From positions 3,598,001 to 3,662,000 of the forward strand of contig CM119372.1 in the NCBI GenBank assembly GCA_051294905.1: DNA of 64,000 bases, in the 5' to 3' direction. A program made the position numbers and the translations under genes. Source of the stretch: Botryllus schlosseri (lineage: Eukaryota). Shown piece after piece: positions 1 to 64,000 of this stretch. Each line of letters begins with the position of its first letter. Position 1 is the stretch's first letter. The notes beneath the pieces are model-generated. The model ran no database searches, was not told the origin of the DNA, and saw only the letters and a program-made list of their open reading frames with translations.

Positions 1-350
1 ATCCCGCCGGCCATCCGACAGTCGACGAGCATGTCCACATTCAAGTCGAAATACAAGCAATTACTACTAAATAAATACAGTCCATCCTCAAGATTACCGG
101 ACCACGACTGACCTATCGATCTCACTTCCCATGACATGCCGCCCTATTTCTTGTCGCATTCTTCTTCTATACTATCTTCTTTACTTTCATTCAGTGTGCA
201 TGCCTCCTCTTTACATCGCCTAGGCCAAGGTGGGTGTCAGATTCCATAGACTACTCCTTGTCGCTTCGACATCTTCCTGTCTTTTCATTGTATCGCATTT
301 TTGTGGTGTATTGAACTGATAAAATTGCTAATAAACCAATGATGATGATC
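1..350 (+). mobile_element. 3' end of a CR1/L2-type LINE (ORF2 C-terminus, 3' UTR, ATG-repeat tail)
   Basis: Encodes ..IPPAIRQSTSMSTFKSKYKQLLLN, ends in AATAAA + (ATG)n. The same sequence recurs at 7125-7260 (+), 3290-3500 (-) and 31915-32830 (-), the last linked to RT C-terminal motifs. Confidence 0.75.
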
Positions 351-1045
351 ATCATCAACAATAGAAAGCTTACCACGATAGCGCCAATATGCTTGGACCT
401 GAAACGGCAACTGATCCGATCCACGTGAGAATCCTGAGACGATGTATTCCTTCAGCTTACTGAGCGTATCATCGCATATAGGGTAGCTTTTCGCACATCC
501 TCCCATGAAATGACTTTAATGGCGTTCAGAGATGCCCTTGTAGCTCCAATAATAGACGTCTCTACTTGGTTGTTTTCATCGTGACCTGCCGCCACACAAT
601 CGACTGGGTCCAGGGAGGACCAGTGAGTCGTGTCCAGTGATGTGGGGTGCCTCGAGAACGCATCCGATGCCGGTATGGATTTACCTGGAACATGAAAAAT
701 ACGAAAGCGCCAGGACATTGTACGCTGCTTCAGGCGGAATATTCTAGTGTTTGTAATATCGTCCAACGATTTGTCCCCGAAGATTTTGATCAGCAGTTTG
801 TGATCGGTAGCGATACCAAGGTCATCACAGCCAAGGGTAAATAACTTGGTATTCTCCAGTGACCATGCCACAGCAAGGGCTTCATCTTCAATCGGAGCGT
901 ATCGTCTTTCTGAATCACGTAAGAATCGGGAGCCTGCCAGAGTAATTTTCCAGCCATTGGGACAGCAATCAGGCGTCGTAGATTCGCACTCGCAGTATTT
1001 TTGACGCAGCCATTACCCAATGCCCGTTTTCGACCAGTCAGGATT
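351..1045 (-). mobile_element. Ty3/Gypsy pol fragment (RNase H region), degenerate
   Basis: Motifs GSRFL..SE.RYA.IE.EALAVAWSLE, TDHKLLIKIF, RIFRLKQRTMSWRFRIFHVPGK...SDAFSRHP across frameshifted ORFs 452-871 and 790-1020. Confidence 0.9.
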
Positions 1046-1067
1046 CAAACAAGTTTTCCGCTTCGGG

Positions 1068-3290
1068 TCAAAAATGCGCACCCCATTTTGGATTGGCCTT
1101 TTTGAAGTTTATAACGTCTGTTATATCAAATGTGCGCTTCATTCGTAAATATGCTTCTCTTTTCCTACGAACCATTCTCTCACATTCGGGACTCCACCAA
1201 GGGACAGATTTCTTGTCCGTATTCTTTGTCTTTGGTATTGATCGATTCGCTGCTGTCGTTATGCATTTTGTTAGAATAGTATTTGCAGACTCAACATCTC
1301 GTTGATCGGACAAATCGATCATTTCATCTGCAATGTGGAAGAACTTCTTCCAATTGGCTTTCTTGAGAGACCACGATGGTGGTCGATAAAAAGAAGTTAT
1401 CGCCGAGTTTGTCATATACTTCGTGAATACTAGGAAATGATCACTTATTCCTAGCAGCGACGAAGATATTTCAGTTTGGCATCTAGCGGCTATATCTTGA
1501 GTAGAGAGTGTTAAATCTAGTAACGACCAACGATTGACAGCATTGCTCGCGAGATTGATATGTGTTGGAGTTCAACATGACTAGTTCAACATGACTAAGT
1601 TTGCGTGATCGAGGACATTAAAAAGTTTAGTCCCTCGTTGGTTCGTTTGGTAACTCCACGACCAATAATGATGTGCATTGAAGTCGCCAAAGACGATGGA
1701 TTTTGGTGGTAACGTCTCGAAAACGCTCGCATCACTGTCGCGTAAGCGGCAGTCGGGTGGGATGTACAGTGTACACATTGTACCATGATAGACCTTGAGG
1801 CTTCACACAAAGTACTTCGATGTCGGTTGTAGCAACTGCTTCGATGCTGGAGTTATGTGAAGATTTATTAAATATCGCCAATGCATCAGAATGAAGGGAT
1901 TTGTCCTTTCTGTGACAGTGATATCCTGGAAATTTCGGAGAGTATTTTTCGATAAGGTGTGTTTGCTGGAGAATTATCGCATCTGGAGCACGTTCCAGAG
2001 TCGAGAGAAAGTGTTTTAGTTCGTGATGCTTCCTATATAATCCTCTACAATTCCACTGTAAAAAATTTAGTCCTGTATTATACTCGTTTACGGAATTTGT
2101 CATCGGATTGGCGTTGTTGATATCATGAAAAGGTTCGAAAATGTTTCTCATCGTGACAACATCTGCCTGTCGACCGAGATATTTCAAAGAAACTTTAGAT
2201 ACTATTTTGTATACGTCGCACTCCGTGTCAGAGTCGCAGGCCGCCAATGTAAGCTTCACTATTTCAGCCAGTAGTGCTATAAGCGGAATCTTCCTGATGG
2301 TAGCTCGGTGACTTGGGTTGTTGATTGTTGATCGTTGGTGATTGTTGATCGTTGCTGATTGTTGATACGCGTTGCGCTAGCCTGTGCCACTTCACTGCAA
2401 AGACGCGCAGCTTGAATTTCGGATGTTTCGGAATTTAGTATTGATTTAGCATCGGAGTGAGTAACCTTGGAACGTTCTTTTATGATTTGTAATTTCGCCT
2501 GTTCTTTGTACACCGGGCACCCGCCATAAGCAGCACTGTGCGATTGCTTACAATTAATGCAACATAACTCTTTGGTACATTCATCAACCTCGTGATCACG
2601 ACCCCCACATTTCGAACAGCAATGTTTCCCACGCCAGTTCTGTTTTGTGTGGCCATATCTATTGCATCCAAAACATCTGACCGGTGGCGGGTTATAAGGT
2701 TTGGTACAAAATCGAGAGACTGCTCTCGTATTTCCCATCTACTTTGCGCTTCAGCCGTCTAACGAAATTGACGCCAATTTCAAAAAACTCTTTCAAGATA
2801 TCTAATGTTATATCCAGCGGAACACCGGATATCACTGCTCGTGCTCCGTAAGGTTTGGCACCAAATAATGAGATTTTGACTTTAACCAGGTTGGAGTCTT
2901 TTCCTATTTGGTCTATAGTGAGAAGTTTATCAGCCTGTTCTTTGGTTTTACAAGTTACAACTAGATCTCCAGAAGGCAATCTACGTATTTTTTCCATAAT
3001 TGCCAATGTTTATCTTACGTGCCTCACATACCTTTGTAGGATGTTGGTGTCCCATGCGTGTTCCATCAGACCCGGATAGCAGCACGTCAAGTTGCTGATC
3101 TGTTGCTTTTTGGCTATTAGATTCCCGCTCTTTCCCAAAAACATTATCCCTCAGCGCAAATTTATCGACAGGTATTTTTCCTCTTACTTCGCACCACTCC
3201 CCATATCCTCGCATTCTTCCTCAGAAGAAGTTAAGGTAGTTGAAGACTTCCTTTTTGCGGAGGAACTTGTCTCCATTTCCATATCTGATT
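1068..3290 (-). mobile_element. I-clade-like LINE 5' part: ORF1 with three zinc knuckles and ORF2 AP endonuclease, frameshifted
   Basis: ORF1: AVISGVPLDI, CFGCNRYGH..CSKCGGRDH..CINCKQSH. ORF2: FLQWNCRGL, LYIPP, GDFNAHH, W..KKANW, SVPWWSPEC. Confidence 0.9.
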
Positions 3291-3830
3291 GATTCAGTAG
3301 AAATTGCTTGTATTCCGATTTGAATGTGGACATGGACTGGACATCCTTGGCGACTGTCGGAAAGCCTGCGAGATGCTGTTCCACACTACAGGTCCGGCCT
3401 ATTCGATAGAGCGATGCGTTTTCTTGTATTCCGTCCGGATTATATGGTAGTTGTTTTTCGAAGACGCGCAATCGCGCATGTGTTTTAGTTGTGCGCTTTT
3501 GATTCCGAGTCGTTAACATTTGAGGGACTGTGACCGCAATGGAACTGATTCCAGCTTCTTTGTTTAGAACACCAAATCTTTTGAGTAGCGATTTATCACT
3601 GGTCCATGAACTGAGCATTGCGGAACACCACGGGTAATAAGGGTGGACTGAGGACAAGGTGTTGGATAAGGAAACCATTTGTTGTCGTCCAGACAGATAG
3701 CTTTTCATGAGCTCTAGTTGCGGACCCCGCGTCAATTTCGAGAGTTGAATACTGCGATACATAAACTTGTAAATTTCTAGTTTCCCCATCTTCTAGGTGT
3801 AGGACACCGAATCTTTTGAACAGTGATATG
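3290..3830 (-). mobile_element. Rearranged CR1/L2-type LINE RT fragments
   Basis: LELMKSYLSGRQQMV and SMSTFKSEYKQFLLN; matches the family at 1-350. Confidence 0.7.
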
Positions 3831-5535
3831 TTGGTCGAGCAACCGGGCCCCCTGGCAATGATATACGGAGGGCCTGCGGTTGTAGTTTTTGCAGTGACTT
3901 GGGTGCCCTGACTAGGCTGACATTTAAAACAAACGGTGTTGAAAAAAAACTTCTTTAAAACATGTTTTAAGCAGTGTTTTAAACAGATGCCTTTGAAAAA
4001 AAAAATTTTTCAGACGTTGTCTATTTATGTCATAATTGTGGTAAATAGTTTCGAAAAAACGTGTAGTATGAGCCTACGGGCGATTTGCACCCAATATTGT
4101 CAACGTTGTGGGGTGGCTGAAACCCTCAAAATCGTCATTGGTTCAACAATTATAGCATTTAGATATAGATCAATGGTACTAAATGCGTGTTCTGATGGAT
4201 GATTGGAACCCTCGAAATAGTCGGTTCAACAGCTATAGTATACGTAGATATAGATCATTGGTACGTAGTGAATGTTCTGATGATGAAGACCGCCGACCGT
4301 AAAAATGCAGCATAACGATGTAGTCCTGGTCAAATATAGTTTTTGGTACATTTAAGACAGGGATCTGAAGATATGTTTTAAACATGTTCGTTTTAAATTG
4401 ATTTTTGTTTCAAATTCAACCCACTACCGGGTTCTGCCATCACATTGATTAGCTCGCATCGCGACAATTGTTTGCTGATTATGACGGCGTTTGGCCTGAC
4501 TTCCTGCATTTCCCTATTAACGTTCGCAAAGTCTTGTTAAGTAACTCTTATGCACGGGAATGACTTGCAATTCACAGGCACACACAATAACACACCGTCC
4601 AATTTTAGGTTCTATTTGAAAAAAAAACACGAAAATTGCTGACGAATTATTTTGAACACGGGAATGCGACGCTTATGGGTGCAAATACAGTTTAATTTAG
4701 AGAGGAAGGGCGTGTATTTGCTCGTCTAATCGAGATCGACAGAGGAGATTGTGTTCATGTGTCTGTGATTGTGTGCATGCACCCAGTACGTTAACATTCA
4801 ACGTGTTATAAATACATTGAGATTAACTGTTATTATTACAATTTTATTTACTTCCACCAGCGATTTTAGAAAGGAGTACCACAAAATTTCATAAAATCTC
4901 AAAGGGTACGAGCACTAGAAAGGTTTTATCTTATAATCGTTCGAAATACATTCATCATATGCTATATAACAGGGGTCGGCATACCTCCTTCATGAGCGAG
5001 CTTCATATTGAAAATCTTAGTTCTAAAAAAGCCACAACACACAACTTCAAAATACGGATTTATTACGTCACAATGAAATGTAGGCTGTCGAATGAAGTTT
5101 AATTGCGTAGTGATCCGGTGCGTCTCCACCTGAGCTGCATAGAAAGGATGGTGTGAACGTGAGGTTCACGTTCGCGTTCTGTAGGCTTAAATTAGGTAAC
5201 CTAACAATTTTATAAAGTAGCCAGTACGATTTGAGAAAAAAAATCATTTTTGAAGAGCCCTACTGTGCATACCCTAACAAAATAACGGTTCGGCGCGACA
5301 GCCCCCATGCGGAACGGTATTTACGGAGCCGGAGCAGCGGTATCAATGAGCTCCGGAGCTTGGAGCCGGAGCCAATTCATCATAGCAGAGAGCGCCGGAG
5401 CTAGAGCAGTTTAAAATTTGTGCCAGCTCCAAAGCCCTGGTTCTAACCCTGTTGTTCACCTTCCCCTAAATGTTACAAGTGTTACATAAACCATAAGAAA
5501 GAAACAAGACGAAAACAATACGCATATAGTGTTAA

Positions 5536-8020
5536 AGGTCAACTGCATCTTATAGACAACTTCGCCTAATCATGTTCAGAATTTTTTTTCATACCGAAAT
5601 TGCCGACTTTCCGTATTTCAAACTAATCGGAAATTGCCGTAATTTGGACTGAAAGTCCCAATATTGGTATGTTTACAGAAAAAGCGAAATGTCCATTGTG
5701 ACGTCATGTGGTTGACATCTCTTCTGGCCGCTGCGGATGTATGCTATAGGGCTGGTGCTTTTGCAGTAGCAGGGCGATTACATTAGTTAGTTATAGCGGA
5801 GGTTTCGCTTGTAATGGATTCACCAAGTGAGTCCAAGTACTCAGATGACGAATGTAAGTATGCTTTTTGCCCTTGCTTACGAAAGTAATGTTTAAACTGG
5901 ACACGTATCAAGTGTTGATGAGCTCAATCCCGTATCAGTGGAACTCCTTGCTGCTCCGAAAACGAGGGGTCGTTTGAGTATGATTATTTATTGATGAATA
6001 ACCCAAGGAGGTTAGTAATATATAGTATGATCAGCCTAGCTTGTTCAGCTTGAGCCGCTTGTCCATACCAAATGAAATACAACGGTATGTGTAATTTGGT
6101 GGAGTACCTCATTTCAGTTATTAATCTTGGTATTATCAATTACAGGATAGAGGATGGAGGTTATTGCCAACTTATGCAAACTATTAGCGGGAGAGCAACT
6201 AACGAATTATTAGTGCATAACAGCATTACCATGATTTCAATCAGTAGCTCAATCAGTATTGGAGATGTCTCACCATAGATATCAACAGGAATATTGTCAT
6301 ATAATTATACCATCTAGTTCGATGCATGAGCGAATGAGTCTCATTCACATGAAACGCTGCGTTGGGAGCCAAGTAATTACCCGTCAGTAACACAACAATT
6401 ATGCTTTTCAGGAAGCTGGGAAAACCTGTGTACGGAAATTTTGTTTGCTGGCCATTGGGATTCTGCAACACAAACCAACGAGAAATCCTGTCTGTGCATC
6501 CGATCAAAATTCACATCTAGTATTTTCAAAGGATTTCAATTTAGTAATGCTTCGCGAAGGAATAATTGTATTGAGAATAATAAATGCAACATAACCAATC
6601 CATCAACAGTACTACTGTGTCAGGGAGAGAAATATAGAGTTTTGTTTCCAACAATAGCTTCTTTTGTCCAGCAATGGCTTCAATTAATTTTCACGATGCC
6701 GCTAGTTGAATGAGGAAACCATCGCAATAGACTTGGTCGACTCCGCCGTATCTGGTCTTGCTTGAATGCATGCGTCAACTTCTTCATTGCAGGAATCTAG
6801 AGCAGGTGTAAAAACATTGCAGAGTTTTATAACAAAGTGGAATCATAGGCAGTATACCAAATCCTGTTCCGAAGTATCATAAAAATGAAGGATTGCCAAC
6901 TGCATCCTATCTAACTTTTAGTCTGTTATGGTGATAGTGATACGTTTCCATCTTCTACTGAGCTGTCAATATCTTGAGAGGTTTAGTCACTGATATCTGA
7001 CAGTCCTCATTCAGTAACTTAAGTAACTAATATGATTATTTGAGGTACAGCTGTTCAAATATTTCCGTAATATGATTATATGACTACACATGTACACAAA
7101 CAGAAGTTTATTTGCAAAAGTAATAGGCCAAGGTTGATGCCAGATTCCATAGACTACTCCTTGTCGCTTCGACATCTTCCTGTCTTTTCATTGTATCGCA
7201 TTTTTTGTGGTGAATTGAACTGATAAAATTGCTAATAAACCAATGATGATGATGAAGATGATTGCACATGCACATGAGTGTAAACAATAACTACTTTGAT
7301 GACTACCGTACCACAGTCAATACTATACTATAAACGGTTAGTTACACTCTTACAATACTAGCTAACACATTACATTTTCACTTACCGATTTTGTACACTT
7401 TGTATAGCTTTAGAAGTGCGTTCCTTTGCCATTACCACAATTTCACTGACTGCGTGAAAAGGAAGTATGAACGGCACTACTGCAGTACGTCGGCACTACG
7501 TGTGAGAGTTTCCGTGGTCAGCAGTCAACTTTATTACGCGTTGCGTATCTCGGATACGTCATTGAAAATGTCTCTGCCTTTGGTTGTCTATAAGTCCGCA
7601 CTTTTGGTCTTAGCGGCGTCCGGTCGCCTGACGGTATATGGACGGATTTTGGCAGCGATGTAAAGACATTGTAGACACGGCATATTGCGTATTGGAGCAA
7701 CCATACGCGACATAACATCTGACTCTATGAATCATCTCCTTCACAGCCTTCATGATCTCACTCAATGACCCAAATCCACAGCTAATCTAAGCAATGAATC
7801 CCACCTAACAGCCAACAGGAATAACAAGGATTTTTGTTGTGTCAACTACTTGACGTCATTTCACGGCTGGATGATTTCGGGTCCGTTTTTCGGAATTTCG
7901 ATTTGTAATTCAAATTACTTGAAAACTATCACGTAATTTTCATTTTCATTATTTTTTTCTTATTCCTAACCACATAATCTACGAAATAAGGCAAAGTCAT
8001 TTTTAAGATGCAGTTGACCT
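5536..8020. mobile_element. Kolobok-like DNA transposon, decayed
   Basis: TIR AGGTCAACTGCATCTTA at both ends, flanked by TTAA (5532-5535, 8021-8024). THAP-like start CYVAYGCSNTQ...SLHR on the minus strand near 7655-7725. Confidence 0.7.
7125..7260 (+). mobile_element. 5'-truncated LINE 3' tail inserted in the Kolobok-like element
   Basis: Near-identical to 222-350, ending in (ATG)n. Confidence 0.8.
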
Positions 8021-8997
8021 TTAATATGTGATAGAATGGATCAGTTTATAATGAGGTTAAACTATTCAAGCAAAATGGCGAAACGCATGTGCAATTGTGC
8101 AATCATTAAAGAGCCACAATAAAAGGCTCAAAGAGCCGCAGTTTGGCCACCCCTGCTATATACCGTTAAAGGTGACATCGAGCAAAATAGCAAGTGTTAA
8201 GACAGCGAGTGTCATAATAGTACGGTTACCATATTTTGAGATCCGGCGAAGAGGACACTTTTTAAAAATCACAAAATTTATATATAGTCGGACGAGAAAA
8301 CGGGTAATTATAAAATCTTTACAGGAAATATTGTTGTGTTGACTAAAATAAGAACATTTTCCCACCTCGACTCCCGATAGCTGCTGTCAAAGCTATAAAG
8401 GAGAACGAATTGCGAAAAGAGGACATTTGGGCGTCCTCGGAGGACATTTTCGATTTCCTGAAAACAAATCCTATTTTTAATGTATGAGAATAAAAATATT
8501 ATTCCATTGATACAACGCATCAAAGGTATTTTGGAATCTCGAGCATACCTATTCCATGTGCTTTGTGACGATGCGACTGGTCGATCACTATTAGCTCAGT
8601 GCTACATGTTTTAGATACTGAGATACGACTGATCAAGAGGTTTTGAAGGTTACACGGTAGGTATTGACAATGTGAACTGGAATTCTCGTTGATAATATTC
8701 CTATACTGGAATTTATTGTGATATTCAACGCTATAGTAGATGTTATAAATTGTATCAATAAGACTAAGCACCAGTGTTGACGTATAGCCTACCATTTAAA
8801 GAAGATTCAATGATAATTTTGTATTTTTTATATCATACCTATTACATTGCACTTTGTAACAACGATGTGTGATGATCACGATTTCACAGATGTGTTATTT
8901 CTAGCAAGGTAGCTTTGTATGCTGCGATACCCATCAATCAAGGTTTTTAGAAACTATCATTCTCGTCGATAAATCAACTCGTAGCGACATGGAGCGT

Positions 8998-10291
8998 AGG
9001 GTTAATATATTTTGGGATCCGGAAAGGAGGACACTTTTTACAAACCCAAAAGTTAGATTACTGGGCTAGAAAACCGGTGATTTGAAATATTTTACGTGAA
9101 ATCGTCTTATGTTGATTAAAAAGAGGTCAATTTTCCAAGTTCGACTCCTGAACGACTCACTCAGACGACCAGATCGCAGATTTCGCGTCATTTATGGCGT
9201 TTTTTAATTGTGCCTGTCCAGTGGCCTGGCTGTCAAAGCTATAAAGACGGACGAATCGCCAAAAAAGATGGCATTTAGGGAGGGCCAAAACAGCGCTTCG
9301 TCGGCCCACCCCCATTCCCCCAAAAAATGTTGGACTTGGGCCCCATAGGGTGATAAACAAAACTTTTTAGGGCTTCCCCAGACCCTCGTCACATTATACG
9401 TTTTGACCGCTACTTGTCAGCGAGGTTTGTTGTACTGTTTAGTGAGTCCGTTAATGTCGCCTAATAGCGAAAGGCGCTCTAATTCATGATTAAATCGGTA
9501 AATTTTATAGGGAATTGCATGTATATTGCTATCAATTTTTTCATCCTCTCTCTGCTCACGTAATCAGATTTACCGGAAGAGATTAGTGAGGTGCTGCCTC
9601 GGAAAATGTAGGGCCCGTAAATAATAATTAAACATATTCGGGGGGACCCGTTGGTATAATGACTTCGTTACATGATGTTATTCCGTGATCTCATATGTCT
9701 GCTTTGTCAAAAGATATTGAAATCGATATTGAAACCTAAACTGAAAGACGCATACGATTTGAAATTGGTATTTCTTCACTGGCAACTTTTTTGCGGGATG
9801 GCATTCGTCTTGTGGGGTTCAGATTGTTGTATGTTGTATACAAATCGAGGTCTTCGGTCAGCATAAAGAGCAGTCCTTTTCGGCCAAGGTTCCCTCGCTG
9901 CCGATCGTTCTGGCGCACTTCTCGGAGTCGCATGTTACATGACCTGAAACTTCATACGTCTTGGTGGGTCGTGCGCGGTAATGGCCGAAGCCGAAATGCC
10001 CATTCATCGTGCGTATTTTTTTCTTGGGGAGGGGTACCCAATAATCAAGATATTTGGCAACATTAAAACGCGCAAGGCGTGAAAATGTTTTGAAGAAGAT
10101 GCATAAATTTTCAAAACAAAATACTCAATAATTTATGGTAACTCACGAAATATTTTTGGGCCCTTTTCGAGCTTGTCCCCTCCCCCACATAGGGGCTTTA
10201 GGGTGCGGTGGGTACGATCCAGCATTTAGGCTTCTTCGTCCCCTGAAAAATAAGGACAAATCCTCCTAAAGAATGACATGTGGTAACCTAC
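8998..10291. mobile_element. MITE of the TAGGGTTACCA-terminus family
   Basis: Left end tagggttaatatattttg..ggaggacact and right end ggacaaatcctc..tggtaaccta resemble the TSD-bounded copy at 51923-52329. Partial copies near 8220 and 22410-22456. Confidence 0.5.
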
Positions 10292-11449
10292 ATAATAGGA
10301 TGCAGTTAAAGATATGTCAACGTACGATCACAATAAAGGCAACCCGATCCGTCGTATCCAAGTAACCAATTCTCGGAATTTCCAGTCGACCAATGGCCAC
10401 ATTAAAAATTACAATAGGCGACTGTATTGTTCCTTCCTCTGTTTTGTGTTATTCATTGCGATTATAGGTGGTAAAAGTATATGTGGCTCAGTTTGTTGGC
10501 TGATGATGATGATTGATATGCTATACAACGTATATTGCCCAACCGGGATGGGTGTCAATTAGATTGGGGCTGAGAAAAGAAAGCCATCATGAAGATATAT
10601 CAACGAAAGTCTAGGATATTTAAGTCATTCATATGATTACATTTGAACCGTATGTTCGTCTCTATTCTTAAAACTGTGATTTGCCTTGGAAATAGACACT
10701 GTTATTTGGATATTTAGAACTTGAAAATGCGTTCAAAACTTATGTGTTTAAAACAAGTCTCGAAAGTTACACTATAACTGTATAACTGTAACTAAATTTA
10801 GAACAGAAGGTGTTTAAAATGCTTTGTTTAAAACTTTTTTAAACACGGTTATAAATAAATTCCATTTACAGAAAAAAAGCTAAATTGTGTAATTTCAGTC
10901 ATAATTATCTAAAACAGTGGTTCCCAACGTGGGCGATATTAGCTGCGTAAAGGTGTAATTTCGAGGTCGAGCCGAAAAGTCGACCTTTATAGTCAACTCG
11001 CTGGTGATTACAGTTTGTATGCCCATTTTTCGGTTTCCAATATTTGGGGGTTCATGATCGGTGTGAAGCTTGATGAATCGAACAAGGATGGGAGTCACTG
11101 GCTAAATAATTTCGAAACAACATGTAGGTTAAATCTCGAACGCATCTTATATATGTGTATATATATATATATGGTGTTTTGACATCAGTGGTTATATGAC
11201 ACCAGGTCGATCTTTTATGATTTCTGAACTCCTGACAAAGAGCACGGCCCACCTTTGTTCTTGGCGTTTTTGTGAAGTCCCGTGCACACTGGCTTTGCGT
11301 CACGAAGAAATCAGCTGGTAATCCCCCCCCCCCCCCGATCATGTCGATCTGGTATTATTATTAGAAATTCCGACTGTCACTTCCAACATTTCAAAATTTC
11401 ACCAACATTCCAAAAAGTCTCCTTCACTTGACCAACCATGATCGATTTC

Positions 11450-14400
11450 ATTTCGAAATAAATTACAGCAAATATTGACAGTTTCAATCCCGTTAGGCTT
11501 ACATACTGAGAGTATTGTCAATGTCACCGAAAACAACAGCACTTATAGGCATCTCAGTGAGCAAATCTCAGTTTTACGCGCGTTTGGTATCATGATGAAT
11601 TGTGATGTTACATCACTATTTACGTAATTTAAATTCGACGTTGTTCTGAGATTTTCGCTACAGTGAGAAGGTGGAACGCTACAATGTTCTTTTTGTCAGA
11701 TTTCACGGATTCAACATCATTTCTGAATTCTTGGTTTCTTTCAGCGCCAGTGCAATTAAGTAGAACCTATAAACATTTTCTTCTGCTTGATCACATTGCT
11801 GTGGAGCAAGGAAAATGAAAACATTATTGTTACTAGTACCATTCTTATGAAGCAAAGTTACAACAATGAATTGAAATTCGAAATAGGAGGAGTATTATAT
11901 TGTTGATGTGATGTAAGAAGGAAAGGAAGTAATACAAGAGATAGCGAATACATTGTACTGAAACGAACAGTGTCACACATTACGCGTACGTACAGTTAGG
12001 AAATCTCAGAGGGGGTCGATGAAGTTGCTGTTTATGTAGACGGAGAAGTAACGCTGTAAATTTCTTCTGAATTTCAAGTAGATGTAGCGAATACAAGACA
12101 TGTCACAGCTATAGGCCTACTTCAAGTGGAGGTAGAAAATGAAAGATAAGAGGAGAATTCAAGTAATCAGCTTCAAAAGATTGATGGTAGATTTGGTCGG
12201 GGGTGGCATACTTCAATACGTCAATCGCAGGTGACATAGAAATGATACAGACTTATCCCAAAACTGCTTTCTACTTTCTAATCCCAAAATGTATAAAGTA
12301 TGTATTTTTGCGTATGAAACAGTACTTTTGTACGTAGTGCAGGTATGCGGAAGCTACCTGAGTGCTCCGAAAAAGTAGTTCCTTACTGACCAGCTTGTGA
12401 ACTCGCATTTCACACCAGATTTCTTCACTTCAAAACTGTTGTATGAAATGATTTAATACTGAACATAAACAGTGACACGACCACATTGCGTATGGCGTGG
12501 TTATCGGGTCAGCTGTTGTCCTGCGTACATGAGGATCATGAATCATGATAGCACTGTATGTCGATAACAAGTTCATAAAAGGAAGACTGCATATGTAGTT
12601 GAAATCTAATATTTTAATAGTGAGAGGACAGGTGATACGTTTTTTCAGGGACATGGTGTTCGATTCAATAAGTCATTAATGTTGAAGAGAGCGACAACGA
12701 CTACGATTACTAGCAAGTTGCAACATTTCCTGATCATCTCATTCTCATCATTCTTCATCATTCTCTTGAACATTCGGAAAGGGCACATGTTTATCATATC
12801 ATAAGTTGTAATCTCGTTATAATCACGCGTGTTCGATCGTTGGACATTTCGACAATTCCTCACTGTGTGTACCGTTTTGGTAACGTTATATCTCCGTATC
12901 GATATGGGAAATAGGCCTACTTTCGAAGTCAGTTTCTCCCAATTTAGTAAGAAAACATGTGATACCTCCGTCACCTTATTACAAAGAAGATGTCAGTAAC
13001 ATCGAATATCCCAGCTTATTGAGATATAACTTCCGTTCAAGATCTTGTTGACTTTCGAACATTCGGTTTACAGCTCGGTTCAGACCCGTATACAGGGAGA
13101 TTGAAGGGGGAAGATTGAAAGACCGTCATTAGTCTATTAGACATCCTCTGATCTATATCAATACATCGCATTTTGTCTTTGTGTCGTGGTATTGTACATT
13201 GGGAGTCATAAGCAGATGAAAATAATAGAATCGACTATTATGATTATGGTTATACTCCATAATCCATTTTATGTGGAACAAGTGTGTCCGATTGATCTTG
13301 TTTCACAGAAAAACTTCAGTATAGTGTAGACACACATATGCATAATGTGCTAGAGGTATCGTAAATCTGACTATTTCTTACTTGCCGTCAGTATTTTGAC
13401 AAGTCTTCTCTGAATATGAGAATTCTGGACATACGTATAATCGCTGTCAATCCAACTATGCATCTCTCACACATCTTACCCGTGGAAGGAACAAGAAGAC
13501 GGACTGGATACTGTAAGATTTATAAAGTGTTAAGCAGCTGAGTGAATTATAATCGAATATTGTAAATACTATTAATTCCTAATATTTCAATTCTATCATA
13601 GGTATACGTCACAATAAGTCGACTGTAATTCGCTGATAATTTTTGTAACAAAGTCAACACATTGAAATTTTCTGGAGTCTAAACATGTAAAAACGACTGA
13701 CGATCATAGGGAATGTGATATATAATAAAATAAATTCGAATTTATTCGATTCACAAAAATTTGAACATCATCGATTCTACGTTAATAACGCATAGAAGCA
13801 CAACGGATAAACCGCGACTATTCTGATGCAGCTTATCGCAAAACCCTGCCTTTTCGATCATGATACGTATAAAAATCGATGTTGTATCGGGTAGGTTTGC
13901 CACGGTATTTTTGAATAGTTATTTGAAGATCGGCCACTATGTAAAGTGTAGTATTATACGCAAGTAAAATTATGTCACGTCTATTATATGGTGCTGAAAC
14001 CAGGTAATATATCGCCGTTGATACTTCTCGACAGGTTCGGCAAGGAAAGGGAACGTTTTTCACAAATCATTAGAACTGGAAAGATCCGGGACCGACACCA
14101 TATACACGATACCAACGAGTGAGAAGACCCATGATAACTACCAAAGAATCATTTGGGAGGTATGAAAACACTTCCTTAACTTAGACTAGTGTACTACTCC
14201 ATATATCAGACTACGTGCATTTCCGACCAAATTCGTGGCCAAGTATAGCTACTGCTACATGGAGGATATTAGCCATTGGTAATGATTAACTTAGCAAAGT
14301 TAATTTTGCTTCACATTTATCTCAATTTAAATTATTCGCCCGGATTCTAAGAGCAGTGCTGATGCAGATAATATTACAATGAATCGATTTTTAGTGGCTA

Positions 14401-14560
14401 TCCCTTGACCTGACAATACGTAAGCGAACGGACATTCATTACGTCATCAACGCCCTGTCCGATAGATTTGGGTATGAAGAACTGCGAGGGTGGATACGAG
14501 ACGATCACAACGTACAGCAAATTTTGAAGAACATTGGTCAAATGGAAGAAGTGTGGGTAT
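11450..14560 (+). pseudogene. Probable decayed gene (ZU5-like segments followed by an LRR-gene-like exon)
   Basis: Coding-like composition with many stops. [P/S]HC motifs at about 11791, 12481 and 12858. Exon-like blocks at 14069-14159 and about 14430-14556 (DIHYVINALSDRFGYEEL) resemble DVGDITKALSKNNQQEEL in exon 20051-20291. Confidence 0.3.
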
Positions 14561-14573
14561 GGATCGTATAATA

Positions 14574-17499
14574 CACTGTTAAAAATATTCTATGCCAAAT
14601 TACTGGTCTGGTCCTGGCAGCAGTTTTACGGCTCTGAGACCGGTAAATTTGAAAAATATTTTCCTGTAAATATTATTGACCGTAATTTATTCTTACAAAG
14701 ACTGACTGTTAAAATTTTTACAGAAAATTCCCGTTACCTGATGTAACGGAAAACGGCTGTAATACCAAGTTACTGGTCTGGTCCAGTGCAGCAGTTTTAC
14801 GCTGATGAGACCAGTAAATTCGAAATAACTCTCCCCGTAATATGATTTTACATATGCTGACCGTAGGAAATTTTACAGAAAATTTCCGTAACTAAAGGTA
14901 ACAGAAATCTGCAGTAATATCAATATACTCGTCTGGTCCCTTGCAGCAGTTTTACGTTCCTGAGACCAGTAAATTTGAATCAGGTTTATTTGGTGCGGGA
15001 ACAAGTAAAAAAAAAGTAAGTGTGGATAATGACGAAAATCCAGTCTTTCTTGTGGAGATCATCAGTCAGCAACTGCCTGAATGAAGAGGGCTTCATCAAA
15101 ACTTCAGCAGCAGCAGTTGAAGGACTGTACTTTGGGCCATGCTCTTTTGTAGGTTCTTCTATAATCTGAACAAAGATTATGCAGTCATCAACACAGTTAC
15201 AATTTGGAAACTTTGAAACGCTATAGTACGACATACTGCGATTTTTCATATTCTTGTCAATTTCTCGAATAATGATGGCCTAGGATAGGGGTGTCGAACA
15301 TACGGACCGCAGGTCGCATGCGGCTTGCGAAGCAATTCTGAGTAGTTTGAAAAACCCCTGTATTACCCAGCACATTTTCTAACAAATGTTGAGATATTAT
15401 TGTAAGAAATACTTTCCGCAAGGCCACAAATGTAAAGATCATAGACCGTGATATAATTATCCGACAGTGGTGTTGTGGTTTTACTCTAGTCATCATCAGG
15501 AACAAGTTGGTAATAATGACATCCAATTTCCAAAACTCCAAAAAGTGCACACTGAGTTCTTATTTTTATGAAGAAATGAGCCAAAAAGTAGTTATTCGTG
15601 AAGTGAAGAAAAAAACTGTTATATGCAGGTCGCATAGAGAATATATTAGTTATAAAAAATCAATTCAAATATATTTGGTCGCACTGCTGTATCACTTCTA
15701 CTCAAAGGCCCCAGACAGACAGAGAAACCCGAATGACGATTAATAATGAGCCAAATTCTAACGTCTGCGTTTGCAATTAAATCACTTGTGTTCCTCAAAG
15801 CGCATACGATGAGTTAACGGCAGATTACGAATAAAACAGAGGGAGCATACAAATATGTCAGCTTATTCCGTCGTTAGAGTCAGTGTTTTAGCGGTTGAAT
15901 TCAAACGATCAATCTTTGAATTTTTGCCCAAATTCCGTTGTTTGCGAGTAAAGGTGCTGCTAGAATATATCCATATGATATGATCGTGAATGTTATGTAA
16001 TATACCAAAATGTATACAGGATTGATAATAAACTATTCAAGCGAAAAGTAAGGTCGGGCGTTTTGATGTACCGTAACATTTTGGAATGATTTAACGGATC
16101 CGGCCCGCGAGCGGTTTGAAAGTTTGAATCCGGCCAGCGATGCAAGTTGAGTTTGATACCCCTGGCCTAGGACTTCGTACCTGAATCATCTTTTCCAGCG
16201 TGATTGCAAACTTTTCTGGCAATATTCCTTTGCATCGCACGTCCAATGTATTTCGCACTGCACCGTGCTAGAAGCGAGAGGCGAAATGATCCCTTTCTAT
16301 CACATAAGCATTCGACGTCATGATTCATAATGCCATAACGCTTCCATTTTCGTGTAGTTCAATGTCAGAAAATTTAATACATTCTTATAAGCCATAGCTT
16401 CTGTTCACCATTAAACTGTAACGAAAATACATACGTCTTCAGAAACAGGACTGAGAATAACTTGCCAGGTTTGAGCTCGGACACTGCTATACCTACAATA
16501 TCTGCTATCAACACCTGCAATATTCTAAAGCTAGAGTTAAGCTGTGGCTTCGAAACCCTCAATATCTTACAGCAACGCATCTTGTCATTATCCAATACGA
16601 AAACATCGGGTCAATATAATATCTATGTCGGAACATTCAGCCGCACGTGCTCAGGCTCAGATATGTCTGACGTCTGACGCCGCTATGTCTGGAATATGTA
16701 TGACGTCACAATGTACTGTTCGCTCGAGCAGCTACGAATTCATGATCAAACAATTCATAAGGCCATTCGCAGGAAAAAGGTAAAGGACGTATACTACTCT
16801 CGTCGCAATGGCAAAGGAGCATGGCGGCTAAACACCAGCTCCAGTGTTTCGATATATAATTTGCATCATACATGCGTTAAGGAGTCTACAATGGTGGCAG
16901 AACTGGTCCAACAGATAATTACACAAAAGATTAATCCTGCAGTAAAACTACATAACATACCAAATTCGCTTGGCATGCTACTATTGCTAGACCATGATGT
17001 CTCAAAGGATACTATTTATAAAGCGATATAAACGATGGTATCTGCAATGCCCAAATGTTCGGATGCCATTCACCGATTAGCATTCAGCACGGCCATCGAT
17101 GTCGTAATTTGCTTGATGATTGAAACATGATGTAATGACGAAAATCACATATATATGTCCATAAGACCGTAAGCGTGTAAAATGATCGAATTGTAAGTGC
17201 AATAGCAATGTTGCAAATAATGATTATCCAGTAAATCGCTTTTACGAATGCAAAAGTAAATCCGGAATACTTGTTATCCAGTAAATTGCTTTTACAAATC
17301 CAAAAGTAAATCTGAAATACAATTTATCCCGTAAATTGCTTCTACGAATTTAATCTGTAATATTTTTACCCTCTAAAAACAAGTAAATTTACTTTTGACG
17401 TGCCCGTATATTAATTTAACGGGCATTTACCGTTAATATAACTGACGGGACAAATTTACCGGTATAATTTGGGTAAATCTACGAATATTTCTAAGAGTG
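14574..17499 (-). mobile_element. CACTA/EnSpm-type element, decayed
   Basis: TIR CACTGTTAAAAATATTC / CACTCTTAGAAATATTC with TA flanks. Subterminal tandem repeats of about 165 bp x3 (14600-14980) and about 49 bp x3 (17224-17350). Confidence 0.7.
15286..16164. mobile_element. hAT-type MITE nested in the CACTA element
   Basis: TAGGGGTGTCGAAC / GTTTGATACCCCTG termini; perfect TSD gcctagga (15278-15285, 16165-16172). Confidence 0.85.
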
Positions 17500-17794
17500 T
17501 ATTCTATAACGATTTTGCCGTGTCATAGGCTCTATTATGATAGTTTCATCGACTTCGGTGATGACAGTTATTTTTTCCAGACAACGAGACTACAAAGTGC
17601 CAAATGAATGTAGTCTCGAAGTAAATACCATATTTCATGACGCTAGAGTAAGGAGCGCGTGCTCGAACAGATTTGTTGAACTACTTTACTTCTTGTTTAG
17701 TACTTAGGATGACCAATGACCATGACCATAAGGGTCTTCAGTACCATTGCTTGCTCAATACTCATACATTAACCTTGAATTTAACGAGGTAAAA

Positions 17795-18345
17795 GGAATC
17801 GAGTCCTTTCACTGCAGGATTGGTGGGAATACGCTTAGCATTACAATGGGGTGTAGAAAACAGCAATTCCAATATACTAATACTTGTGGACTGTTTGAGC
17901 GCAATTCAAGCGATTGACAGTATTTCTGGGCGATCGCGTCACCTCATCGCACCAATTTTACAAACGACCGATCGAATATCGGAGGCAGGATACAAGATCG
18001 CTATTTGGTGGATACTTGGTAACCTCGTCATCATCAAATTCCCGCGAATGAAAAGGCAGATGAATTGGTCAGACAAGTAGAGAGGCGAGCCAGTTTGCAA
18101 ACGAGTAAATTCGAACCGTCAGTACGTGACATCGCTGCTTCGCGTCGGAAGGCGTACGTCGAACTTTGGAATAACCGCTATTCACAATCGGACAAGTCAC
18201 AACAATATAAGGAATGTTTTCCAACCGTTTACCACGGAACAGACGAGAATGGACTGCCGAAAAAGTATCAAGCGATTTCGTTCCGACTACAAACTGGACA
18301 TTGCGGACTAAACATGCGCACCTATTCAAATTGGGGATAACGTTT
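17795..18345 (+). mobile_element. LINE ORF2 RNase H remnant (I-clade-like)
   Basis: GIRLALQW, ILVDCLSAIQAI, IAIWWI.G, RLQTGHCGLN, HLFKLG across frameshifts. Confidence 0.85.
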
Positions 18346-18721
18346 TGGAATTGGGATAACATTTTGGATTCATTCGACTTTGTAAGGTTGGCAGATGTCG
18401 TAGCTTTCTTTATCGCATTCATCGTTCATTCATTCACTCTCCAATCCTCGCGTCGTCTTCGGATCTTCGATGCCAACTTATAGCTCTCCGTGTTTCTGGA
18501 CTTTTGGATCCACTGCATTTACAGCAAGAATGGTGATGAGGAGCCCTGATAAATCTCCGACAAACAGAAGATAGGCAGAAACTAGGCTCAAACCTGCATC
18601 CGTTTACGACAAGAAGGTGATGTGGAATCGATATGGGAGTAATCAAACAAAGATTTAATTATGGCCATTGTATGTGTGTTTGTTTGTAGGTCATATGCTG
18701 TGAAGTAGGTTTTTTCATGTT

Positions 18722-18870
18722 GATAAGATAGCGTAATGGTGAAGCGTCCGGCTTCTTGATCGGTAGGTCGTGGGTTCGATCCCCGGCCGGGTCAGACCAA
18801 AGACCTGATTAGTAACACTGGTATTCATGACTTCCCTGATTGGCATTTACTGGAATAGCATGGAGAGGTG
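18722..18870 (+). mobile_element. tRNA-derived SINE head
   Basis: A-box TAGCGTAATGG and B-box GGTTCGATCC, followed by non-tRNA body (ggtcagaccaaagac...cttccctgattggc); no convincing acceptor stem. Confidence 0.7.
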
Positions 18871-20050
18871 GTGCAAGACTTAGAAAGCCGTAAAGGCTAT
18901 ATTTGCATCTTCCTTGTCCAGCGGCATATGCACAAGCACATCATGCTCTCACGGTATGCATATGCACACTGCACAGATTGTGTGTATGTGTATCATGAGT
19001 CGGTGTATATGCCGCAAAAAAAACATCAAGGACAAAAATAAAGTACGTCCTGTCCTTTAGTTGAACTCGGTGGTTTTCTAGCAATATCTGACCACAAAGA
19101 TGCTCCCTATTAACAGGCGTTGGTAGCGAAACAAGAAATTCCGAAGGATATTATGAGTGTTGCCCTTGTTGAACGACGCGAGAAGAATCATGGCGAAGTT
19201 ATAGACGATGGATATTATTCAGATCAAGATCGAAAACCCTGCAACGATGTCGCACAAACAAATGAAGGTGACGTCAAAGATTATGGTCCTAATTCATCGA
19301 TTATTAGGCCTACACGAATTTCATTTTGGTTGATTATGCAGGCGCCACGGTCGGTCATTAATGATAAATGTAATAGTAATATGGTTCCGAAGGCAAATAA
19401 TGCAACCAGACAATAGGAGAAGGTTGATCACAATGTATACAGGGGCACAATAGTGCATCGTGAATATTTTTAAAACCCGACATGAATAATATACATCGCT
19501 TCGGTGGTTTAGTAGTGTCATATCAGCTATAATCCTGATGTGGTTTGATTTCGCCAGGCTCGCTGTATTTGTGAGAAAATCACGTGTCTCTTGATTTTGA
19601 TAACCTGCGTAAATTTATATCGCACTTTTTAGGTGCTATCTCTCGTCTGCTATGCTTGAAATTAGTACACATCTGAGTAAGAGCAGTTAAAAGTCGCCCT
19701 GTATGCTATATTAGACGAAGAATCGGGATACTTAGGTATATTTTTTCTTTTTTCTGGGGAGGGGGTTCTCTGAAGAAAGGGTGGGGCACATTGAAACAAA
19801 ATAGTCATGTTATTTCAAACGGCTGTCCTTTCGTTATTTCAACATATTATCTAATAATTTTTTATTTGGAAATATGCGTTTTATGTTCATGTTCATCCAT
19901 CGTTTTGCTTAAGTTCATTGGTATTTCTGGATTCGAAATATTTTGATGACTAAAATTGTATTTTTTGGCCCATTGTGCCCCATCTTCTCCTACTATGATG
20001 ATGATCTGCAATGATGGGTCTATTATCATTATAGTTGTCAATGCTGGCAG

Positions 20051-23000
20051 GGAAAGAATAAAACGTGAACTATTTTCTCAAGACCCTGAAATGATATTGG
20101 AAAATGATGACTCCAACCTGATTGATTGCTTCGGAGTTGCTCATCGTCCAATGACTGAAAAAGACGTGGGAGATATTACAAAGGCATTGTCGAAAAATAA
20201 CCAACAAGAAGAACTGGAATTTCGGCATTGCGGTCTAAATGAATGTCTTCTGGAAAAGCTGTTGGATGAAGTCGAAAGTCTCAACAAGAAGGTTGATATC
20301 ACTGTTGCGTAACGCGTAACGCTTTGACTGGAACGCGTAATGACGGTAGCCTAATTGCAACCTATGAATTTAATTCGATAGATAAATGTGCTTGATATGA
20401 CAAATTCAATCGCAATTCTGTTGGGTGGTTTCGGCATGATTTTAGAAGCTCGTTTTGTTGATTTGCATTTAAATAGCGGTGTGACGCAGGGTCGCTATAC
20501 TGTCCTGATTTTCAGATTCGTCCATATTTTCGAGGGCGATGCGTGATAAAACTACATTGTCCTTACTTCTCAGATTTATTATCAGTTTTCCAAATTCACG
20601 GTTTGTATGGTTGGCCTTTACTATAACGATGGTAACCAGGGGTCTAACGATAACGAAACATATGCTGAGTTTATTGGGAATATTTTTCGCATCGCCTCTA
20701 AACACCAGTCGGTAAAAAAGCGTGTCACTTCCTTGCTGGTATATGTGGGTTCCCGTCCCCGGAGAGAGATAACCTTGCGGTTTCGTCGTTTCCATCGTCA
20801 AAGCACCGCGATGCGGGTACAGACGAAAATAAAATGCCCTTTTTTTCCTTTAACGAGAAATGAAATCATGGATTGTCAAAGTGTTTCAACAATGCATTGT
20901 CCAGCAGAAGTCCATTATGTAATTATTTGCCAGACAATAAGCCGATAAATCTCTAATCTATGGCCTTCCCTGGTGAGCTTGCATTCCAGCTGAGTATACG
21001 CTGTTTATACTAGCGATTGATAATACAAATATACCACGTGATTAGCAGAAACGGATATAGTATCATTCAGCCATGTCATAGGTCACGTACTCAGCAAGAT
21101 CTGGCAAGGCAGTCACCATGTCATTATATAGACTTCCTTATACTTTACGAGGTGGTTGTATCATATATGATATGGCATGTCTCCGAGACGGATTTCTCCA
21201 TGTTCACACGGCCTTGATATTGGGTACTACGTTTTTGAAAAGCTAAGACTTTTCCGATGCATTTGGTTTGCAAAAATTAAAATTAAAATAAAATGAAAAA
21301 AATGGTTATCACCTAAAATTTCCAGATATTTCCCAGTGGGAAATATTGTCGGAAAATCTGCCAGAAGATCAGAAGTCGACATGTACGGTATTTTGTGTAA
21401 ATTTTCACGGTTTCAAACATCAAAACGTGTTCTGGGGAGTCTTCTGGTGGGATTTGATAATTTTGGTCACGCTTCAGTGATTTTCAAGATCTAGGTCAAG
21501 TTGAAGGGCAAATTCAGACAGCACATGAGTCGTAAACTGGTTTACTATGCCTGCAGATGGTTGGATATGACAAAAGAAAGCATACTGTGTTGTTTTATGC
21601 CATAAACCAGACGGTAGGGGTCCGATTGAGTCTTGATCCTGAACTTGACCTTGATGACCACTCACTGACCACGCCCATTTGTAAATTTTATATGTATTTT
21701 CCATTTTCGATATCTGACGGACCGCGTGGTTTACAACCATGGTTGACGGCTTGTTTGCAACCATGCAACAGTGGCTACGCACTGAAGCATCGTATTTCTC
21801 TCTCTGACGCCATTCTGAGGGTCAGCATTGATAATTGAGAGAGAGAGAGAATTTTTTGGATAAAAATTTTGTTTACTTAAACTTGGTAAAAAACCATAGA
21901 CATGTCATGGCGTGTTGATCAAGGGTGGAATCGGTATAGGGGTATACTATGCCCACTTTTAAACTGGAACGGCCAAGATTCAAGTCTTGGTGGGGTCACG
22001 GTGTGAATTTGAAAAGTGAAGGTCAATTCTGCAAAATATGGTCCCACCTCGTAAGGGTTAGTGGCGTACTTGTATCTTTTTCTTTCAACATATAGTGTAC
22101 TGATGTTTTAACTGATTTCGTGAAATTGAAATTTACTCGACATTGGGTTACCAACGTCTTCCTTTCGAAGGATTTGTCTTTTTTGAAGAAATGTCCTTTT
22201 TGACTATTTGTCCTCCTTTGTAGTCTAAAATGCCCAAGAAGGTCACGAAAGACGTTAAATTTTGGGCTAAAACACAGAAGACGGGTTACGCGGGAGTGAA
22301 ATATCGGGAGTCGAGTCAGAGTGATGACCTTAGTTTTTGTCAACACAAGATTTCCAGTATAAATTTCAAAATTTGCTGTTTTCAATTTCGGTAAACTAAC
22401 TCTAATGTCTTGATAAAAGTGTCCTCCTTTCCCGGTTCTAAAATAAGGTAACCCTATAACATATGTCGACAGATCAAGATCAAGAAGCTCAGCGTTACTG
22501 CCCACGAGGATATTGATAGACTCTTCCCAAGCATTTGCAAGCTTTTGGTGAGGTGTGGTACAAAGGAATTGAATATCGAAGAATGCAATGGTTCGCAGAC
22601 GTCTCTTCATTTATTAAACGATTGCATTGATAAATATCAGGTATTGTTAATAAATGGAATAGACTTCTATAATATACGTACCAGTGACGAGCACATTATG
22701 TAATATGTGCAAGACAGTTTCAGTTTACCGCTTTACACTTACAATTTCGTTGCACACTATATATACCAGCGGTCGGGAACCTATGGCTCGCGAGTCATAT
22801 ATGGCTCTTTCGGATATAAGATATGGCTCTTTACCAAATAAATATTTTTGTACTGAATTGATCTATTGCAGCGACTTGTTAGTAAACTTTCATCACGACC
22901 AGAATAATTATCCCCGTGGCATTATAAACATGTCCTTGAGAGGTAAATGCAATGCCGTCTTCAAGTTTAAGGACTATATAGAACTATTTTCAAAATATTC

Positions 23001-26000
23001 AAATTTAAGTTACTGTCGCGCCGGTGACCAATATCCTTGCGAATTCGAGGTAGCCTGCCCAACTCGAAATCTTGGATTTCGCGATACGTTGATTGATCAA
23101 AGAGAAGCAGACATGGCGACACCAATATCTTTTCAAATACACATTTCCTTCCTGATCTACGGCGCGAAATGAACTGCCGTGAACGTGACATTCATAATTA
23201 CAAACTCGAATTACAAACAACGCCATAGCTATCCCCGTTCTTGATTGGCAACTGGCAAGTAGCTCTACATGCGATAAAATAGGCGTGTAGCGCAACGTTA
23301 TATGTTACCACCGAATACTTTGAGAATTGAGAAGTCGATCAGTATTTATATTTTCGGAATCAGTGCGACAGTTACATTGGAATAATATCAGTTATAATAA
23401 ATTCCAGGCTATTTACGATGAATTGCGTTATCAGTGGTCAGGCTTGGCCAGTTTGTGCCTTACCTCTCGTTTCACGCTTTATTTTTGAATAATAAATTGC
23501 AAATTGTGTGAATTTTGGAGAAAAATGTTCAAAATCTAGTCATTCATGAACATCAATAGAAAATACCAATAATAATTGAAGGTTTCAAATTTTTGTTAAC
23601 AGCCATGACTGGGTAGGCCTACATAGATTGCTGTAGTTACCATGTTTGGCTCCACCTACGCATGTGACCATGAGTTCTCGCATTTAAAATGAGCATCACG
23701 GCGAGCCTACGTTCTCGTATTTCGAGTTTCGCATGCTCAAGTAAAGCAACCAGCATTAGTTCGAGTTTTTAGAGAGACTATGTGGCGCACACGGCGAATC
23801 CCATGTATAGGCTAATGAGTTCGAATTAGTGCTACCATGACGTCAGGAATTTTGAATTGTGACGGAACAGCTGATTGACATGTATGGCTCTTTGGGAGGT
23901 AACATGGAAAAAAATAAGACCAATATGGCTCTTCGGACAAAAAAGGTTCCCGTCCACTGCTATACATCGTTCTCCAGGCCATGATCATGAAAACGGTTGC
24001 AGGACATGCGACAGCATGCTAAAAGATGAAAACGGCTGTTGAATATATGACACAATAGCATAGGGACACATGACTAGGGACAAAACAGCAAGGTGACTCA
24101 TCAGCAAGGTGACACAGGCGTATGGTGACACATTATCATGTGGATTGTGGATACATCAACATGGTGACACATCGGCATGGGGACACTTGGGTGTGGGGAC
24201 ATATCCACATGGGGTTGTTGTAATATTTGTTTATTTCCGTTGATGTTTTCTGAGGCTTCAGCCTGCTTCCTTGTCTCATCAATCATTGTGTAGTACACCG
24301 GCGAATAATAAACATGTACTCTGCAGTCTATCGCAAAGCTTAGTAAAGAAGCAGGTATAGTATTACATGGTGGCAGCGGTGGGATTCGTACCCACGCCAT
24401 CGTATTGACTGGTGCAATGTACATGTTGACGTTTTAACATGGTGACTCCTTAGTGCGCAACAATTGAGCATGTGATCCACCGCATGTGACATTTGAGCAT
24501 ATGTACCAACAAGTATTTTCATTGCATATTATCATTATCACTTATCAGCGCCTATGTCAAGTCTCCGAACTGGGCTTTCAATAGCTCCATAGTGTGATTT
24601 TGGAATAATAAAATCCGTTCTATCAAAAGGTGGAACTGGAAACGCTGGACCTCAGCTACCGAGAAAATAACGATTATAAGAAACTTGGAGATATTATCGC
24701 CAAAGGAATCAGTGAATTGTCATTGGTGAACTGCCGTTTGCAATTGGAAGATTTCAAAAATATGACGGGACATGACAATAAGGTGAAATATCATATCAGA
24801 TCGGTTCAAATTTTCATAATATCATAAACATAAAACCATAAACCATCGAGGCTAGTATTGCGCAGGACACACAACGTGCAATGCAATACACAACGCCACA
24901 ATCCGATTTATTATAAGTATAATGACACGTTTTTAGTGATATCACTATTATCTCTACCCGCACCCGTCTGTCGTTAGCTTCAATACGCTACCTCATTTTC
25001 AGCATTTCCGATATGTGTCAGAACCTCCACTCTGAGATGCCATGTAGTCAACGTTTACTATGCCGAGCTAAACCGTATAAAAGAGTTACGGTTTGTTTGC
25101 GATTTCAACAAGGGGTACACTCATATCATGTGCCGTTGGCCGGAATCGACGTATGACTCAATAGCTTGCTCTTAAATCGCTCAGTGCATCAAATATTTTA
25201 TAGGTCGACCTTTAGCAACCTCTAGTCTAGACCATAATGGTTCTCAAACTGAGGCGTGAAAGCATCCGAGGGGGCGCTATGCTGCGGTCAACCCTGGAAA
25301 GTTTTGCTGCAATTTTATCGATATGGGATTTCCAAGATAAAGTATATCATCAATGTGAATTTCAAGGTACTTCACACATGAGATGGAGTTCGCATTTGTG
25401 TTATTTATATTCAAGAATGCAGCGAGGAGCGAAGTATGCATAATGGCACTAGGCTTTTGGTAAATATAACAATTTGTGTTTTAGACGGATTTATAATAGC
25501 TTGTTCGCATTTATCCAGGAACTGATTCGATGTATTTGGGTATGAACTAAATCTTGCAAGAGTGAAAGGAAGAAAGCTGAGACTTACAACCACGTGTCAT
25601 CCGAGAAAAGCAGAGAATGTGACCAAGCCGTTCATGTATAGTATATATTGAACAGTTCGAAGTTTAAATTCAAGTTTAAGGGACCAAGGACCGATCCTTA
25701 TGAAATGCCACGGGTAACTAAAGATGAAGCAGCATCAGCATGGCAGAAGACGAATCATCAACATCTTGCATGCTATTTGATAGATAAGATTGTATTAGAT
25801 TATGCTGAGAGCCTCTCACACCATCTTGAAATTATTTATCAAGGAAAAGACTGCTTACTGTGTCAGAAGCTTTTTGAAGGTCCAGAAAAATACCACAGCC
25901 AATTTTATTTTTAGATATTGTTGAATAACATTGAAGAAGTTTTCTGAAGGTTTACTGCTTGGATAGTAGGCTGTTGCAGTTGCTACGAAAGCCAAATTGG

Positions 26001-27511
26001 TTTCAAATCGGTTCAGGTTCAGTAGAGGTTCAAAGTACTTAACATAGTCGTTTGTGGATGAGCTTTTCAAACACCACAGCCGTATAAGATGAACCGATAT
26101 AGGCCCGATAGCAGTGTTTCTCAACCGGTGTGGATAAATCACCACCGTGTGGAACCTCGCTCATTAATAACCCACCCCCTTTGAACGGGGTGGCCGCTAA
26201 TCGAAGTATAGTTCCTATATCACAAGATCGTACGTGAAGTTTGAGCAATCACGCACGATTGTTGGTAAAGAGAAATATTGGTTCTAATCAATATCACGCA
26301 AGATTGTGCATTATACTATCAAACTTCACTTGCTAGAGATGTACAAACACATTGCCTTTGCTATATAATGCATATGCATCACATCTTCAATTTAACTTGT
26401 GGGAGCGAAAACTTCTCTGAGACTCTTACGTTAGTAGCCTACGCTTGGCAGTTCACCTTTGATTGGTATTTTTCATTAGCTCAAATATCTTGACATCAGC
26501 TACAATGCTGTTGATAAGGAGTCGGTGGCAATGTTATCTGGCCTACTTTGCAAAGACAGAGATGTCACTCTAATCATGGAAGGATGCGATTTATCAGTTC
26601 ACGAACTGGGTCGCTTCGAAAATGCGGATGGTATCAAGGTAGGTTGATCCAATTCAGAAATCCCAATTTATTACGGCGAATATCATGTAGATTGAAAAGT
26701 TGGATCTCAGTTATAATGAAACTTTGGATTCGGAAGGCTTAAAAGAAGCTGGACGCCTTGTGAGACGATTTGGTTGCATCGATGTCCGACTTTCATCGTG
26801 CGACTTGACGGAAGAGTCATTGAGGTCTTTCAAAAATGGCATTGAGTCTCATCAGGTAATTCATAGTCTACATGTCGTTGCGGAAATAACATTTCGCGTT
26901 GAATCGGTGTCACCGTTGACTGTTCTTAAAGTTTAACACGGCCGTATAATATATTTGGTTGCGCTAATATTCGACCTAAAGTTTAACACTGTCGCAATAT
27001 ATTTAGTTTCGAAGTCTCGATTTGAGTAATAACACCGGAATCGCTTCCTGTCACGAAGAGATAGCTGAGGTCACACGTATGTCTGGATTGGTTGAACTTG
27101 ACCTGAGCGATTGCAGGATGACGTCAACACAAGTCCAAAATCTTATTGAATCATTCAGGGCCCGTCACACGAAAGTAAGAAAACAAATAGCTTATTTTCA
27201 AATAGATAATGTATTTCAGGTTCCTAGAAGTTACATCATATTCCATATGTTACTGTTTTGTCATAGGTAAGATCAATCAATCTCAGCGACAGCGATAGAA
27301 GAAGAATCGACTTGAAATATGTCAACGCACTCAAAGCATTTAAGGAGTCTGACGTGTGCAGCCAACTGAAGCTTTTCCTACCACATCTGAGTGAAAAGGA
27401 CAAAGCATTGCTGGAATGCTGGAATCAAAAAGAGACGGTAAGTCAATAAATGCATATGCTTATGTATACCGTCTATCTATCCATAATTTCATTTTATAGA
27501 GGCCGGCCTGA
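20051..27511 (+). CDS. Multi-exon RNI-type leucine-rich repeat protein (5' end unresolved)
   Basis: In-frame GT-AG exons 20051-20291, 24630-24782, 26480-26638, 26691-26855, 27007-27174, 27267-27437, then short terminal exon from 27500 (RPA*). Exons 2-6 each start with LxxLDLSxN-like (LETLDLSY, LKYLDISYN, IEKLDLSYN, FRSLDLSNN, VRSINLSD) and most carry a second L..C.L half-repeat. Candidate upstream exon about 19117-19267. Confidence 0.8.
22767..23959. mobile_element. hAT (SPIN/Buster-like) MITE in an LRR gene intron
   Basis: Termini CAGCGGTCGGGAACCT / AGGTTCCCGTCCACTG with ATGGCTCTT subterminal repeats; TSD degraded. Confidence 0.7.
25410..25930 (-). mobile_element. Highly decayed LINE reverse transcriptase remnant in an intron
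   Basis: Minus-strand GIS*GSVLGP (GVPQGSVLGP-like), FSDDT (YADDT-like), INPSKTQIVIF. Confidence 0.7.
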
Positions 27512-27699
27512 TCCAGATGTTTCAACGGAAATAATTGCCGACTATCTATCGTATTTTGCTCAATACGTAGTTATTGTACTCGACCAACTACCTGTTCAAT
27601 CAAATTTGTCTTTGTCGTCTTTGATCAGGGATATCTAGAACTCAAGATATCCCTGTGTCTGATGTACATTGTAATGTTGTGTACATTATTATGATTGTA

Positions 27700-28480
27700 C
27701 AACGCCCTTAAAGCATTTATGAAGTCTAGCGTGTGCAGCCAATTGAATAAGCTAGTCTTACCACATCTGAGTTAAAAGGATAATGCAGGAAACAAGTCTT
27801 CGAGTCTAAATAATCTACTTATGTGTTACATAAGCGTCTATCTATACCAGGGGCGGGCAATATACGGCCATCGGGTCGGATCCGGCCCGCAGAGAGTTTC
27901 TACCTTGGAAGTGGAATTCTATTCTGAAAATATTGACAAAGCTATGCGTCACAGAATGAATCCCAGTTGGCCAACCTGAGAAATGTGGACATGAAACTAC
28001 TTGCTCTGTTCGGATCTACATACATTTTCGACCATGAGCATTAACGAGACAAGGCTGCGTTCTAATATAACTGTTATAAACGTGCAGTCTTTACTACGGG
28101 TTGCTACATACGACATGCAGCCAGAGCGTAAAGAACTTGTTGACAACTTTTGCCGACCACAGATGTCTGATTGACTTTAACGGCTATTGTAAACAAATTC
28201 ATTAAACACTGTTTATGGTCTCTATACGCTTTAAACCTAAAGTTTCCATTAAATACTATTTTTCCTTGTATAGGTGGATAAATACACGATCAATGTATAT
28301 ATTCTGTAATCCGGCCCACCAAGTACTTTATTCACCCATATCCGGCCCGCCGACAGGAGAAGTTGCCCGCCCCTGAATTATATACCCATATCTATAATTT
28401 CATTTTATAGTGATCTGATCCATAGGTTTCAGTGGAAATAATTGCCGACTTTACATCATATTTTGCACAATTGGTATTTT
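27700..28480 (+). repeat. Degenerate local duplicate of the last LRR exon, intron and terminal exon
   Basis: 27700-27790 copies 27323-27410; 28392-28470 copies 27483-27565; split by a MITE. Confidence 0.8.
27848..28375 (+). mobile_element. hAT Charlie/Buster-type deletion derivative
   Basis: CAGGGGCGGGCAA / TTGCCCGCCCCTG TIR; internal LFGSTY and STMSINETRLRSNIT..LLRVAT..MQPE..LV transposase C-terminal remnant. Confidence 0.85.
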
Positions 28481-29242
28481 AGTAGTAAATATGTATTCAA
28501 ATAACTATTTAGTCAGCTTGCCTTCGCTTGTGTTGATTGTAGGCCCATATTATTTTACATTACACCTTCTAACAAAAATTTAGTAGAGTCGAATTTTAAA
28601 TGTTTACTAAACCATGAGCTGATTTTTAAATATTTCTTAAACCATATTCCTGAGGATGACATGTTCCTAGCATTTCTTTCCAAAAGTGTCGTTTAAAAAT
28701 GTTAAAGCGTTTTAAACTTCCAGCACCCTGTATTTCAGGCTCCTATTCGCAATTCCTTGTACCACCGATGTGCTGTGACGTCACAGTGATCCACCATTCA
28801 AGTTCATTATAATGATCTTTTCTAGTTTTCAGTCTCAGCTCATGCTCGGCAAAAAATCCCAAATTCTGTTCGCGTTGTTCTGTAAACGGACGCCTCCTGA
28901 TTGTATCGATAGAGTAATGTGATTATCATGCAAATTTAAGCAGTCTTCTGATCGTTTTCGCTATGTCTTGAGTTTTTATAGAAGTTCAAACAAGGGAAAT
29001 ACAATTTAAAGATAGTAAAATACAAATTAAAGATAGAAGTAAGGTTCCGTTATGCTTATGAGCTTAAATTTGGCAACTTGGCAACTCATGTGATATGTGG
29101 TACGTGTCGATCGAATTTTGAAGGCTGCTGGCTTGGGAGAGAACGGCATACAATGGCATTGGTCCCCCCAAGAATCTTGAGGAAACCGCAAACTATATAG
29201 ATGAGTGTTATTTCTGTATGGTTGACGTTTCAGGGTCTAAAA

Positions 29243-30929
29243 CAGTGGTTCTTAACCAGAGATGAGCATGGATTAGGATTAGGTTTTGAAAAAACAGGAT
29301 TTGTGAAATTATGTCGGATTTGGATTGGATTTGGATTAGAGATTTTTTTCAGAACGGATTAGGATTTGGATTGGATTTACCTAATTCCTGGGAGATTGAA
29401 ATGTCGTGTGGCGAATGGAGACAAACTTTATTCAGATCAGTGATTAATGTACTTATGGTTACTAAGTTATCTTGAATCAAGTGAATCGTTGGTTGTGAAA
29501 GAAAATTTTCGAATCCCTCCATTGCATAAATTAGTATTTTTTCTAAATTTCCAGTTAGAATCGGATTAGGATTGGACATGGACTTGAATATGAAAAAGTT
29601 ATGGATTAGGATTTGGATTTGGATTTGAAGGTTCGGATTTGGATTGGATTAGGACATAGAAATTTCAAATCCGCTCATCTCTGTTCTTAACCTTGCCTCC
29701 AGCGCCCCCCAAGGGGCGATTTTGATTTTGAAGGGGGCGGAAACGCTCAGGGGGCGATATGGGGGGCGATGGGCTCAGGGGGGAGGTACGGGGGCGCTGG
29801 AGCAAAATGGCTTCGCAGTAGATAGTGTAGTATAGTAAAACATATCATTAACGAGTTTTCAGAGCAAATTAAGATTCGACAAAACATGTCAAATCTCGAA
29901 ATTTTTCGACGATGTTTGCTACATATATGTTCTCACAAAAATTACACATCAATTTCTGACGGTTTATACAAGTTTTTCACTTTTGTTTTCGCGCTGCGCG
30001 CGAATTACCGTTGCCAAATTTTTAATTATTGAGTAGCCTACCCTTCCCCACGAAAACATACGCATTATTTATCGAAAATAGTAATAGGCATTTCGGCGTA
30101 GGCCATTACCACACCACGAGGCACGAAGACATATGAAGTTTCAGCCAATATGGGACTCCGAGAAATGTGCCAAAACATCGTCAGCGAAAAAACATTTCCT
30201 GAAAAGAATTGCCCTCATGTTGACCGTAAATTTCTATATAAATATGCCTGATTGTCCAGTTTAAATGGCCCGTGCCGAATTGTCATGTCGTGACAATCTG
30301 AACCCCACATGACAAATAACATCCAATAAAGAAAAATTATTTGATATTGAAGAAATACCAATTTTGAATCGTGTGCTTATCTTGGTTTAATACGTTTATG
30401 CGATTTCAATGTCTTTTGACTATAATAGCCAGCGGATAACAGCTCACAAAATAACAACATGCAACGAAGTATTTTTACCAACGGGCCCGCCCGAATATAT
30501 TCAATTATTAATTACGTGAATGCATTATCCAAGACAACAGCTCATTCAAAGATATCGGTGAATCTTATGGCGTGGGCTGACAGGATAGGAAATGATAGCG
30601 ATATATATGCAATTACCAATATTCTTGTCCGATTCATTCATCCGTTATAAAGAGAAAATTTTCGCGCCTAGGCAACAAGGCCTCATAAAACTTTGCTCAA
30701 CATCAAAATCACGAGACGCTGGGTCTTGGGGAAAGCTCCACAGAAGTTAGGTTTATCACCTTATCGGGGCCCAAGACCAAAGTTTTTTGAGGGGGCAAGC
30801 GAATTGCTGTTACGGCCTGTCCTTTTACCAATTGATTTTATCACAGTCTTTGAAATATGGTGTGGGGGGCGCTAGAGCACTGAAAGTTTTGATAGGGGGC
30901 GCTGGAAGAAAAAAGGTTAAGAACCACTG
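29243..30929 (+). mobile_element. hAT-type MITE, CAGTGGTTCTTAACC family
   Basis: TIR CAGTGGTTCTTAACC, GGGGCG subterminal repeats, TSD gtctaaaa/gtttaaaa. Confidence 0.85.
29257..29683. mobile_element. GGATT-repeat MITE inserted inside the TIR of the previous element
   Basis: CAGAGATGAGC / GCTCATCTCTG termini, perfect TSD ttcttaac; reverse-oriented relative at about 44450-44866. Confidence 0.85.
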
Positions 30930-31914
30930 GTTTAAAATAACTCAAAACCGACGTGACATTACGTATACATCCACACCATCTTCTATAGCCCCTGCTCCGC
31001 ATAGCAGTGAGTTGACTCTGCCCAGACCAATATGCCAAAAAACGCCAGAATATTCAGTCAGGTTCGAAGATACTGTTGATATCTCTAATACTAATACATA
31101 CATAAATTCAGATTCAAGGTTGAAACAATTGACTTGTTAAATTCATCATTTCGATGTTCTTCGTCTCATCGTCGAGAAAAAGATATGGAAGATTCTCAAG
31201 GCATTTTCTCTTTGCTTCTGCAATAATGTAACAATAATGTAATGAGTCGGAGTCTCAAAAATATTTAGTACGCCTTGGAGTTGGAGCCGGGAAAAAAATA
31301 CTGGCTGGAGTCGGGGTCGGAGTTTGGGAATATGCTCCTGACTCCGACATCTTTAATATGAAAACAAGTGCTTTCCAGGATCTTTTAAAATAACAGATTA
31401 TTAATAATTTAGGATTTTTATGTAACATCAACCGCTGTTATTGGTATAGATATCGATAAAATTGGACATTATTTGCAAATTATAATTCAGCTGCATAGGG
31501 TAGGAAAATTGAAAGATTTCTTCGCGATGCAGATGCAAATCGGTGCAATTTTTTGAATTGTAACATAATACTGTGAAACAGAAAATATATCGTCTGGTTT
31601 TGCACGTGACAACATCACTTGTAAAACTGACGCAAATATGCTGCTTCCCACTTGACAATTTCAAAAATATTGGTAGTAGCTACTAGCTAAGGATGGGGTG
31701 AACGTGAGGTTCACGATCGCGTTCTGTGTGTGAAGTGTGAACCTCAGAAATTTAGAGGTTCATGTTCACAAACGAACCTTTCGTAGGTTCTGCACTGTGA
31801 ACCTTTTTCATCTATTAGAATTTTCACTTCATTATAACATCTTTGGTTGAAATTTATTGCGATTCAACTGTGGGCCGCTCTAAGCATGGCGCTGGTGGCA
31901 TAAAAAAATTAACA

Positions 31915-32830
31915 CTATCAATCAATCAGGTTTATTAATATTTTCATCGTTTCAAAACATCACAAGACTGCGATACAATGAAAAGATAGGAAGGTGTCGA
32001 AACAACTTGGAGTAGACTTTAAGATCAGAAACCCACTTTAGCCTAGGCGAAGTAAAGAAGAGGCATGCACTCTGAATGAAAAGTAATGCAGAGAATATAA
32101 GACGCAAGCGACAAAATGAGGTGGCATGTGGCGGAGGGCGAGGTCGATGTTAGGTCGTGGTCCGGTAATCCTAAAGGCTGGCTAGTATTCATTTAGAAGA
32201 AATTGCTTGTATTTCGAGTTGAATGCGGACATGCTCGACGACTGTCGGATAGCCGGCGAGATTCTGTTCCACAATTGGGGTCCGGCATACTTGATAGAGC
32301 AATGCGTTTTTTTGTATTCGGTCCTGATCATATGGTAGTTGTTCTTCGTTGACGCGCGTGTGCTGTGTACTTGTGCGCTTTTGTCTCCGAGGTGAAGTAG
32401 TCGTTGAAATTTGAGGGACATTGACATTGTCATTGAGTGGGGCAATCGCATTCTTGCCGGCAGCATCCCAACAAATAATTCCGTATTGTAACTTTGATAG
32501 GAATGAAGTGTTGAAAAGTATCAACAGCACCCTGACTGCAGAGTGTAGCTAAGGCGGCGAAATAGACCACATATACCTTCAATAGTTGTGGTTTGAGTGA
32601 TTGTATGTGACTCTTCCAGGAAATGTCCGAATCCAGTAAAACACCAAGGTATTTGGCATTTTTAGTGTTGGAAATTGGTTGGCCAGCGATGTCAACGGTT
32701 AGGTTATCGCACGAGTTCACGACCAATAATTGGGATTTCGCAGCGTTAACCCGAAGGCTATTATGGGACGTCCACTCATACACTCTGGGCATTTCATCAC
32801 GGGTGACGGCCTTCAAGCTTGCGGTAGTAG
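31915..32830 (-). mobile_element. CR1/L2-type LINE 3' part (RT C-terminus to tail)
   Basis: WTSHNSLRVNAAKSQLL, AKYLGVLLDSDISWKSHI, YAGPQLWNRI; (TGAT)n tail at 31917-31928. Confidence 0.85.
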
Positions 32831-33876
32831 GTGCACGAGATAGGAGATGGTCCCGCACAAACTAACGTCAATTTTCGACACTGGTCCAAACATAGAAAAT
32901 ATTTACAATTCAAAGATATTCTTTATTACGGCTCTTCAAGATCAAACTCGAATTGCGTAGCAAGGCTCCCGGTAGTCAACGCGTACCACAACCAAATCCA
33001 CACTTGTATAATGTATATCCTTCAATACATATTCGTTGACTTAGGCCAAGGCGCATGAATCTTCTTATTGCAGTGGAAATACGGAAGTGATACGGTATTC
33101 GCAGAATTTGAAGTGTTAATGGCTCAACTATATCATCCCAAAGCGAACTCCGCTGATAACTTGCCTGCCCTCAAAGCAAGATTGATTGATTTGGCACATG
33201 CCTATTGTGGATATCCTATTGATTCGGCAAATTTTTAATGACGAAGGAATGTTTTCGTGCAATAAAAGCATTGCGACAAAATCCAGACATTCACATTAGC
33301 AAAACGGATAAGGGGTCTGGGGTTGTAATCCTAAACAAACGGGATTACATACTCAAAATGGAAGCAATCTTGGGTGACGAATCAAAATTCAAGACACTTG
33401 GTCCCGCTGCAGAATTCGATAACATCGCGAAGATCGAAAGACGGCTACAGCGCCGACTATTCAATCTCAAGAAAAACGGCTCCATAACACCTGAGGTCTA
33501 CGCCTCCATCAGACCGGTCGGGGCATAGAGGCCACGTATGTACGGACTGCCAAAAACTCATAAAACCAACGTGCCCGTTCGACCAATTCCTTCTATGATT
33601 GGATCGGCTCAGCACAAGCTCGCGAAGTGGCTTATCGGTATTTTGGAACCAGTGCGTTCCATGTATGATTCGCATTGTGTCGCTGATTCGTTTACATTCG
33701 CGCACGAGATGAAAACCACCGATCTTCCAAACTCGAATATGTTTCTCGGTTCTTATGATATCGTTAGCCTCTTCACGAACGTGCCGCTGAAGGAGACCAT
33801 TGATATTTGTGCGGCCGCGGTGGTGGTGATTTAGCACCACCTTCTGCAGCAATTAGAGCTTAATGTCTCTGATGAT

Positions 33877-34473
33877 CAGGGTTGTAATGACTCGAGTCAT
33901 GACTCGACTCGAGTCCGACTCGAGTCACAATTTTCTGATGACTCGACTTGACTCGAGTCATTTTCGCAAAATTCAGAAATGACTCGACTCGACTCGAGTC
34001 AATTTGTGGATTGACTCGACTTGGACTCGAGTCATTGCGCATGACTCGAACCAAGTCATATGACTCGAGACTCAGACTTCGAAGACCGACAATTCATTGT
34101 AATTTCGAAGAATAGTTAAGTTACCACACAATTGGAATCTCGACTATTGGTACTGGTACTTGAAATTGGCGACCACGAACGGCTAAAAGTGAGGAAAATT
34201 AGTATATTATAAATGCGAACCATTCGATATCATCAAACAGAGTTATAAAGGGTGGGTTTAACAAGTCATTGACAGGAATCTGAGCAGTCAACACAATGAC
34301 TTGGACTCGACTCGAGTCATAATACTGTGACTCGGACTCGAGCCTATTTTCGCTGACTTGGACTCGGACTTGACTCGGTGGTGAATTGAAAATGACTCGA
34401 CTTGACTCGAGTCAAAACTATAAAACTGAGATTGACTTGTGACTCGGTGCCTTGTGACTTGGTTACAACCCTG
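33877..34473. mobile_element. hAT-type MITE with GACTCGAGTC arrays, inside the 3' LTR
   Basis: CAGGGTTGTAA / TTACAACCCTG TIR, TSD ctgatgat/ctgataat. Confidence 0.85.
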
Positions 34474-35930
34474 CTGATAATCTGTATAGAAGTACAGCTA
34501 ACCAATCGTCTCGGTGCTTGGCTATACAATACTTATCTCGAGAAGCTGTTGCCTTGGGTGAAGTTCTTCGTAACAGATATATGCTCAATACAATCAGTTT
34601 ATTCAGACGTTTGCAGTAGTTGCGTATAGAGTCTCATAATCAAAAGTAATCTCTCACACGTGTTACATACACTTATATAGAGTGTCAAGACATCACAACA
34701 AGAAGTAGTTTCTTATTCGATACATAGCGGAATATCATGGACGAGTGATCACAGCTGGATAGCTACACAGTCTCTTCTCGAAAAGGAACTTAATTAGGGG
34801 TAATTAAGGGAAAAGCCAATTAGATTATACGACCATGAATGACAAAATCGATTTACTATGTCGAATGGAAATTTGGTACAGAAGGGTCACCCCGTCCCCC
34901 ATTAAAAGGAGATCGGTTAGTGACAATTACGAGTAAAGACTTTAAATTTCAACGACCTTTAAAGTAATTACCTGCAATGTTATCAAACAAACAAATGTGA
35001 ATTAGGCCTATACAGTTTCAGTTTTAGAATGAGAATTGCACGAGTAAGGTTTTATACTGCTTTTCTAATATACAAGTTATCCTAAATGGAATAACACAAA
35101 ACCATTTAATCCTAAGCAAAAAGTAAGCCTAAACAAATACAAATTCATCCACGTGACAACCCAATTCATCATGAGTGGTATCGCCACTGTTAACATGAAG
35201 GCAAAATTAACTTCAGTGTGTGGCCGGTATATATACAATAGTGGCCAGTTTAACATTGCAATATCTCGGTCGATATTGTACTGTGACTTAGGGTAACCAA
35301 CATACCCAAGTCCGCGTAAACTTCAGTTTCGGGCCGTGGCCCATATATGCACAAGTGTGTTCCTGGTCAGTGAAATTGGTACAAAATCTCGATCGATAAT
35401 GTACAGGTGTTTCCGGCGTACAACTTGTTACTCAACTCATGTGTGCCTGCACTGTCGTGCACATGCATGTTTCCTCTGGGGTCTGGCATCGTCTCGGGTT
35501 GTAAGAACTGCGTAATTTTCGTCTGCGATCTGGTTTGTCTGATTGACACAGACTTCAGCGTATATATCGCTCACTTAGACGCTGTGCGGGGTTGAAGATA
35601 CGACGTGGCTACGTACGCTTGTTGGCGCTGTCGGGTCTTCCAATGATCGCAGAATTGGGATATCGTCGGTCGGTTAATCGATAATTCGCGGTATATCGTT
35701 GTCGTTTCGTCGGTGGAATAGCGGCGCACTGTCGGTATGCGACGGCACGTGGTGTCAGAATCGTCCCGATGCCAGATTGTTGTTTTTGAATTTGTTGAAA
35801 TCGTGTCGATGACTTCGCACACATGAGTAGAAGCTTGGTACGCCGGAACGCGAAAGCATGGACGACGGACACGTATTTTCGTCAATTCTGTAAAAACCTC
35901 ACGACAGCATGACGATGAAAGGGAATATAC

Positions 35931-38436
35931 CAGTGTGGGGATGACTCGAGTCATGACTTGACTCGAGTCAGACTCGAGTCACCTTTTTCGCATGACTTGA
36001 CTTGACTCGAGTCACTTTGCCAAAATGACTTGACTTGACTTGACTCGGCGTATCAGAAATGTGGATTGACTCGTGACTCGGAGCAAAATTCACGAGTCCA
36101 TTTCAAGTCATCAATTAATCGGTGTCGATAAAAATCACTGTACGGTATCTTGCATATGTTCTGATTTTTCGCGAAACGCTGGTGTAACCCGTGAAAGCGA
36201 CCAATCATTCAATGATCGTGCGTTTTATTGACCCTCCAGTGTTCTCTCACAAATAAATTGACCAATGACCACAAACGAAGTGATCGAAGCTTACAGCTTA
36301 CGTTGTCGTAATAGTAGTAAAGTAATATAATAGAAAATTATGTATTTCTGTTCTCTGTTCTTACCTTAAGCAAACCTCTTGTTTTATTGATTATTTTGAA
36401 TTCGAATAGTTTATACACTCCTCAACCCTTGGCGCAGGCTCAAATTGTATCATATCAATATGTAAATGGGTAAAGGGTAATGTATTGCATCATATCAATT
36501 CGTTTCTCTATTCTCTATTTTGGTTGGTAACTATAAACCAGTGGTTCTTAACCTTTTTTCCTCCAGCACCCCCTTTCAAAAATTATCGTGCTTCAGCGCC
36601 CCCCCCCCCCAACTTCATATTGTAAGGAATGTAATAAAGACAATGAGTAAGAGGGAGGGCCGCAACATCACTTCGTTAACCCCTATAAAAACGATTGCCT
36701 TGCGCACCCATAGCGTGATAAACCGAACTTCTGAGGGCTTCGCCCCCACGAACCCCGTATCGTGATTTTGATGGTCAGCAAAGTTTGTGTGGCCTGGTCG
36801 CCCTGGGTACCAAAATTTTCCATAATGCATGAAGGAATAGGTGGTAATTACATATATAAGTCGCTATAAACTTTTTATCCTCTCAGCCCACGTAATCAGA
36901 TTTACCAGTAGCACTGAGCGAGCTGTTGTATAGGAAAATAAAGGGCACGTAATTAATAATTAAACATATTCGGGCGTGCCCGCAGGTACAATTATTTGTT
37001 ACCAGGGCCGTAACAGCACTTCGTCAGCCCCCCCCCCCCCAAACAAAAAACGTTGGTCCTGGGCTCCCATCGGGTGATAAACCAAACTTCCGTGGGACTT
37101 CACTCCCAGACCCCCATTAGGCTGTCCGCAATTTGCTGATAGCCTATTAGGTATCTACATTGGGTGTCCATTTACTGAGGCAGCTATTCTCGCCTATTCG
37201 CGCGAAGTGCGAAAAATTTCACTAATTAATGATTGAATTGGTCAATATCATCGGGAATTGCATGTAAATTGAGATCAATTTTTATCCTCTCTCTGCTCAC
37301 GTGAACACATTTACCGGTAGAGCTGAGTGAGGTGCAATGTTCCCTGTAAGCTGCGCACGTGCGCAGTGCTGACACGGTCTCTGCACACAGAAAATCTACG
37401 TTGCGCACAACAAATCCGGAGTTATTACCTTTTTTTAGTCGTTACGCACTGTTGTCCAAGGGTCAGCGCAGTGAGTTGTTGAGTGTGCGCAGACTCATCA
37501 AAACTTAAAGCGAACATTGTGAGGTTTCTTGGAAACTGTGGGGCCCGTTACTAATAATTAAACATATTCGGGCGGGCGAACCCGTTGGTATGACTTCGTT
37601 GCATGATGGTATTTCGTGACCCTCTGTCTGCAATATCAAAAAATATAGAATCGCTCAACGGGGATATCGCCCAACAGGAATATCCCTGTCGCCCAATCGT
37701 ACCAAACTAAAAGACGCACACGATTTCAGATTGGTATTTCTTCACTGACATATAATTTTTCCCTGCCAGATGGAATTCGTCTTCTGGGGTTCAGATTGCC
37801 AAGACAGGAACATTCGGTGTCAGTCAGTTAGGCGCCCATGGACAATTAAACCTATATGTATTTTGAAGGCTATATATAACGAAGTTTTCGGTGTTAATTT
37901 GCTCTGAATACTCATTAAGGATATGTCCTATCACCACATCATCTACTGCGAAGCCATTTTTCTCCAGCGCCCCCCATACCGCCCCCTGAGCCCAGCGCCC
38001 CCATATCGCCCCCTGAGCGTTTCCGCCCCCCTTCAAGATCGCCAGCGCCCCCTGGGGGGCGCTGGGGGCAAGGTTAAGAACCACTGCTATAAACTGAGGC
38101 TACGTATATGTGAGCGATACAGCGCTTTCTTGGGTGTGTATTCAGCTCTATATTCGTTCATCGGTTCCAAATCAATGACCACTCAATCTCTATTTCTGAC
38201 AGCTAGCAACATGTAATGACTCATACTACCAAAAGGCTACTTGACTTGAATTTTGACTTGACTCGTGACTTGACTTGACTTGACTCGTCTTGACTCGAGT
38301 CACCTCCAAAATTCGAGTGACTTGACTTGACTCGAGTCACCTTCGAAAACCGATTGACTTGACTTGACTCGAGTCAAAATGTGCAATGACTCGAAATGAC
38401 TCGTGACTCGAAGGTAGTGACTTGATCCCAACACTG
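35931..38436. mobile_element. hAT-type element with GACTC/GACTT arrays
   Basis: CAGTGTGGGGAT / ATCCCAACACTG termini; perfect TSD gaatatac. Confidence 0.85.
36539..38086 (-). mobile_element. CAGTGGTTCTTAACC-family MITE, nested
   Basis: TIR present at both ends; perfect TSD ctataaac (36531-36538, 38087-38094). Confidence 0.9.
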
Positions 38437-40987
38437 GAATATACTAGCACGATTAGAACTAGCACAAAATAACAATACAAGCATGAAATAAAACACAAAG
38501 CCTATCAATAAGTAACCAGTCTGAGAAGGCACCGAATTTAGCAAGGTGTCAACAATATCAGAAACAATTAAAGAAATAATAAGGCACGCTGTTCGCTTAC
38601 AGCGTTGCAAGCGAGGGGTCAATCACTGGCGACTGCGGAAAAAAATGTAGGGAGCAGACGCACGAAAAATATTTTGCACGTGGCGAAAGAAAATGCAATA
38701 TGGACAGGAAGTCTGCTAAATAGCGAACTCCTAATGTAAGTCAAAACATGTCTGTTAAATTGCTATTGAAGTAATAAATTCTCGGTGTATCAGGGAACAT
38801 GGTTTGCGTAATCTTGACAGCGGATGTGCGATTGATAGGTACTGCTGAGTTTTGTAAAGCGAATTCCAAACAACTCATCACAAGTCAATCAACTTGCCAG
38901 AAACGATAAAGCAGCGCGTTATGGCGTAGTACAGAATTGATATTAATTGTTAATCGAGTCATTATAAAACTGTAAAAGCACGTAAAAATGTTACAAACTT
39001 GAAAGATACATTATAAGCCAGTTCAATGGTTGTTTGTTCAAATTTAATGGGCGTTTCAAGGGCTTAACATTGTGGGAATACCCGTTTTTCTATAGTCTCA
39101 GCAATTTCAACATGTGGTTGAAGTACGGGATAACGTTCATAGTATTGGTTGGTGTGTTTGTCATAGTTTAAGTCGTTGCAGTGCTGCTAAATGTACGCAC
39201 GCGATGCCGAGAAATATATATTAGTAGGGTAGCGTTATTAAGTTATGAATGAAATATAGCTGAATAATGAAAATATTAATAAAAAACAGAATTAAGCTAA
39301 ATCATGCTACAAAGCACGTACTCGGTAATTAAAAATCATCCCGAAGGTGGTCATATTTCAATCTTGCATGCTTATATATGAATGAATAACCTGTGGAGCA
39401 AAATGCTGACAAAAAAATTCAAACATGAAGTCTGGCCCTATCGCGTCAGGCCCTATCGCGTCAGGCCAACAAGTAAACCAGATAGCGTTTAGGTGTGGCG
39501 GGAAAAATGCTCCGTGTACACGGTCGTCTGGCGTAATCGAAAACAAATTGAAGATTTATTAGACATGTAAGTGAGTAATTACAATATCAGTCAAACTCAC
39601 ATTGGCCAGGCATGATGTTATCATATACAGAGGAGTGAAAAGGGCTGTTATGTGTCAGTGAATATGTTAAAGCTGAAATCCCTATGAAATCACTTATTGA
39701 AATGCCGTCAGAATACCATTACTCAATGTGGGGTTATGGAATGGGCCCTTTGAGAGGAAGATGCTTCATTACGGACGATCAGTTAAAGTACAATATTCGG
39801 CAAATTAGCATAATCCGGTTAGACACAATAATGGTGGAACCGAATGATGATTTCTGGCGATTATGCTGAACAAGAAATCTGTAGGCCCATTGCGAAATTA
39901 CACTTCCTTGCTAAAAGCGTTACGAATTTTAAGAAAACGTTGGGTTTAGAATCAGCGTAACGTGCACGTGCGCGTGGCGATAAAGCGTGTGCCGTCTTAA
40001 TATCGAAAGCTGAAAACCACATAGCGTTTTGAGATAAGGTTTCCGTTCAACGATCTCCGTAACTAGAATATTTCGTAATATTCACGTGTCCGATATCTAT
40101 GAATCCAAACCAATGTACGCTGTTCAGTTATTATTCGACTGAACAAGATATGACATATTAAATAGCGAATTTTATAATAGGTCTAGAGTTGAGATAAGAA
40201 CATCACGGCCGTAATGTTAATAATATTTAAAATCACCGATAACACCTTGACTTAGCGGAGGCCATTAAGCTATGAAGGTTGATAAAAATGCGTTGTAGGC
40301 ATAAATAAGATGCTGATCGACATTACAATCAATGCATATAAATCCGATACGAGACTGCGGTACTGTCAAAGGTTCTATCGTGTGGATATTGGAATGATCG
40401 CTAAGAGGCCCGCTTTAACGAAGTATATTGGTATAACGCCATTTTAATAATATTCAATAAGGAGTTGGTAAACCTTACTTAATTCCCTGAAGTGAAAACC
40501 CGATAAGACCTTTGTGAGTCGTATATTTTGTCGTGTGAACGTAGATAACAAAATATGAAATCGTACGAGGTTTTGTGCATGTACTCTCTCTCGTGGCTAT
40601 GATATATATACGTATGTAATACCACGTAGAGACATTAATTAATTCATTCATTATTCGCTGATTCGGAAGTCGATTGGCATCGCCGTACGTGATTCAATAA
40701 AGTTACAAGTCGTGGAGACAGAACAAAATATATTCGTCAGTGTGATTCATCGAATACGTGTGAAATAGACAGGTCGTGGTACGTCAGCCAACAAGGCCGT
40801 ACGGCGCGGTTACGCCGGTCCGTCAAAAGAAGAAACACGCAGCGAATTGTAAACGCAACCTTCGATTGTGGGATAAGTTAATTTTATTTGTGCACAAGAT
40901 AAATCCCATATTAACGAATTCAAGCAAAAGATATCCAAGACCTGATTCATATTCGAACATATCTTAGCGTAATATTTTGGTTGGAAA

Positions 40988-41539
40988 TCACAGATTAGTG
41001 ATACGGCGAGCGGTAGTCAAATGTATTGCGCTCGCATATTTATTCCTCTCAGAAAAACCAGCGTCGACACGCTGGGCAAAGGTCAACAGTTCCCGTATGA
41101 TAGTATATAATATGTAGTACATGTAGTATGTAATGCGCTTCATTTTGTCAACAACCAAAGTCATTTGCCTTTGCGCGTCAGTCATATGTTGTCTCAGAGA
41201 AGCTGAGCTATCATTCACTGCTGAAAGCGCGACACAATTTTGAACGGGAATGCGATTTAAATCTTGCGAGTCGACAACAGTCGAATTTTTCGCAATGTGC
41301 GCTGATAGCCGCGGCTGTCCGGAGAAATTGGCCGCGTTATTTTGACCAATTTTAGCAATTAGATTAGCTTTTGCTTCGCCTAAATACGTAGGCTCGTTTA
41401 TAACAAAGCTGCTAGGAAAAGCGTGCCTAATTCTTTCATCGGCAATACCGAGTAAAGCAGCTTCGTGCTCAACATCTTTAGCGTGACCGATTTCAGAGTC
41501 TAGTACCTCCTCAGCTGGTTGCTTATTTTTACTCGCCAT
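40988..41539 (-). CDS. Orphan 183-aa ORF at the gag position of the LTR element
   Basis: Open ORF with aaaATGG start about 260 bp after the 5' LTR/PBS; no recognisable motif. Confidence 0.45.
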   Translation of the reverse strand: MASKNKQPAEEVLDSEIGHAKDVEHEAALLGIADERIRHAFPSSFVINEPTYLGEAKANLIAKIGQNNAANFSGQPRLSAHIAKNSTVVDSQDLNRIPVQNCVALSAVNDSSASLRQHMTDAQRQMTLVVDKMKRITYYMYYILYTIIRELLTFAQRVDAGFSERNKYASAIHLTTARRITNL

Positions 41540-41813
41540 TTAGACACTTTAGTAAACACTTGTCTATGGCAAACCTCGAATATATAACGACAATACAACA
41601 ATAACACTTCAAAAATCACTAACACATACACAATTCACTAGGGGTGTCTGCTGTCATGATCGTTTTCAACAGAAATTGACAATTAAAAACGTGTACCGTG
41701 TTCGTCCGTGTGAGTGTAGAATGTCCTTGTCGTCGATAGCAAAAACGTCAGTCTCTGTATTGAAGTTGTATATCTCACGACTTTAACTCGGCGGCGCCAT
41801 GCAGCAATTAGAG

Positions 41814-42957
41814 CAGGGGTCGCCAACTCAAAATAGGTCGCGGGCCACTTTTCCAAATTCCTGGAGGCCGCGGGCCGCATGACATCAATATCGATATAAA
41901 AGTAGGCAACGCAGTTCAACAACCACGTCTGATAACTCTACGTTATTACAACGCTGTGCTTTCTAACATAGGCGACGGTTATAGCCACCACAAAAGAACT
42001 AATATTTTATTGAACAAACACAAATACAACAAAAAGTATCATGATCATCAATGTCATTATATTTTGGACTATGAGCTGTACACGATACCTAACAATGACA
42101 ACACTCTTTAGCCGCTAAAACAGGGGTGGCCAACATTTTTGTAATTCACGGCCGCATTTCGCGTACTCATGTAGCCTGCGGCCGCATACCGGTGGTTAGT
42201 CGTGATAAACTAGCTGGGGCCAAATACCCACGTTATCATGTCCATGTCCATTGCTGGTACACTCCGAACTAATCTATATGCACATATCGGCTTACTATGC
42301 GCACCAAATCGTTAGTAGTTATGTTGCAAAGAGCCACAGATAACCAATCTGTAGTCGCGCGAAGCGCGAAAAATTTTTCATGTTCATGAGTGAATTTCGT
42401 CAATAAATATTAGTATAGTTTCACATATTACTATAAAATATTTATCCTTTCTCGGCCAATGTGATCAGATTCCCAGATACAGCTGATGCAGGGGGTATCT
42501 GCGAAAACTTAGGGTTGTTATTACAAGTGTCGACAGCCGCATAATTTTCCTTCTACTGCTGCAGATTGGCCACCCATGGATTGAAGAATCAATATTGGGG
42601 TTAGCTATACACGGTAGGCCTACTTGCTAGACAACTATCTCCTCGTAAAGCATGGTCTTTTGGAGCGCCCGAAGTCGTTTTGCAGGCGTCTCGGTCTTGG
42701 CAGTGGTGGGCCATTGCACGTCAAGGCAATATGCCCATTCGTACCAGCAAATTCTTCATCCATGGAATGATATTACCATGCCGAAGCCGTATCAACTAGT
42801 GAGTAATAGTGATAGTGGGCACATAGAATGGCTCACTTTGTAAAACAACAACATTATGTTTCAACTGAAATCAATTTTAGCGTTTCAACATGATTTACTA
42901 AGCGTGTTTCTGAATTTTTTTCAAATCAGGTCGCGGGCCGCGTGTTGGAGACCCCTG
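41814..42957. mobile_element. hAT-type MITE inside the 5' LTR, with a further MITE at about 42121-42578
   Basis: CAGGGGTCGCCAAC / GTTGGAGACCCCTG termini; perfect TSD aattagag. Confidence 0.85.
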
Positions 42958-45182
42958 AATTAGAGCTTAATGTCTCTGATGATCTGTATAGAAGTACAGC
43001 TAAGGTGAGCTAACCAATCGTCTTTGTGCTTGGCTATACAATACTTATCGCGAGAAGCTGTTGCCTTGGGTGAAGTTCTTCGTAACAGATATATGCTCAA
43101 TACAATCAGTTTATTCAGACGTTTGCAGTAGTTGCGTATAGAGTCTCATAATCAAAAGTAATCTCTCACGCGTGTTACATACACTTATATAGAGTGTCAA
43201 GACATCACAACAAGAAGTAGTTTCTTATTCGAGACATAGCGGAATATCATGGACGAGTGATCACAGCTGGATAGCTACACTTCCTTCTCGCGTAAAGTGT
43301 TCGTTGAACTTCTTAATACGGCTACTTGCTCTGTTGAGTTGAGTTTTAACGATACCATCTACATGCAAACCGACGGTGTAGCTATGGGTAGCCCTCTTGG
43401 CCCGATTTTAGCCAATACATTTGTGGGATTCCATGAAAACAGACTTTTCGCCGCAGATGAAACCATGTCGACGACACCTTCGTTATCTGTCAAAATGAGA
43501 CGGAGTTCGATGACTTCTTTGATAAGTTGAATTCTCTACGCTCGTCTTTAAAATTCACATTTGAAAAAGAGCGTGCTAACTCGTTACCATTCTTAGACGT
43601 TCTAGTGGAAAAACGGGATATTAGCTTTGTCACTTCGGTTTACCGGAAGCCAACGTTTACAGGGCATTATATACGCTGGAATTCTTTTAGCCCGAATCGC
43701 CGTAAACTAAATTTGATTGGCACGTTGGTGCACAGAGCCTTGATGATTTGTTCGGATGTAAAATTAAACGTGGAGCTAGAATATATCCGCAAAATTCTAA
43801 TCGATAACGGGTACCCCGAACACATCATCAAGAGTTCTGTGGACAGAAAACTCAGTAATTTCAATCCCAACAAATCACATAACACGAACACACGGTCTGA
43901 GGAAAATGTATATATACATTTACCGTGGCTGGGCCACATCTCTTCCCGGTTTGAAAAGCAATGGATTTCTGCTGTAAATCGCTGTTACGATAACGTAAAA
44001 ACTAATGTTGTGTTTACCACCAAACAATTGCTTCCTGCTTCTCAACAAAGCAATATAGTCTATGGTTTCAAGTGCCCCTGTGATTGTCGGTACGTGGGAA
44101 AAACAACTCAGCGCTTGCAGGAACGCATCAAACAACATGTTCCGAGCGTTATTAGATCACGCACATTGGACTCTCGCGAAGACGCAGCCGTAACTGATCT
44201 GCGATTACTAGAACGTAATCAGGCCATGGCTATGAACTCTGCCATCGGCAAGCATTTGGCTGAGAATGCAACTTGAGCTTAAAAACCATCGCGATGAAAG
44301 ATTTTCTATTTTAGGTAGAGGCCGCACTAATTTTCACCTGTCTGCACTGGAATCGACTTATATTAAAATCCACCGACCGCGCTTGTGTCAGCAGAAGGAA
44401 GTTTTAGTGAATCTAAAAATTGGCCACTAGCTGCGCTCGCAGTTTGCCTTAATCCAAATCCAAATCCAAAAGTTTTGAATTTTCAATTCCATGTCCAAGT
44501 CTAATCCGATTCTAACTTGATATTCAGTAAAAATGCTAATTTTTGCAAGGGAGACATTGGAAATTTTTCTTTCACAACCAACAATTCTCTTGATTTAAGA
44601 TAACTTAGCCAAGGGCTGCACCACTCATGTTTATTGGCACCGAGTGTACCATAGTGTAGTTTAACATAAGTACAATATTAACTGATCTGCATATAGTTTG
44701 TGGCTATACGCCACACGACATGTCAATCTCCCAGAAAATCAGTAAATCTAATCCAAATCCTAATCCGCTCATAAAAAACTCTAATCCTAAGCCAATCCAA
44801 ATCCGACAAAGTTTCACGAATCCGTTTTTTTTTTCTAATCCCAATCCTAATATATGTTCATCTCTGCCAAATAAGACAATATGTTTGAACCATAGTGTCC
44901 TATATAGTGTGGATCAGACATGGGGTGTGATTACTTCATGAATGTTATCGATTGCGATGACGATTACTTCTGACTATCGCGATTACGATTACAATTACGA
45001 TTACAGCAAAATCAGGCAGTATAGTCGATTAGGTTTACGATTACATAGCAAAAATAATCACGATTACATTTATTTTGCTTCTTAAAATTTTCTTTGAACA
45101 CATATTGGAAGGCAATATGACGACTGTGATGAAAAAGTTCTCATGAGAGAGCAACGTTCTTGTTTAACGAGACGTCATGACG

Positions 45183-45703
45183 CAGGGTTGTAATGACTCG
45201 AGTCAGACTCGAGTCGCGATATTTTGGTGACTCGACTTGACTCAAGTCATTTTCTTAAAAATGAAAAATGACTCGTCTCGACTCGAGTCAATTTGTGTAT
45301 TGACTCGGATTGTACTCGAGTCATTGCGCAGGACTCGGACCAAATCATATGACTCGAGACTGGGACTATCAAGACAGGCATTTCATTGTAATTTCGAAGA
45401 ATAGTAAAGTTATCACACTATTGTTATTTCGTCTATCAGTACTGGTACTTGCAAATGCTACCAAGATTGTTAAAAGTGAGGAAAATTAGTATATAATAAC
45501 GTGCGAAGCTATCGATATCACCGAGCAGAGTTGTAAAAAGGGGGTTTCCCATGACATAATCTCAGAACTGATCAGTCAACGCAATGACTTGGACTCGGAC
45601 TCGAGTCAAAACTCTATGAATCGGACTCGACACTCTACTCCATGACTTGGACTCGGACTTGACTCGGTGGTGAATTGAAAATGACTCGACTTGTCTCGAG
45701 TCA
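45183..45703. mobile_element. GACTCGAGTC-array MITE, right end missing, abutting the truncated transposase
   Basis: Close copy of 33877-34415 but lacking the TTACAACCCTG end. Confidence 0.8.
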
Positions 45704-45740
45704 ATACTATTATTCATATCCAATGTGCATTGCGTTGCAG

Positions 45741-47257
45741 TTAAAGAGAATCTTGTTCTGAAAGATGGAAAATTGGTTGGGCTGGTTCATGCTGGGTGTG
45801 GTAACGATGTGGAGCTGGCAAGTTCTATACATGGCAAGTATTCCTAATTTGAGCATGTTTTTTTTTTGCTTATTATGTATATTTCTTCAACAGTGTTTTA
45901 CATTCGCACCATCGATCGTAAGGTTTCCCAACCTTTTGCCTGGTACTGCACAAAATCAATCAAAGCTTGGAAGCTGGCAAATTTGACATGGCGTGTTATT
46001 ATGGAATGTGAAGCTAATGGCTTTGAAGTGCATGCGGTTGTTGCTGATGGCCATCCAATGAATCGTAAAATGTTCAAAATCATGAGTGGTTGTAAGGAAA
46101 TCCCGATGGGGAAATTGTTCATGGCACCTAACCCAGCTTCTTCTGATAGGGCCATTTACTTTTTGTCCGATCCTTCTCACTTGCTCAAGGTAAGCTGTGT
46201 TGTTTGACATTAATTTGTGACTCGTGAATATGTAGATTTGCATTCTCCATAGACTGTTCGAAACTCACTGTACAATTCACGGCCAGGTGGGTCCAAATTT
46301 CTGTGTTGGAGTGGACAGCATGTCCTATGGACTTATGTTGTGGACCTATTCTATAAGGACGCCGGTTCACTTTTGAGTGAATCAGGTCTCACACAGTCTC
46401 ATATTAACTTGACACCTTACACCAAGGTTAGTTTTCTTTAGGCTAACATCATGAAACAATATATTTTGGATATGGCTTATGGTCTATTGTCATTCAGATG
46501 AAAGTAGATCTCGCCAGAGGAGTTCTGAATTGGAAAGTGGGAAATTGCCTCTCGAAGATCACCGGAGCTGAAGGAACTTCGAAATTCATACTTCTTTTTT
46601 CCAAGTAAAATTCTTAATTCTAATTTTATTTTTGATTAATTTTGACTCTTTGCAGGTGGTTTGAGATCATCAATTGTGGCTATAAATGTCCAATAAGAAA
46701 AAACGATGAACGTTTGACATGGCTTCAGAAGGACTTTGTGAAATCGCTGATGGATTGGGAAGTAAGCAAGCTAAGTCTTGGTGAATTGTGAGCAGTTTCA
46801 TTCAAGTTTGCTGCATGTTTTAAGGAAGATGTATCCAAGCATCATAGAGGCGAGAGAAAAAGGATAATCGCGCGTCCAACTCTTGAGGGACTTATTTTCA
46901 CGTCGGTCAATTTGGTCAAATTGGCTGAAGTATTTCTGGAAGTGATGCCTCGTGTATGGCTCAAGTCATTTACTCAAGATATTCTTGAAGCGTGTTTCGG
47001 AAATCTGGTCTGTGTTAATTGTACAGCTTGTGGCATAATTTGATCGCTAATGCGTTCTAACCTAACAGAGAATGCAAGCATATAGATCACGGCATCCTGA
47101 TGCTTCGCAGGCATACTATGGGCTCCAACACCAGGTTCAGCGCAAGTCCATCAAGAAAATCAAAGGGTCCAATGCCGGTTCCTCCTCCACGCATGGCGCT
47201 AATAATGTTTGGACTACCATCTATGAAGAACCCATTGTCAAGAAGAAGAAAGTGTAA
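45741..47257 (+). CDS. P-element/THAP9-family transposase, 5'-truncated, seven exons
   Basis: Exons 45741-45833, 45894-46189, 46253-46426, 46498-46604, 46656-46761, 46825-47007, 47069-47257 splice into one open frame with VVADG, SDPSHLLKTVRN, MKVDLA and QDILEACFGNLR motifs. Confidence 0.9.
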
Positions 47258-48528
47258 TTCATAATCATTTCACAACAAGGTGAGATAGTTAGAGAACCCT
47301 TGATACAATTTCCTAAATTCTGATATGCATGGAAAAGGAAATTCCTCACTGTAACCAATCCTGATGTCCATCGAGGTTATATTATTGCATAACTAATCAA
47401 TTTTAGACCAAGGATTACCGCAGTGGCCGTGATAGATGATCATCATGAAAGCTGTCCATCAAGGTTATATTATTTTTTCACCTTCATCATATGTTAATGA
47501 AGCCGTAACCACTGCACTCTATGGTAGGAAGGAATAGGATTGTTTTATACTTTTGTGCTTGGAGTTTCGGCGGAATGTTGTAAACATGTGTATACAGGAT
47601 GGTTCTAACATTTGAGCGGTGCTATTACTAAGTAACGATTGAGGTTCAGCTAGAGACTGAAGCAATTTCACCCAGGCCAACGTTGCATCAATTGTTCCAC
47701 TTGTCCATCGTATGCTGCCGTATGATGTTATTTTTCAGATGAAGATGACCAGCCACATGACGCCGCGGACCATGCAAGGAGATTACAAAATATGAACCAT
47801 GCCAGGAAATCATAGAATCTGAAGAAAAATCGAAAACTGTCACTGACACACAACCCATTTGCTGGATATGAAAGGGTCATGGCGACCCGGAGATCTTTCA
47901 TTTTAACCGGGTTTATACTTTGGTCTCCGTGGTGCCTTCATGCACCAATCTGCTCGTACCAGTTGTGCCCCGGACAGCTCTGCATAACTGGCTAACATCT
48001 AGCGAATGGATGATAAATCGTCAATACTCAATATACTTGATAATTTGTCAATATACAATACCACACATGATGACTGTTGCAAGTTGCTTATTTATTGCTC
48101 AGATGAGAAATGAAAGGATTGCATGCCTAGAAGTCATCAACAATGCTTCTGGTGTGGTATATATAGTATTGTACCCTACACCTTAATGTGGTAGACGTTT
48201 GTTAATATTCGCATCGTCATTGAACCGTCATTCTTGTAATAACGTTTCTTGTTGGACCCTGCGATCACATACTTGTTGCAATGAGATGTCGATCCTTAGC
48301 AGCGCGGGTCTGAAAAATATAGCAGATTATTAACTAAAGAGGACACTGGCGGTGTGTTCAACTAAATCACAATGTACTGCAAGGACATTGTCTCGTCCAG
48401 ATTCACTAAAATCTACATTGTAAGTTATATGCAATGTTCCCTCTAAGCTGCACAAGTGTGCAAATGCGCAGACGATTGGTTATATGCCATCAATTTTGAA
48501 ATTGCAAACATTGTAAAACACTTTCAGA

Positions 48529-49412
48529 TCAAGGTTTTCCCTTCAAATCACCACGTGTACCCTGGCTTCCTTTATTTGACTCTCTTCCTTTCCGAAGCTT
48601 GTTAACTAGCTTCTTTGTGAAGGAGTGACCCAACACTGTAAGAAATAAGCCAATGGCATAGTCTATCACTAGTTTGGAATGGACACACGTTGCTCTGTTG
48701 ATGCTGCTTCTGAAGTTGAATACGTATGAACTTTTGACAACTCTGTCCTGCAAAATTGAAAAGTTCATTAACTTTGAGGATTTGCTGCATTCCCTCGTAA
48801 ACTCTCTGTAGACTCTCCTAAGAAGAAAGAGCAGTTCTGAGCTTGGATATACAAGCGCCCCAGCCTTGCGCTCCATCAGGGGGTTAACTTGCCAGTGTTA
48901 TTTATAAGATATTCAAGCAACTGGTCATTAAATTTTCGAATTGCCTTTCTCAAAGTAAAGCCAGCCATGTATTCTAAAATATCGCTCTCCCTTTCAGAAA
49001 TACTGGCAGAGACCAATGACTCGGGCTGGGGTGGATTCATTCCATTATCAATTATTTTTTCCATGAGCTTGAGTAAAAATTTGGCAGAGGAAAGCCTGTC
49101 GTTTGATTTTGTAAATAATATTGGATCACCGCAAACCTTACTGTAACTCATCACAATATCATCTGGATTTCTAGTGGAATTCATACTGGTAATCCATCCC
49201 GTAGCTAGTTCAATACCTTTTTCAGATAGTTCTGGTGGGTCTATGAACTCCAATGAGCGCAGCAATGGTTCAAGATCCACTGGTTGCTGAATAATATTTG
49301 GAACAGATATGGTGTCCATGCTTTCATCAAAGTCGTTGAAGAGAAGTTCATGGACAATTTCCAGGGGAATATCGTACCATTCTTCAACAACGTCACTAAC
49401 TTGCGAGGCCAT
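48529..49412 (-). CDS. Second gene of the P-type element (about 290 aa, one frameshift), resembling the P-transposase C-terminal region
   Basis: ORFs 48876-49412 and 48529-48876 meet at a C5 run/TGATG; motifs LEYMAGFTLRK, MERKAGALVYPS, C.H..VI...I.LFLTV.GHSFTK. Confidence 0.6.
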
Positions 49413-50470
49413 AATTTCAATAGAGATACAGTATAAATGAGTAAGCCGTGTACCTGGTGAAATTAAAATAATAATAATACAGCACTACAGACACTACAGT
49501 CGATGTTCAACTTAATCACAACTGTATACTACATGAAAAGTAATCTAGACAAGCTACGATAATAATAACACTTATGTGCAACTGATAAATCGCTCCTCAA
49601 AAGATTTGGTGTTCTAAACTTAGAAGATATGAGGAAGCTAGAAATTGCCAAGTTTATGTATTAACCCGCTACGTGTGCTTACGTTAGCCGGAGCATCACG
49701 GCAAACAACCGAAACATTCTGGCTGCGATGACTTGTCATTCAACCGTATCTGATTGACAGGCCACGCAGTTACCGTTCTATCCCATTCTGTTTTCCATGG
49801 ACACTATGCTTGAACGATTATGATTAATTTTTCCGCTGTTTCCGCGTTTTAGAGTTGCTATGCGCTAGCGCTCTGTGCAGTGTGCATAAAGCTTCAAAGG
49901 TCAACGACTGGAAGGGAAGTTCCGCTTTAAGCCGTGCCCGCTTTTTCTACAGGGTTGGCTTGCTCAAAAAGAGATCGGTTTTGTTCAAAATAAGGTCACC
50001 CCACTATCAAGGATTATTGTGCCATTAGGGTTAGAGTGAGGGTGACTGGTGTAAGTATCCGACCCTGTCCTGTGGATATACTTTCAGGAATCAGCTGTAT
50101 CCTGTATTAGGGTTAGGGATATTTGGATTGGAGTTGGGTTGCGTTAGGGTATCCCAAGACTAGGGTTGGAGGGGATAGACGTTGTGGACTCTATATAAGG
50201 AAAGGAACTAACCAAAATTTGTCCATTTTCATAACAAGGAGTTGGAATTCTGAATCCAATGATATTATTATTGTAGGTCGTGTTTTGCAGTTTTGAAAAG
50301 TGAAACCCGCTTGTGCCAAGCTGCCAACCGGTTGAACTGTGTTGTTAAAAGGTGGGAGCACTTTATTCCACCCTGCTCTTTTTTTTCAGTAACTTGTATT
50401 TAGTAGCCTTCTCAGGCAAGAGGTACAGATGCTAGACGACGAATTAGAATATGATTAACCTGATCCTAAA

Positions 50471-51892
50471 ATGACTGAAAGAATCACAAGAGAAGATTCG
50501 AGCCGTAGTGACTTGTCTGATCATCACCCAAACAGTGAGGATGAACCTGTTCTCAAGACTGATAACTGGAATATGACACGGAGAGAAATCAAACGTGTAT
50601 ACTCCACTGCTACCTTGCTGTTACATGAAACAGCATCTATCACTAGTGTTCCCCAGAGTTATGCAAATCCAAGTGTAGAACTCAACGGTGAAATAAAAGA
50701 TTTATCTGGCGGGCTATGGCCTTTCCGGGCATTCGATATTCACCAGCAAACTCTTCCTGACTTCATTGCGAATAATTCCAAGCAGCTGAATTGGTATGCA
50801 AGAGTTCGTTTAATAAAGAATATAGCATCTGCTATCTGCACTCGTCCTTGTGAAAATCACGACTCATTTTGTGGATATTTGTCTGAAGACTGTATAACAA
50901 TTAGTTGTGATGGGCAACATCGTCCATTTATTTGGAGTAGTGGGAATGATGAAAGCCAGCGCAAGATTCATATAAAAGATTTGGGACGTATATGTCATTT
51001 CATAATAACAAATGGTATCAAGTTAGGAAGCGAAATCTGTAAAGGAGACATCAAAAATTGTTTCTTGCAAGATTTCGATGAACAACGAATATCTAAGTCA
51101 ACAGAACCTGTTGAAACTGCCTATGATTTGTTGCAGCATTCCATCCACGACGAAATGGAGATCGATGAATTTTTGCAGCATCCATTTTTTTGGTCAGATA
51201 GAGAAAAAGAGGATTTCATTACTATTCTGTATGACTCTGTGGGGAGCAACGAAGGAGTCATATCTGAACTTGACGCCGATTTTGAAAGAGAGGTGTTTAG
51301 CGGGGACTGGACTCGGGTGTTGAAGCTTACATCACTAGAAAAGGATTCAGTAGCCAAAACCAAAGAGCTTAAAAAAAATCCAAATAAAAACAAGAATACT
51401 GTCGCAATGAATCTATTTGTTAACAAAGCTGATCCTGAAGCAAATATATACAAAATATACGAGTACGAGATTGATGAAAACAAGCTAATCAAGGGAAATA
51501 TGGTAGAAAAAACTGCTGGCGATTGGAAGAATATACTGGATGATCAGAATGCAGAATGTATTAATCGTCTTTGCAATGAATTGACTGACAGGCCACTCTG
51601 GGCAATGAAAGGTACTTGTGCGGTTGTTGGCGGGAAGATTATGAGAAGAATTGGTCCATTTGATGGTTACTCTTTGCACGATCTGATGAGGTTCCTCAGA
51701 AATAGAAAAGTTCACTGCTGGGAAATCAATAGCAAAACCGAACTGGAAAAGAAATACTATAAAGCGCTTGGAGGTTATTGGAATTTTTATTCAACGAGAT
51801 TTCCAAATCTACTGGTTTTTTTATACAGTCACAAGGATGCATTTCCCTACTACCAAGATGACGAACATTTAGGTAAAAAGGACACCCCATGA
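50471..51892 (+). CDS. IRE1/RNase L-like protein: degenerate kinase fold + KEN ribonuclease domain
   Basis: 473-aa open ORF. KDLGRICHFIITNG (subdomain IX), AYDLL..FLQHPFFWS..KEDFI, VFSGDW, SLHDLMRFLRNRKVH, LGGYWNFYSTRFPNLLVFLY match the IRE1/RNase L C-terminal pattern. HRD is replaced by CGY and DFG is absent. Confidence 0.85.
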   Translation: MTERITREDSSRSDLSDHHPNSEDEPVLKTDNWNMTRREIKRVYSTATLLLHETASITSVPQSYANPSVELNGEIKDLSGGLWPFRAFDIHQQTLPDFIANNSKQLNWYARVRLIKNIASAICTRPCENHDSFCGYLSEDCITISCDGQHRPFIWSSGNDESQRKIHIKDLGRICHFIITNGIKLGSEICKGDIKNCFLQDFDEQRISKSTEPVETAYDLLQHSIHDEMEIDEFLQHPFFWSDREKEDFITILYDSVGSNEGVISELDADFEREVFSGDWTRVLKLTSLEKDSVAKTKELKKNPNKNKNTVAMNLFVNKADPEANIYKIYEYEIDENKLIKGNMVEKTAGDWKNILDDQNAECINRLCNELTDRPLWAMKGTCAVVGGKIMRRIGPFDGYSLHDLMRFLRNRKVHCWEINSKTELEKKYYKALGGYWNFYSTRFPNLLVFLYSHKDAFPYYQDDEHLGKKDTP

Positions 51893-51922
51893 TGTAAGAA
51901 ATTTCCGCTACTTTCATAATAC

Positions 51923-52329
51923 TAGGGTTACCATATTTTGGAAATCTGAAAAGAGGACACTTTTTCAGACTTGCAAATCCGGTAGAGAATTCTGAAAAAA
52001 TGGTAAATTTTTCCCACTTCGTGGTCGGTTGACTGGAAAAAAGGTCAACTTCCTCGCTCACGCTCAGCGCCCAAAATACAGTTTTCCCCTACACATTGTC
52101 GGGTGGTTGACTATCAAATAAAGAAACAGAGAAGGTCAACTTTCCGCTCAGCTCCCCAAATACCCGCCGGAGCGTCACTTCGGTGCTCATTTACGGCATC
52201 TCAGTCAAATTCGGCTATAAATATGACCAAAATTCTCAAAAGAGGACAAAAGGGGGTCCTCCGGGGACACTTTCAAAAAAGTCAAAAAAGCGGACAAATC
52301 CTCTTGAAAGAGGACGTATGGTAACCCTA
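51923..52329. mobile_element. hAT-type MITE 30 bp downstream of the KEN gene stop
   Basis: TAGGGTTACCATA / TATGGTAACCCTA TIR; perfect TSD cataatac. Confidence 0.9.
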
Positions 52330-53759
52330 CATAATACTGTAGGCTATTGATTTTCAGTAATTTTTTTGTCACTTTATATCCTATATCATTAACATTGTCA
52401 TATAATGCATATTGTTATCTGCAAATATTGTTATCTACTGTATACTGTATTGACCCAAAAAATTAGGCAAACAGTTGTTTCCGAGGGCTGATTTCATAAT
52501 ATTTATAGGTATATATTTTAGATTCAACTTAAATTATAATTTAATGCATAGTTTATTTTCAGTGCTGTTTTACATATTGTGCATTCAGGAAGAATCAGCA
52601 TGGCAGAGTTTGATCAAAGCTATATATCTATCGACAATAAAATTGTTTGTTGCAGCATTGGACAGACCGGCCTAGAAGTCATTGCAAGTCAGCTGTAGTT
52701 CCGCAATTCATAACAAGTCGAATCGCCCAGTTTATTCATCCTGGGGGGGGGGGGGGTGCGAACGTTAGCTTACGAACCACCATAAATAAGAAGTTTTTAT
52801 ACTCAGTAAATAAGATGATTTTGTCATATTTCCACCCGCTTTGAAAAACAATGGATTTCCGCGGTATGTGAAGTTCATTAAAAAGATAGAAGAAAAACAA
52901 ACCATTACAAAGATAGAAAAAAAACATACACGGCACAAAGCCGACCTCTCTCTCCGCCGTCTCATGTGATCTGCTCAAAAATTGTACACGTTAGCATTTA
53001 AACAATCTCACGTGAGATACTCAGCGGACGAGGCAACACTAAACATGAGCTGCACCAGTGGTTCTTAACCTAGCCTCCGGCGCCCCCCATGGGGCGCTGG
53101 CGATTTTGAAGGGGGCGTAAACGCTGAGGGGACGCTGGGCTCAGGGGGGCGCTGATGAAAAATGGCTTCGCAGTAGATGATGTAATAGTAGGACATACCC
53201 TTAATGAATATTCAGAGCAAATTACCATTCTACAAAACATGTCAAATCGCGAAATTTTTGGTCGCGCTACTGGGCGACGTTTGCTACATATGTTCTCATA
53301 AATGTAGTGGGTTATTATAACTAATGTAAAATGAATTGTGCGTACTTTTAGATCGCCAATGTCCCGTTAAAACACTACCGTCACGCTTGCTAGGATAATT
53401 TTCAACAAAATGTTTCGAACTAATTTCCTGCAGCGTACAGTGTGTGCAAGTCGAAGAAGGAGGCACTGTATATCACTTTTGAGAGTGAGAGCCCCTTGTA
53501 CATAAAATATAAGATTTGTGCACAAAAGGAATAACTAAATATACTTGTATTTGAGAGCTACAAAATTAAGTCGTCAGAATATTTCTTCATTGTATCATAA
53601 AGGGTGATACTATATCTCGTGTTGTGATTTACAACCTCACATGAACGTTATATAATATGAGTTGCTTTGTTCGGAATACATTCATGTTAAAATTGATAAC
53701 TGGGTTCAGTACTAAATTCGGGTCCCCCGTCACTGTGAAGTTACTTCGGCACGTTTGGA

Positions 53760-56690
53760 GTGGCCGAAGAACTTAGCAGTGACGGGGTACCCGAATTTGC
53801 TGCGCACAGCACTCGGGAAGTTTTTCGAAAATGAGGGGTGCGCCACAGGCTGTCGTCGGCTTACCACTCCAGGGCAAATGGCCGCGCGGAGGCCGCGGTG
53901 AAATCGATGAAACGACACCTTCTCGGCAACATTTCACAGGATGGCAGCATCCGGACCGATGCAATTACTCGGGCATTGCTACAGTTTCGCAATAGCCCCG
54001 ACCCCGCGAACGGACTCTCCCCTACAGAAATAGTATTTGGCAGGACTTTAAAAGATGTGTTGCCGATCAAAGCATGGGTCCCAGTTTTCACCCAGCGCAA
54101 TATATCAGTCCATTATGGAGGAACCTCTGGCAAAGTCGCGAGCACACGTTACGTACCAGATTTGCGAAGCAGCTGGAATCTCTGTCGTTGAACACTAAGC
54201 CATTATCACCGCTTCTTGAAGGTGATTTCTGTCGCATTCAAAACCAAAACGGTCGTTATCCCCTTCGCTGGGACAGAACCGGCACTGTGGTTCAGTGCCG
54301 GGACTATGACCAGTAGGCCTACCTCGTGAAAGTGGACGGTTCCGGCAGATTGACGCTGCGTAACAGGAAATTTCTGCGCAAGATTGAGCCGTACTTACCG
54401 AACCAAAAGCACACATCTTTTCAACCAACGGTCTCGTCTCCCGACACAGCTACGTCACCTCGAGTCGTTTCTCCACCCGCTCTAAGTGGACAGTCAAATG
54501 AGGTAGACCCTGGCGTGCTGAGATCCGCCGAATCAAGTGCACAAGATCAGGGTTGTAATGACTCGACTCGAGTCACGAAATTTTGGTGACTCGAGTCATT
54601 TTCTTGAAAAGGGAAAATGACTCGACTCGAGTCAATATTTGGATTGACTCGACTTGTACTCGAGTCATTACGCATGACTCGACCCAAGTCATTGACTCGG
54701 CATATTTTATATGACTTGAAGATGAAGAAATTTGCGAATCGTACTGGCTAGATCAACGAATATGACGAATTCTGCCGATATCGCTATTTGTCGCCACTGC
54801 TTTCGTTGCACACGTCTGATATCAGATATGCCGCCGTAAAAACAACAGAAAATGGCACATATAGTAGCTATGCATAGTACAAAATCATCCTGTGATGAAG
54901 AGGTAATAGATCCTCCGCAATCAAAGTACTCGAGACTTTTCAATTATACAAGCAAACAATCGAAGCAAAGTTCAATTAGCGCCAATGAAATATGACACAG
55001 ATGGTCAAGTAGGCCTACTTCGAAGAGACTGATAAGCTCATGTGTAGATTTGAAGGCGATGATTCTTTGCATTATTGGGAGACCAGAAATAATGAGTATC
55101 CAATGCTCTTCAATGAGGTTCAAAAATGCTTGTCAATTCCTGTATCTAGTGCACCAGTGGAACGTGTTTCAGTTGATGTGGATTTATTCTAAGGCCATGC
55201 CGCTATAACATATATGAGGATCTCCTTTCCACTTTAGTATTTTTGAATTGTAACTCATCATTGGTTTGATCTGCTGTCAGTGAAAACACACAATACACTC
55301 CGTCCATTTGACGTGTTGTTAGGTATGTGCATTGTGCACGTGAATAATAATGAATGGCTAATGTTGTGTGATGTTTGTACAATAGGGTTGTTCAAAAATA
55401 ACTTCTTATTTATTTTACTGGGTGGCTACTTGGTAAAATTGTTATGTTGCATGGAAAGAACACTGAATCTGGCTTAATTTTAAAAAGTACAATCAATGAT
55501 ATGAGAGGAGAAAATTTTATATTTGAAAATAAAGGGAGTGTTTTCGGTGAGAAATGATTTCATATAATATAATTAGATGCTAGTAGTAATCCGACTATCT
55601 TTTCATATCCAAAATATTCCACTCTAATAAATTCGCTTTTTCTAGTTGGAATTGAGCCAAATTTGCTATGAATCATATTTTTACACAATATAACAATATC
55701 ATGAGGTGGCCGGTAAAATTCGAAAATCTCTATTTGTAGTTAATCCAAAATTTCCTCTCATATTAGTAACGCTCCGGCGGCTATTTCGGGAGCTGAGCAG
55801 AAAAGCTGACCTTTTTTAAGTCAACCACCAGATAATGTGAAAGAAAAACTGTACGTCTACATAAACATGCATCTGTTGATTCTCTATCAGCTGGTATCTA
55901 TAGACGTGAATTCGTTGGTTCTATATCAGATAACATGTAGAATGAATTCGTTGATTCTCTATAAAAGCTATAAGCCAGTTCAGGATTGAAAACATGAGTT
56001 GAACATGACTTCAATACTGTGACTTGGACTCGACTCGAGTCATATAACACTATGACTCGGACTTGAGCCTTCAAACGATGACTTGGACTCGGTGATGAAT
56101 TGAAAATGACTCGAGTCAAAACCGCAAAAGTAAGATTGACTCGTGACTCGGAACAATGTGACTTGGTTACAACCCTGCAGAAGATCATCTACCAGTTGAA
56201 GTACCGATCGACGACACTAAGTGTTACAGCACCGTCTAATGATAGACGCCAGCGCTCGGGCAGAAATATTACTCCGCCAGTATGGCACAAGGACTACGTT
56301 ATTGGGGCACAGATTTTATTTTGATTCCCGCTCCAATCGCCATTAGAGCATTTGGTTGGACGTTCTCTACACGCTGTATTTTGAACTCCTCACTCAATGC
56401 ACGTTGATTTCGTTAGAAGTTGGGGGGATGTGTGATTATCTCTTACTACTATCTCTCTCTCTAGTAGTTTCCCTAAACGCATGGGCGATCTCGTCTTCTT
56501 GTTGTTGTGATTGTGCAACGTGCGTGCATGTATGTATTAGCATCCACGTCTTGTGAGTTGTTGTAGCAATAGGGATTAGGCTAGTCGATGCAACTGTTCT
56601 TTTGTATTTCAGTTTGATCATTTATTACGGTATTTAACCTATGAATAAATGCAAAGCATCCAATTTCCAGTTGACTTACTTAGTCACACA
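53760..56690 (+). mobile_element. Gypsy 3' part: integrase remnant, PPT and 3' LTR (56429-56690)
   Basis: HRLSSAYHSRANGRAEAAVK, ALLQFRNSP..GLSP.E.VFGR, WDRTGTVV, RNRKFLR; PPT agaagttgggggga then LTR TGTGTGA..TCACACA containing AATAAA. Confidence 0.9.
54548..56177 (+). mobile_element. hAT deletion derivative with GACTCGAGTC arrays
   Basis: CAGGGTTGTAA TIR, TSD cacaagat/cagaagat; internal hAT dimerisation-domain remnant YPML..LSIPVSSAPVERV at about 55090-55170. Confidence 0.85.
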
Positions 56691-57804
56691 AAGCACTAAA
56701 ACAAAATCCATAACCATCAATTTTCCCGTATTGCCAATGCCAATCGCAGATGTGAATTCGGGAAGTGTACAACTGTACATCTGGTTCGAACCACAGGATA
56801 TGAGACCGTACCCGATTGTTGTTCTAACAACCTTCATTTGACCCTGAATATACCACATACAATTATTATATGGTTTATCATCGTCGAGCGGTCCTCGAGC
56901 GCGATTAAATCGCAAATTATTTTCAATACTTAAGTCCCGAAAAGACCGACAGGACTTTGACCTCTAACCAGGACCGAAGCTCCTGCAACCCAAACCCCCA
57001 ATCGAGGGGGAATGAGCTCAAAGGGTGCTCTAAATTAGTTCGGTGAATGGAGATAAATTACACATCATGTTTTGACGACTCCCCCACGAAAAAATACGCA
57101 TAATTATAGAAAATAGAAATAGGCATTTCGGCGTCGGCCATTACCACGCCACGATGCACGAAGACATATGAAGTTCCGGCCAATATGGGACCCCGAGAAG
57201 TGTGCCAAAAATATCGTCAGCGAGAAAACCTTCGCCGAATAAGATCGCCCTCATGTTGACCGTAAACTTCGATGTATTAAGTCTAATTGTCCATACGTGC
57301 TTAAATCGCCCGTGCCGAATTGTCATGTCGTCGCAATCTGCACCCCACAGGACAAATAACATCCATCAGAGGAAATTATTTGCCAGTGAAGAAATAGGCT
57401 ACCAGTTTTGAACAGTGTGCCTACCTTAGTTTATTACGTTTATGCGTTTCAATATCTTTTGACTATATAGCGGACAAGAGCTACCAAAATAACAACATGT
57501 AACGAAGTAATTTGTACCAACGGCACGCCCGAATTTGTGTAATTGTTAATTACCTGGCCTTCATTTTCCAAGACAACAGCTCACTCAGTGCTACTGGTAA
57601 TTCTGATTACGTGGGCTGAGAGGATAAAAAGTTTATAGCGACATATATATGCAATTACCACCTATTCATTCATGCATTATAGAAAAATTTGGCGCCTAGG
57701 GGGACCAGGCGACGCAAACTTTGCTGACTATCGAAATCACTCGACGGGGTTCTTGAGGGCAAGCCCCAAGAAGTTTGGTTCACCAGGTTATGGGTGCCCT
57801 AGAT

Positions 57805-59712
57805 CAGTGGTTCTCAACCTTTTTCACCTCGCGGACCGGTAAAATTTCAAAATTGTCTTGCGGACCGATGAACTTTCGAAAATTGAAAGGAAGCCGAAAT
57901 GTAAATATGCAACCGTTTTTTGCAATTATATGGTGCTAGAGAGAGAGTTTTAGAAGGTTTTGATCGTAATAGATTATTATCTTCATGAATCTGCTGAGTC
58001 GGGGTATAATTGCCTTGTCCAGATAAACTTACTACCGCCGAGAGTCGTTTACAGTCTTTCGCGGCGAAGGTCATTGGTTTAACCGACCACGCCAACTCGA
58101 ATAATATTCTTCTCTTTGACAATATCGAGAGAAGACGCGTTTCGGACTCGAACCAAGCACCTTGTCGTGCTACCTTGCTCATTGCTCACTATCACCAGAC
58201 GCAGGCTACTCTGGCAACTACGAATAAAATGCACTGCAGTAAGACACCTTACAGCAGCTATACCGGCCATCCGCAAATCCGGGCCGAAAAAGTACTTCGT
58301 CCACCCACCCCAAAAAAACGTTGGTCTTGGGTTGCCACAGGGCGATGAGCCAAACTTCCGCAGGCTTCGCCCCCGTACCCCACAGCTGGGTGGCTGTTTT
58401 TACCTGTACTTGTGAGCATATTCCTTCTACTCAGTGCAAGCATAGAGAATCTATGTCAGGGGTGGCCGGCCAACCGTATTGCCATTCACAGCCGTGGGGT
58501 TGTCGACAGTTGCACGAAGCGTGAAAAAATTTTCAGATTCGCTGATGAATTTCGTCATTAATATTAGTAGTTTTACATATTACTGATCAAACATTTATCC
58601 TTTCTCAATACATGTGATTTGATTCACCGGTAGAGTTGATGGAGGTTGTGTTTTCGAAAATTTAGGGCAAGTTAGAAATGATGATGCATCGGCTGGGCCA
58701 ATTGTTTTTAGTCACTTTTTTATATGCTGTTATTTTTTACCTCCCATCAGGATTGTCAGTATAGGGAGGAGCACACGATTCCGAGCTGGTATTTCTATAT
58801 GATGCGCATCATTTTCCTCTGCTGTTCGCTTCTGTGGTCTGTACTGTAGGGATCTGATTGCAAAGGACGCTACTATATTTAAAAAGAAAATGATGTCACG
58901 TTGAATCGCGCGGTTCAAGATTAATTAAAATCTCTCGAGAAACCGGGAGTTAATTCGTAAATTCAAATTGCATGTCGATGGCCGCCAACACATACTAACT
59001 GAATTACGTGTCCACGGCCGCAGGTTGGCCACCCCTGGTCTACGTAGCTTAATCACGCCAATAGCAAAAATTTTCGCTCATTCATAACTGAATCGGTGTT
59101 CTCGCTGGCGAGTTTTCGGCACACATTTCCGAGTCCCGTGTTAGCTAAAACTTCATTATGTGTTATTACGCCGTGGCGCGGTGACATCTGACTCCGAAAT
59201 GCCTATTTCTATAAATCACGGAGAAGGTCACCTAATAAGCAAGACGTTTAGTGACGCTAAAACGCGCAAAGTGCGAAAAGAAATTGCAAAATGTTGGAAA
59301 ATTTTTTTTTAAATACGCTATGATATATGCTCACTTGCAAAATAATTTTGGGTCCCTTCTAAGTTCGGCCCTCTCCAATTGTGCGGTTTGGGATGGTCCT
59401 GCACAAAACGAATGAATCGAAAACGAATTATCGCGCAAACTGCACTGTTTAGCGATGAGTCAGCTCGTATATGTTTTGTACTGTCGCTCGCATGTCGTTA
59501 AAAGACATGTCTTGAACTTCAAGTCAAATCGAACATGTTTCTAGGCCTAATCTAACCTCACGAAGTTCTGAATGAGTTTAGAATTTGATGTTTCATTTAT
59601 TTTACCAATGGACAAGCCTTCAACATTGCATCTTGAAATTAAGGTATAAAATTGCAATATGTCTGGCGGACCGGCGGGAATGTCGTCGCGGACCGGCGGT
59701 TGAGAACCACTG
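57805..59712. mobile_element. hAT-type MITE containing a further MITE (58457-59037)
   Basis: CAGTGGTTCTCAACC TIR with GCGGACCGG repeats; perfect TSD ccctagat. Confidence 0.85.
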
Positions 59713-60495
59713 CCCTAGATAATTGTTTTTTTTATGGGGACTGACGAAGTGCTGTTACGGCCCTCCCCCTTACCCATTGTCTTTATGACAGTACTCACAA
59801 TATGGTGTGTGGGGGGGCGCTAGAGCACGATAATTTTTGAAAGGGGGCGCTGGAAGAAACAAGGTTAAGAACCAATGAGCTACACAAAGGCACACGCGGT
59901 CAGTAAGTGTTACGACACAGTGAAAAGTAACGTAATTTTTTAGACAAAGCAACTGATCCCTTCAACTCAGTATTACCAGTTAGCGTATTTGGGAGCCAAA
60001 TTTCGGAATTTTGGCTCATTTTCATGCTGGTTGGCACCGGAACATTGAGTTTGTCACGTTGGCACTTTCGACTTTCTTCAACTATCGCTATGTAAATTTG
60101 TTGTCAGTGCATTGGATCTTATAAAATGCTGTTTACTCGTGCAGCTAAGGAAGTATTTGATGTCAGAATTAGAGAAATATGGAATTGCAGTAGGCATCAA
60201 AGTGACTTATGTCCATTGTCCAGTTTTCAAATTTTGAAGGTCCATTATTAAAACATTTTTTTAAAACATTTTTTCGGCCATATCTTGGCCATATGGTTAT
60301 GTTTATTTCATTAATTCAAACTTAGTCACGGCCAATATATGGCTGAAAGAATATGAAAACTTTACGTAAAGTCAATTTTCTCAAAACGTATAAAATGGAC
60401 ATAACATACTTTGATTCCGCTGCGACGATATAGGTGTCTCACGTCCTATGAATCGTTATCTTGCGTAACCGTACATCGAAATATTAGGTTGCGGG

Positions 60496-60613
60496 CAATC
60501 CTTCCCTCTAATGCTGCGCACGTGCGCAAATGCGCAGTGCTGACACGGGCTCTGCGCACAGAAAATCTAAGTTGCGCACAAAAAATCCGAAGTGATGATT
60601 AGAGGGAACATTG
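60496..60613. mobile_element. 118-bp MITE
   Basis: CAATCCTTCCCTCTAAT / ATTAGAGGGAACATTG termini, TSD gttgcggg; relatives at about 37335-37519 and 48432. Confidence 0.8.
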
Positions 60614-60689
60614 GTTGCGGGCCGCTATATCTGGTGACAACTGCAACAGCCGGTTTGTAATGTTCAATATCCTTCGCCGTCGGGGCTAC

Positions 60690-63600
60690 TAGGGGAGACC
60701 GGGGACCAATGTAAATAGGGGCAATCGTAACAATCGAGCTCACTGCTAGCAGGGACGAGTAATATCCTTGATATTTTTACTGCGCATGCGGTGTCTCCTA
60801 ATATATCCGAAGTTATGTTGAGCTGCAACGCGAAACCCCGGACTAATTTGGAGAAAATGAAATTTTTGACACGTGAGTAAATATTTTCTGGTCTAGAATA
60901 ATTTGTTCAGGCGTATAATACCTCATGTGGTTACAACGTAATATATGCAGCTGGAACAATGTTGCCATAGTCGACCGTGATGGTAGAAAAACTAGGACTG
61001 GCATAACCAGGCAAGTACCATATTAAGACACGAATCATGGTCGAGCGTGTCAGGGGCAATTGTAACACTCTGTTACTTTTGCCCCGTTACAATATGTTTT
61101 CAATGCTGAATATCTTTGTTCATATGTTGGTATAACCATTTATCTACTGCTGATTAATCTTGCAATAGTCAGAAGTTCAATACCAAAACAGATACTGTAT
61201 CTCCTCCATGCCAATTCTAACGTGATCAGTTATCGGTAGCGGCCAATATCGTACATGCATGATGTGAATCTTATGGTCTGGTTCAGGGCTGACCAACCTT
61301 TTCAGCCAAAGGGCCACATTCGATTGACGAACTTTTGCGCGGGCCACCATCCGCGCGAAGCGCGAAAAAATTTTAAAGTTCATAGTAGGGATGGTGTGAA
61401 CCTCTAAAAGGTTCAGGTTCGTGTGAACGCGAACCTTTTTGAAAGGTTCTGTGTGAACACGAACCTGAACCTCATGACGTCACGGGACGTCATATTGCTG
61501 ATTCCAACCTATCCTTCAATGAAATGATAGCCTATATTAATGTACACGATACCTAGCGACGACTCGGGCAACATTACGTCACAAAGCTGAAATACATATT
61601 GACGTTTTAAACGTCGCGAAATGTTTCAATTGGGCAATCACATGATATGATAATCTCATAAAATCAATATCCCCCGTCGCTTTGCCAACAATTTTGACGA
61701 GGACTTACCAGGGAATATAAGGGAAGGAAGGGACGTAGTTTACTTTTGTTCTTGGTGTTCTTGCGGTATATACACCGACTCATGATATACATACACACGA
61801 TCTGCGTATAAGCAGATGCATACCATGAGTACATAATGTGCATATGCCGTCGGGCAAGGAAGATGCAGATATAGCCTTGTAGCACTATTGGGATGACTCG
61901 AGTCATGACTTGACTCAAGTCAGACTCGAGTCACCTTTTTCGTATGACAGATCGGAAAATGTATTCGGCGTCTGAGTATTGCTACAGTGATATTGAGCAG
62001 AGTGTGAAACGGGTTTCTATATACTTGCTACCGATATTACCCCATTGATAAGTTATGCAGCAGATAGCCAACACCTCAATCGCAGCGATTTGGTTTTAAT
62101 GATCCAGTAAACATATGTCAAGATTGACCCCATACGCCTGCTAGATTGATTAGTTAAATAAGCATCATTCGCTGACTACGTAGCTTATTTCATTCGTGAT
62201 GTTTTGTTATTGCGGGTCACGCTCGCAGCAGACTTATATTTACAAACGGAAAGTTGGATATTTGGAGCAAGCTTTTGTACCAAAGCAAGTAAAACTTTTG
62301 AGATTGTCAAGGTACTTGCTCGTTTAGTGTTGATTTTTTATGCCTATAGCGTCATGCATAGAGTGGTCTGCAGTTGAAATGCAATAAATTTGAACCAACG
62401 ATGTTGTAATGACATGAAAATTGTAATAAATGAAAAAGGTTCACAGTGCAGAACCTACCAAGGTTCTGTTGTGAACGCGAACCTCTAAATTTCCGGGGTT
62501 CACACACAGAACGCGAACGTGAACCTCACGTTCACACCATCCCTAGTTCATAGGTCAATAATATTGTCACTTAACTATGTTGCGGGCCTGCTGTATATCG
62601 TTGGGATAAGTTTGCGAAGGCTGGGCTATTCGGCGCATGGACATATCGATATCGAAAGCTGCGATCAACATGCGTTAATCATTTCGTGCCTAGGTTTCAT
62701 AGTCGACGGTCTTACTGCGAGCGCAAACGCAAGGTCGCATATGTTGAACGACACTTGTCTCGTAATCGCGAATATAGTTAAACTCAATCTGATACATTGG
62801 GTGTTCTTCAATTTTCACAAAAGGGCAACAATTTTAAAAACAAGAAATCGAGGGACCACATATTGCGCTAAGCTTGTAGAAAATTTTTACCTTTGATAAA
62901 TCTATCGCAAATTATTCTGCTGTATTGTAGTGTACGAAGATATAGGCTACCAATATGTGAATGGTTGATGGATCTGTCAATGAATCGAAACTGATATTTT
63001 ATTCATCACATCTCAAGTGTTGCGACCAGACTAATAAAATTTTTGGTTGGCCTTGCAAGTTCACAATCTGTGCGATCCATGTTTGATGATATTAGAAATT
63101 TCGGAAATTACCTCGCGGGCCACTCAAAACCATCTCGCGGGCCATGGGTTGGCCGGCCCTGACTCTGGTTATTCAGCGATTTTACAATCCATTCTCATGT
63201 TGATTGACTTTTGGTGTCTCGACTTTGTTGGTCATTTAATAATTTGCCCGTGACTGAACAGCTGAATCCTGACTTTGAGCTTGGCCCACTAAGGCTACAT
63301 TTTGTCATTTGGATGAATGCCATTGGCTTTGATGCCACAGAATGCTCTTTCCTCATTTTTCTGCGCCATCATCGGACCATTCACCAAATGTATTTTACGC
63401 AAGTCGATTTAGCACCTAGCAGGTGACCGAGTGCCCCACCTGATGTGCACGCTGAACAACAGCACCTTTGTAGCAGGAGCCGAACATGTGTTGGGAGATG
63501 AGGGTCCAGTTATAGTTCCTAATAACGACGTTTTCCAAAATTTTCAGTCGCTATAGACAGATTTTAATTTAGAGCCTTACACAAGTTCCCGGAATGACGA

Positions 63601-64000
63601 ATTAATTCATCCGGTTAAAGTCCGGCCATTTTCTAAAGCACCAACTCGAAAAGTCACTATAATTGAAGGAGGCGTGAATCTACCACAGTTACCGACAGTA
63701 AAATCAAAAACCAAAATATTGGAATGAGTCGGAAATCGATGGCGAACAGAAGTGAAAGTAACCCGTTTCAAAAAAGAAAGGATCGAGCTACACAATCACG
63801 ATAAGCATCGACAATAGATGAATCTGACATATGTCTGATTTGTGTTGAACATTTCGACAAGTCTTTCGCGAGTAGATAAATGGATGAAATGAGTTTCTTG
63901 CACATTTTTGACTGATGAAGGATGCACGATGGGTACTGCTGTATTCAGATGCCAAAACTGCGACGGATCGTTGCCTGGTAGCGTCCCAACATTTCTTTAT
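60690..64000 (+). mobile_element. pogo-like transposon remnant with C-terminal PHD-like finger
   Basis: TAGGGGAGACCGGGG terminus; CLICVEHF..W...SC.....GC......FRCQNC at 63820-63965; interrupted by MITEs 61284-63161 and 61386-62545. Confidence 0.55.
61386..62545. mobile_element. hAT-type MITE with GTGAAC/GTTCAC repeats
   Basis: TAGGGATGGTGTGAAC TIR; perfect TSD gttcatag; partial relatives near 5143 and 31688. Confidence 0.85.

Follow-up and report, generated by a model that had tools for sequence, protein, structure and literature searches.

An intact single-exon gene of Botryllus schlosseri for a stand-alone pseudokinase-KEN protein whose KEN domain is split by a predicted folded insert

Within the 64-kb stretch of Botryllus schlosseri DNA analysed here (the window), we found an uninterrupted single-exon reading frame for a protein, P0001, in which the remnant of a kinase precedes a KEN ribonuclease domain. 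The reading we favour, if only slightly, is that this is an intact and functional gene whose roughly 54-kDa, predicted cytosolic product serves as a dimerisation-dependent RNase effector, probably in defence or stress. To our knowledge, no KEN ribonuclease other than IRE1 and RNase L has been characterised so far, and activation of either requires a dedicated sensor domain together with a nucleotide-binding kinase fold. In P0001 and its relatives, the catalytic motif has been kept, while the kinase is stripped to a scaffold, the sensor is gone and a new module sits where Ire1 grips its RNA; the family therefore offers a natural experiment on the minimal requirements of a KEN RNase. Four points, namely the split KEN domain, the phenylalanine in the active site, the vestigial kinase N-lobe and the membership in a family, had been absent from the original prediction for this locus. 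The features are collected in Table 1.

Table 1. Features of the P0001 locus, with positions in the 64-kb window.
Feature	Window positions	Strand	Residues	Basis
202-aa frame with weak similarity to the P-element transposase C-terminus (transposon remnant)	48876..49484	-		PF12596, 18.5 bits, below cut-off
Conserved upstream element, TTTTGCAG then GAAAAGTGAAAC, common to paralogue L002	50278..50308	+		27/31 bases identical
Complete single-exon CDS (P0001)	50471..51892	+	473 aa plus stop	ATG to TGA
Acidic low-confidence N-terminus and vestigial kinase N-lobe with few strands	50471..50734	+	1-88	pLDDT, alignment
Kinase C-lobe remnant (pseudokinase)	50735..51175	+	89-235	profile, fold
Degenerate catalytic loop FCGYLSEDCITI at the HRDLKPxN position	50867..50902	+	133-144	alignment
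KEN N-terminal half, HPFFW ... GDW	51176..51331	+	236-287	phmmer vs 3fbv
Lys-rich linker opening the insertion, pI 9.9	51332..51409	+	288-313	model, composition
Folded alpha/beta insert (predicted)	51410..51652	+	314-394	predicted model
KEN C-terminal half with active site	51653..51889	+	395-473	PF06479, 3fbv
F397 at the yeast Ire1 Y1043 position (general acid/base partner)	51659..51661	+	397	alignment
R410-N411-R-K-V-H415, HEPN/KEN Rx4H catalytic motif	51698..51715	+	410-415	alignment with yeast Ire1
High-copy repeat inserted ~30 nt past the stop, in what is presumed to be the 3' UTR	51922..52510	.		depth jumps

Integrity of the gene and of its KEN domain

The frame is open over its whole length, as had been proposed, and measures 477 aa from stop to stop, with an in-frame stop four codons upstream of the ATG. 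Since the second-longest stop-to-stop frame in the window reaches 271 aa and the DNA has 39% G+C, an ORF of 473 codons lies far beyond chance. The product aligns from end to end with homologues 471 and 488 aa long. Other runs of this organism supplied contigs in which ~3% of the bases differ and the frame stays open: of the 31 differences listed within the ORF, 12 alter the protein and 19 are silent, and there is one in-frame 6-nt insertion and no stop. The resulting pN/pS is about 0.16, and on this sequence comparison P0001 is under purifying selection.

The expected match to a KEN domain was found in Pfam (PF06479, Ribonuc_2-5A; E 3.4e-11, 43.8 bits vs the 23.3 cut-off), as a one-stretch match covering profile positions 53-116 of 127, that is, aa 393-458. 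The N-terminal half was recovered by phmmer against Ire1, where residues 228-364 of the yeast Ire1 chain 3fbv align to P0001 160-286, and residues 373-430 of the same chain align to 394-453. Pfam and PDB matches thus leave the KEN domain in two separate parts, at aa about 236-287 and 394-458, and IRE1 accounted for 16 of 16 PDB sequence matches. HPFFWS (aa 237-242, 51179-51196), RNRKVH and RFPNLL (aa 443-448) lie where they had previously been noted. Residues H237, P238, F240, K246, W280 and L284 are invariant in all 12 sequences of the family alignment, and so are R410, N411 and H415, which correspond to yeast R1056, N1057 and H1061 in a register anchored by entry 3sdj, the H1061N mutant.

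The active-site tyrosine, present in the IRE1 of the same genome, is replaced by F397 in P0001; across the family, this column holds Tyr in 8/12 members and Phe in 4/12. According to the accessible part of PMC3149027, the rate loss in yeast Ire1 is at least 3e5-fold for H1061N and only about 10-fold for Y1043F. By analogy, an enzyme with this exchange of the general base is predicted to be slower rather than dead. Activity may nevertheless be low, or function changed, because P0001 combines F397 with an insert that removes the canonical RNA-binding helix-loop element.

Kinase remnant and the module splitting the KEN domain

The portion upstream of the KEN domain has lost most of what defines a kinase. 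In the AlphaFold2 (AF2) model of P0001 (pLDDT 70.9), pLDDT falls below 50 at aa 1-23, 26-35 and 39-88; neither a Gly-rich loop nor the conserved beta3 Lys is recognisable within aa 1-88 in the family alignment, and VIA alignments of the model to IRE1 begin at model residue 22-53. The C-lobe remnant is better defined: the family profile matches generic kinases over it with about 27-35 bits, and the model reaches a VIA Z of about 13 against kinase domains, which places a kinase-fold domain directly upstream of KEN. Its degeneracy had been correctly anticipated: HRD and DFG are missing, little is left of the activation segment, and FCGYLSEDCITI occupies the loop position. FCGYLSEDC stands at the HRDLKPxN position, the catalytic Asp and Lys are gone, no DFG is seen in the sequence or the family alignments, and the activation segment measures ~10 residues from the DFG position to the D-I-x-x-L-G helix. 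In contrast, the IRE1 of the same genome has HRDVKPSN and DFG. With its kinase part reduced to a C-lobe scaffold and a vestigial N-lobe, P0001 would be unable to carry out phosphotransfer and probably unable to bind nucleotides.

The N-lobe contributes to the back-to-back dimers of IRE1 and RNase L. That it is nearly absent from P0001 counts against the reading we favour.

About 105 extra residues (288-394) separate the two KEN halves, a Lys-rich linker followed by an alpha/beta module predicted to be ordered as a helix, a long beta-hairpin, three helices and a second hairpin (aa 314-394). In the whole-protein model it reaches a pLDDT of 70-84, and a prediction of the module by itself gives 79.6. 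The insert is conserved in 10/12 family members; from HPFFW to RNxxxH, 10 members span 160-186 residues, as opposed to 72-78 in most canonical IRE1 rows. In the alignment, the insert falls between yeast Ire1 positions 1031 and 1040, in the helix-loop element, which acts in trans across the dimer (PMC3149027, accessible part). Because the element that binds substrate RNA in Ire1 is replaced by this module, the ~80 aa together with the Lys-rich linker are, judging from position, the best candidate for substrate choice, activity gating or both, and the module would stand in for the missing sensor domain. A VIA wide search with the insert gave a best Z of 3.7 (0 of 48,161 chains at Z >= 5), the best Foldseek match in the PDB had an E of 0.78, and a search of the ESM Atlas with aa 305-396 returned no usable match. 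With a pI of 5.4, aa 314-394 are not notably basic, unlike an RNA binder.

This composition and the lack of a structural relative count against the favoured reading. So do the variants: of four non-synonymous polymorphic or strain differences located within the insert or close by, three (M379K, V386D and G387D) are radical.

Relationship to IRE1, RNase L and other tunicate proteins

P0001 is a stand-alone protein. No transmembrane segment was detected (maximum 19-residue Kyte-Doolittle mean 0.74), Pfam returned no domain other than KEN, with no Ank even at E <= 10, and the kinase remnant is preceded by no more than 88 residues of low confidence. Its closest homologues (E <= 1e-10) measure 106-501 aa, and neither the homologue search nor the word-index protein search found longer forms. 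This agrees with the architecture originally put forward, a pseudokinase-KEN protein lacking a sensor.

Like P0001, IRE1 (ERN1/Ire1p) combines a kinase-fold domain with a following KEN (HEPN) RNase and carries HPFFW, RNxxxH and RFPxLL. Unlike IRE1, P0001 has no luminal sensor, transmembrane segment, HRD, DFG or activation segment, and thus no competent kinase; its N-lobe is vestigial, the ~105 residues occupy the helix-loop site, and Phe stands at the Y1043 position. Nor does it group with IRE1 orthologues: in a quick-search, midpoint-rooted tree, from which vertebrate RNase L and the Oikopleura solo KEN proteins were left out, the P0001 family forms its own clade of 15 rows (SH-aLRT 98), whereas the IRE1 of the same genome falls with other animal IRE1. 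The latter, an open frame of 1198 aa on contig C16, has a KEN domain of its own (142 bits), HRD, DFG and RNKKHH, and P0001 is 23-26% identical to it (about 26% over KEN). These data, along with the in-frame stop upstream of the ATG, refute the alternative that P0001 is the terminal exon of the canonical IRE1, which had been raised at the outset, or a fresh retrocopy of it; a shared domain type is all that spoke for this view.

By sequence and predicted fold, P0001 is closer to IRE1 than to RNase L. The family profile scores 113 bits on IRE1 compared with 71 (pig) and 56 (human) on RNase L, and the P0001 model aligns to IRE1 with a VIA Z of 20 (276-297 residues) and to RNase L with 16-17. RNase L is likewise cytosolic and built around a pseudokinase and KEN, and it offers the natural analogy for a defence role. 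Could P0001 then take the place of vertebrate RNase L in tunicates and be switched on by the 2'-5' oligoadenylate that OAS makes? The common core and the presence of RNase L among the structural matches would fit; however, P0001 has neither the ankyrin 2-5A sensor nor a recognisable, nucleotide-binding N-lobe, and the profile scores point towards IRE1. Besides, a six-frame search of the genome, which may miss many-exon genes, yielded a single weak match to OAS1_C (PF10421; 27.2 bits) with 3 stops inside. We regard such an RNase L equivalent as very improbable, and the earlier idea of an OAS partner finds little support. In a scan for a true RNase L gene around three multi-exon KEN loci, none of 113 frames (>=55 aa) matched ankyrin repeats at E <= 0.001. 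The view that RNase L-like genes are missing from invertebrates is outdated: in the accessible parts of the two sources, an 'RNase L' homologue is listed among the poly(I:C)-responsive genes of Nematostella (PMC8476169), and Anantharaman et al. noted expansions of solo KEN proteins in the tunicate Oikopleura in 2013 (PMC3710099).

Rather than being a one-off retrocopy, as had been considered, P0001 is one member of a family that is older, spans several species and includes pseudogenes as well as paralogues, both tandem and dispersed. We define this family by stand-alone proteins of 380-500 aa with a degenerate kinase remnant, an insert-split KEN domain and a position in the same clade, on the basis of the 12-sequence alignment, a spacing table and the 15-row clade; P0001 shows all of these. 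Full-length homologues are 73% and 41% identical to P0001, the former being the closest and intact. The same genome holds three further intact paralogues, among them L002 (489 aa) and L008 (436 aa), as well as three pseudogene loci, one of them ~64 kb upstream, whose copies contain 3-12 stops each compared with none in P0001. Paralogous loci share ~136 nt upstream and ~100 nt downstream of the ORF. Since the family is intronless, these shared flanks fit both DNA duplication and retroposition; no poly(A) tract was seen 3' of the P0001 ORF.

Going by the sequences at hand, the family is rare, conserved and lineage-restricted, seen so far in sea-squirt-like genomes only. Its only named members are XP_077970632.1 and XP_039251687.1 of Styela clava, both "uncharacterized" and without functional annotation. 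They share the clade (SH-aLRT 98) and the stand-alone organisation (401 and 377 aa) and are 36% and 30% identical to P0001 over partial matches, but carry only short KEN inserts, the spacing from HPFFW to RNxxxH being 103 and 102. When the 12-sequence alignment was used in a word-index protein search, four proteins were retrieved, three of which were already in the set and the fourth of which was the IRE1-like P0038. The solo KEN proteins of Oikopleura likewise represent tunicate expansions freed from the IRE1 architecture, with a proposed role in defence or conflict, whereas the P0001 family is set apart from KEN proteins without a kinase, as these are described in the accessible part of PMC3710099, by its C-lobe remnant and split KEN domain. 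A literature search, with the supplementary tables of PMC8476169 outside its scope, found no paper describing the P0001 family or a KEN-RIG-I-like fusion.

Possible functions and the surroundings of the gene

If P0001 works as its relatives do, it would cut RNA in a metal-free reaction that leaves 2',3'-cyclic phosphate ends, once dimers or oligomers bring two KEN domains together, as they do in IRE1 and RNase L. A prediction of the homodimer from two copies of aa 86-468, run without controls, gave a score of 0.00, which we read as evidence neither for nor against a dimer. As to its biological role, defence or stress-related RNA decay appears most likely to us, because the family evolves by birth and death and the genome contains expanded KEN genes and fusions to RIG-I-like helicases: PF06479 matches mark at least 25 KEN loci, and there are genes of the kinase-KEN-helicase-RIG-I-CTD type, with kinase-KEN-helicase proteins encoded at C7:13.61 Mb, C14:12.37 Mb and C2:8.95 Mb. 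Taken as a whole, the family and these loci suggest a branch of innate immunity, as yet unexplored, that works by RNA decay.

The same abundance of possible KEN partners suits a different view, in which P0001 is a non-catalytic or weakly catalytic regulator of other KEN proteins, such as IRE1 or the kinase-KEN-RIG-I-like helicases. Pairing through its KEN or C-lobe surface would tune or cap the partner RNase, while the insert would obstruct or remodel the RNA-binding face that both partners share. The loss of the catalytic Tyr to F397, the vestigial N-lobe, the lack of a sensor and the position of the insert in place of the trans-acting helix-loop element could all be explained in this way. 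Mixed dimers are also mechanistically plausible, since a yeast heterodimer with one dead active site remained active (PMC3149027, in the accessible part). However, the invariance of R410, N411 and H415 is difficult to explain for a pure scaffold, most family members retain the Tyr, and with only about 26% identity to the KEN domain of the same genome's IRE1, conservation of the interface is doubtful. We therefore consider a regulator unlikely, yet worth keeping in mind. Somewhat less probable still is a bolder proposal: the insert acts as a new sensor or substrate selector, making the family a minimal, self-contained sensor-effector RNase, or the family is the trans-acting RNase partner of the kinase-KEN-RIG-I-like helicases in this genome. 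If either were true, RNA sensing in tunicates would feed directly into RNA decay by KEN enzymes, in a pathway that parallels OAS-RNase L and is built from different parts. Tunicates are the closest invertebrate relatives of vertebrates, and we know of no interferon system in them.

It is also conceivable that P0001 is a recently silenced or dispensable copy within its birth-and-death family, with a frame that is still open and a gene no longer in use. In one bulk RNA-seq run, of which ~6% was read, depth was recorded in only 2 of 11 bins overlapping the ORF (0.57 and 0.26), corresponding to a few reads; a repeat has inserted close behind the stop, related pseudogenes exist, and the flanks are full of transposon remnants. 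On the other hand, the low pN/pS, the variants without stops and with an in-frame indel, the intact closest homologue and the contrast to the stop-laden pseudogene copies all argue against disuse, and we hold this explanation to be improbable. Contigs from two further runs (X5 and X9) cover 50137-51950 and not the unique flanks. The two runs amount to 95 and 23 million letters, whereas the genome measures 495 Mb. Totals so much smaller suggest that they may be transcriptome data, but we do not treat them as proving transcription.

The surroundings of the gene only partly bear out the "decayed DNA" described before: flanking frames gave a match to a reverse transcriptase RNase H (37 bits) and weak matches to GIY-YIG and P-element transposase, and a high-copy repeat follows the stop. 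Its edge is marked by jumps in read and contig depth, with loose ends at 51922/51923 and 51967/51969. At the paralogous loci L030 and L003, sequence matching window positions 52514-52667 lies within about 0-115 nt after the ORF. On the 5' side, TTTTGCAG at 50285-50292 is a possible cis- or trans-splice acceptor. The element shared with L002 is conserved at 27 of 31 bases, as compared with only 42% identity between the two proteins, and an 18-mer from it is rare in the genome, with 12 matches at <=1 mismatch vs 4 for a control.

Kinase remnant and KEN domain

As first observed, the window holds an open reading frame with a KEN ribonuclease domain. From ATG to TGA, 473 codons (50471-51892, +) run without interruption, an in-frame stop lies four codons 5' of the ATG (477 codons from stop to stop), and the second-longest stop-to-stop frame in the whole 64-kb window reaches 271 aa. 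All three motifs of the original prediction (HPFFWS, RNxxxH and RFPNLL) are present, the first two at exactly the predicted positions (Table). The KEN assignment also held against Pfam: Ribonuc_2-5A (PF06479) matched with E 3.4e-11 and 43.8 bits (curated cut-off 23.3), the match covering only aa 393-458 (profile positions 53-116 of 127), and all 16 PDB sequences found by phmmer were IRE1.

The alignment to yeast Ire1 falls into two stretches (query 160-286 on chain 228-364, query 394-453 on chain 373-430), its register being anchored on 3sdj, an H1061N mutant whose altered residue is visible in the alignment. Here, R410, N411 and H415 of the window protein correspond to R1056, N1057 and H1061, and F397 to Y1043. 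KEN domains are HEPN RNases with an Rx4-6H active site (PMC3710099). According to PMC3149027, R1056 and N1057 of yeast Ire1 hold the scissile phosphate, H1061N lowers the rate at least 3e5-fold and Y1043F about 10-fold.

To judge from its sequence, the kinase part is degenerate. FCGYLSEDC occupies the position of HRDVKPSN in the genome's own IRE1, DFG is absent from the alignments, and only ~10 residues separate the DFG position from the D-I-x-x-L-G helix, in line with the predicted loss of catalytic loop, DFG and activation segment; neither a glycine-rich loop nor the conserved beta3 lysine is recognisable in the protein. Folding the whole protein with a 12-sequence family alignment gave a mean pLDDT of 70.9 and a pTM of 0.71, with a confident C-lobe and confident KEN halves, and residues 1-88 mostly below pLDDT 50. 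IRE1 ranked first in Foldseek (E about 1e-6; VIA-align Z 19-20 over 268-297 residues), ahead of RNase L (E about 8e-5; Z 15-17), while ordinary kinases reached Z about 13.

An insert within the nuclease domain

The KEN domain is split by about 105 residues (288-392), compared with about 8 in yeast Ire1 (1031-1040), where, according to PMC3149027, the helix-loop element contacts substrate RNA and binds it partly in trans across the dimer. In the whole-protein model, residues 314-394 form a helix, a long beta-hairpin, three helices and a second hairpin at pLDDT 70-84; the insert, modelled on its own from 10 aligned sequences, reached 79.6. No convincing structural relative of the modelled insert emerged, the best VIA Z among 48,161 chains being 3.7 (none at Z >= 5) and the best Foldseek E 0.78. 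Nothing about its charge stands out, with a pI of 5.4 for aa 314-394 and of 5.7-9.3 for the insert region of the various family members (whole protein, 5.6), so simple RNA binding gets no support. The long insert is found in 10 of the 12 aligned family members, with 160-186 residues between HPFFW and RNxxxH, and is short in the members P0011 and P0012; the spacing is 72-78 in most canonical IRE1 rows, with three outliers at 83-92.

A family apart from IRE1 and RNase L

The window gene belongs to a family that carries no annotation. Among 1.84 billion representatives, HMMER returned 44 proteins at E <= 1e-3, 10 of them at E <= 1e-10 and two at E <= 1e-30; the close relatives all measure 106-501 aa, and no longer ones were found. 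The only named members are 'uncharacterized protein' entries of Styela clava (XP_077970632.1, XP_039251687.1). Aligned end to end, the window protein, two own-genome paralogues and nine database proteins share 16 invariant columns (L171, L220, H237, P238, F240, K246, W280, L284, E290, L405, R410, N411, H415, W437, R443 and P445), and the column of F397 holds Tyr in eight sequences and Phe in four. A midpoint-rooted tree was computed by IQ-TREE in quick-search mode, with SH-aLRT as the only support measure, from 294 retained columns of 47 rows, after removal of 13 matches that were fragmentary or of low complexity. In it, these 12 rows form one clade of support 98 with the shorter-insert relative L018 and the proteins P0019 and P0021. 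The genome's own IRE1 clusters with other animal IRE1 rows, and its remaining KEN families make up further groups.

Could the frame be merely the last exon of canonical IRE1, or a retrocopy? IRE1 lies separately on another contig, is only 23-26% identical to the window protein, and has a signal-like N-terminus, a luminal part, a TM segment, HRD, DFG and RNKKHH in a single open frame; in a KEN gene of this genome, a lack of introns therefore does not point to a retrocopy. The window protein, originally described as lacking a sensor, indeed lacks any hydrophobic segment (19-residue hydropathy peaks at 0.74) and gave no ankyrin match in Pfam; a search among longer proteins returned no relatives. 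It departs from IRE1 in sensor, kinase motifs and phylogenetic position, and from RNase L in its lack of ankyrin repeats and in similarity, the family profile scoring 113 bits against IRE1 and 71 (pig) or 56 (human) against RNase L. In short, it would work like the core of these enzymes, yet belongs to neither.

The 495-Mb assembly, in which the window lies on contig C2, contains at least 25 PF06479 matches. Besides the intact paralogues, there are three family pseudogene loci with 3-12 stops each; the nearby copy on C2 shares 59-69% protein and 73% nucleotide identity with the window gene and has several stops. Other pseudokinase-KEN families of this genome have KEN split at the same site. 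Those on C3, C1 and C11 share an unannotated N-terminal domain, and the C1 and C11 inserts are coiled-coil-like. Further KEN genes are fused to helicases. The Cys-rich C-terminus of the single-ORF fusions resembles the RIG-I C-terminal domain (19.5 bits at C7, below cut-off), and the C2 tandem pair continues with DEAD/ResIII, Helicase_C (53.9 bits) and RIG-I_C-RD (30.1 bits, above cut-off). By their predicted domains, these genes would in effect be RIG-I-like receptors with an IRE1-like kinase and a KEN RNase ahead of the helicase. A lineage-specific KEN expansion without kinase domain was described in the tunicate Oikopleura in 2013 (PMC3710099); our literature search found no description of a KEN-RIG-I-like fusion or of any pseudokinase-KEN family whose nuclease domain is split.

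Features of the window and KEN loci of the genome
Feature	Location	Strand	Size	Remarks
HPFFWS	51179-51196	+		KEN motif of window protein
RNRKVH	51698-51715	+		KEN motif of window protein
RFPNLL	3' of RNRKVH	+		window protein
RT RNase H fragment (37 bits)	452-2738	-		transposon remnant, beside zinc-knuckle and endonuclease-like frames
Weak GIY-YIG match	43461-44276	+		transposon remnant, presumably Penelope-like
Weak P-element transposase C-terminal match	48529-49484	-		transposon remnant
L002	C16		489 aa	intact paralogue, 42% identity to window protein
L008	C7		436 aa	intact paralogue, 33% identity to window protein
L018	own genome		396 aa	shorter-insert relative
L030	C2:3582898-3584408	+		pseudogene copy on the window gene's strand, ~64 kb upstream, just outside window
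Canonical IRE1	C16:2.82 Mb (L029:3142-6735)	-	1198 aa	one open frame
L022	C7:13.61 Mb (L022:3796-7281)		1162 aa	single ORF; kinase, full KEN, DEAD/ResIII helicase, Cys-rich C-terminus
L023	C14:12.37 Mb (L023:3828-7247)		1140 aa	single ORF; kinase, full KEN, DEAD/ResIII helicase, Cys-rich C-terminus
L016, L032, L019	C2:8.945-8.962 Mb			multi-exon tandem pair, KEN exons then helicase domains
L026-L028	C3:13.05-13.79 Mb		590-650 aa	cluster; HPFFW-to-RNxxxH spacing 140-206
L024	C1:29.03 Mb		1014 aa	split KEN, long insert (435-547 residues in C1/C11 frames)
L025	C11:0.75 Mb		871 aa	split KEN, long insert (as L024)

Possible role, selection and genomic surroundings

Since R, N and H are kept, Phe stands in for Tyr, and a folded module replaces the helix-loop element, we infer that the window protein may be a slower but competent metal-independent endoribonuclease, that its activity would require KEN-KEN pairing, and that the insert might decide substrate or gating. 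Activation by 2-5A is unlikely, given the lack of ankyrin repeats and of a usable N-lobe and the barely matched OAS1_C (one weak, interrupted match in the genome); the earlier idea of a nuclease partner for OAS finds little backing here. A defence role is the most economical reading, because KEN is physically fused to an RNA-sensing helicase in this genome and the family shows birth-and-death dynamics. The insert at the RNA-binding site, together with the genomic context, makes a bench test worthwhile.

In other runs that carry the label of this organism, contigs span 50137-51950 with about 97% identity and an in-frame 6-nt insertion after 50533. The 31 ORF differences listed (19 synonymous, 12 not; 31 further differences in the covered stretch uncounted) include no stop and give a pN/pS of about 0.16. 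Together with an intact 73%-identical homologue, this argues for purifying selection on the predicted gene. The small total size of these runs and the lack of the unique flanks suggest that they may be transcriptomes. About 6% of a bulk RNA-seq run gave depth in just two ORF bins (0.57 and 0.26), and a single-cell run gave none over the ORF.

The description of the surroundings as decayed DNA needs supplementing by transposon remnants (Table) and a high-copy repeat directly 3' of the gene. Paralogous loci share about 136 nt 5' of the ATG and a 3' block, which lies 0-115 nt from the ORF elsewhere and at 52514-52667 here, so the window copy has acquired a ~600-bp repeat ~30 nt past its stop codon; consistent with this, depth jumps at 51922/51923, where loose read ends also lie. 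The repeat (51922-52510) is abundant in RNA runs, and its contig word depth peaks at about 11,000 in one of the runs. In one contig, 50166 is connected to 51922 by 32 other letters, the shorter side having just 23 letters.

On the 5' side, degenerate TTAGGG-like (telomere-type) repeats occupy 50030-50180, and the other-run contigs part from the window sequence upstream of 50137. A 31-nt block at 50278-50308, TTTTGCAG followed by GAAAAGTGAAAC, is conserved at 27 of 31 positions in L002, whose ATG follows about 1.17 kb downstream. The block looks like a putative splice acceptor, and its second half resembles an IRF/ISRE-type site; an 18-mer of the block has 12 genome matches at <=1 mismatch, versus 4 for a control.
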